Below, in pieces: positions 1-64,000 of a stretch of DNA of 64,000 nt. The stretch covers positions 128,001 through 192,000 of the forward strand of contig BK006947.3 of the NCBI GenBank assembly GCA_000146045.2. The letters are read 5' to 3'. Positions within the stretch are counted from its first letter, which is position 1. Every line of letters begins with the position of its first letter. The translations under genes and the position numbers were made by a program. This DNA comes from TPA_inf: Saccharomyces. Its lineage: Eukaryota. The notes beneath the pieces were generated by a model, which had not been told where the DNA came from, searched no databases, and saw nothing but the letters and a program-made list of their open reading frames with translations.

Positions 1-1084
1 CGTCGTCAGTCTTGTGCAACGTTTTCAATATATACATCCTTGCGTGTTCGATAATGTCATCTCTAGATTCTCCACAAAAGGAACATGCGGCGTGCACTGC
101 AACTGGAGGTGAATCTAAGGGAAACTTGAACATTTTTGGCATATTCGAAGTGGCTTGCTTTGCAGGGCTACTTGAGTTGTAGCCAATTTGGTAGGTTGCA
201 TTAACGCCGCTTAGGGGTTCCACGACCACCAAACCATCTATAATCAAGGAAAGTAGGGTTTTTTTAACCAACCAGCCGATGCCTGAAGCATTATCAATCT
301 TAAGTATAGGCTGGATTTCATCATTTACCAATCTTCGTATTAACTTTGATTCGGTTGAAGTTGCCTTTATGTTTTCACAACGGGGTAGTGCAGCGACAAA
401 TTTTAGAAATTCATTGTAAAGGCTTATATCATAACGAATAGATGAAATGCTTGGCGAGTACACAATTCCGCTATAAATATCTTGGGAAGCAAGAGAATAT
501 GAAGTTGGAACTTTATTCAAAGAAGTGCTAGAAGAAGTTGCTGAATCACTCAATATTGTGGAATATCTGTTCGAATTATTTGTGACTGTGCTTTCATTAT
601 CTAAACTATGCATCACTTTTTTCAGATTCTTGAGCTGTAGGGTCAAAGTATCCAGTAATGTGTCCTTTTCACGCAGTTGTTCAGTGAGTCTCTTATTTAA
701 GATTTCGATAGCATATTTCTCCTTTCTAGCATCAGCAACCATATTATTAGCCTCATCAAAGAGGGAAGCAGTCAGATCCTCAACTTCTTTATTTAGTTTA
801 TCCGCTTCCTCTTCAGCTTTAGTTCGAAGCTCATTTTCTTTGGCTATATCTTCACGCAATCTTTTCACTTCGTCATCTCTGTCTGACAATTCTCTTTTTA
901 AAGTGTTGTAATCTTCTTTCAACTGATTATAGTTTTCAATTGCTGCCTTCTGGCTGGCTATTGTTTTTAAGGATTTATTAAGCTGTTCTTCTAAGTGTGA
1001 CTGTTTATCCACGCTCTCGATCAATTGCGTAGACAGGGATGTAACCTGTATTGATACTCTTTTTGCTTCCTCAGAAGCATCCAT
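1..1084 (-). CDS. SEC2: Partial CDS (first ~361 codons; 3' end lies beyond window start): Sec2, guanine-nucleotide exchange factor for Rab Sec4, N-terminal coiled coil
   Basis: Minus-strand ATG at 1082-1084. Translation MDASEEAKRVSIQVTSLSTQLIESVDKQSHLEEQLNK... is heptad-rich and stays open to the window edge; recognised as the Sec2 N-terminus. The plus-strand ORF 525..911 is its antisense shadow. Confidence 0.85.
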   Translation of the reverse strand, partial: MDASEEAKRVSIQVTSLSTQLIESVDKQSHLEEQLNKSLKTIASQKAAIENYNQLKEDYNTLKRELSDRDDEVKRLREDIAKENELRTKAEEEADKLNKEVEDLTASLFDEANNMVADARKEKYAIEILNKRLTEQLREKDTLLDTLTLQLKNLKKVMHSLDNESTVTNNSNRYSTILSDSATSSSTSLNKVPTSYSLASQDIYSGIVYSPSISSIRYDISLYNEFLKFVAALPRCENIKATSTESKLIRRLVNDEIQPILKIDNASGIGWLVKKTLLSLIIDGLVVVEPLSGVNATYQIGYNSSSPAKQATSNMPKMFKFPLDSPPVAVHAACSFCGESRDDIIEHARMYILKTLHKTDD

Positions 1085-1521
1085 ATTGAAACCTTTATCA
1101 AACACAGCTAGTAAAGGAAAATATATCCCAGTGAACTAAAGGTCAAAATTTTCTACAACTTTTGGATGGAAATCAACGTTGCTACAGCTGCAAGTGACAA
1201 ATGATATTATTGCACGAATCACTGTGCTTGTCACTTAGGTAAACGAGAGCCATGTTTTAAAGGTGCTTCAGCGAACGCGAAATACAAGTTCCGGGTAGTC
1301 ACATGGAAACAATGGCACATAATAAAAGGAATTATTTCAAAAATGCAATAGTAGAGATCATTTGAGTAAAGATGAATGTAAAGTGTATCATAAGTGATCT
1401 ATAAACATTAAAATTATATATATATATGTGATTTAATGATTCGTGACTATTTCTTTGTACTAGTGCTTGTTTGGATGTTTGTTTTGGTATTACTGTTGTC
1501 ATAATTTTTTGGTTTAATATT

Positions 1522-4500
1522 TTATTTGAAACTTAGCCTGTTACCTGTGCTAGCCTCACCTATGGATCTTTCCTTGCGGGCCCTCAATTTTTCTAGATGT
1601 TCATCGAGTATGGAATTTTGCTTTACTGGTGTGTCAGAGCCTCTTAGCTCCTTTAATAACATTCTAGCTCTGTCACTAATTTCCTCTTGATCTTCCAGCG
1701 CAGATGTCTTGGATGGCGATGGTAAATCTTCAGAGGTATTCATAACACCCCTTGTGGCAAGCGGAGTGGGTGATTCAGCGTGAATCACTGTATCGGCAGT
1801 AGGGTCCATAGCTTCTGGAGAATAAAGAATAGACCCTTCTTCAGTATCCAAATCGTTGAGTAATTGTGGAGCGTTGTCTTTTTCAGAAAGATATTTTTTC
1901 CTCACTAGGGCTCTCTTTCTGGCGGAAGATGGGTCACTTTTAGCAGGACCTGCATTTTTCAACTGTTCTAATAGTTTATCCATAACAGCGCGCCTATCTT
2001 CTGCTTCATCCTCTTCATTTCCTTCAGATGAAGGCGAATTGCTGTTCTCTTTTTGTTTTTCCTTTTCTTGTGCCCTTTTTTGCTGTTCTTCCACTATTTT
2101 CTTATGCTTTATATAAAGTCTTTCTTCTTCTTCCGCGGCTAGATTTTGCGCTTGAGCTTTTTTGTATTCATTTATAAAATCTGCAAATTTCTTAAAGAAT
2201 GAGATTTTTGCAAACTTATCACCAGAATCTTCACCGTACGTATGCATCAGACTTTCAAATTCCATGATAGTCAGCTTAACTTCGTCTTCTAACAAGTCCC
2301 CCTTTTTTCTGGCTTCCGGTAACACGGGCAATGTTTTTATCAAAACTTTATCTAATGGATGAAACTTTGAGGAATCGCTTAAATTACCAATTTCAACTGA
2401 ACGCTCTACGTTTACAATCGATTGGCTAAAGTCCTTACAGTCGTTAACTAACTGCTCAATGGAAACTTTCACGACATCCAATACAGGTTCTAATTCACTT
2501 AGAAAGTCATTGAAGCTTGGATAATTTAACCTGACAATTTTTTCGACGTAATTTAGAAAGGTCATGCTATTGGTAGTATCCTTGATAAACGTCAACCTCT
2601 GCAAGGTTGAAAGTTTGAAACCTTGTGCCTGCTTAGAAGTGTCGTTCATGAAATTACCAACTGCTAAGATAACATTAAAGACATTGCGCAAGTTATCTGA
2701 TTCTTGAAGCGCGCTAACAGCTTTGTCGACTTTTCTTAACTTTGCCAATAACTCATTATATTCTCTTTCATACGAAGTAACCACTGTGAGAGCTCTCATA
2801 CGTGAACCCCAGTATGATTCTAGATTAACCATCAATTGCAAATAAATTTGGTCAGCCCTCTGTAAATCGTTTGGATCTTTTTCAGGGGGCTTGGCATCTT
2901 CGAGATTCCTCACGCCCTCCCAGTCTGTCGAATACGGGGCGTAATTCCTAGCTAAATTAACAGAAACTTCAATTATTTCAGATTTTGACAAAAACTCAAC
3001 AACACTCGGTGTTTGCAAAAAATCCCTATCGCAGTTTAGAATCTTTTTCACCAGATCGGCAACCGAAAGTGATGAATACATATGCAAATTGATACCAAAC
3101 TGTTGAGAAATATCCCTGGATAAAAATGTAATTTTCTGCAGATCTTCCTTGCGCTTGCTTGCTAATGATTTAATTTCCCTAGCGGCAAAGGCCTTTTCTA
3201 AATCAGCAAGAACACCCTTTTCGTATAAGTCATCTGCGAACTTCTCAGCTTTACCTGTACCCCAAATAGAATTATCAGTACAATCTAATTTTTCCCAATG
3301 CAGTTGCTTTAATTTCTTGTGTGGACGAGGATACTTTTCAAATAATGAGGGCGATTGAGGAAGTAATGGTGATGTTACAGCTGATTTGATTTGCGATGCC
3401 GGCATCATAGGTGGAGCTGGCGGAATGACGCCATCAGTAGATGAAGATAATACAGATGGTAGCGGCGGCGGTGGTGGTGTTTCTCCCTTGGGTTTGCCGA
3501 ACAATGCCATGGGTGGAGGAGGAGGTGGTGGTGGTGGAGGGGGAGGAGCAGGAGAATCCCCAGTAGTTTCTTGCTTGACAGTGTCGTCTTCCGACTTTTT
3601 CTCTTTCTCCAACGATTCACCGAACAATTTGGCGGGAACTGGAGGAGGAGGAGGAGGAGGCGGTGGCGGCTGTGAGGAGAGTACAGATGATTGAGTAGAG
3701 AGATCTTCTGCGCCATCTGTATTATTCAGTTTACTCACAGCGCTGAAATCCGCTGTTTTATCTTCTTCATGATTTACCACACGCCCTTGCTTTCCGTTTT
3801 CCACATGTTGTCTCATGTCTTTCTCAGCTTTGTCAAAGGCGGAAGCTGCACTTGCCGTGCTGTTTTCCGGTAAAGATTTTTTATCTAGACCTTCATCTTC
3901 ATTTTGTTCATATGGTTCAACTTTATTTACCTTCTGTGTTAACTCCTCTAAATATGGAGCAGAAGACACGGTGGATTTTCTGAGTCTGTTCATAAAGGTC
4001 TTTTCAACTTTACTATGTAGAGGTCCAATACCCGAACCGTTATTGTTCTCTCCAAAAGCAGCCGATGCAGTAACATTTTGACCAGTACCATATTTTTGAG
4101 ATAAGGCATCGAGAAAAGACCCAGGACCTGATCCTGAAGATAGCTCTGAGTGTTCGCTCCTTAGTTCTTGAGTTGGAGATGCGTCTTGGTATATTTCCTC
4201 ACTTTCATCATCAGAACTTGAAGAGGAAAGATCGCTTTCCCCATCTTCTTCTACTTGTATTTCGTGTTCGGTTTGAGTCTGAATATCTAACAACTGGTCC
4301 GTTATTCTATTAATCTCGTCTAACTTTTTCTGATATGTCTTAGGGTCAAGACTGGCATAGTTAGCGTCTTCTTCCGTTTCCACGTCCCCAGTATTTTTCT
4401 TTGGACTGTCCATAATCTCGTCGACATTAAAGTCAATACCAAATCCTTTGTATTTTGTTTCTAGTTCTTTCAGTCTCTTTAAAGCCAGAGATTTCTTTTC

Positions 4501-7383
4501 ATTAAATAGCTCATTAACACGTTCTTCGACGTTAAATTTGGAAATATCATTACTTTCCATTTGGATTTCAGCCAAAGCCCGCCTTAGGTCATTTAGTTTA
4601 TTTACGTCCGCCTCTTGAGGCTTGACTAAAGGTTTCCTATCCTTATTTTTCATCTTCTTCACTTTGGGCTTCTTAATATGTATTGGAGGTTCAAGACGAT
4701 CTTTCTCAAATTCAGCAAAATTTGTCATCTCTAGTTGCCTGGCTTCATTTTCAATATTTTCCATTTGCATTCTTAACATTTTTAATCTCTTATTAGGTTG
4801 AAGTGTCATGCCGAATTTTTTTGAATCATCCTTGTAATCCTTTTTTGCTCTTGATAATCCGTCCTGTAACACCTTTTGGATATTCGCTTTCTCTGAAGAA
4901 TTTAGGCTCGAGTTCATACCTCTGGTGCCTTCATTCTTATTGAAGCTTTCTTCAGGCCTCGAATTCAATATAGTCAACATTTTTCTCAATTCTACCTCTT
5001 GCTGATGCTTTTCCAAAAGATGCTTCTTTTTCAACTCTTCTAACTCAGCTTCCAGCTGCTGCATAACTCTCTGATTCTTAGCTAAAATACGATCTCTCTC
5101 ATGCAACTCATCTTCTAACTGTCCAACGAGTCCGTGCTCCGCCTTGCTTAACTTTTCACTTAAAGAATCCCTTTCTGCCTGAATTTCTTCCAATTTCTTC
5201 GTTAGAGCTCTACTTTCTAATATAGCTCGACGTGCAACTTCATCAGTCTGCATGGCATCGTAAAGCCGCTGGATAGCCATATTCATATTAGTTTCTTCAT
5301 CAGAAGTTGAGGCAACACTAACATTAGTCACCAAAGAATCCATAAGTTTCAATTGCTTAGTAAGTTTAGAGGAATTTTGGTTTTCTTCTATTAACTTTGA
5401 ACTAGAAAGGAAAAGATGTTGAACTAAAGATACTAAAAGCTTTTCATTCTCGGTACCTTTACATATATCCCAAAGGTTTTTTAATAATGATAGTGGATCG
5501 TGTAAATCTACATTAAAAGCCTTATTGTTGGCCTCTAATTTAACGTTAAAATCGTCAAGTTTATTATTGTCATATAACTCAATTTGGTCAATTACCTTGT
5601 CGTAATCTAGCAGTTTTATTTTGTTCATAATTCGTAAAATTCCACAATTTTCTAGTTTCGTCCTTAATAGCATTCTTTGATTTATGTTATCAGAGCAAGA
5701 GCATAAATGATTGATAAAAACCATTGTCCATTGGCAGTATTCTAGAATCGCATTTTCACCCCCACCATTTTTAAATTCATCCGACGCGCCTACTAAGGAA
5801 CCCATTTTTCCTCTTCCATCTAAAGTTTGTTCAACGGCAAATAACCAGGCTTGAATAATTTTCAAATGACTTTCCAAGGTTAAATGAGAGAAATACTGGG
5901 GCATTTTTTTGAAGTTTTGAATCATATGAAGATTTTGCCCTATCCTAAACTTTTTATCTAGTGAGGTAAGAACTGCTTCGAATCTGCTTTTATTTTTTTT
6001 TTCTAGCATACAAACAAAAATTTCAGTGGCCATTTTCCTTGTGGCCAGTTTCGTAGAGAATAAACCTTCTGCAACAGTATCAGTCATTAACCTATGTGTA
6101 CTGAACTCATACAAACCTTGTGAGAGCATTGATAAGACTCTGAAGCATTTAAAAAATGAATTTTCTTTCTCTAATAATTCTTTAGTCAAGTTTTCTCGGG
6201 GTGCAGTCTTATAAATAGAGTTCATTAGTACATTAGCCATAGCAATGTGACCCTGATGGTCTATAAAAGCGTCTACCCAGTCTAACTGTTCAGTTCTTAA
6301 AGTTACCCATAAATCTTTCATCTCATCGCTAGTAAGTTTGTCTGCCAGGATTCGTTGCACATAATGTATCGGTGGTCTGTTTGTTCTGTCTCCTGGAAGA
6401 GTAGATGCACTCGTATTGTTCTCAGCCCCACCTCTATAAATATTGTTTAGAGATGGCTGCTTTTTCAAACTCCCGCTCACTAATTTTTTCCCCTTCGAGG
6501 TTGACGTACCTACCGATGAAAGAGTAGTAGAATGATTTAAACTGTTGCTGTATACAGTTGAGGTGGGAGAAGAGGCGCTTGTCATCAAAACAGATTTGGG
6601 AGACGAAAGAGATGAATTAGCCGTAAGGATAGGATGATGGTCCGACGCCATCGAAGTTCTGGAGGCAGTGGAAGAAGATGTAGTGTTTGCTCGCATTTTT
6701 TTTAGCTCATTTTGTAAATCCTGCTTAACAATCAGCCATTTCTTCTCAATGCTGTAGCCCATCAGAGCTTCTTGTTTGTCCTCTGATAAAGACTGAAAAA
6801 TATTTCTTTTATACATAATATCTTCAAACAAAACTTCCACCTCGTATGGGTCCGACGGCATTTCTAAATAAATTTTACCATCGGGTGTAGTGAATTTGCT
6901 CAAGTTAGTTAGCGAACCTTGAGAGAGAAGACTTGATGCGGAGTGACTTTGCCCGGTATGCTGCCTTGTTAGCTTATTGGACGCCTGTGAAGAATTCCTC
7001 TTGGAATACGAATATTTCGATTGCATTGAATGCGACCTTGCGTGCTGTGAGGATACGGGAACATCTCCACTTAATTTACCATTCATATATTGAGACAAGT
7101 TTTGTGTGTTTAATGTCGATTTTTTATTCAACGGCCTCGCCTCAGTAGATGTAGACCTAGAAGGTGCATTCAGTTTTCTAAAAGATGACGAAGATGCAGG
7201 TGAAGTGGACACTTCGTTTCCCACTGGAGAGTGCTGTTGTTGGGATGCATAGGTCGGAGAACCCGTATTGCTATTCGTTGCATTTGAGTTAGCCAAACGC
7301 TTCAAATTTTGGAATATACCAGAACTCGAATTCGAATGACTTTCCTTTGAGTTCGAATGTTTGGAGCCTGAATTCTTCAACAT
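1522..7383 (-). CDS. BNI1: Formin Bni1 (1953 aa): FH3/DID, coiled coil, FH1 polyproline, FH2 actin-nucleation domain
   Basis: Single 5862-nt ORF with an ATG start (cat at 7381-7383). Long poly-Pro runs (PPPPPPPPPPPPVPAKLFG, APPPPPPPPPPPPMALFGKPK) mark the FH1 region and precede an FH2-type block. The 1953 aa length matches Bni1. Confidence 0.95.
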   Translation of the reverse strand: MLKNSGSKHSNSKESHSNSSSGIFQNLKRLANSNATNSNTGSPTYASQQQHSPVGNEVSTSPASSSSFRKLNAPSRSTSTEARPLNKKSTLNTQNLSQYMNGKLSGDVPVSSQHARSHSMQSKYSYSKRNSSQASNKLTRQHTGQSHSASSLLSQGSLTNLSKFTTPDGKIYLEMPSDPYEVEVLFEDIMYKRNIFQSLSEDKQEALMGYSIEKKWLIVKQDLQNELKKMRANTTSSSTASRTSMASDHHPILTANSSLSSPKSVLMTSASSPTSTVYSNSLNHSTTLSSVGTSTSKGKKLVSGSLKKQPSLNNIYRGGAENNTSASTLPGDRTNRPPIHYVQRILADKLTSDEMKDLWVTLRTEQLDWVDAFIDHQGHIAMANVLMNSIYKTAPRENLTKELLEKENSFFKCFRVLSMLSQGLYEFSTHRLMTDTVAEGLFSTKLATRKMATEIFVCMLEKKNKSRFEAVLTSLDKKFRIGQNLHMIQNFKKMPQYFSHLTLESHLKIIQAWLFAVEQTLDGRGKMGSLVGASDEFKNGGGENAILEYCQWTMVFINHLCSCSDNINQRMLLRTKLENCGILRIMNKIKLLDYDKVIDQIELYDNNKLDDFNVKLEANNKAFNVDLHDPLSLLKNLWDICKGTENEKLLVSLVQHLFLSSSKLIEENQNSSKLTKQLKLMDSLVTNVSVASTSDEETNMNMAIQRLYDAMQTDEVARRAILESRALTKKLEEIQAERDSLSEKLSKAEHGLVGQLEDELHERDRILAKNQRVMQQLEAELEELKKKHLLEKHQQEVELRKMLTILNSRPEESFNKNEGTRGMNSSLNSSEKANIQKVLQDGLSRAKKDYKDDSKKFGMTLQPNKRLKMLRMQMENIENEARQLEMTNFAEFEKDRLEPPIHIKKPKVKKMKNKDRKPLVKPQEADVNKLNDLRRALAEIQMESNDISKFNVEERVNELFNEKKSLALKRLKELETKYKGFGIDFNVDEIMDSPKKNTGDVETEEDANYASLDPKTYQKKLDEINRITDQLLDIQTQTEHEIQVEEDGESDLSSSSSDDESEEIYQDASPTQELRSEHSELSSGSGPGSFLDALSQKYGTGQNVTASAAFGENNNGSGIGPLHSKVEKTFMNRLRKSTVSSAPYLEELTQKVNKVEPYEQNEDEGLDKKSLPENSTASAASAFDKAEKDMRQHVENGKQGRVVNHEEDKTADFSAVSKLNNTDGAEDLSTQSSVLSSQPPPPPPPPPPVPAKLFGESLEKEKKSEDDTVKQETTGDSPAPPPPPPPPPPPPMALFGKPKGETPPPPPLPSVLSSSTDGVIPPAPPMMPASQIKSAVTSPLLPQSPSLFEKYPRPHKKLKQLHWEKLDCTDNSIWGTGKAEKFADDLYEKGVLADLEKAFAAREIKSLASKRKEDLQKITFLSRDISQQFGINLHMYSSLSVADLVKKILNCDRDFLQTPSVVEFLSKSEIIEVSVNLARNYAPYSTDWEGVRNLEDAKPPEKDPNDLQRADQIYLQLMVNLESYWGSRMRALTVVTSYEREYNELLAKLRKVDKAVSALQESDNLRNVFNVILAVGNFMNDTSKQAQGFKLSTLQRLTFIKDTTNSMTFLNYVEKIVRLNYPSFNDFLSELEPVLDVVKVSIEQLVNDCKDFSQSIVNVERSVEIGNLSDSSKFHPLDKVLIKTLPVLPEARKKGDLLEDEVKLTIMEFESLMHTYGEDSGDKFAKISFFKKFADFINEYKKAQAQNLAAEEEERLYIKHKKIVEEQQKRAQEKEKQKENSNSPSSEGNEEDEAEDRRAVMDKLLEQLKNAGPAKSDPSSARKRALVRKKYLSEKDNAPQLLNDLDTEEGSILYSPEAMDPTADTVIHAESPTPLATRGVMNTSEDLPSPSKTSALEDQEEISDRARMLLKELRGSDTPVKQNSILDEHLEKLRARKERSIGEASTGNRLSFK
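3400..3700 (-). repeat. Coding (CCN)n/(GGN)n low-complexity tract encoding the Bni1 FH1 polyproline stretches
   Basis: Plus strand shows ggtggaggaggaggtggtggtggtggagggggagg and ggaggaggaggaggaggaggcggtggcggc. The antisense ORFs 3386..3694 (poly-Gly) and 3405..3716 (His/Leu-rich) are artefacts of this repeat. Confidence 0.9.
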
Positions 7384-7870
7384 TTCCTTTCCTTCTCTTC
7401 CTTTCTTGCTTCTCGTTTGTTGAAAAGGTTCAGGTGCCTTCTTTATGTGGCGTGTATTTAGAATTTAACTAGGCTTGAGTTAAAATGTTTCTCCTCAATA
7501 CAGAAGATAGATACAAATGGCAAAAAAAAAAGTAAAAAATGGCCCAACTGTATGAGACGTATAAAAAACGTGAAGGGTGAAGAAAAGAATGCCACTGTCC
7601 AATTTTATGCTTAATACGAAAATAATTAACACACAGCCGTCAGTGTCCTCTTATCTGTAGGAAGGGTCCGTGCTATTGTTCTTAAAAGGGATTCTAGTTT
7701 TCCACATCTGTTTTTTCTTTCTTTCCCTCTTCCACGTCAAAAACTTCCTCTAACCGATGTCGGGTAAGCCATGGAAATTACGGGCGATGACTTTCGGCGG
7801 CTAACAACGAAACAACTAGGGAGTAATCATATAATCACAGGAAAAGAGTTGAGCAAGGATTTGGCAAATA

Positions 7871-7875
7871 TACAT

Positions 7876-7907
<32 letters not shown>

Positions 7908-7917
7908 GTGTGTGTGT
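7871..7917. repeat. Compound microsatellite (TACA)n-(TA)n-(TG)n in the BNI1 upstream / ALP1 downstream intergenic region
   Basis: tacatatacatacatacatacatacatacatatatatgtgtgtgtgtg read directly. The alternating purine-pyrimidine stretch has Z-DNA potential. Confidence 0.95.
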
Positions 7918-7939
7918 GGTATGGAGTATTATTCTAAAA

Positions 7940-9661
7940 TTATGAAAGGACATCCCAAACTCGTTGCCACCTTGTTTTACATTCTGGCTCTATCCATACC
8001 AACTCCTCTATTTGCCGGCGGTCAGAATCGATATCGATATCCTGCAGCTTCCAGAGTAAGCGGCACTTAAACCAAACTTGGAATGATAACCATATGGCCA
8101 AAAATAGGAATATTGATATATATGCAGCGACAAAGTCTATAGGCTGAAAAGTAGGTGCGAAAGCGGTGAAGCCCTGGATCAGAACAATTAGAGCGATGAA
8201 AAAAGATGCATAATATGCCAAAAAAGGCATCATTTGAGCTTTATAAGGTAAGTCATCCCTCGATATACCACGTTTCCTTATGGCTTGCATGAAACGGATA
8301 TGAGAAAATGAAATCAAAAGCCAGGCAAAGAAACCGGCCACACCAGTTATGTTCAATAACCAGTTAAAGGCCTTGCCGCTGCCTGCAGAAACCTCTAAGA
8401 AAGCCAAAAATCCGAACACGGATGTAGATAGAACAGAAAAGTATGGAACACCACCTCTGGTCACGTTAGACAAGAACCTTGGCGCCAAGCTATTTTTAGA
8501 CAGACTATACAGTACTCTTGAGCCAATGTACACATTAGAGTTACCTGCGGAAAGAATGGTGATTAGCACGACCGCGTTAAATATATCTGGGAGAACTTTT
8601 GTGCCTGAATTCTCAATGCTTATCATAAAGGGCGATGAAGAGACAAATATACCGTCACTATCCAACTTTGGGTCATTATATGGGACCAAAAGGCCAATGA
8701 AAAATAGTGAAAGAATGTAAAAGACTAGAATCCTCACTACAACTTTCTTTATTGCCCTCGGGAGAGCTTTTCTTGGGTTAGCCGCTTCACCAGCGGTTAT
8801 CCCAACCAGTTCAGTACCTTGGTACGTAAATGCAGCATTAATCAAAGAGGAAACCCATCCGAGAAAACGGCCCTCATTTTTATCACTGGAGATAATGCCA
8901 GGCCCCCAGGCTCCTGGATTTCTCCAGTACCTGAAACCGATGGGTCCATCAGATTGTCCCGCACCACACACAACACAGAATGAGAAAATGATAAAACCGA
9001 GCAACGCGATGACCTTTATGGAGGCAATACAAAACTCAAATTCTCCGTAATACTTTACGGGAAACATGTTCATTGAAGTTAACAGGCACCAAAAGATCAC
9101 GATCCAAGCCGCTAGAGGCACTGCTTCTGTCCAGTACTGAATAACTTTCCCCAAAACGGATAGTTCCAGTGCGAAGGTGAAACACCACGACAGCCAGTAC
9201 ATATATCCGTTAGTCGCTCCCAGCGCTGGCGACAGAAATCTTTGGGCGAAGACAGAAAATGAAGATGTAACCGGGATAAAAGTGACCATCTCTCCTAACG
9301 ATTGTGTAACGGAGTAAATCACTGTCCCCATAAATAAATACGATATCAAGGCACCAACAGGGCCGGCGTGTGCCAATGGCGGACCAATACCAATTATGAG
9401 GCCCGTCCCAATGGTGCCGCCGAGAGCAATCATCCCTATATGCCGCTGCTTTAACTTCCGCTTCACCTCTCTTCTTTCTTGTGGTGAGCTCTCTGTTTCC
9501 TTAGCAGCATCATCCTCGACTTTTCTCTCTGTGGTGATGGCCTTCGTAACGTTCTCCCCAGAATATTGTTCATCTACAAACTCCTCCTCTTTTATTATAG
9601 AGCTAGAATTGATTTCATACTGACCTTCCTTGGACATTTGTATGTTCACAGTTTCATCCAT
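7940..9661 (-). CDS. ALP1: Basic amino-acid (arginine) permease of the APC/YAT family, 573 aa, 12 TM helices
   Basis: 573-aa ORF with ATG start (cat 9659-9661). Permease signature [15 protein letters not shown]. Close paralog of the adjacent LYP1 and oriented divergently from it. Length and position next to BNI1 and LYP1 identify ALP1 rather than CAN1. Confidence 0.9.
8768..8940 (-). repeat. ALP1 copy of a ~173-nt near-identical segment shared with LYP1 (candidate gene-conversion tract)
   Basis: The reverse complement of 8768-8940 aligns to LYP1 11388-11559 with about 7 mismatches, while flanking coding sequence differs at most third-codon positions. Confidence 0.85.
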
Positions 9662-9698
9662 GGCAATAATCGCAACACTACAATTTTGCCGCTAATAT

Positions 9699-10094
9699 AT
9701 GTCTATTGTGCTACGGAAGAGTAACAAAAAAAACAAAAACTGCATAACAAGCAAGTTTTATACAATACACATTATAAAAATTTCTACTCCGGTGTTCCGA
9801 GCTCCCATTGCCATTGGAGAAAGCCCTTATGTGGAGTGGAGCTGCCTACAGGTTGTTTTCAGGAAAGACATGGTTACAAAAAAGACGACATTCGCCCAAC
9901 TTATCACTCGCTTGAACCACTTTTTATGCCAAGCCCTTAAACGCCGCGACTCAAAAACATACATACTGTGCCGCACGGCAGTTTTTGGCGCTATGACACC
10001 CTTTTCCCCAAGAAAATCGCATATTAACAACAAATTACCCATGCAACCCAGGAAAAAAAAAATAGTCATTATATACGTAGTGCGCTTTCATTGA
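9699..10094 (+). CDS. BSC4: BSC4, 131-aa S. cerevisiae-restricted de novo-originated ORF (bypass of stop codon 4); TGA stop in leaky TGA-C context
   Basis: ATG at 9699-9701 and ORF MSIVLRKSNKKNKN...VVRFH of 131 aa. It sits in the 888-bp gap between the divergent ALP1 and LYP1, exactly where YNL269W/BSC4 maps. Stop TGA at 10092-10094 is followed by C at 10095. The same frame stays open for 106 further codons to TAG at 10413-10415. Confidence 0.85.
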   Translation: MSIVLRKSNKKNKNCITSKFYTIHIIKISTPVFRAPIAIGESPYVEWSCLQVVFRKDMVTKKTTFAQLITRLNHFLCQALKRRDSKTYILCRTAVFGAMTPFSPRKSHINNKLPMQPRKKKIVIIYVVRFH

Positions 10095-10549
10095 CAACTA
10101 CATTTTTGTGCAACTTTTGGTACACCGCTACACGTATTGAAAGCGCAAAAGACTATAGCTCCTCCAGCAGGGAAAACTCACATCGGTGGGCAACAACATA
10201 GAATATGTCAAAGTTGTAAAAACACCCACGAGTGCATACCACTTTTCAACATTACCGGGGAAAAAAAAGTTTGCACCTCGTTCCCAGAAACATACGCAGG
10301 AGTGACTGCGCTAGTGACAGATTGCTCTTTCCGTTGGAAAAAGAAACGACTTTTTTTCGCAAAAGTACCCGAAATCCTCGGAATTTTGCAAATAGTCGAT
10401 GATCACAATTGTTAGGTGACTATTTAACAAGGACGGCGAGGAGAACTGAAAAAAAAGCAACCTATCCGGCCTCCTCTAGTTACACAAACAAGACAAAGAA
10501 ATTGCATTGTCTATAACGATAACAAAAGACATCGTATATATATATATAT

Positions 10550-12385
10550 ATGGGCAGGTTTAGTAACATAATAACGTCCAATAAATGGGACGAGAAACAA
10601 AACAACATTGGCGAACAGAGCATGCAGGAATTACCAGAAGACCAGATAGAACATGAGATGGAAGCAATAGATCCAAGTAATAAGACGACCCCATACTCTA
10701 TTGATGAGAAACAGTACAACACAAAAAAGAAGCATGGGTCATTGCAAGGTGGCGCAATTGCTGATGTAAATTCGATAACTAATTCGTTAACAAGATTGCA
10801 AGTTGTCTCTCATGAAACAGATATTAACGAGGATGAAGAAGAAGCCCACTATGAGGATAAACACGTGAAGAGAGCCTTGAAGCAAAGACACATTGGTATG
10901 ATTGCACTAGGTGGTACAATCGGTACTGGTCTTTTCGTTGGTATCTCCACTCCCTTGAGTAATGCTGGCCCTGTGGGGTCCCTGATTGCTTACATTTTCA
11001 TGGGCACCATTGTCTACTTCGTTACCCAGTCACTTGGTGAGATGGCTACGTTTATCCCCGTGACATCATCTATCACTGTCTTTTCGAAGAGGTTCTTATC
11101 ACCTGCATTCGGTGTTTCTAACGGCTACATGTACTGGTTCAATTGGGCTATTACTTATGCTGTGGAGGTTTCTGTCATTGGCCAAGTTATTGAATACTGG
11201 ACAGATAAAGTTCCATTAGCGGCCTGGATTGCGATATTCTGGGTAATTATTACTTTGATGAATTTTTTCCCTGTCAAAGTTTATGGTGAATTTGAGTTCT
11301 GGGTGGCCTCTGTTAAAGTTTTAGCCATTATGGGTTACTTGATATATGCTTTGATTATTGTCTGCGGTGGATCCCACCAGGGCCCTATCGGTTTCAGGTA
11401 CTGGAGAAATCCAGGAGCCTGGGGGCCAGGCATCATCTCCAGTGATAAAAGTGAAGGCCGTTTTCTCGGATGGGTCTCCTCCTTGATTAATGCTGCATTT
11501 ACGTACCAAGGTACTGAACTGGTTGGGATCACCGCTGGTGAAGCGGCTAACCCAAGAAAGACCGTTCCAAGAGCTATCAATAAAGTCGTCTTTAGAATCG
11601 TACTATTCTATATTATGTCTTTGTTCTTTATTGGTCTACTGGTTCCATACAACGATTCCCGTTTATCTGCTAGTTCTGCTGTTATTGCATCATCACCCTT
11701 CGTTATTTCCATTCAAAACGCTGGTACTTATGCTCTTCCAGATATTTTCAACGCCGTGGTGTTGATTACTGTTGTATCTGCCGCTAATTCGAATGTTTAC
11801 GTTGGTTCCCGTGTTCTTTACTCTTTAGCTAGGACTGGTAACGCACCAAAGCAATTTGGATACGTCACCAGACAGGGTGTTCCATATCTCGGTGTTGTTT
11901 GCACTGCTGCATTGGGTCTTTTGGCATTCCTGGTTGTCAATAACAATGCAAACACTGCATTTAACTGGTTGATCAACATTTCCACTTTGGCTGGGTTATG
12001 CGCCTGGTTATTCATCTCTTTGGCACATATTAGGTTCATGCAAGCTTTAAAGCACCGTGGTATTTCTCGTGATGATCTGCCCTTCAAGGCCAAATTGATG
12101 CCTTATGGTGCCTACTACGCAGCCTTTTTTGTCACCGTCATCATATTCATCCAAGGGTTCCAAGCGTTCTGTCCGTTCAAAGTTTCTGAGTTTTTCACAT
12201 CTTACATCTCCTTGATTCTTTTAGCCGTTGTGTTCATTGGTTGCCAGATATACTACAAATGCAGATTTATTTGGAAGCTAGAAGATATTGACATCGATTC
12301 CGACAGAAGAGAAATCGAAGCAATTATTTGGGAAGACGACGAGCCTAAGAATTTATGGGAGAAATTCTGGGCTGCTGTTGCATAG
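10550..12385 (+). CDS. LYP1: Lysine permease, APC/YAT family, 611 aa
   Basis: ATG at 10550 ([16 protein letters not shown]...). 611-aa ORF with 12 predicted TM segments and the [15 protein letters not shown] motif. Paralog of ALP1. Confidence 0.93.
11388..11559 (+). repeat. LYP1 copy of the ~172-nt segment ~96% identical to ALP1 8768-8940
   Basis: Encodes [57 protein letters not shown]. Synonymous sites are nearly identical to ALP1 only within this tract. Confidence 0.85.
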
Positions 12386-12877
12386 TCACAGAACCTCTTG
12401 CATGCCTTCAAAATAGAAAAAAATAAAAAAATAGACGTTTCATTAATCAAAATAGCCTGTAGAGATTTTGAGGGATTGCCCCAAACTTTATGTATAATAT
12501 CACCACTTATTATTCACTATTCATAGTATGTTACATCATAAGGCCATTGTCACCTTCGGCCAGCGATAGTACTCAAATCTATAATAAATTTTCCATATTA
12601 TCCTTTACGTACTTGATAGCGTGTATAACAGGGTCATTATTCACGATATGTTCAACTGTTGTCATTTTCGTGTTATTGCACTGAAACAAAAGAACCCTAC
12701 CAAAAAATTCGTTAGAGAAAAACTAAAAGTACAAGATCTTATACTGAAGACCCTTCATTTTTTAGGCCCAACTTCTATATTAAGAAGATCCCTGGACCCT
12801 GCTAGAAATTTTCAATTAGCTTATCATTTTTCTTCATTGCGAGCGTTCGTTTTCATTAAGCATTCGTTCTCTTCACT

Positions 12878-15800
12878 ATGCATAAAGCATCCAGTTCAAA
12901 GAAAAGCTTTGATGATACTATTGAACTAAAAAAAAATGAACAATTACTGAAACTGATCAACTCTAGTGAATTCACCCTTCACAATTGTGTGGAGTTACTG
13001 TGCAAACACTCCGAAAATATTGGTATACATTACTATTTATGTCAGAAATTGGCCACATTTCCTCACAGCGAACTACAGTTCTATATTCCCCAACTAGTAC
13101 AGGTCCTCGTCACCATGGAGACAGAATCAATGGCTTTAGAAGATTTACTATTAAGGTTGAGGGCGGAAAACCCTCATTTTGCACTACTGACGTTTTGGCA
13201 GTTACAAGCGTTACTAACGGATTTATCTACTGACCCCGCTTCTTATGGCTTCCAAGTGGCTAGAAGAGTCTTAAACAACTTACAAACCAATCTCTTTAAC
13301 ACAAGTTCAGGTAGCGATAAAAATGTTAAAATACATGAAAACGTTGCACCGGCCTTAGTTCTTTCCTCTATGATAATGTCGGCTATAGCATTCCCCCAAT
13401 TAAGCGAAGTGACCAAACCATTAGTGGAATCTCAAGGTAGAAGACAAAAAGCTTTCGTTTTTAAGTTGGCTAGAAGTGCAATGAAAGATTTTACCAAGAA
13501 CATGACCTTGAAAAATACCCTACTAAACAAGAAAACTTCCAGATCCAAAAGAGTTAGCTCAAATCGCAGTTCAACTCCGACTTCTCCAATAGATTTAATA
13601 GATCCAATAAAAACTAAAGAAGATGCATCCTTCAGGAAATCCAGACATAGTGAGGTAAAATTGGATTTCGACATTGTGGATGATATAGGTAACCAGGTCT
13701 TTGAAGAAAGAATCTCATCTTCAATCAAACTCCCAAAACGTAAACCTAAGTATTTGGATAATTCATACGTTCATAGGACATATGATGGCAAAAATATAAA
13801 CAGGGACGGAAGCATTTCAAATACCGCAAAGGCTCTCGATGGAAATAAAGGTGATTATATTTCTCCAAAGGGACGTAATGATGAAAATAATGAGATTGGT
13901 AACAATGAAGATGAAACTGGTGGTGAAACGGAGGAGGACGCGGACGCTTTAAACTCTGATCACTTCACCAGTTCTATGCCAGATCTGCATAATATTCAAC
14001 CAAGGACTTCTTCTGCTTCATCTGCTTCTTTAGAAGGGACACCTAAGTTAAACAGGACCAATTCCCAACCCCTTTCGCGCCAGGCATTCAAAAACAGTAA
14101 AAAAGCGAATTCTTCTTTGAGTCAAGAAATTGACTTGTCGCAATTATCGACCACTTCAAAAATAAAAATGTTAAAAGCAAATTATTTTCGTTGCGAGACA
14201 CAATTTGCCATTGCGCTAGAAACAATATCTCAAAGGCTAGCTCGAGTACCGACAGAAGCTAGATTGAGTGCCTTACGAGCCGAGTTGTTTCTATTAAACA
14301 GGGACCTACCAGCGGAAGTAGATATCCCCACTTTATTGCCTCCAAATAAAAAAGGAAAGTTACATAAATTAGTGACCATTACTGCTAATGAGGCACAAGT
14401 TTTGAACTCTGCAGAAAAAGTTCCATATTTACTCCTGATAGAATACTTGAGAGACGAATTTGATTTTGACCCAACAAGTGAAACCAATGAAAGATTATTA
14501 AAGAAGATCAGTGGTAATCAGGGAGGCTTGATATTTGATTTAAATTACATGAATAGAAAAGAAAACAACGAAAATAGAAATGAAAGTACTCTTACTAGCA
14601 ACAACACTCGATCTTCGGTATATGATAGTAACTCGTTCAACAACGGGGCCTCCCGCAATGAAGGTCTATCCAGTACCTCAAGAAGTGATTCAGCGTCCAC
14701 AGCTCATGTTAGGACTGAAGTCAATAAAGAGGAAGATTTAGGTGATATGTCAATGGTAAAAGTCAGGAACAGAACGGATGACGAAGCGTATAGAAATGCT
14801 TTAGTAATACAGAGTGCCGCAAATGTTCCAATTTTACCTGATGATAGTCAAGACAGAAGCCCAGAGTTGAACTTTGGCTCAAACTTGGACGAAGTACTCA
14901 TCGAGAATGGAATTAATAGCAAAAATATACATAGCCAAACTGACGCTTTAGCAGACCAGATGAGAGTTTCAGCTGTTATGTTAGCACAATTGGATAAGTC
15001 GCCACAACAGTTATCAGAAAGTACCAAACAAATCCGCGCTCAAATTATTTCATCAATGAAGGAGGTGCAGGATAAATTTGGTTACCATGATTTGGAAGCC
15101 CTTCATGGAATGGCAGGTGAGAGAAAATTGGAAAACGATTTAATGACGGGTGGTATTGACACTTCATATCTAGGTGAAGATTGGGCTACCAAGAAAGAGA
15201 GGATACGTAAAACTTCGGAATATGGCCATTTCGAAAACTGGGATTTATGTTCTGTAATCGCCAAGACGGGTGATGATTTGAGACAGGAGGCGTTTGCATA
15301 CCAGATGATTCAAGCGATGGCCAATATTTGGGTTAAAGAAAAAGTTGACGTTTGGGTTAAAAGAATGAAAATTTTAATTACTAGTGCGAATACGGGACTT
15401 GTGGAGACCATCACAAATGCTATGTCTGTGCATAGTATTAAAAAGGCTTTAACCAAAAAAATGATTGAAGATGCAGAACTAGATGACAAGGGTGGTATTG
15501 CCTCTTTGAATGATCACTTCCTTAGAGCTTTTGGTAATCCTAATGGATTTAAGTATAGAAGAGCACAAGACAACTTTGCTTCTTCGTTAGCCGCATATTC
15601 TGTCATTTGCTATCTCTTGCAGGTTAAAGATAGACACAACGGTAACATTATGATCGATAACGAAGGCCATGTAAGTCACATCGATTTTGGATTTATGCTA
15701 TCAAATTCACCCGGCTCAGTGGGCTTTGAGGCCGCACCATTCAAATTAACTTACGAATATATTGAACTGCTAGGCGGAGTAGAGGGAGAAGCGTTTAAAA

Positions 15801-16078
15801 AGTTTGTTGAACTAACTAAAAGTTCGTTCAAGGCTCTGAGAAAGTATGCTGATCAAATCGTATCAATGTGTGAGATTATGCAAAAGGACAATATGCAGCC
15901 TTGTTTCGATGCTGGCGAACAAACAAGTGTACAACTACGACAAAGGTTCCAATTGGACTTATCAGAAAAAGAAGTTGATGACTTCGTAGAAAATTTCTTG
16001 ATAGGTAAATCTTTGGGTAGTATTTACACCAGAATATACGACCAATTTCAACTTATTACACAGGGTATATATAGCTGA
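12878..16078 (+). CDS. PIK1: Phosphatidylinositol 4-kinase Pik1, 1066 aa, C-terminal PI3K/PI4K catalytic domain
   Basis: 1066-aa ORF with ATG at 12878. Lipid-kinase catalytic motifs (DRHNGNIMID, HIDFGFML) near the C-terminus; N-terminus MHKASSSKKSFDDTIELKK. Confidence 0.93.
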   Translation: MHKASSSKKSFDDTIELKKNEQLLKLINSSEFTLHNCVELLCKHSENIGIHYYLCQKLATFPHSELQFYIPQLVQVLVTMETESMALEDLLLRLRAENPHFALLTFWQLQALLTDLSTDPASYGFQVARRVLNNLQTNLFNTSSGSDKNVKIHENVAPALVLSSMIMSAIAFPQLSEVTKPLVESQGRRQKAFVFKLARSAMKDFTKNMTLKNTLLNKKTSRSKRVSSNRSSTPTSPIDLIDPIKTKEDASFRKSRHSEVKLDFDIVDDIGNQVFEERISSSIKLPKRKPKYLDNSYVHRTYDGKNINRDGSISNTAKALDGNKGDYISPKGRNDENNEIGNNEDETGGETEEDADALNSDHFTSSMPDLHNIQPRTSSASSASLEGTPKLNRTNSQPLSRQAFKNSKKANSSLSQEIDLSQLSTTSKIKMLKANYFRCETQFAIALETISQRLARVPTEARLSALRAELFLLNRDLPAEVDIPTLLPPNKKGKLHKLVTITANEAQVLNSAEKVPYLLLIEYLRDEFDFDPTSETNERLLKKISGNQGGLIFDLNYMNRKENNENRNESTLTSNNTRSSVYDSNSFNNGASRNEGLSSTSRSDSASTAHVRTEVNKEEDLGDMSMVKVRNRTDDEAYRNALVIQSAANVPILPDDSQDRSPELNFGSNLDEVLIENGINSKNIHSQTDALADQMRVSAVMLAQLDKSPQQLSESTKQIRAQIISSMKEVQDKFGYHDLEALHGMAGERKLENDLMTGGIDTSYLGEDWATKKERIRKTSEYGHFENWDLCSVIAKTGDDLRQEAFAYQMIQAMANIWVKEKVDVWVKRMKILITSANTGLVETITNAMSVHSIKKALTKKMIEDAELDDKGGIASLNDHFLRAFGNPNGFKYRRAQDNFASSLAAYSVICYLLQVKDRHNGNIMIDNEGHVSHIDFGFMLSNSPGSVGFEAAPFKLTYEYIELLGGVEGEAFKKFVELTKSSFKALRKYADQIVSMCEIMQKDNMQPCFDAGEQTSVQLRQRFQLDLSEKEVDDFVENFLIGKSLGSIYTRIYDQFQLITQGIYS

Positions 16079-16279
16079 GAAGGAAAATAGCTGTGACAGA
16101 ACTGGAAAAACAATTTGCAAATGTCCGGAGAACAAAAAAATTGGAATTTTAGTAAAAGGAATATACATATATTTATTTATTGCCGAGAATAATAGAGCAG
16201 CTGACTCAGAAAAAGCAAGGTAAAAGAATGAGAGTAAAATAAATATGTGGTTAATTAACCATACATATAAATTATTATC

Positions 16280-17281
16280 TTATTTTCTGCGTAAAGCGTC
16301 AAACCGTTTCTTCAACTCATCTAGTTCATCATTTTCTTGCTCCTTCTTAGTCTTTCTTTTTGTAGTTTTCTTTTCTGATTGTTTCTTTTCGATCACTTCC
16401 TTTTTGATATCTTTCGGAATCTTGAGCTCGTTCTTGATATTTTCACTATTCTGCCTAGGCTTTTTAACAGTGATAGGGTGTTTAGCATCTGCATTGTCAT
16501 TATCGTCATTATCTAAGGCTAAAATAGGCTTTTCTTCGTCATTATCCTCGATATCTCCCGAGGGGTCACTAAAGTCTGAAGAAATGTTAGAAGACGACGA
16601 AGATAAGGAATTCTCCAGCTTACTATATGGCACATCGTATGTTTTCGCGATTTCCTTCAAATAAAGATCAACTAGTTCTTCTTTTGGAACTGAGGGAGAG
16701 CATTTTTTTATAATCTTTTCAGGGACATCGATATGATCTGCTATTACTCCATTAACAAACTCAACGTTTATTTTCCAGGCCATCAAATCTTTCAATTGGC
16801 TAAGTTCTTTGACTTCATCAACGAAAAGAATCGCATAGATTAGGGATCTGATAGCTTCGTTAATACCATCATCCATATGCTCTTTGACAAGCTGTTCCTC
16901 GGTGGAGATATCGTTTATTACCTGCACTCTAGCCAGTAGTAATTCACAATATAGTTCCAATATCTCTAGTAGCTCAATATGAATATCGTCATGAATTAGC
17001 GTCTCCACACGATAATGCGCCTTCTGTTCTTTATTTGTCAGTAACAGTTGTGCAACCTGTCTTCGAGACTGCTTTGCAATCGCCTGTTGCTTTTCTTGAG
17101 CATATCTTAACCTTTGAATACACATTTTCAGGCATGTTTTAAGCTTGATCTATAACAATAATTTGGATGATAGTTTTACCCTTCTTCAGTTAGTACATCC
17201 TAGATCTTTTGCATACTAAAGCTTTTTAAAAATTACTATAAAATATAAACATACAGTGAACGGAATCATTGACGGAGCCAT
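16280..17281 (-). CDS. IST1: Ist1 (ESCRT-III-related MVB sorting factor), 298 aa. Spliced CDS: exon 1 17255..17281 (9 codons, MAPSMIPFT), intron 17150..17254, exon 2 16280..17149
   Basis: The track ORF begins at internal Met (MCIQRL...). Upstream on the minus strand there is a 3' AG, a TACTAAC branch point (plus gttagta 17189-17195), a 5' GTATGT (plus acatac 17249-17254) and an ATG at 17279-17281. Joining the exons gives MAPSMIPFT|IKLKTCLKMCIQRL..., totalling 298 aa. Confidence 0.88.
17150..17254 (-). other. IST1: Spliceosomal intron of IST1 (105 nt), 5'-proximal
   Basis: GTATGT 5' splice site, TACTAAC branch point and TATAG 3' splice site on the minus strand. Splicing restores the reading frame and the known N-terminus. 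Confidence 0.85.
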
Positions 17282-17562
17282 TTTTAGTTGTCGTATTCTC
17301 TTATCTATCTTCTATGTTGACTAGTTCTGATTGATTAGCTGGAACTAATAGTATATATAATTTTCACACCCTTTGGAATTCAGAAGGCGTTTTTTTTTTC
17401 ATGAAACAAAACAATAGAGTGCGGATAGCCGATTCAGTTGATTCTAAAAGTATATAAAATGCGATAAGCGCATAAGCAGCCATTATAAACGTACATCTGA
17501 GTCTAGATATATACGTTTGTGTAGCGGGAAACGTTAAAAAAAAAAATCTTAATTATAGTTTA

Positions 17563-18615
17563 TCAAATGACCATATCAACAGGATATTTTAATTCGTCAT
17601 GTTGGCCCTTGGTGTCATATTCACTTAATCCGACAATGCCTCCAAACTTTAAAAATCTATCAAAACGTTTCAATCGTAAATCGTCAACTTTCTTAACCAT
17701 ATCTGGCCAATAGACTTCATGTTTATACTTGAAGTCTAACAGACCATTGTATAGAGCATCTAGTTGAGATGGCTCTATGTGGTTTTCAAATGGTTCGTCA
17801 AAGATAGCCTTCGCCTTAGTGGCAGGGTCAAGGAACGGATACATCATCTTCAAAAAAGCCCACGCAAACCATGGGATATTGATCAGGACACACTTAGCTA
17901 ACCTTTCAGGGTAATGATCTTGCATGACGTTCAAACACATCCTAGCAATAGAGATGGGTGGAGCTTTATCAGTGATAATACCAGGTTCTTTATAACTTTT
18001 GAAATCTACCAAGACTGTGATCTTTTCTACACCTTGGGGAGCTACAGTTGTCGCAGTTTCCATCATGTAGACTAATTCTTGGACTTGTCTAAAGGAAGAT
18101 TCTGTGTTTTGACGACCATTTTTCATGTAGTATAGAGGTCTTTTAGCGTTGTCAAAGCCCAAAATAACCTGTTTACCAGTTTCGTTCTCAACGGCAACTT
18201 TGTCAGCTGTTAAAGGGTCTTTGTCCTCCTTACCATGTGTAAGTCCAATTTCTCTCCTCCATACCAAGGTTTTGGTGAGACCTTTTATGGCGTTCGCGGT
18301 GTTCCATTTATTGGCTCTTAGGTATCTTAGAAAACACTCCCTAGAAAGCCAAAACTTCTCCCAATCACTCAAGGGTCTGTCATTGGCATGTGTCCCATTG
18401 TCAAGGTCATTGAGATTTTCTGGTAATTTCAGATCATCATCTTGAAAATGTCGTAAGACAGCTCTATATTTTTCGTTTTGATCTTCGGAGATGGGTTCCA
18501 GTAGAGGTGCGTTACCATACTTGGCAGGAGGGTCCAAGAATATCTTATCACATGGAATAAGTTTCTCTTTAGGCACAGCAGGCGTATGGTCCCGTTTTCT
18601 TGAAAAAAGACCCAT
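17563..18615 (-). CDS. PDR17: Sec14-family phosphatidylinositol transfer protein Pdr17/Sfh4, 350 aa
   Basis: CRAL-TRIO/Sec14 homology. The track ORF (370 aa) starts at a TTG (caa 18673-18675). The first in-frame ATG (cat 18613-18615, MGLFSRKRDHTP...) gives 350 aa. Confidence 0.9.
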   Translation of the reverse strand: MGLFSRKRDHTPAVPKEKLIPCDKIFLDPPAKYGNAPLLEPISEDQNEKYRAVLRHFQDDDLKLPENLNDLDNGTHANDRPLSDWEKFWLSRECFLRYLRANKWNTANAIKGLTKTLVWRREIGLTHGKEDKDPLTADKVAVENETGKQVILGFDNAKRPLYYMKNGRQNTESSFRQVQELVYMMETATTVAPQGVEKITVLVDFKSYKEPGIITDKAPPISIARMCLNVMQDHYPERLAKCVLINIPWFAWAFLKMMYPFLDPATKAKAIFDEPFENHIEPSQLDALYNGLLDFKYKHEVYWPDMVKKVDDLRLKRFDRFLKFGGIVGLSEYDTKGQHDELKYPVDMVI

Positions 18616-18895
18616 TTTTGTTCTTCTTCTTGTGCTTTCTTTGTGTGATTTTTCAGGGTCTTTTTTTTTAAACAATGATGTAAATTAAATCTATCTAAAA
18701 AGCGTGATTTTTCCCACGAATTTTAATCCCTCTATTGTTCTCTTTCCACTCCATATTGAGTGAAAGGAAAAATAAGAAAAGTAAATAGAAAATTTATGAC
18801 GTAGGAATAAAAGTATATAAGTATTTAACAAATTGACCGTAGATAATAATAATGCGCATGAAATTAAATCCTCTCTTTGATCTCTTCAATCAAGA

Positions 18896-19840
18896 TCAAC
18901 CCATTAACCACATTAGAACATTTTGCCAAATGAAGCCATAGACGAATAGGAAGTAATTGCACTTCTTGACGGTCGATTTGCTGATGGAAACGTGTATATC
19001 ATCGTCTTCAGCACCGGAGCGGCTTAGTAAATTGAACTTGACGGATCTTAGTAGGAATACGCCAAAGGCAATAAATAAGTAAAATTTTATCAAAATATTC
19101 AGGTTAAATGGCATGGTCACGTTGGTCAAAAGCTGGGCGAGAATCAATGGAACAAATTTGTAGCCGACATAGCACAACAGTTCGACCAAACTGAAGCTTG
19201 GAATCTTAGAATCGATCAAAAGATACAAGCCAAGCTTCAAAATCAACAAATCTAAACACACAAACGCCAGAGTAGAAGACAGTTTGTAGTACAAGTCTTC
19301 GGGGTTGAATGAACCCTTCAGACCTTGCTGCGTATTCCAGATGAGAATATAGGTAACTAGTCCCATAATAGGCATGTACATGTCTGGGGAGTTCACGTCA
19401 TCCCTTGGTGGCAAAAAGTTGCCAGAGTCCATAATTCGTTGCCAGTTCTTGGTTCCGTTAAGAAAAGGAACTAGGATGAGTTTCAATTTATTGATGACAT
19501 AACGGGTGCTGACTTGAAAATACGTTGAAATTTGTTGAGAGCCGGCAGCGTTTGCAGTGGCTTTATTGACCGTTTCTTGAAACTGGTTAAAGTTATCCTG
19601 ACCAATAAAATTAGAAAATGCGCTCTGCCCTAGTTGGAATGCCATCGAACCACGAGGATCTTGGAATGGAAAACCACCGCCACTGCCATTTACGTTTGCA
19701 TTCATATTCGCATTACCTTGGCCATTCACGGGCGTGTTCCTCGGAATTTGCATTGGTCGTTGCTGTTGTGGAGTGTGGGAAAAGCGATCGTTAACGCCAT
19801 TCTGCTCACTTGTTGCATATGCGTACGGATTATAAGACAT
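18896..19840 (-). CDS. YIF1: Yif1, Golgi integral membrane protein (Yip1-interacting factor), 314 aa
   Basis: ATG start (cat 19838-19840). MSYNPYAYATSEQNGVND... with a Q/N-rich N-terminus and a C-terminal multi-TM region; 314 aa. Confidence 0.9.
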   Translation of the reverse strand: MSYNPYAYATSEQNGVNDRFSHTPQQQRPMQIPRNTPVNGQGNANMNANVNGSGGGFPFQDPRGSMAFQLGQSAFSNFIGQDNFNQFQETVNKATANAAGSQQISTYFQVSTRYVINKLKLILVPFLNGTKNWQRIMDSGNFLPPRDDVNSPDMYMPIMGLVTYILIWNTQQGLKGSFNPEDLYYKLSSTLAFVCLDLLILKLGLYLLIDSKIPSFSLVELLCYVGYKFVPLILAQLLTNVTMPFNLNILIKFYLFIAFGVFLLRSVKFNLLSRSGAEDDDIHVSISKSTVKKCNYFLFVYGFIWQNVLMWLMG

Positions 19841-20086
19841 CTTGGTATGGGCCTTTGGTTTTCGTTTTCTGCTATTGATACTCAGTAGCGAGGTCTTACA
19901 ATCGAAAAGTCAAAAAGATGAGTTGTAGTATAAAACAACAGCTCTGGTGTGCAATATGGATCTTGATACAGAGTCTCGGATATGCTGTTTTAGCACTGAG
20001 AAAAAGTAATAGTAACACTGTCAGTGTTCGTCAAAGGCCCAAGTTTATTGTCATTTGAATTGTCAGAATGGTTTATTTTCAGGTAG

Positions 20087-20092
20087 GGTAAC
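20087..20092. promoter_or_regulatory. MCB (MluI cell-cycle box, ACGCGT) in the POL2 promoter, ~120 bp upstream of the ATG
   Basis: Exact ACGCGT hexamer in the YIF1-POL2 divergent intergenic region. DNA-replication genes such as POL2 are classically MBF/MCB-regulated at G1/S. Confidence 0.6.
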
Positions 20093-20211
20093 CAGAACGC
20101 GTAAGTTTCTTGCATCTTTTACCATTTTAACTGGAAGAGGACCTATCAAAAAGAGCATATGATGATGAAAGAGCACATTCTATCAAGATAACACTCTCAG
20201 GGGACAAGTAT

Positions 20212-23200
20212 ATGATGTTTGGCAAGAAAAAAAACAACGGAGGATCTTCCACTGCAAGATATTCAGCTGGCAACAAGTACAACACACTCTCAAATAATTA
20301 TGCGCTTAGCGCGCAACAGCTCTTAAATGCTAGTAAGATCGATGACATCGATTCGATGATGGGATTTGAAAGATACGTACCGCCGCAATACAATGGCAGG
20401 TTTGATGCGAAGGATATAGATCAGATTCCAGGCCGCGTAGGGTGGCTGACGAACATGCACGCAACGCTGGTCTCTCAGGAAACCTTATCCAGTGGTAGTA
20501 ATGGCGGCGGCAATTCGAATGACGGAGAACGTGTAACGACCAACCAAGGTATTTCCGGAGTTGACTTCTACTTTTTAGATGAAGAGGGTGGGAGCTTCAA
20601 GTCGACAGTTGTCTATGACCCATACTTCTTTATTGCGTGTAACGATGAATCAAGAGTAAATGATGTGGAGGAACTAGTGAAAAAATATCTGGAATCTTGT
20701 CTCAAAAGCTTACAAATCATTAGAAAGGAAGATCTTACCATGGACAATCACCTTTTAGGGCTGCAGAAGACACTTATTAAGTTATCATTTGTAAATTCCA
20801 ATCAGTTATTCGAGGCCAGGAAACTCCTGAGGCCAATCTTGCAGGATAATGCCAATAATAATGTGCAAAGAAATATATATAACGTTGCTGCAAATGGCTC
20901 GGAAAAAGTTGACGCCAAACATCTGATCGAAGATATCAGGGAATATGATGTGCCGTATCATGTCCGAGTATCTATAGACAAGGACATTAGAGTCGGTAAA
21001 TGGTATAAGGTAACTCAACAGGGATTCATTGAAGATACTAGGAAAATTGCATTTGCCGACCCTGTGGTAATGGCATTTGATATAGAAACCACGAAGCCGC
21101 CTTTAAAATTCCCGGATTCCGCCGTAGATCAAATAATGATGATTTCGTATATGATCGATGGGGAAGGTTTTTTGATAACAAATAGGGAGATAATCTCTGA
21201 GGATATTGAAGACTTTGAGTATACACCGAAACCGGAGTATCCTGGTTTTTTCACCATATTTAACGAAAACGATGAAGTGGCGCTTCTACAAAGGTTTTTT
21301 GAACATATAAGAGATGTACGACCCACTGTTATATCCACCTTCAATGGTGACTTTTTCGATTGGCCTTTTATACATAACAGAAGTAAGATTCACGGCTTGG
21401 ACATGTTCGATGAAATTGGTTTCGCTCCAGATGCTGAAGGTGAGTACAAGTCCTCATACTGCTCTCACATGGATTGTTTCCGTTGGGTGAAGCGTGATTC
21501 TTATTTACCACAAGGTTCCCAGGGTTTAAAAGCTGTTACTCAATCTAAGCTAGGTTATAACCCAATTGAACTGGATCCCGAATTAATGACGCCGTATGCA
21601 TTTGAAAAGCCACAGCACCTTTCCGAATATTCTGTTTCCGATGCAGTCGCTACGTATTACCTTTACATGAAATATGTTCATCCTTTTATCTTTTCCCTTT
21701 GTACTATTATTCCTTTGAACCCGGATGAAACATTGAGAAAGGGTACCGGTACTTTGTGTGAAATGTTGTTGATGGTTCAAGCTTATCAACATAATATTCT
21801 TCTACCAAATAAGCATACAGATCCCATTGAGAGGTTCTATGATGGACATCTTCTAGAATCCGAGACTTACGTGGGTGGACATGTGGAGTCATTAGAAGCT
21901 GGTGTTTTTAGGAGTGATTTGAAGAATGAATTCAAGATAGATCCTTCTGCCATTGATGAATTATTACAAGAATTACCAGAAGCTTTGAAATTTAGTGTGG
22001 AAGTTGAAAATAAGTCCAGTGTAGATAAAGTAACGAATTTTGAGGAAATAAAAAACCAGATAACGCAGAAATTATTAGAGTTGAAGGAAAACAATATAAG
22101 AAACGAACTACCTTTGATCTATCATGTAGATGTCGCCTCTATGTACCCAAACATCATGACTACAAATAGACTACAACCAGATAGTATCAAAGCAGAGCGC
22201 GATTGTGCTAGTTGCGATTTTAATAGACCCGGAAAAACCTGTGCAAGAAAGTTAAAATGGGCTTGGAGAGGAGAATTCTTTCCCAGTAAGATGGATGAGT
22301 ATAACATGATCAAGCGTGCATTACAAAATGAGACTTTTCCCAACAAAAACAAGTTTTCTAAAAAGAAAGTTTTGACATTTGATGAACTAAGTTACGCAGA
22401 CCAAGTTATCCACATAAAAAAACGTTTAACTGAATATTCAAGGAAAGTTTATCATAGGGTTAAAGTATCAGAAATTGTCGAACGAGAAGCCATTGTCTGC
22501 CAAAGAGAAAATCCATTCTACGTCGATACCGTGAAATCCTTTCGTGATAGGCGTTACGAATTCAAAGGTTTAGCCAAGACTTGGAAGGGAAATCTGTCCA
22601 AAATTGACCCATCTGATAAGCATGCGAGAGACGAGGCCAAAAAGATGATTGTGCTTTATGACTCATTACAATTAGCTCACAAAGTTATTTTGAATTCGTT
22701 TTATGGGTATGTTATGAGGAAAGGCTCTCGTTGGTATTCCATGGAAATGGCGGGGATTACGTGTTTAACAGGTGCCACGATCATTCAAATGGCGAGAGCT
22801 TTAGTAGAAAGGGTAGGAAGACCATTAGAATTAGATACTGATGGTATTTGGTGTATCTTACCAAAATCTTTCCCTGAAACTTACTTTTTTACATTAGAAA
22901 ATGGTAAAAAGCTTTATCTCTCCTACCCATGTTCCATGCTGAATTACAGAGTTCACCAAAAGTTTACGAATCACCAATACCAAGAATTAAAAGACCCATT
23001 GAACTATATATATGAGACGCACAGTGAAAACACGATTTTTTTCGAAGTTGACGGACCATATAAGGCCATGATTTTGCCTAGTTCCAAGGAAGAAGGAAAA
23101 GGTATAAAGAAAAGATATGCTGTCTTCAATGAAGACGGCTCACTTGCTGAACTGAAAGGTTTTGAATTGAAGAGGCGTGGTGAATTACAACTAATAAAAA

Positions 23201-26200
23201 ATTTTCAAAGTGATATTTTCAAGGTCTTTTTGGAAGGTGATACATTAGAAGGATGTTACAGTGCTGTAGCAAGCGTATGTAACCGTTGGTTAGATGTTCT
23301 TGATTCACATGGTCTTATGTTAGAAGATGAAGACTTGGTCAGTTTGATTTGTGAAAATAGAAGTATGTCAAAAACTTTAAAGGAATATGAAGGGCAAAAA
23401 TCTACTTCTATTACGACGGCAAGGAGATTGGGGGATTTTTTGGGTGAAGATATGGTAAAAGATAAAGGTCTACAATGTAAATATATTATTAGTTCAAAAC
23501 CTTTCAATGCACCTGTTACTGAACGAGCCATTCCAGTCGCAATATTTTCAGCGGACATTCCCATCAAAAGGTCTTTTCTGAGGCGATGGACATTAGATCC
23601 ATCTTTGGAAGATCTGGATATCAGAACCATAATCGATTGGGGTTATTATAGAGAAAGACTTGGATCTGCTATACAAAAGATAATTACTATTCCAGCAGCA
23701 TTACAAGGGGTTTCCAATCCTGTTCCAAGGGTTGAACATCCAGATTGGCTAAAAAGAAAAATCGCTACAAAGGAGGATAAGTTTAAGCAGACTTCACTAA
23801 CCAAATTTTTTTCGAAGACAAAGAATGTACCAACAATGGGCAAGATAAAAGATATCGAGGATTTGTTTGAACCAACTGTAGAAGAAGATAACGCCAAAAT
23901 TAAAATTGCAAGAACTACTAAAAAGAAAGCCGTATCCAAGAGGAAAAGAAATCAGCTTACAAATGAAGAAGATCCACTAGTATTGCCCTCGGAGATTCCT
24001 TCCATGGACGAGGACTATGTTGGGTGGCTAAATTATCAAAAAATTAAATGGAAAATCCAAGCAAGAGATAGAAAGCGTCGAGACCAATTATTTGGTAATA
24101 CAAACAGCTCCCGTGAAAGAAGTGCACTAGGAAGTATGATTAGGAAGCAAGCTGAATCATATGCGAACTCCACTTGGGAGGTCTTACAATACAAGGATTC
24201 CGGTGAGCCAGGGGTTTTGGAAGTATTTGTAACAATTAATGGCAAAGTCCAGAACATCACCTTCCATATACCAAAAACTATTTATATGAAATTCAAATCT
24301 CAAACAATGCCGCTACAAAAGATTAAGAATTGCCTTATTGAAAAATCTTCTGCATCGTTACCAAATAATCCCAAAACGTCTAATCCAGCAGGCGGTCAGC
24401 TATTCAAAATTACTCTACCGGAATCTGTCTTTCTGGAAGAAAAGGAAAACTGCACTAGTATCTTCAACGATGAAAATGTACTTGGTGTATTTGAGGGCAC
24501 TATCACTCCTCATCAAAGAGCGATCATGGATTTGGGAGCTTCGGTAACGTTCCGCTCAAAAGCAATGGGTGCGTTAGGCAAGGGAATACAGCAGGGTTTT
24601 GAAATGAAGGATCTTTCAATGGCGGAAAATGAAAGGTATCTGAGTGGATTTTCAATGGACATTGGCTATTTACTACATTTCCCAACATCAATTGGGTATG
24701 AATTTTTTTCATTATTCAAGTCATGGGGAGATACTATTACTATATTAGTTTTGAAACCATCCAACCAGGCTCAGGAAATAAATGCCTCATCATTAGGACA
24801 AATATACAAACAAATGTTTGAAAAAAAGAAAGGTAAAATAGAAACATATTCTTACTTGGTTGATATTAAAGAAGATATCAATTTTGAGTTTGTATATTTT
24901 ACAGATATCTCAAAATTGTACAGAAGACTATCACAGGAAACTACTAAATTAAAAGAAGAAAGAGGTCTGCAGTTTTTACTCTTGTTACAATCTCCGTTTA
25001 TCACTAAGCTCTTAGGCACAATCCGGCTTCTAAACCAGATGCCCATTGTTAAGCTTTCCTTGAATGAAGTTCTTCTACCCCAATTGAACTGGCAACCGAC
25101 ATTATTGAAGAAACTTGTTAACCACGTTTTATCCAGTGGTTCGTGGATTTCTCACTTGATCAAGTTATCCCAGTATAGTAACATTCCAATCTGTAATTTG
25201 AGGCTGGATAGTATGGATTATATTATTGATGTTCTTTATGCAAGAAAACTAAAAAAAGAGAACATCGTGCTTTGGTGGAATGAGAAAGCTCCACTTCCAG
25301 ATCATGGAGGCATTCAAAATGATTTTGATTTAAATACATCATGGATAATGAATGATTCAGAATTTCCCAAAATTAATAACTCAGGTGTGTATGACAATGT
25401 AGTTCTCGATGTTGGTGTTGATAATTTAACAGTGAACACAATTTTGACATCAGCATTAATCAATGATGCTGAAGGCAGTGATCTAGTTAACAATAATATG
25501 GGTATAGATGACAAAGATGCCGTTATTAACTCGCCATCTGAATTCGTGCACGACGCCTTTTCTAATGACGCTTTGAATGTTTTAAGAGGTATGTTAAAGG
25601 AGTGGTGGGATGAGGCCCTAAAAGAAAATTCAACCGCAGATTTGTTGGTAAATTCCCTGGCAAGTTGGGTTCAAAACCCGAATGCGAAACTATTCGACGG
25701 ATTACTAAGATATCACGTTCATAACTTAACAAAAAAAGCCTTACTTCAATTAGTAAATGAATTTAGTGCACTTGGCTCAACTATTGTATATGCAGACAGG
25801 AATCAAATTCTAATAAAGACAAACAAGTACTCACCTGAAAACTGTTACGCCTACAGCCAATATATGATGAAGGCAGTTAGAACAAATCCAATGTTTAGTT
25901 ATCTGGACTTAAATATCAAACGTTATTGGGATCTGCTAATATGGATGGATAAGTTTAATTTTAGTGGATTAGCATGTATTGAAATAGAGGAAAAGGAAAA
26001 TCAGGATTATACCGCTGTTTCGCAATGGCAACTAAAGAAGTTTCTGTCACCAATATATCAGCCCGAATTTGAGGATTGGATGATGATCATATTGGATAGT
26101 ATGCTAAAGACAAAGCAGAGCTATCTAAAATTGAATTCAGGGACGCAAAGACCTACCCAAATAGTTAATGTAAAAAAACAAGATAAGGAAGATAGTGTTG

Positions 26201-26880
26201 AAAACTCGTTGAACGGATTTTCTCACCTTTTTTCCAAACCACTAATGAAAAGAGTCAAAAAGCTTTTTAAAAACCAGCAAGAGTTCATTTTAGATCCTCA
26301 GTATGAGGCAGACTATGTTATTCCTGTTCTTCCTGGTTCCCATCTGAATGTGAAAAATCCCCTTCTAGAACTTGTCAAATCACTCTGCCATGTCATGTTA
26401 CTTTCAAAGAGTACAATTTTAGAAATCAGGACCCTGAGAAAAGAACTGCTGAAGATATTTGAATTGCGTGAGTTTGCTAAAGTAGCGGAATTCAAAGATC
26501 CAAGTTTGAGTCTCGTGGTGCCGGATTTTTTATGTGAATACTGTTTTTTCATTTCTGATATTGACTTTTGTAAGGCAGCTCCTGAATCTATTTTTTCATG
26601 CGTCAGATGTCACAAAGCCTTTAATCAAGTATTGTTGCAAGAACACCTGATTCAAAAACTACGTTCTGATATCGAATCCTATTTAATTCAAGATTTGAGA
26701 TGCTCCAGATGTCATAAAGTGAAACGTGACTATATGAGTGCCCACTGTCCATGTGCCGGCGCGTGGGAAGGAACTCTCCCCAGAGAAAGCATTGTTCAAA
26801 AGTTAAATGTGTTTAAGCAAGTAGCCAAGTATTACGGTTTTGATATATTATTGAGTTGTATTGCTGATTTGACCATATGA
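20212..26880 (+). CDS. POL2: DNA polymerase epsilon catalytic subunit, 2222 aa: family-B polymerase with 3'-5' exonuclease and C-terminal Cys-rich zinc-finger module
   Basis: 6669-nt ORF with ATG at 20212. Exo motif FDIETTK, polymerase motif ELDTDGI, and C-terminal CX2C pairs (CEYCFF, CVRCHKAF, CSRCHKV, CPCAG). Length 2222 aa. Confidence 0.95.
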   Translation: MMFGKKKNNGGSSTARYSAGNKYNTLSNNYALSAQQLLNASKIDDIDSMMGFERYVPPQYNGRFDAKDIDQIPGRVGWLTNMHATLVSQETLSSGSNGGGNSNDGERVTTNQGISGVDFYFLDEEGGSFKSTVVYDPYFFIACNDESRVNDVEELVKKYLESCLKSLQIIRKEDLTMDNHLLGLQKTLIKLSFVNSNQLFEARKLLRPILQDNANNNVQRNIYNVAANGSEKVDAKHLIEDIREYDVPYHVRVSIDKDIRVGKWYKVTQQGFIEDTRKIAFADPVVMAFDIETTKPPLKFPDSAVDQIMMISYMIDGEGFLITNREIISEDIEDFEYTPKPEYPGFFTIFNENDEVALLQRFFEHIRDVRPTVISTFNGDFFDWPFIHNRSKIHGLDMFDEIGFAPDAEGEYKSSYCSHMDCFRWVKRDSYLPQGSQGLKAVTQSKLGYNPIELDPELMTPYAFEKPQHLSEYSVSDAVATYYLYMKYVHPFIFSLCTIIPLNPDETLRKGTGTLCEMLLMVQAYQHNILLPNKHTDPIERFYDGHLLESETYVGGHVESLEAGVFRSDLKNEFKIDPSAIDELLQELPEALKFSVEVENKSSVDKVTNFEEIKNQITQKLLELKENNIRNELPLIYHVDVASMYPNIMTTNRLQPDSIKAERDCASCDFNRPGKTCARKLKWAWRGEFFPSKMDEYNMIKRALQNETFPNKNKFSKKKVLTFDELSYADQVIHIKKRLTEYSRKVYHRVKVSEIVEREAIVCQRENPFYVDTVKSFRDRRYEFKGLAKTWKGNLSKIDPSDKHARDEAKKMIVLYDSLQLAHKVILNSFYGYVMRKGSRWYSMEMAGITCLTGATIIQMARALVERVGRPLELDTDGIWCILPKSFPETYFFTLENGKKLYLSYPCSMLNYRVHQKFTNHQYQELKDPLNYIYETHSENTIFFEVDGPYKAMILPSSKEEGKGIKKRYAVFNEDGSLAELKGFELKRRGELQLIKNFQSDIFKVFLEGDTLEGCYSAVASVCNRWLDVLDSHGLMLEDEDLVSLICENRSMSKTLKEYEGQKSTSITTARRLGDFLGEDMVKDKGLQCKYIISSKPFNAPVTERAIPVAIFSADIPIKRSFLRRWTLDPSLEDLDIRTIIDWGYYRERLGSAIQKIITIPAALQGVSNPVPRVEHPDWLKRKIATKEDKFKQTSLTKFFSKTKNVPTMGKIKDIEDLFEPTVEEDNAKIKIARTTKKKAVSKRKRNQLTNEEDPLVLPSEIPSMDEDYVGWLNYQKIKWKIQARDRKRRDQLFGNTNSSRERSALGSMIRKQAESYANSTWEVLQYKDSGEPGVLEVFVTINGKVQNITFHIPKTIYMKFKSQTMPLQKIKNCLIEKSSASLPNNPKTSNPAGGQLFKITLPESVFLEEKENCTSIFNDENVLGVFEGTITPHQRAIMDLGASVTFRSKAMGALGKGIQQGFEMKDLSMAENERYLSGFSMDIGYLLHFPTSIGYEFFSLFKSWGDTITILVLKPSNQAQEINASSLGQIYKQMFEKKKGKIETYSYLVDIKEDINFEFVYFTDISKLYRRLSQETTKLKEERGLQFLLLLQSPFITKLLGTIRLLNQMPIVKLSLNEVLLPQLNWQPTLLKKLVNHVLSSGSWISHLIKLSQYSNIPICNLRLDSMDYIIDVLYARKLKKENIVLWWNEKAPLPDHGGIQNDFDLNTSWIMNDSEFPKINNSGVYDNVVLDVGVDNLTVNTILTSALINDAEGSDLVNNNMGIDDKDAVINSPSEFVHDAFSNDALNVLRGMLKEWWDEALKENSTADLLVNSLASWVQNPNAKLFDGLLRYHVHNLTKKALLQLVNEFSALGSTIVYADRNQILIKTNKYSPENCYAYSQYMMKAVRTNPMFSYLDLNIKRYWDLLIWMDKFNFSGLACIEIEEKENQDYTAVSQWQLKKFLSPIYQPEFEDWMMIILDSMLKTKQSYLKLNSGTQRPTQIVNVKKQDKEDSVENSLNGFSHLFSKPLMKRVKKLFKNQQEFILDPQYEADYVIPVLPGSHLNVKNPLLELVKSLCHVMLLSKSTILEIRTLRKELLKIFELREFAKVAEFKDPSLSLVVPDFLCEYCFFISDIDFCKAAPESIFSCVRCHKAFNQVLLQEHLIQKLRSDIESYLIQDLRCSRCHKVKRDYMSAHCPCAGAWEGTLPRESIVQKLNVFKQVAKYYGFDILLSCIADLTI

Positions 26881-26923
26881 GTAAGCAGTATATAACGCGA
26901 GGTTCAATGGCCTCTTTACCATG

Positions 26924-26948
26924 AAAAAAAAAAAAAAAAAAAAAAAAA
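26924..26948. repeat. Poly(dA:dT) tract of 25 A in the POL2 3' / ORC5 5' intergenic region
   Basis: atg(a)25gg read directly. Such tracts act as nucleosome-excluding promoter elements in yeast. Confidence 0.9.
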
Positions 26949-27099
26949 GGTAAGGAAAAAGAGTATTTTCAATTCGTTTCTGAACATATAAATATAAATA
27001 ACCGAAAAATTAGCCCTTGAACATAATTAACACTCTTCTTTGATATTTAAATCACAAGTACTTTTCTTTTATTTTCTTCTTAATACTTTTGGAAATAAA

Positions 27100-28539
27100 A
27101 TGAATGTGACCACTCCGGAAGTTGCTTTTAGGGAATATCAAACCAACTGTCTCGCATCGTATATTTCTGCTGATCCAGACATAACTCCTTCAAATTTAAT
27201 CTTGCAAGGTTATAGTGGAACAGGAAAAACCTACACTTTGAAGAAGTATTTTAATGCGAATCCAAATTTGCATGCAGTATGGCTGGAACCTGTTGAGTTG
27301 GTTTCTTGGAAGCCCTTACTGCAGGCGATAGCACGTACTGTACAATATAAATTGAAAACCCTATATCCAAACATTCCCACCACAGATTACGATCCTTTAC
27401 AGGTTGAAGAGCCATTTCTTTTGGTAAAGACGTTGCACAATATTTTTGTCCAATATGAATCTTTGCAAGAAAAGACTTGCTTGTTCTTGATATTGGATGG
27501 TTTCGATAGTTTACAAGATTTAGACGCCGCACTGTTTAACAAATATATCAAACTAAATGAATTACTTCCAAAAGATTCTAAAATTAATATAAAATTCATT
27601 TACACGATGTTAGAGACATCATTTTTGCAAAGATATTCTACACATTGCATTCCAACTGTTATGTTTCCGAGGTATAATGTGGACGAAGTTTCTACTATAT
27701 TAGTGATGTCTAGATGTGGCGAACTCATGGAAGATTCTTGTCTACGTAAGCGTATCATTGAAGAGCAGATAACGGACTGTACAGACGATCAATTTCAAAA
27801 TGTAGCTGCGAACTTCATTCACTTAATTGTGCAGGCTTTTCATTCTTATACTGGAAACGACATATTCGCATTGAATGACTTGATAGACTTCAAATGGCCC
27901 AAGTATGTATCTCGCATTACTAAGGAAAACATATTTGAACCACTGGCTCTTTACAAAAGTGCCATCAAACTATTTTTAAGCACAGATGATAATTTAAGTG
28001 AAAATGGACAAGGTGAAAGCGCGATAACCACAAATCGTGATGACCTTGAGAACAGTCAAACTTACGACTTATCAATAATTTCGAAGTATCTGCTCATAGC
28101 CTCATATATTTGTTCATATCTGGAACCTAGATACGATGCGAGTATTTTCTCTAGGAAAACACGTATCATACAAGGTAGAGCTGCTTATGGACGAAGAAAG
28201 AAGAAAGAAGTTAACCCTAGATATTTACAGCCTTCTTTATTTGCTATTGAAAGACTTTTGGCTATTTTCCAAGCTATATTCCCTATTCAAGGTAAGGCGG
28301 AGAGTGGTTCCCTATCTGCACTTCGTGAGGAATCCTTAATGAAAGCGAATATCGAGGTTTTTCAAAATTTATCCGAATTGCATACATTGAAATTAATAGC
28401 TACAACCATGAACAAGAATATCGACTATTTGAGTCCTAAAGTCAGGTGGAAAGTAAACGTTCCCTGGGAAATTATTAAAGAAATATCAGAATCTGTTCAT
28501 TTCAATATCAGCGATTACTTCAGCGATATTCACGAATGA
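27100..28539 (+). CDS. ORC5: Origin recognition complex subunit 5, 479 aa, AAA+-like with Walker A GTGKT
   Basis: The track ORF starts at TTG 27040. The first in-frame ATG at 27100 (MNVTTPEVAFREYQ...) gives 479 aa. P-loop YSGTGKTY is present. Confidence 0.9.
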   Translation: MNVTTPEVAFREYQTNCLASYISADPDITPSNLILQGYSGTGKTYTLKKYFNANPNLHAVWLEPVELVSWKPLLQAIARTVQYKLKTLYPNIPTTDYDPLQVEEPFLLVKTLHNIFVQYESLQEKTCLFLILDGFDSLQDLDAALFNKYIKLNELLPKDSKINIKFIYTMLETSFLQRYSTHCIPTVMFPRYNVDEVSTILVMSRCGELMEDSCLRKRIIEEQITDCTDDQFQNVAANFIHLIVQAFHSYTGNDIFALNDLIDFKWPKYVSRITKENIFEPLALYKSAIKLFLSTDDNLSENGQGESAITTNRDDLENSQTYDLSIISKYLLIASYICSYLEPRYDASIFSRKTRIIQGRAAYGRRKKKEVNPRYLQPSLFAIERLLAIFQAIFPIQGKAESGSLSALREESLMKANIEVFQNLSELHTLKLIATTMNKNIDYLSPKVRWKVNVPWEIIKEISESVHFNISDYFSDIHE

Positions 28540-28858
28540 TTATCTCCCTGGAAGGTATCCAGAGGGCAGGATACGTTCGAAACAACAACTACGTTATATA
28601 AATATTTATACATAGTGGGATAGAATGAACAATTATCAAGTAAACCTTGTATTTTTTGTTCCCACGCTCTACGCTCTGTTTCTTGGATATGGTAATCAAA
28701 GATTAATACGTATAACCGTTATTAATTCAGTCCACTAGAAACTATTAAAAGCGCCCTACTGTATGGAAAAACAATGAATGAGGAGACTGAACGGCGCAAA
28801 ATTGTTAGTTTAGTTGCTCTTTTTGGCGGCCGGCGATAATGTTCTTCACTTGGTATTC

Positions 28859-29455
28859 TTACCAGGATTGAGCCTGATTTTGTTTTGTCTTATTCTTTGC
28901 GATGTCTTCATTTTCTACAAAACCTCTAATTTCTCCGGCAATGGCCCTTGAAACGTCTTCAAAGACTTCAAATGTCACGGTGGGGGTTCTTTTATCTTTA
29001 ACTAATCGATGAAGAGTTATTAGAATGGTTCTAAACTTATTTTTCAATTTTATTAACACCCTCTCAAATTCCATCACACTTTCATCATCGTTATTCATTT
29101 TCAAACCTTTCATTAAAGTACGAATGGTATGTATATTCTTTTCTAGTGTTGGACTATGCAATCCATACGATTCTATAACATCACACAAACCTTCCATTTG
29201 TCCCAGGAGCGTAAATCTTTGGAATCCCACTTGTAAACCATACTGTTTACCTTCTAGAAAGCTCTGCTTTATATTCTCATTCTGGCCCTCCAGAAAACCT
29301 TCTTGGTAATACTGTTCTTCTAGGTTTAGTAAATTATCAAAATCCATTTTTATTTGTCCAGTGATCTTTACTTTCCATTTACTCTTCAAATATGATAAGT
29401 GATTTGATTTAAACAAGTTTTTTTTCATTTTTCTTATAAAACGATTTCTCACCAT
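28859..29455 (-). CDS. LTO1: Lto1 (Rli1 Fe-S maturation adaptor, ORAOV1 homolog), 198 aa from the first in-frame ATG
   Basis: The track ORF starts at TTG (29534-29536). The first ATG is at cat 29453-29455 (MVRNRFIRKM...). The conserved deca-GX3 motif (EEQYYQEGFLEGQ) follows the internal Met MDFDNLL at 29347, so a 162-aa alternative start cannot be excluded from sequence alone. Confidence 0.75.
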   Translation of the reverse strand: MVRNRFIRKMKKNLFKSNHLSYLKSKWKVKITGQIKMDFDNLLNLEEQYYQEGFLEGQNENIKQSFLEGKQYGLQVGFQRFTLLGQMEGLCDVIESYGLHSPTLEKNIHTIRTLMKGLKMNNDDESVMEFERVLIKLKNKFRTILITLHRLVKDKRTPTVTFEVFEDVSRAIAGEIRGFVENEDIAKNKTKQNQAQSW

Positions 29456-29643
29456 GATTGAGATTTTTATATTAGTAAGATTATACTGAAAAGGCAAATG
29501 GCTACATAGCCAACAAAGAATAAAACAATAAAACAATAAAAAAAGACTTTTTTCTTCGTAAGCATCCTATTGAGAATATTAATCATTTACTTAAGTAGCT
29601 ACAATACAAAATAGAGTAAAAAACTATTTCTCTTCACTTTCAT

Positions 29644-29865
29644 TCACAATTGTTTGCCAGATCTAACTTCCTTTCCGGTTTTCTTAATCTTTTCTAAAAT
29701 AAAATCGTAAGGAAGTGTAGTATATACATCTACTAATTGCTTTTCAAGGGATATATCTATTTTGGAAACGTCTGGTTCTAATTTCGTCAAAACTTTATTG
29801 ACTGCACCAGAACATCCCGAGCAGGTCATGACGACATTGAATTGATAATGTTTTATCTCTGCCAT
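29644..29865 (-). CDS. ATX1: Cytosolic copper metallochaperone Atx1, 73 aa, MxCxxC metal-binding motif
   Basis: MAEIKHYQFNVVMTCSGCSGAVNKVL...; HMA-domain MTCSGC motif; ATG at 29863-29865. Confidence 0.95.
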   Translation of the reverse strand: MAEIKHYQFNVVMTCSGCSGAVNKVLTKLEPDVSKIDISLEKQLVDVYTTLPYDFILEKIKKTGKEVRSGKQL

Positions 29866-30108
29866 CTTTTGCGCTAGTTCTCTCTTGTGTCGTTGGAAAT
29901 CTCATCCTGCAATGTTTTAAGATGATTCAAGTCATTTAAGAAGCTCAAAAATGCACTACAAGATGTGCCAACTTTGCACCCCCAAAAAAAACTACCGCAT
30001 CACGTGAAATTTATTAGAAAACTGAAAAAAAGACAACTTACGCATACGTAATACAAGATGTACATCTATTGCAATGATCATGTAACCTATCCTACGATTA
30101 ATTATTTT

Positions 30109-32373
30109 TTAATCATCTAGAGCAGTGCCTCTAATTTCGTAAATATCATCAATGGCATTCCTTCGCAGGGGAGTGTCGGCAAACAATAACTCTATCCATT
30201 GGATTAGTTCGTCTGTCGCAAAAAGATAAAAATCCCCATTGTAAAACATCTCCATAATCTCCTTTAAATGTAATGGTAGAAACTTGCCCATAGTGGCGAA
30301 TTTTTCTCTCATCTTTTTGTAACTTGGTTCCTTCGCTAATAATTGTATATCGGTGTTGTTCACTAATAAAGATACGAGCTCACCCAAATTTTCGGAATTG
30401 ACCTCAGAGATAATCTGCCATTTTAATATTTCCTTTGTCACGCAATCGTTATATAAAAAGTTTAAGAAAGACAACAAGTAACGGGAACCTTCTTCACCTC
30501 TTATTTTCTGCAGTGGACGAACAATTTCCTTCAAGATATAAGGTAGCAGTTTCTCAATGGTGGCGTCCCACGATGGATTTCTCTCGTTCTCACGAAATTC
30601 GGTCAATTGATGCCTGATTAGTTGACAGACAATACGATATTTCATGTTCAGTTTAGTTTCCAGCAGGTTCCTTGTTAATTCTTTTATTCTATACAGCTTT
30701 TCATCTCGTTCTATTAGATATCTCATATCCACATATAATTGGCACCAATTGTGAGAAAAATTAGCTGTGCACATGGCCATATACGATGTCTGCAAAAGGT
30801 TGTATTTGTACGCAAAGTATTGCTCATCAACATGGCTATCTGCAAAGCTACTCTTGAAATTCTGTGAAATTGCCAAGAACAATTTTGGTAACTGTGTAAC
30901 TTCAATGTGGTCTTTATCAAGTGATCCTACATCATGAGCTTTTAAATGTTCCTTTCCATTTTCTAGGGAAGCATCATCTATATTTTCGTCAATTGCCCAG
31001 GCTTCATCCCAGGCATTTTCTTCTTCTTCTGGTTCTTTTTCCTTCTCTTGATTTGTTTTTTCTTCCTCGTCGTCAATATTTACATCAATTTCATCACCCC
31101 ATGCATCGGCATCATCATCCTCTACTTCCCAATTCCAATCATCATCTTTGGATACGGCATTATGGAGTTCTTTTTCGTTCTGTACATCTGAATCATTTTT
31201 TCCAATTTTTTCGCTCATCGTATTAGTATTGCTAGTAGTGAGCTCAACTACTTCCAAATTTTGCCAGCTCTTTTTTGGATCTTCAAATATACTTCTTATC
31301 TCACTAATATGCGATTCAAGAACTTTATCTAGTAATAAATTGTAGTATAATTGTTTGTTCATTAACAAATCCTGAATCTCTTTACCGGAATGTGTCCAAT
31401 TGGTAACTTCTGATTTGGCAACTAGTCTAGTTAGTTTGTTATTTATGACAGAAACTAGATTTTTTAGCGGTGAATCAAGTGATTCTAAAATTATCGATGC
31501 ATTATTTTTCACAAATTTGGTAAACTCCGTATTGAACAAGGGACCTAGCTCATAACTTAAGGTCTTTCTGTCTCTAAAGGCTAATCCGTCTAACATGAAA
31601 TCGCATACTGCTTCAAAACTTGTTAATACAGTAGACACACAATGTTGGCCATGCGAAGAGGATTTAGAAAAGACAAGTATGTTTTTTTCGTTTTCATATG
31701 AGATTTCTTTACCAGATATAAAAATAGAATTTTTGATCATGCTTACAATCCTGGAAAGGTTCATATACTCCTTCATGATTGTATTCAATTTTGCTCTTAC
31801 CTGCTCTTGAGAGTCGGCACTGGTCATATCTAAAATGAACCAAGCTTGATTGTCCAAACTACCCTTAGGAAAATACTGTTGGGCCACAAAATCCATAAAT
31901 GTATCATACTCAATATGAACCTTGTCTTTACCCCATTCCACTGTGGGCGTAAATTGGATGCTATTCTCGGTAATCTTCCAAAATCCATTAGTAAGAATTT
32001 TATACAACGTGCTGACAAGTTCTAAATGCAGTGTGTCGACGTAGGTAGAAATGGACTGCTGGAAATTAAAGCTTTGCTTAAGATAAGCAGCATTATTACG
32101 CATCTTTTTTCGCAATGACTGCAACGAATAGTAGCAGTTTTCTAGTTCTAGTATGTTCAAATTAGTTTTAACTTCTTTTATGAGATTTAAAAACGTCTTC
32201 AAATTATCTAGGATGTTCAGTTCGTTGGCTAGAATTGCCTCGCGTTGTAGTAGGTCACTAGAATCAAGTTCTAACTCACTGCCATTGGACCTTTTGCTGT
32301 CATTTTTTAATATTAAAGGATCCTTCAGTAACTCGCGTATTATTTCACCTTTGTTAGGAAAAAGAGACTCCAT
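30109..32373 (-). CDS. DSL1: Dsl1, ER tethering-complex subunit (Golgi-to-ER retrograde traffic), 754 aa
   Basis: The track ORF starts at TTG. The first ATG (cat 32371-32373, MESLFPNKGEIIREL...) gives 754 aa. A central acidic Trp-containing unstructured segment (DDDWNWEVEDDDADAWGDE...EENAWDEAWAIDE) is present. Confidence 0.9.
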   Translation of the reverse strand: MESLFPNKGEIIRELLKDPLILKNDSKRSNGSELELDSSDLLQREAILANELNILDNLKTFLNLIKEVKTNLNILELENCYYSLQSLRKKMRNNAAYLKQSFNFQQSISTYVDTLHLELVSTLYKILTNGFWKITENSIQFTPTVEWGKDKVHIEYDTFMDFVAQQYFPKGSLDNQAWFILDMTSADSQEQVRAKLNTIMKEYMNLSRIVSMIKNSIFISGKEISYENEKNILVFSKSSSHGQHCVSTVLTSFEAVCDFMLDGLAFRDRKTLSYELGPLFNTEFTKFVKNNASIILESLDSPLKNLVSVINNKLTRLVAKSEVTNWTHSGKEIQDLLMNKQLYYNLLLDKVLESHISEIRSIFEDPKKSWQNLEVVELTTSNTNTMSEKIGKNDSDVQNEKELHNAVSKDDDWNWEVEDDDADAWGDEIDVNIDDEEEKTNQEKEKEPEEEENAWDEAWAIDENIDDASLENGKEHLKAHDVGSLDKDHIEVTQLPKLFLAISQNFKSSFADSHVDEQYFAYKYNLLQTSYMAMCTANFSHNWCQLYVDMRYLIERDEKLYRIKELTRNLLETKLNMKYRIVCQLIRHQLTEFRENERNPSWDATIEKLLPYILKEIVRPLQKIRGEEGSRYLLSFLNFLYNDCVTKEILKWQIISEVNSENLGELVSLLVNNTDIQLLAKEPSYKKMREKFATMGKFLPLHLKEIMEMFYNGDFYLFATDELIQWIELLFADTPLRRNAIDDIYEIRGTALDD

Positions 32374-32630
32374 ATCCAATCGAGAGACTTCGTGATTTGT
32401 AAAAGTTATGCGAATCAAACCACTTTTTTACTGACAAATTTAACGTAATCCTTTAAGACTATGAACCATGTTATGAAACATCTCTTAGTTCAACATGTCG
32501 CCTAATTGTATATCGCTATTGACGAAAGAGAAGTATCTTTCATGAGGTCAATAATAACGTTCAATGGTTAATGAGCACTATAATCATAAACAAATAATGA
32601 CTTTGATAATTATATAATAGTTATATTCGC

Positions 32631-35600
32631 TCAAGTTATTGGTGGTCTTAACTTCTCGAGTTCTTCGTTACAAATAGAACAGTAATTTTGCAATTGAGTG
32701 TCATTAAACCAAAGATCAGTCATCTCTATAGACACCATCGAGCATTTATTTACTTCTTCCAGCAAGAATTTTTCGTAGTCGTCATGCACTAATTGTTTCT
32801 CCATGTCTTGGAGTATTCTAAGTTCAATTAGCAATTCATTTCTCCTCATAGCCAACTGTTTTCTCGTTTCGCTATACTGATAGTCCTTATTGAAATTGTC
32901 CTCGCTGAACTTCTCAAAAATGGGGTTATTTGACGGCACTGACAGTTGACTACTTAGCAAGTCCGAATCACTTATGTAAATGGCTCTTTGCATTGTGAAC
33001 TTATCTGATCCAAGACGGTCGTGGAACAGTTTTTCAGCTCTCTTTATTGACCAGTAGGGCACTGATGCTTTTTCTGATAAAAGTATGTTTATCATAATAG
33101 ATGCTAATAATCCGACCACCATCATTCGATTAATCCGTGAGAACTTTTCAGCACATAATAATAGAATACCGATAAGTATTCTGAAGAATACAAACGTCAA
33201 ATTCGTTACTCTGTAAACCATTAGTTTGATAAACACTAGGAAAAGGATAGTACAAGAATACCTGATGTCATATTGCATACTTTCACTCTCTTTGGAGTTG
33301 CCATTTTTTTCAGTAGCAGGTTCTTCACTTTTGTTGCTGAGAACACCTAATATACCACATAGTTTGATAGCTTTGATAACTTTTCCGTGTTTGCCAATCT
33401 TTTCCAAGTAGTACCGTAACACCCTTCTTATCAGTAGGAATTCACTATGAGCAAATTTCAAGGCCCATGTTTGGCATATTATTTCAGCCAAAGATAGCTT
33501 TTCTATTGTTTTGCCAGTTCTACTATCAATATATTCTAGTTTGTATAGGACATGAAGCGATGAACTGCTCGCCGTCATATTCAACTTTATTTCAAGATGG
33601 TTATCTACATCATATGACTCAGTTATGACAAATTTAATTGAAAGCTTCAATAAATGACAAAATGGCACTTTAACGAAAAAAGGATCTAAATCGACTTCAT
33701 AATATTTGTTATCAACAATTTTGACTATCCTCTGTGTAGCAAAAATCATTTTAGATTCCTTATCTCTATGATATTTACCAGTATTTAAAAAATTACCGGT
33801 CATATCCAATCGAAATGGTATCTTTCGAACTAATTGTGATTTCCCGTTGATGTCTTTGTTTTTATACCAAAAACGTTTCCCGTGTTCTTCCCCATCTTTT
33901 CTTGCTAAAAACAGGCATTTTGGAAAAGCATTCGATTTATCTCCAAATAGTATGTGGGCTAGTCCTTTACTAGATATTTCATATTCATGATTGTAAGTAA
34001 TCGAGTACTCTGTCTGAAGTTTTTTGAGTCTGTTTAATAAAGTAGATGCATCATCGGACATCTCCCAAAATGTCACACGTGATTTGATGATTTTGGATAC
34101 GCTGGTGGCCTTACGATCAAAGGAGTTTTCTTGTTCTATCTTATATAATTCTTCTTGTTTTTTTTCTTGAGATTCTTTTTCCATCTGTTCAAACTTTACT
34201 AAAATCTCTTCGTTACTATTTGGGTTTTTTATAGCCTTGTTTTCTAACAGATATTGCAACTTAGATGCAATAAGCTTATAGTCAGAAAATAAAACGATTG
34301 CTTTCATTTGTAGACCGCTGGCATCGTAAAGTTTTAAGGTCTTCTTTGATGATCTGTCGGCTTCTACAGAAACGATTTCAGACAAGCTGATCTTTGTAAG
34401 ACAGATAAATTCCATAGAATTCATGTAGCAATAAATGTAGTCTTTTGTGCAAAAGCAGGTAGCTGAGAACTTCTGCTTTTTGTTAGGACACCACAATGCT
34501 TCAAACTTGAAAAGTAAAAGCTCTTCCGGTAGCTTCTCCAACCTTTGGTCCGGAGAAAATACTAATGACTTGAACTGTAGATCAAGCACTTTCAACTCAT
34601 TAGAATAATATTGAGGATATATAGTGGAGTTTCTTATTGGAAGCCTTTTGCCATCGATCGTTAATAAAGAGGAGGGTTTCTTTCCCTTTCCTGGCAATAT
34701 AGTATATTCACTCCAATCGGTCGTGCCCCATATATTCGCAAGAACAGCATTAGGGAACCAGCTACCTTTTGTGAGGAAATTAGACAGAATAGCCAGTTGT
34801 GTCATTTTTGTAGATATTGGTGTTGTTGGCATTTGGAACTGAAACACCTTCTCCTCTCCTAAAGTCAAAATATCATATTCAGAGATTGAGCAGTTCAGCG
34901 TTTCATACAAGGACTCGGTTTCTTTGTCAAATGTTGTGATTAATTGATCTATGGAGGTGGTTGTACTAGAGGCAAATTCAAAAAACTTGGGAGAAAATCT
35001 TTTAAACGCCAGCTCATATTCAAGACTATCATGTTGTATACTCATGACATACTTTTTTGTCGCTTCAAAAGCTATTAACCATGATTTCAAATCTAGATAA
35101 TTTGAAGTTTGAAAGACCAACGTGATATCCTTTGACATGTTATCATGTGCCTCTGTTACTTTATTACCAAATATTTTTACTTCAAAACAAAATTTTCGAT
35201 CTTCCTCTGGGTCATAGCGCACATTAGTAAGGAAGACACCAAACTTATCAGTTTCCTCCACGTAGGTCTTCGATGGCGACAAAAGGAACATACCAAAAAC
35301 TGCATTTTTCAGAAAGCACCATCTTCTCACCCATATTTCCCTGGTAGGCTTTCCAACCTGTGTTTTCATATAAAGCCACCCAGACTTTTCGGGCGATTTT
35401 GGAGGCACTTGCGTATCCTTTGATAGCAGCTTCGAGGAATGTATTGATCTTATATTGTAATCACTTGTGTCACTTGACGGCGTAATTCGTTTCAAGGTAT
35501 ACCTATATGCTTGCTTTTTTGCATTACTGATATCAGAATCCAATACTTTCGATCCTTCGATGGAATTTTCTACCCATATTGCGTAATTGTCTAAATACTC

Positions 35601-36320
35601 ATTAATGCAAGGAGATAAATCTATTTTCCTTCCAGAATCTTTCGTTATAAAAATGCTTCTTGACTTTAATACTTTCATTGACTCTAGTATGAATTTATCT
35701 AAGCTTAATTTTACTGCTGATATGGCACTTATGAGGTCTAGGGAGGCCTTAAGGTAGTTTTTTTGCACTTCAAATAATTGTAAGGCATCACTTTTGATAG
35801 AAGATGGCTCTAAACTGGTTTTTGAAATTCTTATAGCCTGGTAGGATGCCAGCATACTGTCATATTTACCTTGGTAAAAATCGAAATTTTTTCTCACGTT
35901 TCTGTAGGGTTCAATTGCAGTAGTCATAAGTTCTAATAGCGCGGTTGAGTGGCTAGAGTCATCACCCTTTACAATTTGCAGTAATTTCATAGAAAAGTCA
36001 TAATAGTCCTTGTTAAAACTATCAATCAGCCTGGGAGTAAACGATTGGTTACTGACAAAACCGTTGCTCAGCAAGGCTGGAGGAGGTAACAATTGGGATA
36101 GGAGAGTTTCCTTTGCTCTTCGAAAATCTTCAAATGACACCTTATATTTCTGATCGAAAAAGTCGACAGTCTTCTCTATCCAATCCTCTAATGCATCCAC
36201 CCTTGTTTGGAAGAAATTTACGGATGCACGAAAGGAAGGAGAGTCAATTGATGCTTCTTTGAATGCAACCGATATTAGCCTTAACTGCCTCTTTTTGGGA
36301 TCCCTCCCGTGAACGGACAT
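32631..36320 (-). CDS. SIP3: Sip3 (Snf1-interacting protein; PH/GRAM and StART-like lipid-transfer domain membrane protein), 1229 aa
   Basis: 1229-aa ORF with ATG start (cat 36318-36320) and TM segments near the C-terminus. Length and position match YNL257C. Confidence 0.88.
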   Translation of the reverse strand: MSVHGRDPKKRQLRLISVAFKEASIDSPSFRASVNFFQTRVDALEDWIEKTVDFFDQKYKVSFEDFRRAKETLLSQLLPPPALLSNGFVSNQSFTPRLIDSFNKDYYDFSMKLLQIVKGDDSSHSTALLELMTTAIEPYRNVRKNFDFYQGKYDSMLASYQAIRISKTSLEPSSIKSDALQLFEVQKNYLKASLDLISAISAVKLSLDKFILESMKVLKSRSIFITKDSGRKIDLSPCINEYLDNYAIWVENSIEGSKVLDSDISNAKKQAYRYTLKRITPSSDTSDYNIRSIHSSKLLSKDTQVPPKSPEKSGWLYMKTQVGKPTREIWVRRWCFLKNAVFGMFLLSPSKTYVEETDKFGVFLTNVRYDPEEDRKFCFEVKIFGNKVTEAHDNMSKDITLVFQTSNYLDLKSWLIAFEATKKYVMSIQHDSLEYELAFKRFSPKFFEFASSTTTSIDQLITTFDKETESLYETLNCSISEYDILTLGEEKVFQFQMPTTPISTKMTQLAILSNFLTKGSWFPNAVLANIWGTTDWSEYTILPGKGKKPSSLLTIDGKRLPIRNSTIYPQYYSNELKVLDLQFKSLVFSPDQRLEKLPEELLLFKFEALWCPNKKQKFSATCFCTKDYIYCYMNSMEFICLTKISLSEIVSVEADRSSKKTLKLYDASGLQMKAIVLFSDYKLIASKLQYLLENKAIKNPNSNEEILVKFEQMEKESQEKKQEELYKIEQENSFDRKATSVSKIIKSRVTFWEMSDDASTLLNRLKKLQTEYSITYNHEYEISSKGLAHILFGDKSNAFPKCLFLARKDGEEHGKRFWYKNKDINGKSQLVRKIPFRLDMTGNFLNTGKYHRDKESKMIFATQRIVKIVDNKYYEVDLDPFFVKVPFCHLLKLSIKFVITESYDVDNHLEIKLNMTASSSSLHVLYKLEYIDSRTGKTIEKLSLAEIICQTWALKFAHSEFLLIRRVLRYYLEKIGKHGKVIKAIKLCGILGVLSNKSEEPATEKNGNSKESESMQYDIRYSCTILFLVFIKLMVYRVTNLTFVFFRILIGILLLCAEKFSRINRMMVVGLLASIMINILLSEKASVPYWSIKRAEKLFHDRLGSDKFTMQRAIYISDSDLLSSQLSVPSNNPIFEKFSEDNFNKDYQYSETRKQLAMRRNELLIELRILQDMEKQLVHDDYEKFLLEEVNKCSMVSIEMTDLWFNDTQLQNYCSICNEELEKLRPPIT

Positions 36321-36622
36321 ATTTCAAGTAATGATATATCTCTGCAATATGTCAATTGATCAACAGGTCTACTCATGCAGCTATGTTTTAGTTACACCTA
36401 GTAGTTTAAAATTTCACGTGTACTTTCCCTGTTTTGAACGCATTAGCAATAGCGCTGGTGTCGTTGCGCAAATTCATAATAAAAGGAAAATTTGAAAAAC
36501 TTATGATAAATTGCAAGGTCATCGAAAACAGAAGAACAAGGTTTTTTCCTTTAGTAAATGCAAAATTAGTAAAAGTGATAGCGTCTTCTTTGATTAACAA
36601 GTTTCAATCTTTGCCTTTGGCT

Positions 36623-39097
36623 ATGTCAAAGCTATTTTCTACTGTCAATTCTGCAAGACATAGTGTACCACTAGGCGGCATGAGAGATTATGTGCACATT
36701 AAGAAACTAGAGATGAATACAGTTCTTGGGCCTGATTCCTGGAATCAATTAATGCCTCAGAAATGTCTACTAAGCTTAGATATGGGTACAGATTTTAGTA
36801 AATCTGCGGCTACGGATGATTTGAAATATTCTCTAAATTATGCAGTTATTTCTCGTGATTTGACGAATTTCGTCAGCAAAAAAAAGAATTGGGGTTCTGT
36901 TTCTAATTTGGCTAAATCTGTGTCTCAATTTGTTATGGACAAATATTCTGGTGTCGAGTGTCTGAATTTAGAAGTGCAGGCGGATACAACGCATATTAGA
37001 AGTGACCACATATCTTGTATTATTCAACAAGAAAGAGGGAATCCAGAATCACAGGAATTTGACGTTGTTAGGATATCTGAGTTAAAAATGTTGACTTTGA
37101 TTGGTGTTTTCACCTTTGAGAGACTTAAGAAACAGTATGTAACTTTGGATATAAAGTTGCCTTGGCCAAAGAAAGCCGAATTGCCACCGCCAGTGCAAAG
37201 CATAATTGATAACGTTGTCAAGTTTGTGGAGGAATCAAATTTCAAGACTGTGGAAGCTCTTGTAGAATCTGTGTCAGCTGTTATTGCCCATAACGAGTAT
37301 TTTCAAAAGTTTCCAGATTCGCCTTTGGTGGTGAAGGTTTTGAAATTAAACGCAATCACAGCCACAGAAGGTGTTGGTGTAAGCTGTATTAGAGAGCCCA
37401 GGGAGATTGCGATGGTAAATATTCCATATCTTTCCTCCATACATGAATCGTCTGATATTAAGTTCCAATTGTCTTCATCACAAAACACTCCTATTGAGGG
37501 TAAAAATACATGGAAAAGAGCGTTTTTAGCGTTTGGTTCAAACATTGGGGACCGTTTCAAACACATTCAAATGGCGTTGCAATTATTATCAAGGGAAAAA
37601 ACGGTTAAATTACGGAATATTTCGTCTATTTTTGAAAGTGAACCAATGTATTTCAAAGATCAAACCCCTTTCATGAATGGGTGTGTTGAGGTGGAGACAT
37701 TACTGACCCCAAGCGAATTATTAAAATTGTGTAAAAAAATTGAATATGAAGAGTTGCAAAGAGTCAAGCATTTTGATAATGGTCCGAGAACAATAGATCT
37801 GGATATTGTTATGTTTTTGAATAGCGCCGGAGAAGATATTATAGTAAATGAACCGGATTTGAATATACCGCATCCTAGAATGCTGGAGAGGACTTTCGTT
37901 CTTGAGCCGTTATGTGAATTAATATCCCCCGTTCACCTTCATCCTGTGACAGCGGAACCCATTGTAGACCATTTAAAACAGTTATACGACAAACAGCATG
38001 ATGAAGATACCTTATGGAAATTAGTTCCATTGCCTTATCGTAGTGGTGTGGAGCCTAGATTTTTGAAATTCAAGACCGCTACAAAACTTGACGAATTTAC
38101 TGGAGAAACAAACAGAATTACTGTTTCACCTACATATATCATGGCTATCTTCAACGCTACACCAGATTCATTTTCCGATGGAGGTGAGCATTTTGCGGAC
38201 ATTGAAAGTCAATTGAATGATATCATTAAATTGTGTAAAGACGCATTATATTTGCATGAGAGCGTCATCATCGACGTTGGAGGGTGTTCTACCAGGCCTA
38301 ACTCTATTCAGGCGTCTGAGGAAGAAGAAATACGCAGGTCTATCCCATTAATTAAGGCCATTAGAGAAAGCACTGAGTTACCGCAAGATAAAGTCATACT
38401 ATCCATTGATACTTATCGTTCCAATGTCGCTAAAGAAGCGATTAAAGTTGGAGTGGATATTATTAATGATATTTCGGGAGGTTTATTTGACAGCAACATG
38501 TTTGCCGTAATTGCAGAGAACCCAGAAATTTGTTATATTTTATCACACACACGTGGTGATATTTCAACGATGAATAGGCTGGCGCATTACGAAAATTTTG
38601 CATTGGGTGATTCTATTCAGCAAGAATTTGTTCATAATACCGACATTCAGCAGCTAGACGACTTGAAAGACAAAACAGTGTTAATCAGGAATGTTGGTCA
38701 AGAAATTGGCGAAAGGTATATCAAAGCGATTGATAATGGAGTAAAGCGCTGGCAAATTCTAATCGACCCTGGACTTGGTTTTGCTAAGACCTGGAAGCAA
38801 AACTTACAAATTATTAGACATATCCCCATTTTAAAGAACTACTCATTCACCATGAACTCAAACAATTCGCAAGTGTATGTTAACCTCAGAAATATGCCCG
38901 TTTTATTGGGTCCATCGCGCAAAAAATTCATTGGACATATCACAAAAGATGTGGATGCGAAGCAAAGAGACTTTGCTACTGGAGCGGTGGTAGCGTCGTG
39001 TATTGGTTTCGGCAGCGACATGGTTAGGGTCCATGACGTTAAAAATTGTTCGAAGAGCATTAAATTAGCAGATGCTATTTATAAAGGTTTGGAATAA
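36623..39097 (+). CDS. FOL1: Trifunctional folate-synthesis enzyme (dihydroneopterin aldolase / HPPK / dihydropteroate synthase), 824 aa
   Basis: The track ORF begins at TTG 36434. The first in-frame ATG at 36623 ([19 protein letters not shown]...) gives 824 aa. HPPK and pterin-binding DHPS regions are recognisable. Confidence 0.9.
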
Positions 39098-39328
39098 AGG
39101 TTAGTTATATAGATTAAATATGTAATTCTGTTTTGTAATAATTTTTTTTCCTGTTTCATAATAAAGAATCGTTAAAAATAACCAAGGGAGGAAACAAGTG
39201 AAATGAAGTATAGAAAAGATATAGAAAATAAACTTAAATATTCAGTTTACTTGTGCTTCTTTTTTCCCCTCTATGAAATATAGCATGATAAGTGATTGTT
39301 CCTTTGTTTTTTTCAGTGGATGTTTCAC

Positions 39329-39790
39329 CTAAGCCTTTGGACAATCCTTGGAAATATGGCCAGTTTCGTTACAGTTGTAACAAAGCCTGTCATTTTGACA
39401 GTCCCTGGACATGTGGCCAGCTTGACCACAAGTGTAACATTTCAATCCACTAATTCCGTCCTCTTTCATACAGTCCTTAGCCATATGGTTTGGACCACCA
39501 CATTTATAACATGAAACTTTGGAGAATCTGCTGGTCTTCTTTGGTTCAGGGCATTCTCTGGAGATGTGGCCGGTTTGGTTACAGTTGAAACAACGTTGCA
39601 CAGTACATTCACTTCTAACGTGACCGGTTTCACCACAATTGTAACATTGCTTGAATTCAACTGTTCTTGGCATGGTACAATCCGTTTGAACGTGACCGGG
39701 TTTGTTACAGTTGTAACATAGTCTTTCAGAATCACAGTCTTCTGCCAAATGGCCAATCTTACCGCAAACGTAACAAGCTTTTTGAGACAT
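39329..39790 (-). CDS. GIS2: Gis2, CNBP-like protein with seven CCHC zinc knuckles, 153 aa
   Basis: Seven repeats of CX2CX4HX4C (CYVCGKIGHLAEDC, CYNCNKPGHVQTDC, ...). The track ORF starts at TTG; ATG (cat 39788-39790, MSQKACYVCG...) gives 153 aa. Confidence 0.92.
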   Translation of the reverse strand: MSQKACYVCGKIGHLAEDCDSERLCYNCNKPGHVQTDCTMPRTVEFKQCYNCGETGHVRSECTVQRCFNCNQTGHISRECPEPKKTSRFSKVSCYKCGGPNHMAKDCMKEDGISGLKCYTCGQAGHMSRDCQNDRLCYNCNETGHISKDCPKA

Positions 39791-40042
39791 CTTTTTCGTA
39801 TTCTTTTCTTTTTTCCTGATTTCTGAAGGGAAAGCCTTAAAATAATACAATCCTCAAGTGCCCCCAAAGCAGAAAGAGCATTTCTAATCCATCGATGACC
39901 TTATTACAACTCTTGCCAAAAGAGAAAAGGAACGAAAAGAAAATTTTTTCAGCATTTCGTCTATCATGACACCACAGCAGTTCTTACTATAAAGCTCAAA
40001 TCCCTAAGCCATAAAGGCAACAAACGGCAATATACTACCTGT

Positions 40043-41248
40043 TTAATCGTGCGTATCCAGTCGCCATCTCCTGCTGGAATAGTTATGAACATCGAGTTTC
40101 AGTTCCCGCAGACGGTCTTCCTCTATGGCAGCTTCCCATTGCTCAATTGGATCAGAGTCGGCTACTATGATACCGTATTCAACTGTATCCTCGAGTAAGT
40201 CATAGGCTAGCATCCTTAATTCGGGATCGTAGTAATATTCCTTCTCGTTTAATTGTTGCTTTGGATGTTTATTCGGTGTCTTCGACGAGCAAGATTTATT
40301 CGAGAGATTTAATTGGTAAATACAAAAAGACGTAAGGGTTTCTGGAGCCAAAACGTAGTTACAGAAATCTGTTATCCCCCACCATTTTAAGGTTGCGGGC
40401 TGATTGTGCGTGAGTGCCCTTTTATATCTCTTAGCGATTTCTTCGCCAACCCTCAATTGCCTTTTCAGGCCGTAAAATCCAGCAGTAAATTTGTTTAAAT
40501 TCAACTTTCTAAACTCATCTACGGACAAGTAAGCCTTTTGTGAGTTTTTGAATGCATTTTTTGCTTCAAAATAGTATACAGACGATATCTTTCCCTCCAA
40601 TATGTCCATTACAATGGGCATGAAGGGTTCTACTTCAGTGAGTAGCTCATCCGAAAACAACATGGGTGGTAGTTTGAACTTGCTCATGTATTCTTCCCTT
40701 ACTTGAAGTTTTTTGATTATCTGCTCTTTAGAACTCAAACAACTTTGTAACGATAGCTTTTTATCCTCGGGAAATGAAGAGGAGAAGATTTGGTTATCTT
40801 CAACTGCCGATAGTTCTGCCTCCAAGAGTAATTTTTTACCGTCTAAAAGATTATTGTTCCTGCATTTGATAGACTCGATATCTTCATTTTTCAAATTCTG
40901 TATTAGTGGGATAGAAACGACCTTCTCTTCTTCTTTTTCTTTTCCTCTGAGTGCTGCATTCTTTGCGGCTTGTACTTCTGAATTTGGAAATGACCTCGAA
41001 AGTTTATCAAATGTGGCCACAGTGGAAAGCTTTTTTACTTCAATCTCATCTTCTGTGATACTGTCTATTTTGCCGCGCTTTTTTGAGGGGGAAAAGGCAT
41101 CATGGCCTGATAAGTCGTCACTTTCTCTATCATGTATGTCATGTTTTCCTTGTCTTTTCATTAACAGTAAGTTATCACCACTTCCCTTTTTTGTGGAATA
41201 AACACCTTTTCTCCTCACTCGATTAATTCCCAGACCAGGCCCAACCAT
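40043..41248 (-). CDS. RTC4: Rtc4 (restriction of telomere capping 4), 401 aa, function unknown
   Basis: 401-aa ORF with ATG start (cat 41246-41248). Length and position between GIS2 and TEX1 match YNL254C. Confidence 0.85.
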   Translation of the reverse strand: MVGPGLGINRVRRKGVYSTKKGSGDNLLLMKRQGKHDIHDRESDDLSGHDAFSPSKKRGKIDSITEDEIEVKKLSTVATFDKLSRSFPNSEVQAAKNAALRGKEKEEEKVVSIPLIQNLKNEDIESIKCRNNNLLDGKKLLLEAELSAVEDNQIFSSSFPEDKKLSLQSCLSSKEQIIKKLQVREEYMSKFKLPPMLFSDELLTEVEPFMPIVMDILEGKISSVYYFEAKNAFKNSQKAYLSVDEFRKLNLNKFTAGFYGLKRQLRVGEEIAKRYKRALTHNQPATLKWWGITDFCNYVLAPETLTSFCIYQLNLSNKSCSSKTPNKHPKQQLNEKEYYYDPELRMLAYDLLEDTVEYGIIVADSDPIEQWEAAIEEDRLRELKLDVHNYSSRRWRLDTHD

Positions 41249-42017
41249 CTCTGTCTACGCAGGTCAAAAATTTGTGCTAAGGTCTCGAGAGCACATACAG
41301 TACCCTTTTAATGTGATCTCATCGCTACATTTTTCAAAGCTTCCCATTTTAGCGACGCCATCTATATATAGGAAAAAAAAAAAGTTTAGGACGCTATTTA
41401 CCACAACAATTGAGATGCAGCACAAATAGGAGTATCATTGCCTCCCAATTTTCAAGGGAGTTTTCAGAGAATTACTATTCCATACCTATTCAATTACTGG
41501 AGTTGTCTTCAGTATCATAAAGGGTTTTGGATTTTCAATCGAATTGCCATTTTTTTCCTGCTTACGTTCGATAGATAGCCAAATGCAGTTTATATATATG
41601 TATGTAGACTTGAAGGTATATTAACAGTGCCCATGTTTCTTTGGAAAGTGTCAAATATCGCAAAGCATAACCTTGAAGGTTAACATTATTTTCTAGAAAT
41701 ACACCTTTCCCACTGGATATGATGACGGAAGAAACAAAACGTTAAATTATTGTACCGTTGTATAAAACAGTAACCGAGCATGGACAATTCATTTTTACAC
41801 CCCAACGACGCCACTAACCATGTATAGGTGTCTTGCCTAACTTATCATTATTCATAGTAGAATTAAGAAAATTAAAAGCCTTGCACCACAGGTTACGTAC
41901 ATAAGATATTATGTTAAATATATATCTCTTCAGTATTTCTACGTACAAAGCTTCACTCATTGAGGTTTGATTGGTGTACAGCTACATACATAAAAAGGAT
42001 CAAGTGAACTATTCGGC

Positions 42018-43286
42018 ATGTCGACAATTGGAGCTGTTGATATTCTTAATCAAAAGACCATAACTTCTGAAGTGGCTGCCTCAGTGACTTCAAAATATCT
42101 ACAAAGTACGTTTTCTAAAGGTAATACAAGTCATATCGAAGATAAAAGGTTCATTCATGTCAGTTCGCGTTCTCATTCAAGATTCACCTCGACTCCCATA
42201 ACTCCAAATGAAATTCTTTCCCTAAAATTTCACGTATCAGGTTCATCGATGGCGTATAGTAGAATGGATGGGTCATTGACCGTTTGGTTTATTAAAGATG
42301 CAAGTTTTGACAAATCTGTAGAAGTTTATATTCCAGACTGTTGTGGTTCCGATAAATTGGCTACTGATTTGTCCTGGAACCCTACTTCTTTAAATCAAAT
42401 AGCTGTCGTGAGCAATTCATCAGAGATATCCTTACTCTTAATCAACGAAAAATCGCTAACGGCATCCAAATTAAGGACCTTGTCATTGGGAAGCAAGACT
42501 AAGGTCAACACATGTCTTTATGATCCATTAGGAAACTGGTTATTAGCTGCCACCAAATCTGAGAAAATCTACTTGTTTGATGTGAAAAAGGATCACAGCT
42601 CTGTCTGTTCTTTGAACATCAGCGATATAAGCCAAGAGGATAATGACGTTGTGTATTCCTTAGCATGGAGCAATGGTGGAAGTCATATATTTATTGGCTT
42701 TAAGAGTGGTTATTTGGCCATTTTAAAAGCAAAACATGGCATATTGGAGGTTTGTACCAAAATTAAAGCACATACTGGTCCTATAACCGAGATCAAAATG
42801 GACCCATGGGGAAGAAACTTCATTACTGGGAGTATCGATGGGAATTGCTACGTATGGAATATGAAGTCACTATGTTGTGAATTAATAATTAACGATTTGA
42901 ACTCTGCGGTAACAACACTAGACGTCTGTCATTTGGGTAAAATACTAGGAATTTGTACAGAAGATGAAATGGTATATTTCTATGATCTTAATAGTGGTAA
43001 TTTACTCCACTCTAAATCTTTAGCCAATTACAAAACCGATCCCGTTTTGAAGTTTTATCCTGATAAATCATGGTATATCATGTCAGGCAAGAATGACACA
43101 CTATCAAATCATTTTGTTAAAAACGAAAAAAATCTAATAACTTATTGGAAAGACATGTTCGATAACACGATGATTGAAAAACGTAGGAAAAACAACGGTG
43201 GAGGCAACAACCACAATAAAAGGACGAGTAAGAATACTGATAGGATTGGCAAGGATAGGCCGAGTAGATTCAACTCAAAAAAATAA
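42018..43286 (+). CDS. TEX1: Tex1, WD40-repeat component of the TREX mRNA-export complex, 422 aa
   Basis: ATG at 42018. WD-repeat-like pattern and a basic C-terminal tail (KRRKNNGGGNNHNKRTSKN). 422 aa. Confidence 0.88.
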   Translation: MSTIGAVDILNQKTITSEVAASVTSKYLQSTFSKGNTSHIEDKRFIHVSSRSHSRFTSTPITPNEILSLKFHVSGSSMAYSRMDGSLTVWFIKDASFDKSVEVYIPDCCGSDKLATDLSWNPTSLNQIAVVSNSSEISLLLINEKSLTASKLRTLSLGSKTKVNTCLYDPLGNWLLAATKSEKIYLFDVKKDHSSVCSLNISDISQEDNDVVYSLAWSNGGSHIFIGFKSGYLAILKAKHGILEVCTKIKAHTGPITEIKMDPWGRNFITGSIDGNCYVWNMKSLCCELIINDLNSAVTTLDVCHLGKILGICTEDEMVYFYDLNSGNLLHSKSLANYKTDPVLKFYPDKSWYIMSGKNDTLSNHFVKNEKNLITYWKDMFDNTMIEKRRKNNGGGNNHNKRTSKNTDRIGKDRPSRFNSKK

Positions 43287-43440
43287 GTTACCTGATGGAA
43301 GGAATGCGGTAGAAAATGCACATTCTTTTTCTTTCATTTAATGATATTTACATGTGATTGACGACAACCTAATATATAAATATATATGCACGCATATATT
43401 TTGTATATGTAACGTTAAAAACGCATCTGTTTTTGTGATT

Positions 43441-44337
<897 letters not shown>

Positions 44338-44587
44338 TTAACTGTTTTCTTTCCTTTTTTTTTTTTCATTTTCATTTTCATCTAAACCTTGAAAAAAAAC
44401 CAGGAATACGGTAAAAAAAGAGAATAAAGAATAGGATAATGCTACATTTGAAACACAGTAGTTATGTGAATACATAAGGATGTCCATTTAACAAAAAAAA
44501 AAAAGGAACATAGGAAAAAACAGAAATTATATATAGAGGTAGATTAGTTTTATGTACTATGAGCAAATAAAGGGTGGAGTAAAGATC

Positions 44588-46315
44588 TTAGCTTTGTTGT
44601 TGTTGCTGCTGCTGTTGGTTAAGCATATTCATCAAAGAATTCAATTGAGCAGTGGGGTCAAATTGTTGCTGAGGTACAGGGGGAGCCGCTGCGGCAGGTC
44701 CCTGAGAAGGTAATGGTTGGTTGGGGGCATAACCATACGGTTGCTGCATCATAGGTTGCACATATTGCTGTGGTGGAGGAGATGCCAATGGTGCATTGCC
44801 GTAGGGTACTGGAGATATCGACGATATGCTACCAGATTTGTTAGGTTTACCAGAACGTGGCCCATTTCTGCCAGAATCAGTAGGCATCTTTTGAGATATT
44901 GCCTTGGAAGAAACACCTTCACCAACGATAATATCCGGTTCTTCGAAAACAATACCGGTAACGAGAGGTTGACCAGAAGTGCCACCCCATTGCGCACTTA
45001 CTGACCATTTTTTATCAGCGTCCGTGAGCCTGTGCATAGGAATAATACTGTAACCGTGTTGATAGTCACAACAATCTCTTGGACCAAAACCAACTCCCCA
45101 CCTAGTTCTCAATGGCAGGGCTCCATCTTTATTGAAGTTTTGCAAAACATTTTCGGCCTCATGTCTTGAATAAACTTTCACAAAAGCGTGTTTTCTGGAG
45201 TTATTCAGAATGACGCTTTGTACTTCAGCAAAAGGTTTTAAAACGTTAGCAAGGTCCCATTCCTTCATGTTTAGTGGTACCCCACCGATGAAAAGAGTAC
45301 GGCTGTAGACTTTAATATGATCTGGTGGCAATGTAGAGTCGTAACTTACTGGTTTTGGTCTATAATGAGGATTATTGGAAACATTAAGCTCATCGGGGTA
45401 TAAGTGGTGATTGTTTGTGCCAAATGTCGTATTGGGGGCGCCTATGCTGTATTGGTCCTGGGCCACAGATGGATAGCGGTCCTTCCTGCCTGTCGATGGC
45501 TGAGAAAATGGTGCCGGAGGAGATCTTGATCTATTCCTTCTTGAGTTATATCTTTCTCTTTCACGTTCACGTTCACGTCTGCTACCATATTCGGTAATTG
45601 TATGGGCTTGGGGAGGTGCGACTGTACCCACGGATGTATGTGAAGGCAAAGTTTTAAAATGTTTCTGCAGAGCCGCTATTACTTGGAAAAGAGCTGCTTG
45701 CTGTTTGGCTGGATCTGTGGAAGTCAAATCAGTTGGAAGACTTATGTTCAAGTTTAAAGGAGGACTTTTCTTTAGATTTGACAAGATTTGTTTCGACCTC
45801 TGCTTGGGATCCAGTGATAGTTGTTGTGAAGCGGTGTTCGCGGTGTTATTCGATATGTCCATAGCAAAGCATTTTGACCTGATGGCGTTCAAGTAACTCT
45901 TTTGAAACAAGCCGGACCTGTCCCAAATGTCTAAAAGCATACGAATTTTTTCCTTGTGGTCTTGATTACTTTTTGCAATAGCATCGGATAGCAGTTCTTG
46001 AATTACTTCGCCCAACGTGTTTATGGCATGGGCACAAGTACCGGGTTTGTTGCTGCTGCTGTTTGAATTTGATCTTGTTTCATCCAAGTAAGCTCTACCT
46101 ATTGAATCGATGATATATAAAGAACCTAATTTATGAGAATCGGGACAAAGTCTTGAGTAGTCTATTATCAAAGATATGATTTTCGATTCAATATCAATGT
46201 GATCAAGTGCGTAAGTGGTTAGTTTCTTAATACGAGAACCTGAAATACCAGATTTCAAATCTTTGAATGATTCCAAGGTAGCTACAAAATTTTGAAAATC
46301 GTCGTCCTGCTGCAT
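44588..46315 (-). CDS. NRD1: Nrd1, RNA-binding subunit of the Nrd1-Nab3-Sen1 termination complex, 575 aa: CID, RRM, P/Q-rich C-terminus
   Basis: ATG at 46313-46315 (MQQDDDFQNFVATLESFKDLKSG...). RRM (LFIGGVPLNMKEWDLANVLKPFAEVQSVILN) and a C-terminal poly-Q tail (LNQQQQQQQQS). Confidence 0.93.
   Translation of the reverse strand: MQQDDDFQNFVATLESFKDLKSGISGSRIKKLTTYALDHIDIESKIISLIIDYSRLCPDSHKLGSLYIIDSIGRAYLDETRSNSNSSSNKPGTCAHAINTLGEVIQELLSDAIAKSNQDHKEKIRMLLDIWDRSGLFQKSYLNAIRSKCFAMDISNNTANTASQQLSLDPKQRSKQILSNLKKSPPLNLNISLPTDLTSTDPAKQQAALFQVIAALQKHFKTLPSHTSVGTVAPPQAHTITEYGSRRERERERERYNSRRNRSRSPPAPFSQPSTGRKDRYPSVAQDQYSIGAPNTTFGTNNHHLYPDELNVSNNPHYRPKPVSYDSTLPPDHIKVYSRTLFIGGVPLNMKEWDLANVLKPFAEVQSVILNNSRKHAFVKVYSRHEAENVLQNFNKDGALPLRTRWGVGFGPRDCCDYQHGYSIIPMHRLTDADKKWSVSAQWGGTSGQPLVTGIVFEEPDIIVGEGVSSKAISQKMPTDSGRNGPRSGKPNKSGSISSISPVPYGNAPLASPPPQQYVQPMMQQPYGYAPNQPLPSQGPAAAAPPVPQQQFDPTAQLNSLMNMLNQQQQQQQQS
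44594..44617 (-). repeat. (CAA/CAG)n coding repeat for the Nrd1 C-terminal poly-glutamine
   Basis: Plus strand ttgttgttgttgctgctgctgttg immediately upstream of the stop codon. Confidence 0.9.
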
Positions 46316-46532
46316 TATGGGATGTTTAGTATGTTTGTTGCTTTCCGGTTCCTTTCCTGTAACTCGTGCTTGGAGAAAAGTACTAGAAAAAATGTGTAAT
46401 CAGAGAAAACTACAATACAAAAAAATAGACAATAGTATATTTTTCTTTTGCTTGAAATTATAGGTTGTAGCAATGGATACGGTAACGTAACTAATTGTAA
46501 GAAGAGCCTTGATTGGTGAGTTAGTTGTGTAC

Positions 46533-46574
46533 AATACGATAATACGATGCGATACGATACGAAAACGATACAAT
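46533..46574. repeat. Degenerate tandem repeat of ATACGAT/CGATAC units (~5 copies), ~220-260 bp upstream of the NRD1 ATG
   Basis: aatacgataatacgatgcgatacgatacgaaaacgatacaat read directly. On the NRD1 (minus) strand this reads repeated UCGUAU/UGUA. Confidence 0.8.
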
Positions 46575-47409
46575 AAGGTTGCCGAGTACTGACTTTTGAT
46601 ATGTTAAAAGCATGAAACTCGTAAAGGGAAGGAGCGGGGAGTCATGCTAACGAGGAATGGAACATGGAGGAAGGACGAAACACTTGCCCTTTTATACTTT
46701 TTCTTTTTCACCTCCTCCGCTCCGACCGGTGGCAAAAAAAAAAATCAAAAATGTACCGTATGTAATGACCAATAAATCACCAAAGACGAAACATTTATTT
46801 TTGCCGCCGACTTTCCAATGAATTTGCTCAATTTCAGGTTAGTGGTCATAAGGATATCTAACAAGCCATCAAAAGCATAATGTTTTTGAGTACTCGATAG
46901 AATTATGTATTGCGGACTTTAGTAGAATAGGAAACAATGCGCTATACGTGCGCAGTAGCTCATTTCGACCATAAACTAATTGTAGATTTTTTGCGTTTCT
47001 GGTGCTATTCATTGAAACAAGAAACCGATAGTACTTCCACTTACAATACTAATACTTGCGGTAATGTTACAATCCTTCACTTATTATTTTCGGAGAATAA
47101 TAACCATGCATCTTGCAATACTTTCACGGCTTTGCCTTGTCTCGTGCGCTAGTAACTGCAGTAGAACCCACCCATATGACAATGCAAATATTAATCTAAC
47201 TTAGTCAAAAAAAAAAAATGCCTTCACCTCGTTTGTCTTCATCTGAGATAAGGTTCCGGTTTTCATCTTGTCCCTGTTTGTTGCCTTTGTTCTTGCCTCA
47301 TCGCTTCTAAAGCGGCTTTCAAGCTTTGATCTTTAAATGGAAATCTTTAATTCTAAGAAGTGGTAGCAACCATTGAGAGGCAAAAACAAGGGAACGACGG
47401 AAAGCAGGC

Positions 47410-50400
47410 ATGAGCGCTATCTATAAATTATCTATTCAGGGCATACGGTCTTTTGACTCCAATGATAGGGAAACTATTGAATTTGGCAAGCCTCTGACTT
47501 TAATAGTCGGCATGAATGGTTCAGGTAAAACGACTATCATCGAATGTTTAAAGTACGCTACCACAGGTGATCTACCGCCCAACAGCAAGGGAGGAGTATT
47601 CATTCATGACCCGAAGATAACTGGTGAAAAGGACATTAGAGCTCAGGTCAAACTGGCGTTTACGAGTGCCAATGGACTCAATATGATTGTCACCAGAAAT
47701 ATTCAGTTGCTAATGAAAAAGACTACTACTACATTTAAGACTTTAGAAGGCCAGTTGGTCGCTATAAATAATAGTGGTGACCGCAGTACTTTGTCCACCC
47801 GGTCTCTGGAATTAGACGCACAAGTACCCCTGTATCTGGGAGTTCCAAAAGCGATCTTGGAATACGTGATATTCTGTCACCAAGAAGACAGCCTGTGGCC
47901 ACTGAGTGAACCATCCAATCTTAAAAAGAAGTTTGATGAAATTTTCCAAGCGATGAAATTTACAAAGGCTCTAGACAATTTAAAATCCATAAAGAAAGAC
48001 ATGTCCGTGGATATCAAGTTATTAAAGCAATCAGTAGAACACTTAAAGTTGGATAAAGACAGATCGAAAGCAATGAAGCTCAATATCCACCAATTGCAAA
48101 CTAAGATAGATCAGTATAATGAAGAAGTGTCTGAAATTGAATCTCAATTGAATGAAATCACTGAGAAATCCGATAAACTGTTTAAATCTAATCAAGATTT
48201 CCAAAAAATACTATCCAAAGTAGAGAACTTGAAAAATACAAAACTCTCAATTAGTGATCAAGTGAAAAGATTGTCAAACTCAATTGATATTCTCGATTTA
48301 TCGAAGCCAGATTTGCAAAACTTATTGGCAAACTTCTCTAAAGTCTTGATGGATAAGAATAATCAGTTGAGAGATTTGGAAACCGATATTTCAAGTTTGA
48401 AAGACCGTCAGTCATCCTTGCAGAGCCTTTCTAATTCCCTCATCAGGCGGCAGGGTGAGTTAGAAGCTGGTAAGGAGACATACGAAAAGAACAGAAATCA
48501 CCTTTCATCGCTAAAAGAAGCCTTCCAACATAAGTTCCAAGGCCTTTCAAATATTGAAAACAGTGATATGGCTCAAGTAAATCACGAAATGTCACAGTTC
48601 AAGGCTTTCATCTCTCAGGATTTAACTGACACTATAGATCAATTTGCAAAGGATATTCAACTAAAGGAAACAAATTTATCCGACTTGATAAAATCAATAA
48701 CCGTCGATTCACAGAATTTGGAATATAATAAAAAGGACAGATCTAAATTAATCCATGACTCTGAAGAGCTTGCTGAGAAATTGAAATCATTTAAAAGTTT
48801 GTCTACTCAAGATAGCCTCAATCATGAACTGGAAAACTTAAAAACATACAAAGAAAAGCTGCAATCTTGGGAAAGTGAGAATATTATACCAAAATTGAAC
48901 CAGAAAATAGAAGAGAAAAATAATGAGATGATTATCTTAGAGAATCAAATTGAGAAATTTCAAGATCGCATAATGAAAACGAATCAACAAGCGGACTTAT
49001 ACGCCAAACTAGGACTAATAAAGAAGTCCATTAATACTAAATTAGACGAGTTACAAAAGATTACGGAAAAATTACAGAATGATTCTAGAATAAGGCAAGT
49101 ATTTCCCCTCACCCAGGAATTTCAAAGAGCTGATTTAGAAATGGATTTTCAGAAATTATTCATCAATATGCAAAAGAATATAGCGATCAACAACAAAAAG
49201 ATGCACGAATTGGATAGAAGATATACAAACGCTTTGTACAATTTGAACACCATTGAAAAGGATTTACAGGATAATCAGAAGTCGAAAGAAAAAGTGATAC
49301 AACTACTAAGCGAAAACTTACCAGAGGATTGTACTATTGATGAATATAATGATGTCCTGGAAGAAACGGAGCTCTCCTATAAGACTGCGCTGGAAAACTT
49401 GAAAATGCATCAAACTACTTTAGAATTTAATAGAAAAGCATTAGAGATCGCTGAACGTGACAGCTGCTGTTATTTGTGTTCTAGAAAGTTTGAAAATGAA
49501 TCGTTTAAAAGTAAGTTGTTACAAGAACTAAAAACAAAAACAGACGCAAATTTTGAAAAAACTTTGAAAGACACTGTCCAAAACGAAAAGGAATATCTTC
49601 ATAGTTTAAGGCTACTGGAGAAACATATTATTACACTAAATTCTATAAATGAAAAGATTGATAATTCACAGAAGTGCCTTGAAAAAGCTAAGGAGGAAAC
49701 AAAAACTTCCAAATCAAAACTAGATGAATTGGAAGTAGATTCCACAAAATTGAAAGATGAGAAAGAGTTAGCTGAGTCTGAAATTCGTCCTTTGATTGAG
49801 AAGTTTACTTACTTAGAAAAGGAACTTAAGGATCTTGAAAACAGTTCTAAAACGATATCTGAGGAGCTATCGATTTATAATACCAGTGAAGATGGTATTC
49901 AAACTGTTGATGAATTAAGGGACCAACAAAGGAAGATGAATGATTCTTTACGTGAACTGAGGAAAACCATTTCAGATTTGCAAATGGAAAAAGATGAAAA
50001 GGTGAGAGAAAATTCAAGAATGATTAACTTGATTAAAGAAAAGGAATTAACAGTTTCTGAAATTGAATCATCTTTAACACAGAAACAAAATATTGATGAT
50101 TCTATAAGGTCAAAAAGGGAAAACATCAACGATATCGATTCTAGAGTAAAGGAGTTAGAAGCACGTATTATTTCATTAAAAAACAAAAAGGATGAAGCGC
50201 AAAGTGTTCTAGACAAAGTAAAAAATGAACGTGATATTCAAGTACGCAACAAACAAAAAACCGTTGCAGATATTAATCGGTTAATAGATAGATTTCAGAC
50301 CATTTATAACGAAGTGGTTGATTTTGAAGCTAAGGGCTTCGATGAATTGCAAACAACAATAAAAGAACTAGAATTGAACAAAGCTCAAATGCTGGAACTA

Positions 50401-51348
50401 AAGGAGCAGCTTGATCTCAAGTCAAATGAAGTTAACGAAGAAAAGAGAAAACTTGCTGACTCAAATAATGAGGAGAAAAACTTGAAGCAGAACTTAGAAC
50501 TAATTGAATTGAAATCACAACTTCAGCACATTGAATCTGAGATAAGTAGATTAGACGTTCAAAATGCAGAAGCTGAAAGGGACAAATATCAAGAGGAATC
50601 ACTAAGACTAAGAACAAGATTTGAAAAGCTGAGCTCTGAAAACGCAGGTAAATTAGGTGAAATGAAACAATTACAGAATCAAATAGATTCATTGACTCAT
50701 CAACTGCGGACTGATTACAAAGATATCGAGAAAAATTACCATAAAGAATGGGTTGAATTACAGACAAGATCCTTTGTTACTGACGACATAGATGTCTATT
50801 CAAAAGCATTAGATAGTGCTATTATGAAATATCATGGATTGAAAATGCAAGATATAAACAGGATAATTGATGAATTATGGAAGCGTACGTATAGTGGTAC
50901 TGATATAGACACCATCAAAATTAGATCAGATGAAGTTAGTAGTACAGTTAAGGGAAAATCATACAACTATCGTGTTGTAATGTACAAGCAGGATGTTGAA
51001 TTGGATATGAGAGGACGATGTTCCGCGGGTCAAAAAGTTCTTGCATCGATTATTATCAGGCTAGCTCTATCTGAAACATTTGGCGCAAATTGTGGCGTAA
51101 TTGCACTAGACGAACCTACCACCAATTTAGATGAAGAAAACATCGAAAGTTTAGCAAAATCTTTACACAATATAATTAATATGAGAAGACATCAAAAGAA
51201 TTTCCAGCTAATCGTGATCACTCATGATGAGAAATTTTTGGGTCATATGAATGCAGCGGCATTTACTGATCACTTCTTCAAAGTCAAGAGAGATGATAGG
51301 CAAAAATCACAAATTGAGTGGGTCGATATTAACAGAGTCACTTATTGA
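47410..51348 (+). CDS. RAD50: Rad50 (MRX complex SMC-like ATPase), 1312 aa: Walker A, long coiled coils, CXXC zinc hook, signature and Walker B motifs
   Basis: Walker A GMNGSGKTT at the N-terminus. Zinc-hook CYLC near nt 49466-49477. ABC signature SAGQKVLASIIIRLAL and Walker B IALDEPTTNLD at the C-terminus. 1312 aa. Confidence 0.95.
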   Translation: MSAIYKLSIQGIRSFDSNDRETIEFGKPLTLIVGMNGSGKTTIIECLKYATTGDLPPNSKGGVFIHDPKITGEKDIRAQVKLAFTSANGLNMIVTRNIQLLMKKTTTTFKTLEGQLVAINNSGDRSTLSTRSLELDAQVPLYLGVPKAILEYVIFCHQEDSLWPLSEPSNLKKKFDEIFQAMKFTKALDNLKSIKKDMSVDIKLLKQSVEHLKLDKDRSKAMKLNIHQLQTKIDQYNEEVSEIESQLNEITEKSDKLFKSNQDFQKILSKVENLKNTKLSISDQVKRLSNSIDILDLSKPDLQNLLANFSKVLMDKNNQLRDLETDISSLKDRQSSLQSLSNSLIRRQGELEAGKETYEKNRNHLSSLKEAFQHKFQGLSNIENSDMAQVNHEMSQFKAFISQDLTDTIDQFAKDIQLKETNLSDLIKSITVDSQNLEYNKKDRSKLIHDSEELAEKLKSFKSLSTQDSLNHELENLKTYKEKLQSWESENIIPKLNQKIEEKNNEMIILENQIEKFQDRIMKTNQQADLYAKLGLIKKSINTKLDELQKITEKLQNDSRIRQVFPLTQEFQRADLEMDFQKLFINMQKNIAINNKKMHELDRRYTNALYNLNTIEKDLQDNQKSKEKVIQLLSENLPEDCTIDEYNDVLEETELSYKTALENLKMHQTTLEFNRKALEIAERDSCCYLCSRKFENESFKSKLLQELKTKTDANFEKTLKDTVQNEKEYLHSLRLLEKHIITLNSINEKIDNSQKCLEKAKEETKTSKSKLDELEVDSTKLKDEKELAESEIRPLIEKFTYLEKELKDLENSSKTISEELSIYNTSEDGIQTVDELRDQQRKMNDSLRELRKTISDLQMEKDEKVRENSRMINLIKEKELTVSEIESSLTQKQNIDDSIRSKRENINDIDSRVKELEARIISLKNKKDEAQSVLDKVKNERDIQVRNKQKTVADINRLIDRFQTIYNEVVDFEAKGFDELQTTIKELELNKAQMLELKEQLDLKSNEVNEEKRKLADSNNEEKNLKQNLELIELKSQLQHIESEISRLDVQNAEAERDKYQEESLRLRTRFEKLSSENAGKLGEMKQLQNQIDSLTHQLRTDYKDIEKNYHKEWVELQTRSFVTDDIDVYSKALDSAIMKYHGLKMQDINRIIDELWKRTYSGTDIDTIKIRSDEVSSTVKGKSYNYRVVMYKQDVELDMRGRCSAGQKVLASIIIRLALSETFGANCGVIALDEPTTNLDEENIESLAKSLHNIINMRRHQKNFQLIVITHDEKFLGHMNAAAFTDHFFKVKRDDRQKSQIEWVDINRVTY

Positions 51349-51393
51349 AAAGACCCCATAATATCTACGAAGGGATAGACTTTGATTGATTAA

Positions 51394-53022
51394 TTAGAGG
51401 TGCTGAAATACTTCGTCGACGAGTTTGTGATAACGCTTCTGTTGCTTAGCCATATCTAAGTGTATATGATATTTAACGCAAAGCAATTTTCTTAGTAATA
51501 TGCTATCGTTTCCAAGTCGGTATTCAGCAAGAGATTCGAATTTTTCGCTATCATTACTAATATCTCTCTCTGTTATAACGTCAGCTAGTTGTTTCTTTTC
51601 CTTTGCAGACTTAGCAAGCACGTAAGCACCTTTGATACCCATCATATCGACATTCTCTTTAGGTTTAATTATTGCTACACCGTTGTTAACCAAGGAAATC
51701 AATGATAATAGTCTTTCATTTTTCGCTTGACTACCAGATATCCTTAACTCTTTGATATGTATATTTGAATTTTCATTTTGAAATGTATCAATTATCAATT
51801 TTGTCTGAAATGATAAAAATTCCAAGATACAAATATATTTATATGTAAGATTCAACATTGATGTATCGGTGGACTCGCCAATGAAAGAACCCTTTATCCG
51901 TGGATCTGCAAAAGGAGTCCTATTTCCCTCGTAATCACCGTAGAAAAACATATCTTTCGTAAGAATATGAATTGAGAGACCATTGTTCTTCTCAATGTCA
52001 CGAATGGTTTGTTCGAGTACTTGATAGATATCAGCACCATCTTTCAGAATTTTCCTGGCACATGGATGACTCTCAAATAAATGTTCAATTAATTTACCAG
52101 TACACGACTGGCCCGCAGCATAAACAGAAAAATCACCCCTGTTGTCAAGTATAGTATCAAAAGGTCCCCATACTCCAGGAATTCTAGTATCAGAGATGGT
52201 AGTACCATACATGTAGCAGCTAGAAGTCCCGGCTATCATAAACAATGATGTTTCCAAATGAGGAGAAGCAACTGCGAACCAACTTGCATAACTGTCAATA
52301 CAACTGCGAACTACAGTTGTCGAAATGTGCTTATTGGCAACAAGACTAGTGGTTCCAATGCTTACATTAGATGGTAAATTTATAATGTTTTTGTAAAATG
52401 AAGATGACCAGCCAGATACCTCTCCATCATTGCCTATACCATTAAGATTTTCTCTTCCCAAAAGTCCTTCAATGTTCCATTCATACAAGCGGCTCAGTTC
52501 ATAAGCAATGTATTGATGAAGATCAAAGATATGAAAATGTTTGTCTCGTAAATGAGAGTATTCATCTAAAAAGTACTTCAATTTGGGGACGCCCATTTCG
52601 GGTACAAATTTTCCTCCCAAATAATCCAAAAGCTGTTGTGGACATTGCATATTTAGCCATTGACATTCGTTTACGGCAGAAGAGTCCATCCAAAATATGA
52701 CATTATCTTCATTTGGATACGGTATCAGCATGTTACTTGTGCGATCCCTTTCGAAAATAGCTAATGAACACGTTGCAGAAACACCACATGACTTTACCTC
52801 ATATTCTCTAATGTTCAGTTTCTGAAGACACTTTTGAAGGGCTTTAATTATTTCAGTTGATTTTTGCCAGAATTTCCATGACTTCTTTGAAGAATCCTGG
52901 TAGTATGGGACTGGTTCCTGCGCCATTTCTAACAGCGCATCATTGTAGTAATTATATACACCTATTCTAGCACTTGATGAACCTACATCAATTCCGATGC
53001 CAACTTGCAGACTGCTATTCAT
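51394..53022 (-). CDS. MPA43: Mpa43, FGGY-family carbohydrate-kinase-like protein of unknown function, 542 aa
   Basis: 542-aa ORF with ATG start (cat 53020-53022). Length and position match YNL249C. Stop lies only 45 bp from the RAD50 stop (convergent). Confidence 0.82.
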   Translation of the reverse strand: MNSSLQVGIGIDVGSSSARIGVYNYYNDALLEMAQEPVPYYQDSSKKSWKFWQKSTEIIKALQKCLQKLNIREYEVKSCGVSATCSLAIFERDRTSNMLIPYPNEDNVIFWMDSSAVNECQWLNMQCPQQLLDYLGGKFVPEMGVPKLKYFLDEYSHLRDKHFHIFDLHQYIAYELSRLYEWNIEGLLGRENLNGIGNDGEVSGWSSSFYKNIINLPSNVSIGTTSLVANKHISTTVVRSCIDSYASWFAVASPHLETSLFMIAGTSSCYMYGTTISDTRIPGVWGPFDTILDNRGDFSVYAAGQSCTGKLIEHLFESHPCARKILKDGADIYQVLEQTIRDIEKNNGLSIHILTKDMFFYGDYEGNRTPFADPRIKGSFIGESTDTSMLNLTYKYICILEFLSFQTKLIIDTFQNENSNIHIKELRISGSQAKNERLLSLISLVNNGVAIIKPKENVDMMGIKGAYVLAKSAKEKKQLADVITERDISNDSEKFESLAEYRLGNDSILLRKLLCVKYHIHLDMAKQQKRYHKLVDEVFQHL

Positions 53023-53360
53023 GATTTCACCTATATAACACGTTGGTTTCTCATTTAAAGTTACCTTTATTGAAAAAAATAAACTGATACATTTTTAAAT
53101 TTCAGCTTACTAAGGTGCTAGAAAGCCGAACTACGCTATGAATTAATATTGAATTTATTGCGAAGTTTAAAATTATTGTAAAATATCTATTTGTACATAT
53201 GTATCTTCTCAGAAAAAATAGCGTATATCTATGTAGTTATTTTTGTTTTTCTCTTCCTCTCATCAGGAGGACCGTCTTATATTTTGCTGCTTTATAGAAC
53301 CATCTAGCAAAAAAAAAAACCAGAGCAAACCAAATGCTCAGTATATACCTCTAGGTAACT

Positions 53361-54608
53361 CTAACGTCTTGGACCTCTTCCTCTTCTTGTCATTTCAGGT
53401 AGCTTAAATGGAACTTTCATAGTGGCAATTTTATAAGAAGCTGCAGTACTTTTTGGAATGCCAAAAGCCTCAGCTTGAGCCACTGTGGCACCTTTGACAA
53501 TAGCACCAAGTACCCTGAACAAACTGACAACTTTGGAAGGTTTCAAGTTCAATTCGTGTGCTAAGGGTGTGATTTCAACAATGAAGTTATCCAAATGCAT
53601 TATGATTGCCAAGATGTAGCATAAGATTTTATCTTCATTTTGTGGGTCAATGAAATAGGAGCGATCCTTTGATCTTCCAAACTGTCCAGGCTTTATCACG
53701 GTAAATCTGCTTAAGATACCATCTACCAAGATTTCAGGAGGACTGTTCAACCTTTCTAACAACTTCGTCTTGTTATTCACGCGTCTATTTTCGTATACGC
53801 CCAGTAATAGTGATAAGTAGTATAGTAGCTGTAATTTGGTCATTTGTGAAGGTTGTGTCAAAGAGTCCAATTTCTTTGCCACATACTTGGAATTGTTTTG
53901 GTATGGGAACAATTCCAACTTCTTTTCCTTATCCGCTTCTTTCAGAATTGATGAAACGCGAATAAACTGTAATTCCTTCTTTGGTATTATACTTTCAATT
54001 GGGTAAATTTGTTCTACATCAGTGGCATCGATATTGGCTAATGGAGTAGGTCTATCGTTGGAAGTAATTTCATCCAATTGAGCCCGAGTTGGTAAATCCT
54101 TAGATGCAGTTCTCACGGAATCCACAATGTCAATAGCAGAATCAGTCAACTTATCAGAGTCAATACGGTTTCTTTCTAGATCTGCAATAGCTTTTTTAGC
54201 CTTTTTAGTACCAAACGCTTCACCCAACGCATTTCTCAAAGCAGATGGACGAGTATCACTCTTACTTTTTATTTTTGGACCCCTTAGATTCTTGCTTGAC
54301 TTGGATACAACTTTGGAAACAAGTACGGGAGCCTTGTAGAGTTGAATACTTTTCTTTTCTGGATTAAATAGGCCCACAACATACTGGTTCGAAGCTTGGG
54401 AAGAAGAATCAGTATAACCTTCGTATTCTAGTCTCTCGTTTTCACCGTGTAATACGAATTCGTCCTTTTCAGACTTCTTTTTTTTGTATAAGTCGAACGT
54501 AGTGTCACTGGGAGCACGGAAGCCCTTGAAGAAACTTCCCACGGCAACAGAGGGTTGATCTTGAACACTTTCAATTTCGATTTCAGAAACAGACCTTTTC
54601 ACGGACAT
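53361..54608 (-). CDS. RPA49: RNA polymerase I subunit A49, 415 aa
   Basis: 415-aa ORF with ATG start (cat 54606-54608). Basic C-terminal tandem winged-helix-like region. PAC and RRPE motifs lie in its promoter (see regulatory features). Confidence 0.88.
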   Translation of the reverse strand: MSVKRSVSEIEIESVQDQPSVAVGSFFKGFRAPSDTTFDLYKKKKSEKDEFVLHGENERLEYEGYTDSSSQASNQYVVGLFNPEKKSIQLYKAPVLVSKVVSKSSKNLRGPKIKSKSDTRPSALRNALGEAFGTKKAKKAIADLERNRIDSDKLTDSAIDIVDSVRTASKDLPTRAQLDEITSNDRPTPLANIDATDVEQIYPIESIIPKKELQFIRVSSILKEADKEKKLELFPYQNNSKYVAKKLDSLTQPSQMTKLQLLYYLSLLLGVYENRRVNNKTKLLERLNSPPEILVDGILSRFTVIKPGQFGRSKDRSYFIDPQNEDKILCYILAIIMHLDNFIVEITPLAHELNLKPSKVVSLFRVLGAIVKGATVAQAEAFGIPKSTAASYKIATMKVPFKLPEMTRRGRGPRR

Positions 54609-54730
54609 TACTAGATAAAGTGCAAAAGGTTGATAACGACTGCAATAGTGGTAGCAACTTAAAAAGCCCTCCTAATATCATTAGTGTTCATGCAAGAATA
54701 CTTACTATTAAAAATGAGATGGAAAATTTC

Positions 54731-54740
54731 AGCTCATCGC
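54731..54740. promoter_or_regulatory. PAC element (reverse complement of GCGATGAGCT) in the RPA49/YNL247W divergent promoter
   Basis: Exact agctcatcgc, ~125 bp upstream of RPA49 and ~140 bp upstream of the CysRS ATG. PAC is the Dot6/Tod6-bound ribosome-biogenesis element. Confidence 0.7.
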
Positions 54741-54744
54741 AATA

Positions 54745-54755
54745 AAAAATTTTCA
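54745..54755. promoter_or_regulatory. RRPE (AAAAATTTT core) adjacent to the PAC elements
   Basis: aaaaaattttc read directly, 5 bp from the PAC motif. PAC+RRPE pairing is the hallmark of the Ribi regulon (Stb3-bound). Confidence 0.65.
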
Positions 54756-54778
54756 GCGCGGGTGACCGCAAACATTTT

Positions 54779-54785
54779 TCATCGC
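54779..54785. promoter_or_regulatory. Second PAC-core match (tcatcgc = reverse complement of GCGATGA)
   Basis: ttttTCATCGCgaaga; a 7-of-10 core match only. Confidence 0.45.
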
Positions 54786-54874
54786 GAAGAGTCAAAAGAC
54801 ATTATCAATTGAAAAGAACAGTATTGCTAATTGGCGTCGGTGATTAGGTGTCCGGTCAAGTTCTTATTCTATGC

Positions 54875-57178
54875 ATGAATATCTTCATAAAAGCCCTGAG
54901 AAGATATACTATAATGTCTACGCCGAAGATTGTGCAGCCCAAATGGAAGGTTCCAACGCCACAAGCTAAAGAAACTGTGTTGAAGTTGTACAACAGTTTA
55001 ACAAGATCTAAGGTTGAATTCATTCCGCAATCTGGCAATAGAGGTGTCACTTGGTACTCTTGCGGTCCTACTGTTTACGATGCCTCCCATATGGGTCATG
55101 CCAGAAACTATGTCTCTATTGATATCAATAGAAGAATTATTCAAGATTATTTTGGTTACGACGTGCAATTTGTGCAAAATGTTACTGATATCGACGATAA
55201 AATTATTTTGAGAGCTAGACAAAACTATTTATTTGACAATTTTGTCAAAGAAAATGATACCAAATTCAACGCCACTGTTGTTGACAAGGTCAAAACCGCA
55301 CTTTTCCAATATATCAACAAAAATTTTACTATTCAAGGCAGCGAGATCAAAACTATCGAAGAATTTGAAACTTGGTTATCGAATGCTGATACTGAAACTT
55401 TAAAATTGGAGAATCCTAAATTCCCTATGCATGTCACCGCAGTTCAAAATGCTATTGAATCAATCACTAAGGGCGATTCCATGGACGCAGAAGTTGCCTT
55501 TGAAAAAGTCAAGGACGTTACGGTTCCTCTATTGGATAAAGAATTGGGCTCTACCATTAGCAATCCAGAGATTTTCCGCCAACTTCCAGCTTACTGGGAA
55601 CAGAAATTCAATGATGACATGTTATCATTAAACGTGCTACCTCCCACCGTTACAACTCGTGTTTCTGAGTACGTTCCAGAAATTATTGACTTTGTTCAAA
55701 AAATTATTGATAATGGTTACGCATATGCCACTTCCGACGGTTCCGTGTACTTTGATACTTTAAAATTTGACAAATCCCCAAATCATGACTATGCTAAATG
55801 CCAGCCATGGAATAAGGGCCAGTTAGACTTAATTAATGATGGTGAAGGGTCCTTAAGCAACTTTGCTGATAACGGAAAAAAGTCGAATAATGATTTTGCT
55901 TTATGGAAGGCTTCCAAGGCAGGTGAACCTGAGTGGGAATCACCATGGGGTAAGGGTAGACCAGGATGGCATATTGAATGTTCTGTGATGGCCAGTGATA
56001 TCCTAGGCTCTAACATCGATATTCATTCAGGTGGCATCGATTTGGCCTTTCCTCACCATGATAACGAATTGGCTCAATCCGAGGCTCGCTTCGACAATCA
56101 ACAGTGGATCAACTATTTCTTACATACGGGCCATTTACATATTGAGGGTCAAAAAATGTCTAAATCCTTAAAGAATTTCATTACCATTCAAGAAGCTTTG
56201 AAAAAATTCTCACCGCGCCAATTAAGATTGGCTTTTGCCTCAGTACAATGGAACAATCAATTGGATTTCAAGGAATCTTTGATCCATGAAGTAAAGTCAT
56301 TTGAAAACTCCATGAACAATTTTTTTAAGACTATTAGAGCATTGAAGAACGATGCAGCTTCTGCAGGTCATATCTCTAAAAAGTTTAGTCCCTTAGAGAA
56401 AGAATTATTGGCTGATTTTGTTGAAAGTGAATCGAAAGTCCATTCGGCGTTCTGTGATAATTTATCCACACCTGTTGCTTTGAAGACACTGAGCGAATTA
56501 GTGACCAAGTCAAACACATACATTACCACTGCAGGTGCTGCTTTAAAAATTGAGCCCTTGATTGCTATCTGTAGCTACATCACCAAAATCTTAAGAATAA
56601 TTGGATTTCCATCCCGTCCTGACAATTTGGGTTGGGCAGCCCAAGCTGGCTCCAACGATGGATCCCTAGGCTCATTGGAAGACACTGTTATGCCATATGT
56701 TAAGTGTTTATCCACATTTAGAGATGATGTACGTTCCTTAGCTATCAAGAAAGCCGAACCCAAGGAATTCTTGCAATTAACGGATAAAATTAGAAACGAA
56801 GATTTGCTAAACTTGAATGTTGCCTTGGATGATAGGAATGGACAATCTGCCTTGATCAAATTTTTGACTAACGATGAAAAATTGGAAATTGTCAAGCTAA
56901 ACGAGGAGAAACATGCCAACGAACTAGCAAAGAAACAAAAGAAATTGGAACAGCAGAAATTAAGAGAGCAGAAGGAAAACGAGAGGAAGCAGAAAGCTCA
57001 AATTAAACCACAAGATATGTTCAAGGATGTCACATTGTACAGTGCTTGGGACGAGCAAGGCCTTCCAACAAAGGACAAAGACGGTAATGATATCACCAAG
57101 AGTATGACCAAGAAGTTGAAGAAGCAATGGGAACAACAAAAGAAGCTACATGAAGAGTACTTTGGTGAAGACAAATAG
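54875..57178 (+). CDS. CRS1: Cysteinyl-tRNA synthetase (class I aaRS), 767 aa from the first in-frame ATG; second in-frame ATG at 54914
   Basis: HIGH motif (SHMGHARNY) and KMSKS motif (KMSKSLKN). The track ORF starts at GTG 54848. First ATG 54875 ([20 protein letters not shown]...) gives 767 aa; the second ATG is 13 codons downstream. Confidence 0.88.
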
Positions 57179-57459
57179 AATACTCGTGGCTTCGTTATGT
57201 GTGCAACTATTCAAAAGTACGTATATATGTATATACCATCTTTTTTTACGTTAAAATAGTGAAAAAGGAAAGGAGGAAAGAAAAAACTAATATAATTAAT
57301 TGTATTATATATGTACTTTTCATTTTGGAATGTGAAAAAATTCCAGGCGGAAAAAATTGAAAAAATCAAACACTGCGCTTGTGAGAAAAGGGAAGAAAAG
57401 CATCCTAATGATTAGGCGCTTGATGTTGACGACAAACATTTCGAAGCATAACACTGCCA

Positions 57460-58349
57460 ATGATGAGTGACCAAGAAAACGAGAACGAGCAGTATGTAGG
57501 ATTGAGCTCTGCAGGGCATGAAATGGAAAAATAAAGCAACCCATTATACTAACAATATGCACTTAGCAAGTGCGGTAGATGGTCAGTGCAAAAGCATTCT
57601 TAGGATTGGCTAAATGCGAAGAAGAAGTGGACGCTATTGAACGTGAGGTAGAATTATACAGATTGAACAAAATGAAGCCTGTTTATGAAAAGAGGGACGC
57701 GTATATTGACGAAATTGCAGAGTTCTGGAAAATTGTGCTTTCACAACACGTTAGTTTTGCGAATTACATAAGGGCTTCAGATTTTAAATACATTGACACT
57801 ATAGATAAGATCAAAGTAGAATGGCTGGCATTGGAGTCTGAAATGTACGACACTAGAGATTTTAGTATAACATTCCATTTCCATGGAATTGAGGGAGACT
57901 TCAAAGAGCAGCAAGTCACCAAGGTGTTCCAAATCAAAAAAGGCAAAGATGACCAAGAAGACGGGATACTGACTAGTGAGCCCGTTCCAATTGAGTGGCC
58001 CCAGAGTTACGACTCGATAAACCCGGACTTGATCAAAGACAAACGCAGTCCAGAGGGTAAAAAAAAGTACAGACAGGGAATGAAAACCATATTTGGCTGG
58101 TTCAGATGGACCGGCCTAAAACCCGGGAAGGAGTTCCCGCACGGCGACTCATTGGCGTCATTGTTCAGTGAAGAGATCTACCCTTTTTGTGTGAAGTACT
58201 ATGCTGAGGCCCAGAGGGACTTGGAAGACGAAGAAGGAGAATCCGGGTTAAGCGCAGATGGCGACAGCGAGGATGACGATGGCAGTCTCGGTGAGGTGGA
58301 CTTGCCACTATCCGACGAGGAACCAAGCTCTAAGAAAAGGAAAGTTTAG
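57460..58349 (+). CDS. VPS75: Vps75, NAP-family histone chaperone (Rtt109 cofactor), 264 aa. Spliced CDS: exon 1 57460..57491, intron 57492..57586, exon 2 57587..58349
   Basis: ATGATGAGTGACCAAGAAAACGAGAACGAGCA|GTATGT ... TACTAAC (57547-57553) ... cag|TGCAAAAGCATTC gives MMSDQENENEH|AKAFLGLAKCEEEVD... totalling 264 aa. The track ORF 57579..58349 is exon 2 read from an in-intron ATG. Confidence 0.88.
57492..57586 (+). other. VPS75: Spliceosomal intron of VPS75 (95 nt); the productive 3' splice site is the third AG after the branch point
   Basis: GTATGT at 57492 and TACTAAC at 57547-57553. AGs at 57566-67 and 57577-78 would both give frameshift and a stop; the AG at 57585-86 restores the frame. 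Confidence 0.82.
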
Positions 58350-58885
58350 TAGTCTAGGTCCGGAGCGGGCTTGGACAACGGTTTCCCTCGTTGCGACATT
58401 GCTCTTTTTTTTGTTGAGTCTGGAGTTCTTCTTTGTTGTTTAGTTACCTTAAACTTACTCATTGGATCATCTTTAAGCAATTTTGACTTCTTCTTCTGCG
58501 AACTTATGGATGTTGCGGCACCAGAAGCGGAAATAGTAGTGGCCGCCCTTACAGGCGGTGTTGCAGGTTGGTTTAGTATAGATGAATCTAGTTTTTTCTT
58601 ACCTAATAAATAGTCTTCCTTTTCGTCACTCAGTTTTGCATCCTGATACATCCATTCCAAGCCCGACTTCTTCAAAGCCAAGTCATTCTTGAGAGTCTCC
58701 GGCTTATCCTTGCTCGATTCGTTCAGCAGTTCATTTAGTTCTCGTTCTTTTTCAATTTCTTTCAATCGCGTGTTAAGCTTCTGCTGTTCGGTAATTAGAT
58801 CCTGTTCGGTCTCCCATACTTTTTTTCTATTTTTCATAAGCTTGGGATTCCATGATTTCAACAGATTCAAATCGCCCGACCCCAT
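58346..58885 (-). CDS. CWC25: Cwc25, spliceosome first-step factor, 179 aa
   Basis: MGSGDLNLLKSWNPKLMKNRKKVWETEQ... (conserved Cwc25 N-terminus), 179 aa, ATG at cat 58883-58885. Its TAA stop (58346-58348, minus) overlaps the VPS75 TAG stop (58347-58349, plus). Confidence 0.9.
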   Translation of the reverse strand: MGSGDLNLLKSWNPKLMKNRKKVWETEQDLITEQQKLNTRLKEIEKERELNELLNESSKDKPETLKNDLALKKSGLEWMYQDAKLSDEKEDYLLGKKKLDSSILNQPATPPVRAATTISASGAATSISSQKKKSKLLKDDPMSKFKVTKQQRRTPDSTKKRAMSQRGKPLSKPAPDLDY

Positions 58886-59169
58886 GATAATGTACTCTCG
58901 ATTTGGCCTTTCTTCCCTGTACTCAAAACTGAACGCTCATCTCTTTTGAGAAGCTGCATGCTACGTACCACTTGTTCTTATATCTCTGTATGTAAGCCCG
59001 CGGCGGGAGAAGAAGAAAAAGAAATAAAAAAAGATGAGATGTTATATTATATATTATAGTGTAAATATGCACTTGGACTTAAATAACTAAACAGTTACGT
59101 TTTATATAGGATAACAACACTAAGAAAGAAAGCGAGCAGCGAGTAAGCGACTCGGCGTAAGCCTTGAAC

Positions 59170-59496
59170 TTAAAACCCATGAATTTTAATGTTCTTCTTT
59201 TGCAATCCCAGTTGGGAGATCATAAATTCGCAAACCTTTGCTCTTTGGTCACCCTGCAACTGAATAATCTCCCCCATTTCTGGATCCTTGACAATGTTAC
59301 CATTACATGCAAAGTCCTTCTTTAGGACCTTAAGAATTCTCTTTAAATCATATTCCTCTGGGACACCTTGCACCGTAGTTAAAGTTTTTCTACCATTTCT
59401 CTGTTGGATACGAATATGAATATAGTTTGAAGTGGCGGTTTCGTCGTCTCCTGTGTCGGCGAAAGGATCAAATGATTTCAGATTCTCAATGGACAT
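59170..59496 (-). CDS. SUI1: Translation initiation factor eIF1 (SUI1), 108 aa
   Basis: The track ORF starts at GTG. ATG at cat 59494-59496 gives MSIENLKSFDPFADTGDDETATSNYIHIRIQQRNGRKTLTTVQG... of 108 aa, the canonical eIF1/SUI1 fold sequence. Confidence 0.95.
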   Translation of the reverse strand: MSIENLKSFDPFADTGDDETATSNYIHIRIQQRNGRKTLTTVQGVPEEYDLKRILKVLKKDFACNGNIVKDPEMGEIIQLQGDQRAKVCEFMISQLGLQKKNIKIHGF

Positions 59497-59695
59497 ACGA
59501 TTTGCTTCAGCTATATTAATATATTCCTTGTCTTTTTTGAAAAAGAATAGAAAGGAGAAAACCCCCAGCACGAAACGAAAACAACAAGTAGCTCTTCTCT
59601 TGTTTTGTCCTTTTGCAGTTTGCTTTTATCCCTGTGATGAAAAAAAAAAAAACTAAAATTTTTTGCCGGCGCATCGAAAAAATCTGTTACCCGAC

Positions 59696-59708
59696 CCGTT
59701 ATTGGTGA
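59696..59708. promoter_or_regulatory. Abf1-consensus site (CGTNNNNNRTGAY) ~200 bp upstream of SUI1
   Basis: cgttattggtgat fits the reverse complement of RTCRYNNNNNACG. Abf1 sites are common in translation-factor and RP promoters. An RRPE-like aaaatttttt lies nearby at 59655-59666. Confidence 0.5.
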
Positions 59709-59880
59709 TAATACCCATTTTTAACGCGATCACATATCATAAACTGCAGTGAGAGGGTCGTTTACAGTAGTTATAGTACCGAACCAAAAGACTGGAACCA
59801 TGTACACATGATCCTTTTACGGGTACTTTTTATTGTAATGTAGGTCGGTGCGTTTTGTACGACGACGCAGCGGCTGCTCG

Positions 59881-59887
59881 TATAAAA
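59881..59887 (+). promoter_or_regulatory. TATAAAA box inside a GC-rich island (59860-59916), ~165 bp upstream of the SLA2 ATG; flanked by TGACGCGG and TGACGTC motifs
   Basis: cgacgacgcagcggctgctcgTATAAAAtgacgcggtcgcgcgccgtttgacgtcc is a local GC island in an otherwise AT-rich intergenic region. TGACG half-sites resemble ATF/CREB (Sko1/Aca1/Cst6) sites. Confidence 0.4.
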
Positions 59888-60050
59888 TGACGCGGTCGCG
59901 CGCCGTTTGACGTCCTATAGGAGAATGCCAAAAAGGGTGTTTTGCTGGAAAATATACATATATAAATATATATAAAGAATAGTGAAACAATAGAAATATT
60001 AGTAATACAGCCATAGCAGTAGTAGTGATAGTACTAGCAGCTAGAACAGG

Positions 60051-62957
60051 ATGTCCAGAATAGATTCAGATCTGCAGAAAGCGCTTAAAAAGGCGTGTTC
60101 CGTTGAGGAGACCGCACCTAAGAGAAAGCACGTACGCGCATGCATAGTGTACACATGGGACCATCAGTCTTCCAAAGCTGTTTTTACAACCCTTAAGACG
60201 CTGCCTCTGGCCAATGACGAAGTGCAACTGTTCAAGATGCTTATTGTACTGCATAAGATCATACAAGAGGGACATCCGTCAGCGCTAGCTGAGGCCATCC
60301 GGGATAGGGACTGGATCAGATCTCTGGGTAGGGTACATTCTGGCGGTTCGTCGTACAGCAAACTGATTCGGGAGTATGTGCGGTACCTGGTTTTGAAGCT
60401 GGACTTTCATGCGCACCATAGAGGGTTTAACAACGGGACGTTTGAGTACGAGGAGTATGTGTCACTGGTTTCAGTTTCCGACCCGGACGAAGGGTACGAG
60501 ACGATCTTAGATTTGATGTCGTTACAGGATTCTCTTGACGAGTTCTCGCAGATCATCTTTGCGTCGATTCAGTCCGAGAGGAGAAATACTGAGTGCAAAA
60601 TTTCGGCGCTGATCCCGTTGATTGCGGAGTCATATGGTATTTATAAATTCATCACCTCGATGCTGAGAGCTATGCACAGGCAATTGAATGATGCGGAGGG
60701 TGACGCTGCTCTGCAGCCCTTGAAAGAACGGTACGAGTTGCAACATGCAAGGCTGTTTGAGTTTTACGCGGACTGCTCTTCTGTGAAGTACTTGACCACG
60801 TTAGTAACCATTCCAAAACTACCCGTGGACGCTCCAGACGTATTTTTAATCAACGATGTGGACGAGTCAAAAGAGATTAAGTTCAAAAAAAGAGAGCCCT
60901 CTGTAACTCCAGCGCGGACGCCGGCACGGACTCCAACACCAACACCACCTGTTGTTGCTGAGCCGGCTATTTCCCCACGTCCGGTATCTCAAAGGACTAC
61001 TTCGACGCCTACGGGTTACTTGCAAACTATGCCGACGGGTGCCACCACTGGGATGATGATCCCCACTGCCACTGGTGCAGCTAACGCCATTTTTCCACAG
61101 GCGACGGCACAAATGCAGCCGGACTTCTGGGCCAATCAACAAGCCCAGTTTGCGAACGAGCAAAACCGTCTCGAGCAAGAGCGTGTGCAACAGTTGCAAC
61201 AACAGCAGGCACAGCAGGAACTGTTTCAACAGCAGTTACAAAAAGCACAACAGGATATGATGAATATGCAGCTTCAACAACAAAACCAACATCAAAACGA
61301 TTTAATTGCCCTCACCAATCAATATGAAAAGGACCAGGCTTTATTGCAGCAATATGACCAAAGAGTGCAGCAGCTGGAAAGTGAAATCACAACGATGGAT
61401 TCTACAGCTTCCAAACAATTGGCTAATAAGGACGAGCAACTAACTGCATTGCAGGATCAATTGGATGTTTGGGAAAGAAAATATGAGTCTTTAGCCAAGC
61501 TATACTCCCAGTTGCGTCAAGAGCATCTAAATCTTTTACCTCGTTTTAAAAAACTGCAGTTAAAGGTGAATAGTGCGCAGGAATCCATTCAGAAAAAGGA
61601 ACAGTTAGAACACAAATTGAAGCAAAAGGATTTGCAAATGGCCGAGTTGGTTAAGGACCGTGACAGGGCAAGGTTAGAATTAGAAAGATCCATTAATAAT
61701 GCAGAGGCGGACAGTGCAGCGGCGACAGCAGCAGCAGAAACAATGACTCAGGATAAAATGAACCCTATTCTGGATGCCATATTGGAAAGCGGTATCAACA
61801 CCATCCAGGAATCGGTCTATAATCTCGATTCTCCTTTGAGTTGGTCGGGTCCGCTGACTCCACCCACTTTCCTTTTGTCCTTATTGGAAAGTACTTCTGA
61901 AAACGCCACTGAGTTTGCCACCAGTTTCAATAATTTGATAGTAGACGGCCTTGCACACGGCGACCAAACAGAGGTCATACACTGCGTTAGTGATTTCAGT
62001 ACTTCGATGGCTACACTGGTGACCAATTCAAAGGCGTACGCCGTTACTACATTACCTCAAGAACAGTCTGATCAAATTTTGACCCTGGTGAAGAGATGTG
62101 CCAGAGAGGCCCAATATTTCTTCGAGGATTTGATGTCTGAAAATCTTAACCAGGTCGGTGATGAGGAGAAAACTGATATCGTCATCAATGCCAACGTGGA
62201 CATGCAAGAGAAGTTGCAAGAGCTATCTTTGGCTATCGAACCGTTATTGAACATACAATCTGTCAAATCAAATAAAGAAACGAACCCACATTCTGAATTG
62301 GTTGCCACTGCTGACAAAATTGTCAAATCCTCAGAACACTTACGTGTTGACGTTCCTAAACCATTGTTGTCATTGGCATTAATGATTATTGATGCTGTTG
62401 TGGCTTTGGTAAAGGCTGCTATTCAGTGCCAAAATGAAATTGCCACCACGACAAGTATTCCTCTGAACCAATTCTACTTGAAAAACAGCAGATGGACAGA
62501 AGGTTTGATCTCCGCGGCAAAGGCTGTGGCAGGTGCAACCAATGTTTTAATCACTACTGCTAGTAAGTTAATCACTTCTGAAGACAATGAAAACACATCA
62601 CCTGAACAATTTATCGTCGCCTCCAAAGAAGTGGCCGCATCCACAATACAATTGGTAGCAGCATCGAGAGTGAAAACTTCCATCCACTCGAAGGCCCAAG
62701 ATAAATTGGAACACTGTTCCAAAGATGTTACCGATGCATGCAGAAGTTTGGGTAACCACGTCATGGGTATGATTGAAGATGATCATTCGACTTCGCAACA
62801 GCAGCAACCATTGGACTTCACATCCGAACACACATTGAAGACTGCCGAAATGGAACAGCAAGTGGAAATTTTGAAGTTAGAACAATCCTTGAGCAATGCC
62901 AGGAAGAGATTGGGCGAGATAAGAAGGCATGCCTACTATAACCAGGATGATGATTGA
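60051..62957 (+). CDS. SLA2: Sla2 (Hip1R/talin-like endocytic actin adaptor), 968 aa: N-terminal ANTH, central Q-rich coiled coil, C-terminal I/LWEQ (THATCH) domain
   Basis: ATG at 60051 (MSRIDSDLQKALKKACSVEETAPKRKHVRACIVYTWDHQSS...). Pro/Thr-rich linker (TPARTPARTPTPTPP), then a Q-rich coiled coil. 968 aa. Confidence 0.93.
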   Translation: MSRIDSDLQKALKKACSVEETAPKRKHVRACIVYTWDHQSSKAVFTTLKTLPLANDEVQLFKMLIVLHKIIQEGHPSALAEAIRDRDWIRSLGRVHSGGSSYSKLIREYVRYLVLKLDFHAHHRGFNNGTFEYEEYVSLVSVSDPDEGYETILDLMSLQDSLDEFSQIIFASIQSERRNTECKISALIPLIAESYGIYKFITSMLRAMHRQLNDAEGDAALQPLKERYELQHARLFEFYADCSSVKYLTTLVTIPKLPVDAPDVFLINDVDESKEIKFKKREPSVTPARTPARTPTPTPPVVAEPAISPRPVSQRTTSTPTGYLQTMPTGATTGMMIPTATGAANAIFPQATAQMQPDFWANQQAQFANEQNRLEQERVQQLQQQQAQQELFQQQLQKAQQDMMNMQLQQQNQHQNDLIALTNQYEKDQALLQQYDQRVQQLESEITTMDSTASKQLANKDEQLTALQDQLDVWERKYESLAKLYSQLRQEHLNLLPRFKKLQLKVNSAQESIQKKEQLEHKLKQKDLQMAELVKDRDRARLELERSINNAEADSAAATAAAETMTQDKMNPILDAILESGINTIQESVYNLDSPLSWSGPLTPPTFLLSLLESTSENATEFATSFNNLIVDGLAHGDQTEVIHCVSDFSTSMATLVTNSKAYAVTTLPQEQSDQILTLVKRCAREAQYFFEDLMSENLNQVGDEEKTDIVINANVDMQEKLQELSLAIEPLLNIQSVKSNKETNPHSELVATADKIVKSSEHLRVDVPKPLLSLALMIIDAVVALVKAAIQCQNEIATTTSIPLNQFYLKNSRWTEGLISAAKAVAGATNVLITTASKLITSEDNENTSPEQFIVASKEVAASTIQLVAASRVKTSIHSKAQDKLEHCSKDVTDACRSLGNHVMGMIEDDHSTSQQQQPLDFTSEHTLKTAEMEQQVEILKLEQSLSNARKRLGEIRRHAYYNQDDD

Positions 62958-63323
62958 TCATGAATTGTACTTTTTATATATAAAGATAAACGTTAATATA
63001 AATATATTTATTTGAAGACGTCTTTTACGTTTTTCTGTATCTGATTGGTATATGCGTTCTCGTCCGGGGACATTTTTTCTTTTTTTGGTGCGGCGAATGG
63101 AAATAATCGCGATAATGAATATGCAAGGAACAAAGAACAGACACCCCACCCTTATTATCATATCACATCTCTGTAGGAGTCTACCATTTTGCTTCTATTG
63201 TAATCTTTGCGACTTTATTTCAACTCACCATTCATACAAAATTTCTACTGCCGTTTAAAATAAGGAAAGCATAAAGATTAAAGCAAATTAAGAGGAACCC
63301 TTTTTTTTTTTGATTTCGATACA

Positions 63324-64000
63324 ATGGCATTTTGGTTACCTCAAAATATACAAAAGCGGCTGCTTCTTTACGTCCTTCAGCAAATTTCGCTGTTCTCCAA
63401 TATAGATTTATCTAACTTGGACGTTTCTATAGGGTCTAAGTCACATTTCTCGTTCCATGATGTGAATCTGTCACTTGATGATCTCAACATTCCAAACGTG
63501 CAAATAAACGAAGGCATAGTTGACGAGCTTGTGTTAAAATTAACAGTTTCTGGCGGTGTGGAAATCGATGGGTCTGGTTTAAGATTTATCATGACACCTT
63601 TATATTCCAGTGGCTCACAGGAACTTCACTCAGATTTTTTGGTTAAAAGCATCCAAGATCTTACGAATTCGATGTTACAATTTAGTGATCCATTGACCAC
63701 ATATAATAGGTACAAAGAAGATGACATTAGCTCTTCAGACAGTAGTAGTGATCTCAACTCTAATATAGAAGCTTCAAAACCAGCCGCAAATGGTTCTTAT
63801 ACTCTTCAAAATATGCGGAACAAGGCCCTTAATGTAGCCTTAGCGAAATTGAAAATAGCATTAAAGGACGTTACCATACGTTTCATAGTGAATGATAGAG
63901 ATCCTTCCGATAACATTGTGGAGGTTCATCTAGAAAGCATACAACTTATTACTACAGACGCAAATTTACGACATATAAACATTGAAAATATCACCATTTC
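63324..64000 (+). CDS. ATG2: Partial CDS (first ~225 codons; continues beyond window end): Atg2, autophagy lipid-transfer protein (Chorein_N start)
   Basis: ATG at 63324-63326 opens a frame MAFWLPQNIQKRLLLYVLQQISLFSNIDLSNLDVSIGSKSHFSFHDVNLSLDDLNIPNVQINEGIVDELVLKL... with no stop before the window end. Absent from the ORF track because no stop is included. Confidence 0.8.
   Translation, partial: MAFWLPQNIQKRLLLYVLQQISLFSNIDLSNLDVSIGSKSHFSFHDVNLSLDDLNIPNVQINEGIVDELVLKLTVSGGVEIDGSGLRFIMTPLYSSGSQELHSDFLVKSIQDLTNSMLQFSDPLTTYNRYKEDDISSSDSSSDLNSNIEASKPAANGSYTLQNMRNKALNVALAKLKIALKDVTIRFIVNDRDPSDNIVEVHLESIQLITTDANLRHINIENITI

Follow-up and report, generated by a model that had tools for sequence, protein, structure and literature searches.

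The yeast genes ALP1 and LYP1 are paralogs of ancient origin that are transcribed divergently. In the 64,000-nucleotide stretch of Saccharomyces cerevisiae DNA analysed here (the window) they share one short tract of near-identical sequence in an alignment that is otherwise saturated at synonymous sites. This raises the question of how such a tract comes about: by one exchange between the two genes, by repeated exchanges, or by selection acting on the nucleotide sequence or on the repeat itself.

The ALP1-LYP1 locus and its near-identical tract

According to the ORF list, ALP1 (YNL270C) occupies positions 7940..9661 on the minus strand and encodes a basic amino-acid permease of 573 aa, while LYP1 (YNL268W) occupies 10550..12385 on the plus strand and encodes a lysine permease of 611 aa. 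The ALP1 product is 100% identical to S. cerevisiae Alp1p and matches Pfam families PF00324/PF13520. The LYP1 product is an exact match to the lysine permease of strain S288C and is homologous to the bacterial LysP structure 9eyd (E = 4e-99). BSC4 (YNL269W; 9699..10094, plus strand, 131 aa) lies in the LYP1-ALP1 intergene (PMC5499181), and all three ORFs are as they had been given in the preliminary description. The flanking genes are BNI1 (1522-7383, minus strand) and PIK1 (12878-16078, plus strand). The PIK1-LYP1-ALP1-BNI1 arrangement is kept as far out as Torulaspora, and a review terms the ALP1/LYP1 pair an inverted tandem duplication. The two proteins are 61% identical in a global alignment and 64% identical by local BLASTP, below the 70-75% claimed earlier.

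In a codon alignment the ALP1 arm of the tract (8771..8941, minus strand, codons 241-297) and the LYP1 arm (11387..11557, plus strand, codons 280-336) are identical at 164 of 171 nt, compared with 793 of 1299 nt (61%) in the aligned core outside the tract. The tract had thus been recognized correctly, with its peptide, and its earlier coordinates (8768-8940 and 11388-11559) were correct to 1-3 nt. One of the seven differences is a replacement (N/S); the other six are synonymous. The 57-residue peptide forms the loop before TM6 and the conserved TM6 motif. Where both proteins have the same degenerate amino acid, the same codon is used in 47 of 53 cases within the tract and in 82 of 275 outside it (Fisher p = 5.7e-16), and in a maximal-segment permutation test of the S. 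cerevisiae pair the observed score was reached in none of 20,000 permutations. In the 15-residue TM1 segment, for which different codons throughout had been described, the codons of the two genes do differ almost throughout.

The edges of the tract are sharp. There are 9-10 differences within 18-24 nt past each end, a one-codon indel is found at the 5' edge, and the sequence past the edges is about 40% diverged. A search for inverted repeats returned a longer and less similar pair (I1; 8673-8947 and 11381-11655, 84% over 275 nt). The computed spacing of the arms is 2,445 nt, and the interval between them, 8942..11386, comprises 720 nt of the 5' part of ALP1, an 888-nt divergent promoter region that contains BSC4, and 837 nt of the 5' part of LYP1.

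The tract is the same DNA as HER-II, a block of 173 bp that Schmidt et al. (2010, PLoS One 5:e12007, PMC2918500) described as 96% identical between LYP1 and ALP1 and 78% identical to CAN1, with two oppositely oriented arms separated by 2,445 bp. In sgs1 mec3 mutants HER-II mediates intrachromosomal LYP1-to-ALP1 template switching that leads to CAN1/LYP1/ALP1 translocations. The same authors altered seven LYP1 nucleotides, which are the seven differences counted here, to obtain a 100% identical block, and the translocation rate was not raised; homology length was therefore perhaps not rate-limiting in that assay. Their paper treats the block as a recombination substrate only and does not discuss its evolutionary origin, gene conversion or paralogy. 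Our literature search on the pair gave recombination papers from the Schmidt laboratory and one review, none of them on the origin of the block; an earlier mention may exist in subscription surveys. What is added here is genus-wide comparative evidence for concerted evolution.

The same tract across Saccharomyces

We compared the two genes in seven Saccharomyces species, S. cerevisiae being represented by the window and by strain YJM1447. A 2,265-bp ENA contig whose ALP1-like product is 79% identical was left aside, as it has no room for a neighbouring LYP1. An island with the same edges is present in all seven. The number of paralog differences per 171-nt tract is 7 in the window, 4 in YJM1447, 4 in S. 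paradoxus, 10 in S. mikatae, 11 in S. kudriavzevii, 10 in S. arboricola, 5 in S. uvarum and 10 in S. eubayanus, while outside the tract about 38% of nucleotides differ between ALP1 and LYP1 in every species. The maximal-segment permutation test gave 0 of 3000 in each of the seven species, always for alignment columns 324-384. Uninterrupted blocks of identity are 47-161 nt long, and the arms lie 2,445-2,758 nt apart. Taken alone, the seven differences in S. cerevisiae would suit one moderately recent event, and a single conversion followed by no further exchange has to be considered, whether it took place recently in S. cerevisiae or long ago in the ancestor of Saccharomyces.

Synonymous divergence speaks against such a single event. 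The fraction of synonymous codons that differ between paralogs is 0.07-0.19 in the tract and 0.61-0.71 outside. Between orthologs, the tract diverges like the rest of the genes: the S. cerevisiae-S. paradoxus values are 0.23 in the tract and 0.25-0.29 outside, and those for S. cerevisiae-S. mikatae are 0.40-0.44 and 0.39-0.42, respectively. Within the tract the paralogs of one species are 2-3 times closer to each other than the orthologs of the nearest species are, with ratios of 0.32-0.76. A single ancestral event predicts a paralog divergence at least as large as the deepest ortholog divergence (about 0.4-0.5), well above what is observed. A single recent event in S. cerevisiae leaves the island in the other species unaccounted for. 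Nor is the S. cerevisiae tract especially recent, since its paralog divergence is about half of the S. cerevisiae-S. paradoxus divergence.

The same picture emerges from neighbor-joining trees of the tract and of the 57-codon flanks on either side, each with 300 bootstraps. In the tract tree the ALP1 and LYP1 sequences of S. paradoxus, S. mikatae, S. kudriavzevii and S. arboricola pair by species in 283-300 of 300 bootstraps, the S. cerevisiae group appears in 283 and S. uvarum plus S. eubayanus in 238, and monophyly of ALP1 or of LYP1 was never recovered (0/300). In both flanks the sequences group by gene in 297-300 of 300 bootstraps and by species in none. Moreover, 21 lineage-specific substitutions shared by both paralogs fall in the 171-nt tract, as against 10 in 1,245 nt outside, and fixed differences between ALP1 and LYP1 number 0 in the tract and 129 in the 1,245 nt outside. 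Together, the presence of the island in all species, the synonymous divergence, the tract tree and the shared-derived sites refute the single-event reading, to which we attach hardly any probability. Of the earlier proposal of a recent ectopic conversion between inverted paralogs, the conversion stands and the single recent event does not. The sequence comparisons instead indicate that homogenisation occurred independently in at least six lineages, and we conclude that the tract is very probably a long-lived island of concerted evolution, maintained by recurrent non-crossover, non-allelic conversion between the inverted ALP1 and LYP1 copies.

Within S. cerevisiae, the evidence for conversion comes from protein sequences and the DNA of one strain, YJM1447. 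At the protein level both genes are polymorphic: Asn301, the ALP1-type residue, is found in some LYP1 alleles, and Ser262, the LYP1-type residue, in one ALP1 allele, which is suggestive of segregating conversion. Ser is found at LYP1 position 301 in most S. cerevisiae alleles and in S. mikatae, S. eubayanus and T. globosa. Its equivalent is absent from CAN1 and from ALP1 of all 11 genomes compared, and occurs in ALP1 only in that one S. cerevisiae allele. The ALP1-type Asn appears to have been copied over Ser301 repeatedly, in S. paradoxus, S. kudriavzevii, S. arboricola, S. uvarum and some strains of S. cerevisiae, and the single Ser-bearing ALP1 allele would reflect transfer in the reverse direction. 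The island might even record an ongoing conflict between conversion and selection, a suggestion that we regard as doubtful. At the DNA level, the LYP1 genes of the window and YJM1447 have four differences clustered in 32 nt. These are no decisive sign of a very recent intraspecific conversion, as the cluster is only mildly unusual given that the YJM1447 LYP1 allele is 3.3% diverged overall.

CAN1, outgroup pairs and the role of selection

The tract peptide is extremely conserved throughout the permease family, which could favor an explanation without any DNA exchange: purifying selection on the nucleotide sequence itself, through codon usage or translation speed, the structure of the mRNA, or an RNA or regulatory element embedded in it. 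CAN1 provides a control. It encodes nearly the same peptide, yet differs from both ALP1 and LYP1 at 38 of 171 nt (22%), and the codons differ at 29 of 51 synonymous comparisons with ALP1 and at 27 of 50 with LYP1. The codons common to the ALP1 and LYP1 tracts include many rare ones (AGG, GGG, ACG, CTG, GCG, CTC); since CAN1 uses other codons for the same residues, convergence through codon bias was likewise rejected. An Rfam scan of positions 7800-12500 (E <= 1) found no match in either arm, and an embedded RNA element was set aside. The same scan gave sub-threshold miRNA-like matches only, on a microsatellite at 7868-7935.

Outside Saccharomyces, the N. dairenensis and T. globosa pairs have no island at this position and encode the conserved half of the tract with ordinary divergence, and the N. 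glabratus pair is marginal for an island. T. globosa seems to have a separate island at a different conserved segment, in TM1. The N. dairenensis and T. globosa tract sequences, the CAN1 control and the normal divergence of tract synonymous sites between Saccharomyces species, which proceeds at the rate of the rest of the genes, leave nucleotide-level selection with next to no probability. The normal ortholog divergence and the CAN1 control in themselves refute it, so that the constraint named beforehand as a threat to the conversion reading is excluded.

A different form of selection would act on the island as such. Homogenisation of TM6 may be beneficial, or the repeat may be kept as a recombination substrate, for example so that the interval can occasionally invert, which would rewire both permeases at their promoters and 5' halves and flip BSC4. 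The identical edges persist genus-wide and the repeats are able to recombine, as this explanation would have it. However, CAN1 and the outgroup pairs keep the peptide without exchange, and homogenisation is therefore not needed for function. Furthermore, no inversion or chimera was found in the 11 genomes, and a neutral, self-sustaining island accounts for the data with no selected benefit. We consider an actively favored island, the inversion example included, to be very unlikely.

Proposed mechanism and significance

Recurrent conversion could proceed as follows. When one arm suffers a break or a stalled fork, a strand would invade the other arm, or synthesis would switch template to it, on either the same or the sister chromatid, and synthesis-dependent strand annealing would complete the copying of tens to about 170 nt per event. 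Within the island the two proteins share one peptide, so that conversion there would be nearly neutral. Longer tracts would carry residues specific to one paralog into the other, and selection would act against them; anti-recombination by mismatch repair and Sgs1 may stop the heteroduplex in the diverged sequence past the edges. We infer that this mismatch barrier and selection together account for the fixed edges. Each conversion would also renew long blocks of identity that enable the next, making the island self-sustaining. The support for conversion in the wild type is comparative, and the template switching observed by experiment comes from break-induced replication in sgs1 mec3 mutants.

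A length of 171 nt is short for efficient mitotic recombination in yeast. The rate of conversion must therefore be low, which fits with the 4-11 differences that have accumulated. There was no sign of GC-biased conversion, GC3 being 0.40-0.61 in the tract and 0.43-0.68 outside with no consistent excess.

A crossover between the arms would invert the segment 8942..11386 with BSC4, as had been pointed out, and would in addition swap the promoters and 5' halves and so produce reciprocal ALP1/LYP1 chimeric permeases; such products are presumably purged by selection. No fixed inversion was found: all loci of the 11 genomes have the genes in the order PIK1-LYP1-ALP1-BNI1 and in unchanged orientation. 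No ALP1/LYP1 chimeras were detected in these genomes either, and in the trees both flanks of the tract group by gene. The BSC4 ORF is not conserved in the LYP1-ALP1 intergenes of the other species compared, and BSC4 is a bystander outside the conversion mechanism.

Interlocus conversion of yeast paralogs has reportedly been described by Gao & Innan, Sugino & Innan, Takuno & Innan, Evangelisti & Conant, Casola et al. and Ji et al. Such yeast cases include the ribosomal-protein, histone, TEF1/TEF2 and SSB1/SSB2 ohnolog pairs. As in ALP1/LYP1, the paralogs group by species and have locally very low synonymous divergence while ortholog divergence is normal. The ohnolog pairs, however, are mostly dispersed, and conversion has homogenised the bulk of their coding sequence, leaving small islands in which a difference is maintained. 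In ALP1/LYP1 the situation is reversed, the paralogs being saturated, functionally distinct, tightly linked and inverted, with a single 171-nt island of identity that has fixed edges.

A second related system is that of Paek et al. (2009), who, as summarized in PMC2918500, found that nearby inverted repeats undergo template switching or fusion at stalled forks. As portrayed there, it likewise involves short inverted repeats separated by a few kb within a single chromosome arm and intrachromosomal template switching. The events summarized yield dicentric or acentric chromosomes or inversions, whereas the ALP1/LYP1 footprint is one of non-crossover copying that leaves order and orientation unchanged.

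The block is already known as HER-II, ALP1/LYP1 is a clean, conventional case of gene conversion, and general principles are unchanged by the finding. It does call for caution when these permease genes are used for dating or for building trees. It also provides a compact, well-bounded conversion island within otherwise saturated paralogs, with built-in controls in CAN1 (an unlinked, non-participating ohnolog), the island-free outgroup pairs and the apparent T. globosa island at another conserved segment, and it can be used for testing models of homology-limited, self-sustaining conversion. If Ser301 matters for lysine transport, the locus would allow the rate, tract length and direction of interlocus conversion to be measured against purifying selection in a natural system that is still segregating, a self-sustaining 171-nt island that has persisted through the whole Saccharomyces radiation. 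The block is a workhorse substrate of yeast genome-instability assays with CAN1/LYP1/ALP1 translocations. Its 96% identity is very probably the product of recurrent wild-type recombination between the arms and no leftover of duplication, which ties the template switching seen in mutant laboratory backgrounds to a natural process that spans the radiation of the genus.

Genes of the region and the near-identical tract

The ORFs in this part of the window are BNI1 (1522-7383, minus strand), ALP1 (7940-9661, minus strand; a 573-aa permease 100% identical in protein to S. cerevisiae proteins named Alp1p), BSC4 (9699-10094, plus strand; 131 aa), LYP1 (10550-12385, plus strand; 611 aa, an exact match to the S288C lysine permease Lyp1) and PIK1 (12878-16078, plus strand). 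A review that terms LYP1 and ALP1 an inverted tandem duplication places BSC4 in their intergene (PMC5499181); this and the protein matches bear out the gene assignments of the preliminary description. Immediately 3' of the ALP1 stop codon, at 7868-7935, there is a (CATA)n/(TA)n/(TG)n microsatellite. The sub-threshold Rfam miRNA-like matches on it (27-29 bits, where the gathering scores are 75-100) are spurious.

By protein-guided codon alignment, the tract spans ALP1 codons 241-297 (8771-8941, minus strand) and LYP1 codons 280-336 (11387-11557, plus strand), two arms in inverted orientation 2,445 nt apart. They match at 164 of 171 nt; of the seven mismatches, six are synonymous and one exchanges Asn and Ser. 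The tract had been located, counted and translated correctly in the preliminary description. The 70-75% protein identity given for the two permeases was too high; we obtained 61% by global alignment and 64% by BLASTP. Outside the tract, the well-aligned core is 61% identical in nucleotides (793/1299). Where both proteins have the same degenerate amino acid, the same codon is used at 47 of 53 sites in the tract versus 82 of 275 outside (Fisher p = 5.7e-16), and the observed maximal-segment score was reached in none of 20,000 shuffles. The edge is abrupt at either end, with flanks ~40% diverged and, on the 5' side, an indel of one codon. No rise in GC3 was found in the tract, and no Rfam family matched in either arm. 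In terms of the APC fold, the tract presumably takes in the TM6 motif and the loop that precedes it. The segment of bacterial LysP (9eyd) with which it aligns is highly conserved.

Homogenization across Saccharomyces

Loci with both genes were reached via ALP1 orthologs. The same island is present in every Saccharomyces species compared, with 4 differences between the paralogs in the 171 nt in S. paradoxus, 10 in S. mikatae, 11 in S. kudriavzevii, 10 in S. arboricola, 5 in S. uvarum, 10 in S. eubayanus and 4 in YJM1447, a second S. cerevisiae strain; outside it, ~38% of nucleotides differ. The maximal segment falls at alignment columns 324-384 in each species (reached in 0/3000 permutations), and uninterrupted identity blocks measure 47-161 nt. 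Within species, synonymous-codon difference between the paralogs is 0.07-0.19 in the tract versus 0.61-0.71 outside.

Constraint on the nucleotide sequence itself could in principle keep two paralogs alike. It is excluded here, because synonymous divergence between orthologs is normal (S. cerevisiae-S. paradoxus, 0.23 in the tract versus 0.25-0.29 elsewhere in the genes; S. cerevisiae-S. mikatae, 0.40-0.44 versus 0.39-0.42) and because CAN1, which lies on a different chromosome and is sister to ALP1 by whole-genome duplication, specifies almost the same peptide with other codons; in S. cerevisiae it differs from ALP1 and from LYP1 at 38 of 171 nt each. The ALP1 and LYP1 tracts have rare codons in common, among them AGG, GGG, ACG, CTG, GCG and CTC.

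The preliminary description had proposed that a converted tract would group by species rather than by gene, and it does: in neighbour-joining trees each species or sister-species group is recovered in 238-300 of 300 bootstraps and gene monophyly in none, whereas the 57-codon flanks on both sides group by gene (297-300/300). Substitutions common to both paralogs yet private to one lineage (one species, or the S. uvarum and S. eubayanus pair) number 21 in the tract versus 10 in 1,245 nt outside; sites fixed for a difference between ALP1 and LYP1 number 0 versus 129. A single conversion event is therefore excluded by the island in every species, the grouping by species and the 21 private substitutions. 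On these sequence comparisons we regard as established a recurrent, lineage-specific homogenization, in other words a concerted evolution through interlocus gene conversion. It has been at work since the common ancestor of Saccharomyces or earlier, and six lineages or more have undergone it independently (S. cerevisiae, S. paradoxus, S. mikatae, S. kudriavzevii, S. arboricola, and S. uvarum/S. eubayanus, the last on their stem or at the tips).

The recent gene conversion originally proposed thus stands as conversion but not as a very recent one: within each species the paralogs have diverged in the tract by 0.32-0.76 of the divergence to the nearest sampled species, which makes the last homogenization moderately old. 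Leftover differences concentrate toward the edges and sit at different places from one species to another, the pattern that conversions ending at varying points within a single island should leave.

Outgroups and segregating alleles

At the position of the tract, named HER-II by Schmidt et al. (2010; PMC2918500), the syntenic pairs of Naumovozyma dairenensis and Torulaspora globosa show no island (42 and 40 differences). Nakaseomyces glabratus is marginal (26 differences; permutation test 75/3000 over the final 17 codons) and may reflect conversion here that was weaker or lies further back in time. Its paralogs (L011; ALP1 6001-7719, plus strand; LYP1 3065-4858, minus strand) are 85% identical in the tract, with one mismatch in the last 18 codons, and both carry lineage-specific loop residues, NPGAMG for NPGAWG and GEA for NEG. 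In T. globosa (L012; ALP1/CAN1-like gene 6001-7788, plus strand; LYP1 3748-5460, minus strand), alignment columns 152-179 hold a ~150-nt block of ~91% identity with >40 uninterrupted identical nt, covering the TM1 segment (35 protein letters, not shown; permutation test 2/3000). In this one species the block looks like an independent conversion island of another lineage, over a conserved segment other than that of HER-II; its position is HER-I in the same nomenclature (PMC2918500).

The Asn/Ser site lies at 11450 (LYP1 codon 301, Ser) and 8877 (ALP1 codon 262, Asn). Most S. cerevisiae alleles have these residues, with ALP1-type Asn in LYP1 of YJM1447 and of protein cluster member P0165, and LYP1-type Ser in ALP1 allele P0125. 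Protein sequences and one strain's DNA thus suggest that the products of exchange in either direction still segregate in S. cerevisiae. Ser occurs in S. cerevisiae, S. mikatae, S. eubayanus and T. globosa, always in LYP1 except for P0125, and Ser301 may be a paralog-specific residue repeatedly erased by conversion.

LYP1 of YJM1447 (L009, 3260-5095, minus strand) is unusually diverged from the window (60/1836 nt, 3.3%), ALP1 only by 1.1%; the haplotype could be deeply diverged or introgressed. Its BSC4 region is ~90% identical, with indels and a reading frame shortened to 80 aa, and not every S. cerevisiae strain appears to have an intact BSC4. BSC4 DNA is found in the S. paradoxus intergene (80% over 272 nt) and weakly recognisable in those of S. 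mikatae, S. uvarum and S. eubayanus. The 131-codon ORF is absent from the intergenes of the other species (L001, L003, L005-L008), which fits its published de novo origin.

Recombination at HER-II

The block and its ability to recombine are already published: HER-II is 173 bp, 96% identical between LYP1 and ALP1 and 78% to CAN1, with the same arm spacing of 2,445 bp, and in sgs1 mec3 cells break-induced replication initiated in LYP1 switches template to ALP1 inside it; the seven differing nucleotides were also mutated (PMC2918500). This template switching is independent experimental support for the mechanism we propose, in which a lesion in one arm would undergo non-crossover repair templated by the other arm, 2,445 nt away on that chromatid or on its sister. 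That study makes no mention of gene conversion, evolution or paralogs, and we found no evolutionary treatment of the block in searches of openly accessible full texts. Concerted evolution among yeast paralogs is well known. The ALP1/LYP1 island is not a new kind of phenomenon; it is a new, unusually clean case, in which linked, inverted paralogs that are saturated elsewhere share one short island of identity.

We agree with the preliminary description that a crossover joining the two arms would flip BSC4; it would also swap the promoters and 5' halves of both permeases. Neither an inversion nor swapped halves occur in any of the 11 genomes, where order and orientation are constant and both flanks group by gene.

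The fixed edges are best explained by a divergence barrier together with selection. Flanks ~40% diverged and the one-codon 5' indel would block heteroduplex extension, and selection would act against importing paralog-specific residues; conversion inside the island alters at most one residue. Each conversion would remake identity blocks of 47-161 nt that permit the next, so that the island would be self-sustaining.

Follow-up and report, generated by a model that had tools for sequence, protein, structure and literature searches.

The open reading frame between the divergent permease genes ALP1 and LYP1, in the 64,000-nucleotide stretch of Saccharomyces cerevisiae DNA that was analyzed as a whole (the window), is by its sequence and flanks YNL269W/BSC4. 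We consider it probable that BSC4 is a young, polymorphic proto-gene within a bidirectional promoter, with an accidentally leaky stop and a read-through extension that is a by-product. The anatomy of the locus, the absence of ORF and extension from sister species, the polymorphism within S. cerevisiae and an unconstrained extension were all observed directly in this analysis. BSC4 reportedly ranks in history as the first full-length de novo protein-coding gene, and the context of its stop codon serves as a standard read-through reporter. Whether it is a real gene is disputed. Its read-through and CAA-CUA element have been published previously, as have the 131/107 extension and the de novo claim, and none of this is new here.

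The locus comprises the following features.
7940..9661, minus strand: ALP1 (YNL270C), basic amino-acid permease (Pfam AA_permease, E = 3e-161; named Alp1p in the source).
9699..10094, plus strand: BSC4 (YNL269W) ORF, 131 codons and a TGA stop, assigned by protein-cluster names and without a Pfam domain.
10092..10100, plus strand: leaky termination signal TGA-CAA-CTA, a UGA-C tetranucleotide and CAR-NBA hexanucleotide, recognized from the sequence.
10095..10415, plus strand: in-frame read-through extension, 106 sense codons (10095-10412) and TAG at 10413-10415, obtained by reading the frame.
10550..12385, plus strand: LYP1 (YNL268W), lysine permease and ALP1 paralog (Pfam AA_permease; named Lyp1p in the source).

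The two permeases were described as divergent paralogs in the sequence-only reading of this DNA, and this was confirmed by their shared AA_permease domain, their opposite orientation and an identity of 63% over 540 aa. The BSC4 start codon (ATG, 9699-9701) lies 37 nt from the ATG of ALP1 (38 nt to ALP1 in PMC12157680) and is followed by 131 sense codons, the last of which is CAT (His), and by the TGA stop at 10092-10094. The Pfam search of the 131-aa product gave no domain match, in agreement with the earlier description of an ORF of this length without a recognizable domain. The TGA-C stop, the 106 stop-free codons up to the TAG and the read-through product of ∼238 aa were likewise reproduced at every coordinate, and the predicted length of this product is 131 + 1 + 106 = 238 aa. 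At the read-through junction the sequence would be ...VVRFH-[W/C/R]-QLHFCATFGTPLHVLK. A listed ORF with a TTG start (10137..10415, 92 aa) is in the frame of the BSC4 extension, as had been proposed, because 10137 - 10095 = 42. The 131-aa product was 98-100% identical to cluster members named Bsc4p or BSC4 [Saccharomyces cerevisiae], including ACB409xx entries, and its exact sequence was indexed in 314 blocks of the assembly collection. Together with the ALP1 and LYP1 flanks and the published UGA-C CAA-CUA element, these names support the original identification of the feature at 9699..10415 as YNL269W/BSC4. Locus, position and stop context are those of the BSC4 of Namy et al. 2003 and Cai et al. 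2008, with no sequence difference, and the CDS/extension lengths of 131/107 tabulated in PMC4999894 agree with the anatomy presented here.

The six bases after the TGA are CAA CTA, and the resulting TGA-CAA-CTA matches the CAR-NBA consensus with UGA-C. That this TGA-C context is leaky, as had been stated from general knowledge, is corroborated by the literature, in which UGA-C with CAA-CUA is the published BSC4 element, used as a programmed read-through reporter context, and in which the BSC4 hexanucleotide showed robust eIF3-dependent read-through in reporters (PMC4446449; 10.1101/2023.06.19.543857). Passages in PMC5559586 and PMC4973966 that cite Namy et al. 2003 report that BSC4 read-through rises with [PSI+] or Sup35 depletion, and a passage in PMC9544372 cites the same study for read-through of the BSC4 context. 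For the actual read-through of TGA-CAA-CTA we rely on this literature, which is reporter-based. The 9-mer was present in five S. cerevisiae haplotypes (the reference, L008, L009, L010 and L013) irrespective of the frame leading into it, and the aligned site in S. paradoxus is TAA-CAA-CTG. The leaky motif thus appears to be older than the BSC4 ORF. The stop-CAR-NBA 9-mer occurred 35 times in the window, in line with the number expected by chance from an arithmetic estimate.

The gap at the syntenic position was obtained for S. paradoxus, S. mikatae, S. kudriavzevii, S. arboricola, S. eubayanus and S. uvarum. The order BNI1-ALP1-gap-LYP1-PIK1 was kept in all six species, and the gap could be aligned as DNA across them, with ∼74% identity to S. 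paradoxus. An intact BSC4 ORF was sought in the six gaps and each of them contained frame shifts and stops; the frame of the 106-codon extension was open in none (0/6). The alignment that had been proposed for this gap therefore showed both frames open in S. cerevisiae only. An ATG at the aligned start was absent in five of the six sister species and present in S. arboricola. The search of 5.8 billion protein clusters with BSC4 returned matches from S. cerevisiae only, and exhaustive phmmer against 1.84 billion representative proteins recovered three S. cerevisiae BSC4 alleles at E <= 0.001 and nothing else. No intact ORF outside S. cerevisiae, which would have spoken against a de novo origin, was found in either the proteins or the gaps. 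These comparisons suggest that the BSC4 ORF is young and confined to S. cerevisiae, and it would have arisen by point mutations and small indels within the bidirectional ALP1-LYP1 promoter. The earlier view of a S. cerevisiae-specific gene was upheld (0/6 sister species, no outside homolog), with the caveat that the ORF is not fixed in the species, given the frame-broken alleles described below and in PMC12157680.

Two homopolymers within the ORF varied among strains.
9726..9733, plus strand: A8 homopolymer in the N-terminal part of the ORF (KKNK), variable in length among S. cerevisiae haplotypes.
10053..10062, plus strand: A10 homopolymer within the ORF (codons RKKKI), an indel hotspot according to strain alleles.

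In the A9 allele at 10053..10062 the ORF stops at a TAG after 121 aa and TGA-CAA-CTA is out of frame with it; this allele constitutes protein cluster P0002, with 18 member sequences. Divergent S. cerevisiae haplotypes carried indels such as +2, -2, -1, +1 and +15. Neither the A9 allele nor any of the divergent haplotypes preserved the 131 aa together with the 106-codon extension, and the BSC4 ORF is, with these alleles, not fixed in S. cerevisiae. The preprint PMC12157680 reports the ORF as intact in 504/1,011 and 49/94 strains. The extension was open over all 106 codons in eight of eight reference-type loci, which weighs little because these loci were picked for encoding exactly the same 131-aa protein and hardly differ in their DNA.

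Among 52 unique within-species variants in the ORF, 22 were synonymous compared to 14.3 +/- 3.1 expected (P about 0.01), and the other two frames over the ORF had 11 synonymous variants each; the excess is small, was obtained with six tests run and comes partly from alleles with a broken frame. None of the 52 variants introduced a new stop in the ORF frame, with 1.7 expected. The divergence from S. paradoxus was 0.274 in the ORF, 0.271 in the extension and 0.264 in the downstream spacer, against 0.12 in the ALP1 coding sequence, and no coding signature was found in the S. paradoxus divergence of the ORF. The BSC4 ORF appears to be at most weakly constrained. The conservation of the extension had been left unassessed in the sequence-only reading; in addition to being closed in all sister species, this frame showed no synonymous excess within S. 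cerevisiae (10 of 47 variants synonymous, 12.4 expected), and one of the 47 variants created a new stop. A first-order Markov model of the intergenic region put the probability of 106 stop-free codons following a given stop at about 0.002, and the observed stop-trinucleotide frequency of the region put it at about 0.03. Post-stop open runs of at least 100 codons were found for 3 of the 29 ATG-ORFs of at least 120 aa in the window, and stop-to-stop open runs of 81-120 codons were present on the same strand of the gap in six of six other Saccharomyces species. The long open extension exceeds chance only modestly.

The ORF and its extension coincide with conserved DNA of the gap.
9756..9762, minus strand: TATAAAA (TTTTATA on the plus strand), candidate ALP1 TATA box, in BSC4 codons 20-22.
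9871..9882: conserved non-coding block TGGTTACAAAAA within the ORF, identical in at least six of seven species in the alignment.
10336..10377: cluster of conserved blocks within the extension (GGAAAAAGAAAC, TTTTTCG and CGAAATCC), probable LYP1 upstream regulatory elements.
10421..10434, plus strand: conserved block TATTTAACAAGGAC, probable LYP1 TATA element, identical per base in at least six of seven species.

The TATAAAA motif precedes the ALP1 ATG by about 95-101 nt, and the surrounding ATATAC block aligns across species. The blocks at 10336..10377 are separated by non-3n indels between species, and TATTTAACAAGGAC lies 129 nt upstream of the LYP1 ATG, 6 nt past the TAG of the extension. These blocks are probably promoter elements. 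The extension would overlie the conserved LYP1 promoter, without sign of selection on its frame; being LYP1 promoter read in one frame, it would be an unselected by-product, presumably without function. The extension had no match in the protein databases, and the only Pfam result was a sub-threshold match to the SBP zinc-binding domain (E = 0.007, 17 vs 27 bits), which was treated as chance. AlphaFold2 in single-sequence mode gave no confident fold for the 131-aa product (mean pLDDT 41.6) and a pLDDT of 32.8 for the 238-aa product, in which the extension had values of about 25-32. The Rfam scan of 9300-10900 (E <= 1) yielded three snoRNA-like matches, which were rejected, as all fell far below their gathering scores.

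The BSC4 stop combines UGA-C with the CAR-NBA hexanucleotide CAA-CUA, the strongest context for read-through known in yeast. Under the proto-gene interpretation, a fraction of the ribosomes translating the ORF would accept a near-cognate tRNA (Trp or Cys, with a wobble mismatch) at the UGA. According to the literature, eIF3 would aid this event and [PSI+] or Sup35 depletion would raise its frequency. The ribosomes reading through would run 106 codons to the UAG at 10413 and release the predicted 238-aa product. The new ORF would in this way have run into a pre-existing non-coding leaky context that was not built for read-through.

A very different role for the extension would follow if the 238-aa isoform were a selected product with a function of its own, residing for instance in its basic RWKKKR motif or in a Cys/His-rich stretch of the extension, and with a level tuned by [PSI+] or stress. 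The perfect CAR-NBA context after UGA-C, the length of the open extension, the Sup35/[PSI+]-dependent read-through in the passages cited above and the open frame in the eight reference-type loci are in line with such a function, as are an NLS-like motif in the extension (PMC4999894) and the weak SBP match. We nevertheless regard it as very improbable, as the extension has no excess of synonymous variants and has a new stop, is frameshifted in divergent haplotypes, does not share the frame of the ORF in the 121-aa allele and is closed in every sister species. Where the extension is conserved, it takes the form of DNA blocks that carry non-3n indels and run on into the LYP1 TATA-like element; the leaky motif appears to predate the ORF, the SBP match stays below threshold and the predicted structure has low confidence. 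The chance is equally slim that the leaky UGA-CAA-CUA represents a snapshot of de novo gene lengthening, in which the extension already gives a conditional phenotype where it is in frame. If this were true, [PSI+]-boosted read-through in reference-type strains would make the 106 residues that the LYP1 promoter encodes visible to selection, and stop loss could fix a 238-aa BSC4 protein. It has also been proposed that BSC4 is not de novo and instead is a strongly diverged fragment of an older gene, the VPS38 C-terminus after fission or duplication, based on 27% identity between Vps38 and BSC4 in a gapped alignment and on functional links (10.1101/2023.05.28.542624). We give this origin almost no credence: neither Vps38 nor any other family appeared in the exhaustive phmmer results, the BSC4 locus is orthologous, alignable non-coding DNA in the six sister species, and in many yeasts that are more distantly related the locus tags of ALP1 and LYP1 homologs are next to each other or nearly so. 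The same study ranks BSC4 as its most marginal case, and its relaxed BLAST parameters are faulted in PMC12684174.

It is possible, though in our judgement less likely, that BSC4 is not a protein-coding gene and that its frame is open by chance within an A-rich, stop-poor bidirectional promoter. The deletion phenotypes would then stem from damage to the promoter of ALP1 or of LYP1, and read-through would be a property of the 9-nt motif in reporters only. BSC4 may not be a gene because no TSS or poly(A) sites fit it and transcripts are mostly on the opposite strand (PMC12157680), because its start lies so close to the ALP1 ATG in a poor context with T at position -3, and because in-frame upstream ATGs at 9642 and 9660 fall within any longer 5' UTR. 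The strain counts from the same preprint, the frame-breaking homopolymer indels, the overlap of the ORF with conserved promoter blocks and the ALP1 TATA-like element, the equal divergence of ORF, extension and spacer, and the low-confidence fold of the 131-aa product all fit this explanation. Comparable frames exist elsewhere in the genus: the same strand of the gap has an ATG-ORF of 85 aa in S. paradoxus, one of 93 aa in S. mikatae and one of 114 aa in S. eubayanus, besides the long open runs in all six sister species. The expression of BSC4 was below 15 TPM in PMC7841160, and according to PMC9233646 it is unclear if BSC4 or another feature lost in the deletion causes the synthetic lethality. 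The synonymous excess that was specific to the ORF frame and the lack of new stops in it argue against a mere chance frame. As related in passages of PMC9544372 and PMC9233646, Cai et al. 2008 detected BSC4 transcripts and stationary-phase induction; a passage of PMC9544372 has Namy et al. 2003 treating the ORF as translated, and one of PMC9233646 refers to Bungard 2017 for compact oligomers of the recombinant protein. Given a polymorphic ORF over two promoters, an apparently older motif and an unselected extension, it seems more apt to regard BSC4 as a proto-gene whose stop is accidentally leaky than to take it as a model for programmed read-through.

Compared to the classic account of BSC4 the emphasis differs, in that the ORF is unfixed, the extension and motif look incidental and the whole unit is placed on the promoter DNA of two permeases. 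The re-examination is cautionary for these reasons, and deletion phenotypes at BSC4 may reflect the promoters of ALP1 and LYP1. The BSC4 hexanucleotide CAA-CUA is one base off that of TMV (UAG-CAA-UUA), and decoding by near-cognate tRNA and eIF3 is shared with the CAR-NBA / CAR-YYA class (TMV; yeast PDE2, UGA-CAA-GAA; IMP3) (PMC4446449). In TMV a biological role has been demonstrated for the extended product or for the level of read-through, and the same is reported of PDE2, whereas the BSC4 extension is unconserved, unconstrained and out of frame in many strains. The closer likeness is to yeast proto-genes and de novo ORFs (MDF1; divergent de novo transcripts, PMC7841160), which are likewise young, free of homologs, expressed at low levels and without a stable predicted fold, and which share with BSC4 the position beside a pre-existing promoter, the divergent orientation and the polymorphism in the population. 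Unlike the others, BSC4 is unusually long and annotated as a named gene, and it alone among these proto-genes has a stop that matches a strong read-through motif.

The region between ALP1 and LYP1 and its flanks contained the following features, those of BSC4 and its extension being taken from a direct reading of the window.

7940-9661, minus strand: ALP1, amino-acid permease gene
About 100 nt upstream of the ALP1 ATG, minus strand: TATAAAA, overlapping BSC4 codons 20-22
From 9699, plus strand: BSC4 ORF, ATG start, 131 sense codons, the last being CAT
10092-10094, plus strand: BSC4 stop codon TGA, next base C, next hexanucleotide CAA CTA
10095-10412, plus strand: extension of 106 sense codons, then TAG at 10413-10415
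10137-10415, plus strand: listed ORF with a TTG start, in the frame of BSC4 and its extension
10421-10434: TATTTAACAAGGAC, the continuation of a conserved stretch, lying 129 nt before the LYP1 ATG, each base identical in at least six of seven species
10550-12385, plus strand: LYP1, amino-acid permease gene, paralog of ALP1

Every coordinate of the sequence-only reading held: the 131-codon ORF without a recognisable domain (its product had no family match in Pfam), the TGA stop followed by C, the 106-codon open run, the product of about 238 aa (131 + 1 + 106 residues upon read-through) and the common frame of the TTG-initiated ORF. Its placement of the ORF between divergent paralogs was likewise borne out, as the flanking proteins carried the source names Alp1p and Lyp1p, are encoded on opposite strands and share 63% identity; a formin gene and a PI4-kinase gene are the outer neighbours of the pair. 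When 5.8 billion protein clusters were searched, the 131-aa query retrieved S. cerevisiae entries only, and members of the main cluster (including ACB409xx entries) carried the source names Bsc4p or BSC4 [Saccharomyces cerevisiae], names that identify the locus as YNL269W/BSC4, as had been proposed. All essentials of the ORF, its leaky stop and the extension are already published, the lengths 131/107 having been tabulated (PMC4999894).

The BNI1-ALP1-gap-LYP1-PIK1 locus was retrieved through the ALP1 orthologs of S. paradoxus, S. mikatae, S. kudriavzevii, S. arboricola, S. eubayanus and S. uvarum. The gap measured 912-1,198 nt in these six species versus 888 nt in S. cerevisiae, and was alignable. 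At the aligned start an ATG was missing in five of the six and present in S. arboricola; S. paradoxus and S. mikatae had ATGTG at the site, with the ATG two bases off register. Protein-level comparison revealed frame switches and stops in the BSC4 frame of all six, and the extension frame was interrupted several times by stops in S. paradoxus and S. mikatae; in the remaining four it aligned as short fragments only. Among the six Saccharomyces species compared, neither an open 131-codon frame nor an open 106-codon extension was found; in this alignment, proposed beforehand from the sequence, both were open in S. cerevisiae alone. Searched exhaustively with phmmer, 1.84 billion representative proteins yielded only three S. 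cerevisiae allelic variants, a result that gives no support to the derivation of BSC4 from VPS38 proposed in 10.1101/2023.05.28.542624. That study itself grades BSC4 as its most marginal case and its parameters have been criticised (PMC12684174); we regard such an origin as exceedingly improbable. Adjacent or near-adjacent locus tags for ALP1 and LYP1 homologs were present in many more distant yeasts.

Shorter and divergent BSC4 alleles were found in the protein database and their loci then retrieved. A 121-aa allele (18 member sequences) had A9 in place of A10 at 10053-10062 and terminated at a TAG, which leaves TGA-CAA-CTA out of frame. The divergent haplotypes with the source names CDA, HN1, BDH and SX2 contained several frame-breaking indels, for example +2 at ~9944, -2 at ~10001, -1 at 10032, poly-A changes, +2 at ~10102, -1 at ~10160 and +15 at ~10232. 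Their annotated ORFs were 123 or 89 aa long, and none of the four combined 131 aa with an in-frame 106-codon extension. The extra A at ~10032 was confined to reference-like alleles and was absent from the divergent alleles and S. paradoxus, which marks it as a derived, ORF-enabling change. Eight loci had the full arrangement; chosen by exact 131-aa identity and almost identical in DNA, they are not independent evidence of conservation. The BSC4 ORF is thus not fixed in S. cerevisiae, in agreement with a larger-scale preprint in which it is intact in 49/94 and 504/1,011 strains, frameshifts fall at homopolymers, and the label "dubious" is proposed (PMC12157680). The earlier description of an S. 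cerevisiae-specific gene stands in that no counterpart was found beyond the species, but the A9 and divergent alleles show that the intact ORF is not common to all of it.

CDA, HN1, BDH and SX2 represent a deeply divergent haplotype at 9800-11500 (compared with loci L009, L010-L012, L013 and L014). Divergence was 5-8% over the intergenic region with a peak of 14% in 10000-10200, and the 5' part of LYP1 was 3.5-6% divergent in CDA and BDH. ALP1 was ~1-1.5% divergent in CDA, HN1 and BDH, with a sharp boundary near 9700-9800; SX2 was an exception, its ALP1 part being ~3% divergent. For scale, divergence between S. cerevisiae and S. paradoxus amounts to 12% for ALP1, 10% for LYP1 and 26% for the sequence between the two genes. 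Haplotype divergence of this size is far beyond the usual within-species level; a long-standing balanced polymorphism could explain it, as could introgression from an unsampled lineage. The ALP1 alleles of YJM1447 and BMC grouped outside the main S. cerevisiae cluster (protein clusters P0155 vs P0082), at 90% identity with the orthologs of the six sister species, a sign that some strains may carry an ALP1 allele that is divergent or introgressed.

According to the literature, the tetranucleotide UGA-C terminates translation poorly, and read-through rises further when CAR-NBA follows the stop; the BSC4 CAA-CUA is one base apart from the tobacco mosaic virus element. In reporters, the BSC4 hexanucleotide gave robust eIF3-dependent read-through, with UGA decoded by near-cognate Trp and Cys tRNAs through a wobble-position mismatch (PMC4446449; 10.1101/2023.06.19.543857). 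BSC4 read-through is reportedly higher in [PSI+], in a Sup35-dependent manner, according to statements citing Namy et al. 2003 in PMC5559586, PMC4973966 and PMC9544372. The literature searched contained no ribosome-profiling or proteomic support for read-through on the native BSC4 mRNA. At the aligned stop site S. paradoxus had TAA-CAA-CTG, and TGA-CAA-CTA was present in five S. cerevisiae haplotypes independently of the frame or ORF leading into it; a pattern search of the SX2 haplotype gave no match. Judged from this alignment, the leaky motif is older than the BSC4 ORF, and its context was therefore not a product of selection for BSC4 read-through.

To assess selective constraint, the unique variant sites within the species were classified and compared with a mutation-type-matched null, the other two frames serving as controls. 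In the ORF 22 of 52 variants were synonymous (14.3 +/- 3.1 expected, P ~0.01; 11 in each control frame) and no new stops were seen where 1.7 were expected, so the ORF may be under weak constraint. Among the 47 variants of the extension 10 were synonymous (12.4 expected) and one created a stop, and this test gave no signal: the extension shows no constraint. Divergence from S. paradoxus was alike in the ORF (0.274), the extension (0.271) and the downstream spacer (0.264), without a coding signature in any of them. A selected 238-aa isoform is very unlikely in our judgment. AlphaFold2 without an alignment gave the 131-aa protein a mean pLDDT of 41.6, with one helix at residues 65-83 (residues 61-83 were largely invariant over all alleles), and the 238-aa product 32.8, the extension lying at ~25-32. 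These predictions are weak evidence but agree with the "molten globule" described for the Bsc4 protein by Bungard 2017, as relayed in PMC9233646. No homolog of the extension was found in the databases searched. Its Cys/His-rich stretch at 10176-10277 (extension residues 28-61, HRICQSCKNTHEC...) matched a zinc-binding SBP domain at E = 0.007 and 17 bits, below the cut-off of 27, most likely by chance.

The probability that a given stop is followed by 106 codons without another was put at ~0.002 by a first-order Markov model of the intergenic region and at ~0.03 by the region's own stop-trinucleotide frequency. The window has 29 ATG-ORFs with a length of 120 aa or above, of which 3 were followed by 100 or more open codons past the stop; the two besides BSC4, 8349-8720 (plus strand, antisense within ALP1; 109 codons) and 16280-17125 (minus strand; 105 codons, by its coordinates apparently reaching into the opposite-strand 3' end of the PIK1 coding region), illustrate that open tails of such length in frame are no rarity. 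Stop-to-stop runs of 81-120 codons were present on the BSC4 strand of the orthologous gap in all six sister species, with ATG-ORFs unrelated to BSC4 of 85 aa in S. paradoxus, 93 aa in S. mikatae and 114 aa in S. eubayanus. The S. mikatae ORF is a gene-caller annotation (L003, 3452-3733, minus strand), and non-homologous ORFs also lie on this strand in the S. paradoxus, S. eubayanus and S. uvarum loci. BSC4-sized ORFs thus arise readily here, and BSC4 with its extension exceeds chance expectation only modestly. The stop-CAR-NBA 9-mer occurred 35 times in the window, equal to the chance rate by our arithmetic estimate. Unusual in S. cerevisiae is that 132- and 106-codon runs abut in one frame with a lone stop fitting the read-through consensus between them, a coincidence estimated at about once per genome or less. 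The main rival, by which BSC4 would be no gene, could draw on the ease with which such ORFs arise and on the polymorphism of BSC4, and has the synonymous excess against it; we consider it possible but unlikely. We think it rather probable that BSC4 would be a young, polymorphic, S. cerevisiae-only proto-gene within a bidirectional promoter, that its stop would coincide by happenstance with older sequence matching the strongest yeast read-through motif, and that the extension would be LYP1 promoter DNA in frame, an unselected by-product.

Only 37 nt separate the ALP1 and BSC4 ATGs; the in-frame upstream ATGs at 9642 and 9660 fall within any BSC4 5' UTR longer than ~38 nt, and the BSC4 start codon has T at -3. 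Five homopolymer runs, four of A and one of T, each 7-10 nt long, lie in the gap; such runs are typical of promoters in yeast. Conservation within the entire gap was highest over the second half of the extension, with the blocks GGAAAAAGAAAC, TTTTTCG and CGAAATCC; the between-species indels separating the blocks were not multiples of three, a pattern expected of cis-regulatory rather than coding DNA. We infer that the ORF and extension jointly cover the bidirectional ALP1-LYP1 promoter. Relative to S. paradoxus, all S. cerevisiae haplotypes shared deletions of 11, 12, 22 and 10 nt upstream of LYP1 (~10256, 10347, 10360 and 10403; compared with L001 and L003-L007), positions at which most of the other five species also have sequence; one falls between two TTTTTTCGCAAAAG-like copies in S. 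paradoxus. The deletions contributed to the opening of the extension frame and may have changed how LYP1 is regulated. A (TA)n microsatellite at 10535-10551, absent from other Saccharomyces species, runs straight into the LYP1 start codon (…TATATATATATG) and differs in length among S. cerevisiae strains. S. kudriavzevii IFO 1802 has a species-specific insertion of ~310 nt in the gap, aligned at ~10164/10165. Its first bases, TGTTGGAAC..., resemble those of a Ty long terminal repeat, and the insertion may represent a solo LTR within the promoter that the two genes share.

Follow-up and report, generated by a model that had tools for sequence, protein, structure and literature searches.

The forward strand of the window, by which we mean the whole 64,000-nucleotide stretch of DNA analysed, carries at positions 54875 to 57178 the long reading frame of CRS1 (YNL247W). 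[quoted passage not shown] A homologue search showed the 767-residue product to be 100% identical to the S. cerevisiae YNL247W/CRS1 protein P0001, and its identity to the cysteine--tRNA ligases of related species was 94% for S. paradoxus, 90% for S. eubayanus and 89% for S. arboricola. The product is a class I CysRS: precomputed annotation places the Pfam family PF01406 (tRNA-synt_1e) on the identical S. cerevisiae protein and on 120 of the 120 orthologues listed, and the translation of the CRS1 frame shows both class I motifs, KMSKS and HMGH, which is of the HIGH type. RPA49 (RNA polymerase I A49) lies upstream on the opposite strand, and a NAP-family (NAP/VPS75-type) gene and CWC25 lie downstream, all assigned from orthologous loci and from the lengths of the open reading frames in the window. 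The gene order is that of the YNL248C / YNL247W / YNL246W / YNL245C neighbourhood. According to published accounts, YNL247W/CRS1 is the sole CARS gene of S. cerevisiae (PMC10655014, PMC10821618, PMC8123711, PMC7358010 Table 2).

The start region contains two ATGs in the same frame, 13 codons apart. ATG1, on the forward strand at 54875 to 54877, has the weak context ctatgcATGaat, with T at -3 and C at -1, while ATG2, at 54914 to 54916 on the same strand, has the strong context actataATGtct, with A at -3 and TCT following. The optimal start context in yeast is AAAATGTCT, and that of ATG2 comes close to it. Reading from ATG2, which encodes Met14 of the long form, gives a short frame of 754 codons and a stop at 54914 to 57178, assigned to the cytosolic isoform by translation and by Table S1 of Higdon et al. 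A preliminary description of this DNA had placed nested in-frame ATGs with T and A at -3 at 54875 and 54914; these coordinates and contexts proved exact when checked against the sequence, and the lengths it gave for the two forms, 767 and 754 amino acids, were borne out by a frame that ends at 57178. The start coordinate of 54848 in the same description arose because the program that lists open reading frames opens this one at a GTG at 54848, right behind an in-frame TAG at 54845 to 54847.

This TAG, on the forward strand 10 codons 5' of ATG1, restricts any non-AUG N-terminal extension to nine codons. Aligning the RPA49-CRS1 intergenic region and first codons of five genomes (S. cerevisiae, S. 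paradoxus, S. eubayanus, S. arboricola and the Saccharomyces contig L004 from Logan) showed the TAG triplet to be invariant. Three of the five, S. cerevisiae, S. paradoxus and the Logan contig, have it in frame. It falls out of frame in S. arboricola and S. eubayanus because of an extra base between the TAG and ATG1, and in these two species the frame is open for 21 and 16 codons, respectively, upstream of ATG1. Initiation at an upstream non-AUG codon, in the manner of ALA1 and GRS1, was set aside, given the TAG 10 codons upstream in S. cerevisiae and S. paradoxus and the availability of an AUG.

A third ATG of the start region, missed in the preliminary description, sits 4 nt 5' of ATG1 and out of frame with it. 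Its context is tattctATGcat, with T at -3. [quoted passage not shown] Both ATG 54871 and the length of its uORF are identical in the five Saccharomyces genomes, as are ATG1 and ATG2 themselves. Sliding conservation across the five-genome alignment identified 54857 to 54890 (forward strand) as the most conserved block by the start region, with 13 to 14 of every 15 columns invariant; it covers the end of the leader of the long mRNA, the adjacent ATGs at 54871 and 54875, and the first codons. ATG 54871 was not found in the four distant yeasts whose DNA we compared. Nor did we find any mention of it in the CRS1 literature, in which the study of Nishimura et al. (2019) is represented here by the later papers that cite it.

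The contrast in start context between ATG1 and ATG2 proved less constant than the start codons. Position -3 of ATG2 is G in S. eubayanus and T in K. dobzhanskii, and we therefore rejected the Kozak contrast as a conserved feature. The nested arrangement is also not beyond chance by itself, as 4 of the 22 long ATG-initiated open reading frames in the window have a second in-frame methionine within 20 codons of the first. Among those four, CRS1 alone has an acid-free basic stretch of at least eight residues between its starts, and it is the composition and conservation of the extension that make the CRS1 case significant.

The 13-codon extension, at 54875 to 54913 on the forward strand, can on both these grounds be regarded as the isoform-specific part of a mitochondrial targeting signal. 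Its net charge is +3, and the count of three basic and no acidic residues among the 13 agrees with the earlier reading of it as basic and free of acid. In the long form no acidic residue precedes E33, so that residues 1 to 32 are acid-free, and residues 1 to 25 carry a net charge of +6. The extension thus has the net positive, acid-free composition expected of a presequence. The segments M-N-I-F and L-R-R-Y are invariant in the five Saccharomyces genomes, which also keep the length and frame. The helical moment came to 1.63 on the Kyte-Doolittle scale; as this value is uncalibrated, the amphipathicity of the extension is only suggestive. Thirteen amino acids is very short for a presequence, which counts against a role in targeting.

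To look beyond Saccharomyces we surveyed 115 Saccharomycotina gene models, the closest ones in which a QPxW motif served as anchor, taking as extension the residues upstream of the methionine nearest that motif. An extension was present in 75 of the 115, with a median length of 13 amino acids and a median net charge of +3; 62 of these 75 extensions were acid-free, and in 73 of the 75 a serine directly follows the second methionine (Met2). Overall the extensions contain 26% K/R, 2% D/E and 40% hydrophobic residues, against 16%, 5% and 20% in the next 20 residues. The remaining 40 models start at the position of Met2. For four species with short annotations, K. dobzhanskii, Cyberlindnera fabianii, Saccharomycodes ludwigii and Hanseniaspora valbyensis, we examined the DNA, and in all four an in-frame upstream ATG opens an acid-free basic peptide of 10 to 36 residues. 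Together with the 75 extension-bearing models, this shows the two-AUG design to be general among budding yeasts, with the 40 models annotated from the second methionine omitting the mitochondrial form.

These results bear on one alternative, that the extension is an artefact of annotation, with ATG2 the sole real start and mitochondrial CysRS activity supplied from elsewhere. The 40 models that begin at Met2, and the frequency with which nested ATGs arise by chance, are what such an artefact would produce. However, its frame, its ATG and its MNIF and LRRY residues would not be expected to be conserved, nor would an upstream ATG with an acid-free basic peptide be expected in each of the four short models examined. 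Going by the filter that Higdon et al. applied, the annotated start was also called in TIS-profiling, and the literature, including PMC7358010, the account in PMC10655014 and the mitochondrial proteome, places the protein in mitochondria. We consider that an artefact has almost no likelihood of being the explanation.

Published localisation data point to the same conclusion. In the eLife split-GFP study the first 100 residues of cCRS (N100) drove mitochondrial split-GFP fluorescence (PMC7358010). When Crs1 was expressed from the ADH1 promoter, the full-length protein was found in mitochondria only and the N-truncated protein in the cytosol only (PMC10821618). Ynl247w is also among the dual-localised proteins of the high-confidence mitochondrial proteome. 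The preliminary description had proposed a comparison of predicted localisation for the 767- and 754-residue forms, and this is effectively answered by the DeepLoc1.0 scores in Table S3 of Higdon et al.: the long (annotated) form scores 0.634 for mitochondrion, whereas the short form scores 0.809 for cytoplasm and 0.0036 for mitochondrion. The assignment of the long form to mitochondria and of the short form to the cytosol is thus supported by the split-GFP data, by the localisation in PMC10821618 and by the description of the isoforms given in PMC10655014.

It might be argued that the main targeting information lies downstream of Met14, in residues 14 to 32, with the short form partly imported and the extension merely tuning efficiency. 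Those residues hold four lysines and no acidic residue, and the N100 fragment of the split-GFP study covers the extension and the residues after it together (PMC7358010). Against this, the short form has a negligible mitochondrial DeepLoc score (the 0.0036 given above), N-truncated Crs1 was cytosolic only (PMC10821618), and the region is proline-rich, with 15% proline in the 20 residues after Met2 across the orthologues, which makes it ill-suited to an amphipathic helix. A signal lying mainly downstream seems highly improbable. It is more probable that the targeting signal consists of the extension together with the basic, acid-free stretch of about 20 residues that follows it.

The end of the extension resembles a processing site. 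R9-R10-Y11-(T/A/V)12 is conserved in the five Saccharomyces genomes and fits the R-2/Icp55 (R-3) cleavage pattern. Among the 75 yeast extensions, 48 have an arginine at positions -2 to -4 from Met2, and 72 have an arginine or lysine among the last five residues before it. From this pattern we infer that cleavage by MPP followed by Icp55 trimming may occur near R9-R10-Y11-T12. If cleaved there, the mature mitochondrial enzyme would start only two or three residues ahead of the cytosolic enzyme.

The question of how two proteins arise from one gene has been addressed at the level of transcription. As related by the same group in PMC10655014, Nishimura et al. (2019, JBC 294:13781) described a long mRNA that includes the mitochondrial targeting sequence and is translated from AUG1 to give the mitochondrial enzyme, and a short mRNA that lacks the targeting sequence and is translated from AUG2 to give the cytosolic enzyme, the evidence being 5'-RACE and GFP-reporter data. 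The two-mRNA account is repeated, in the passages of the reviews PMC11653698 and PMC9604717 that deal with CRS1. The report of alternative transcription initiation mentioned in the preliminary description exists, and is this study as cited in PMC10655014, PMC11653698, PMC9604717 and PMC7358010.

An independent data set is provided by the supplementary tables of Higdon et al. (bioRxiv 10.1101/2023.07.13.548938); the main text of that paper never names YNL247W, and the gene appears in the supplementary tables. Table S1 holds a TIS-profiling call at Met14, YNL247W_755aa_ATG, at chr14 175167-177432, described as 13 amino acids truncated, and its span equals 54914 to 57178 of the window exactly. 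By this match the window would lie at about chrXIV 120,255-184,254. The last column of that row is unlabelled and reads 8, which we take to be the number of samples with the call. Higdon et al. filtered out truncations for which the annotated start was not called, and ATG1 was therefore presumably called as well.

Table S2 of the same work lists YNL247W at all nine time points for TL-seq 5' ends between the two AUGs. This re-analysis masks reads upstream of the annotated AUG and looks for 5' ends lying before the start of the truncated form. The values in the first column, apparently empirical p-values, range from 0.0068 to 0.068 for YNL247W over the nine time points; the test compares ratios and its p-values are modest, and the cultures were meiotic SK1. 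The mapping of 5' ends relative to 54875 and 54914, which had been suggested as a check, is effectively provided by these data, as ends fall between the AUGs at nine time points. We found no entry for YNL247W in the supplements of Malabat 2015 and Chia 2021, where TSS coordinates were sought. On the literature and the TL-seq results, the 5' ends of the short mRNA must lie on the forward strand between 54878 and 54913, and for any start within this interval the leader would be at most 36 nt long. Three TSS-like motifs (A at -8, Y at -1, R at +1), at 54887, 54889 and 54898, predict possible start sites there.

The main competing explanation is that the short isoform comes mainly, or in substantial part, from leaky scanning on a single mRNA, in which ribosomes bypass both the weak ATG1 and ATG 54871. 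In S. cerevisiae the T at -3 of ATG1, set against the A at -3 and the TCT of ATG2, is what such a mechanism would need, and the weak context of ATG1 with an out-of-frame ATG before it leaves room for some bypass. Proximal truncations are, as a class, less often transcript-driven (Higdon et al.). A 5' end of the long mRNA near 54866, where there is a TSS-like motif, would give a leader of less than 10 nt, and a very short leader favours bypass of the start codon according to the account in PMC13219423. Set against this are the two mRNA classes described in PMC10655014, of which the short one lacks AUG1, and the TL-seq 5' ends between the AUGs. Full-length Crs1 driven by the ADH1 promoter was mitochondrial only (PMC10821618), although the leader of that construct was probably different, and the contrast in context is not conserved, as S. 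eubayanus and K. dobzhanskii show with G and T, respectively, at -3 of ATG2. We think leaky scanning unlikely to be a main or substantial source of the short isoform. Of the two routes considered at the outset, downstream transcription initiation stands on the strength of the literature as relayed by PMC10655014, while leaky scanning may make a minor contribution.

The choice of transcription start is itself reported to be regulated. Genetics and ChIP, outlined in PMC10655014, show that the start site is chosen under the control of the Hap complex, in line with the energy demand of the mitochondria. We examined the promoter for a site and found a CCAAT pentamer, a candidate Hap2/3/4/5 site, by motif scan on the reverse strand at 54830 to 54834, 41 nt 5' of ATG1. 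It is the single copy in the 266-bp RPA49-CRS1 intergenic region, compared with 191 copies in the 64 kb of the window, and one CCAAT per 266 bp is no more than chance. Sliding conservation puts it in the least conserved stretch; in S. paradoxus and the Logan contig L004 the CCAAT is displaced upstream by about 25 nt, to a place where S. eubayanus has CCAAC. We consequently rejected the pentamer as independent evidence of Hap binding on the grounds of its chance frequency, its poorly conserved surroundings and its shifting position. As the pentamer is at chance level and poorly conserved, the sequence alone does not speak for or against the published Hap ChIP.

The promoter, which is divergent and common to CRS1 and RPA49, does contain a block that is near-invariant in the five-genome alignment, at 54718 to 54795, its best conserved part. 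It holds what we take to be PAC-like (CTCATCGC, TTCATCGC) and RRPE-like (AAAATTT) elements. PAC and RRPE motifs are typical of the ribosome-biogenesis regulon. Such elements would be in keeping with constitutive expression of RPA49 and the short CRS1 mRNA.

The arrangement at CRS1 is of a familiar kind. The locus analysed here is that of Nishimura et al. (2019), with the same two in-frame AUGs, and, as far as that study is described in PMC10655014, there is no difference in kind; the dual-isoform design of CRS1 has been known since 2019. HTS1 (HisRS) and VAS1 (ValRS) are likewise single genes in which two in-frame AUGs flank a presequence (PMC7358010), and both produce a long transcript that begins before the first AUG and a short one that begins after it (PMC9604717, PMC8123711), as reported for CRS1. 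In its sequence CRS1 matches this type, its in-frame AUGs at 54875 and 54914 standing on either side of an acid-free peptide of charge +3. The extension is shorter in CRS1, at 13 codons, than in HTS1 (20) or VAS1 (46) (PMC7358010 Table 2), and control of start-site choice by the Hap complex, reported for CRS1 in PMC10655014 as far as that account goes, sets it apart from both. According to PMC8123711, no yeast disease model for CARS2/CRS1 is on record.

ALA1 and GRS1 resemble CRS1 in that one gene gives a cytosolic and a mitochondrial aminoacyl-tRNA synthetase through an N-terminal extension (PMC7358010). They differ in using upstream non-AUG starts (ACG -75 and TTG -69) on one mRNA, whereas the upstream start of CRS1 is an AUG. 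PIF1, as presented in PMC11229318, also has two consecutive in-frame AUGs that flank a mitochondrial targeting sequence, the first in the weaker context. PIF1 is of the leaky-scanning type, whereas the short isoform of CRS1 is attributed, in the account of PMC10655014, to a separate short mRNA. What the present analysis adds is minor: the conservation of the design across yeasts, the orthologue models that lack the mitochondrial form, and the conserved start of a uORF.

The uORF may add something to this design. Ribosomes scanning the long mRNA would meet ATG 54871 before ATG1, and some of them may be drawn into the uORF, which ends beyond ATG2, so that the output of that mRNA would be damped. 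A tentative extension of this idea, which we regard as rather doubtful, is that the uORF serves as a translational governor of the long mRNA, which would also encode a cleavable mini-presequence of about 11 residues, cut between RR and Y-T; the two would make up an extra layer of control, of which we saw no description in the texts consulted. By capturing some of the scanning ribosomes the uORF might also expose the long mRNA to NMD. The mitochondrial isoform could then be kept scarce, or the division of ribosomes between ATG1 and ATG2 could be set in this way.

Taken together, the evidence makes it very probable that the CRS1 start region yields two CysRS enzymes that differ by 13 N-terminal residues and that they arise from alternative transcription starts. 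Transcripts that begin 5' of 54875 would be translated from ATG1 to produce the 767-residue mitochondrial enzyme, the acid-free basic N-terminus of which would act as the mitochondrial targeting signal. Transcripts that begin in the 36-nt interval between the start codons would lack ATG1, and initiation at ATG2, in its near-optimal context, would produce abundant 754-residue cytosolic enzyme. Going by the literature, as represented by PMC10655014, the Hap2/3/4/5 complex would shift the choice of start in favour of the long mRNA when cells need to respire.

The locus explains how Cys-tRNA is charged in yeast mitochondria without a dedicated gene, with the supply of the enzyme tied to respiratory demand, and the synthesis of cysteine persulfide in mitochondria is reportedly also served by it. 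It is also a case in which a real dual-targeting design could be recovered by reading a genome sequence and nothing else.

[quoted passage not shown] This ATG and the length of its frame were the same in all five Saccharomyces genomes compared, and the four distant yeasts compared lack it. We found no mention of the out-of-frame ATG in the accessible literature. A 34-nt block (54857-54890), running from the last part of the long-mRNA leader through the first five codons, is conserved as well as, or better than, coding sequence. As the synonymous third positions of its AAT, ATC and TTC codons are invariant, there is a hint of constraint at the nucleotide level, for example from start-site selection or the overlapping upstream frame.

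The divergent promoter shared with RPA49 holds a second, near-invariant block (54718-54795), with two PAC-like elements (CTCATCGC and TTCATCGC), two RRPE-like elements (AAAATTT) and one CGGGTGA motif. PAC-like and RRPE-like motifs are typical of the ribosome-biogenesis regulon, and from its sequence the block looks like a site of control by that regulon. The only CCAAT of the S. cerevisiae intergenic region is on the minus strand (54830-54834). In S. paradoxus, and likewise in the Logan Saccharomyces contig, a CCAAT lies about 25 nt further upstream, within CAATTGG, where S. cerevisiae has CAATTGA. Because the site sits elsewhere in these genomes, the alignment suggests turnover, if Hap binds there at all.

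The neighbouring RPA49 (YNL248C; 53361-54608, minus strand) has a truncated isoform, YNL248C_161aa_ATG, 255 residues shorter, listed in Tables S1 and S2 of Higdon et al. (10.1101/2023.07.13.548938), with TL-seq support at 4-6 h.

Of 115 CysRS gene models from budding yeasts, 40, or about a third, start at the second methionine; among them are P0003, P0013-P0015 and P0028-P0030. All four of those checked, from K. dobzhanskii, Cyberlindnera fabianii, Saccharomycodes ludwigii and Hanseniaspora valbyensis, had an in-frame upstream ATG and an MTS-like extension (loci L006, 744-800; L007, 747-800; L008, 693-800; L009, 747-800). These annotations therefore omit the mitochondrial isoform.
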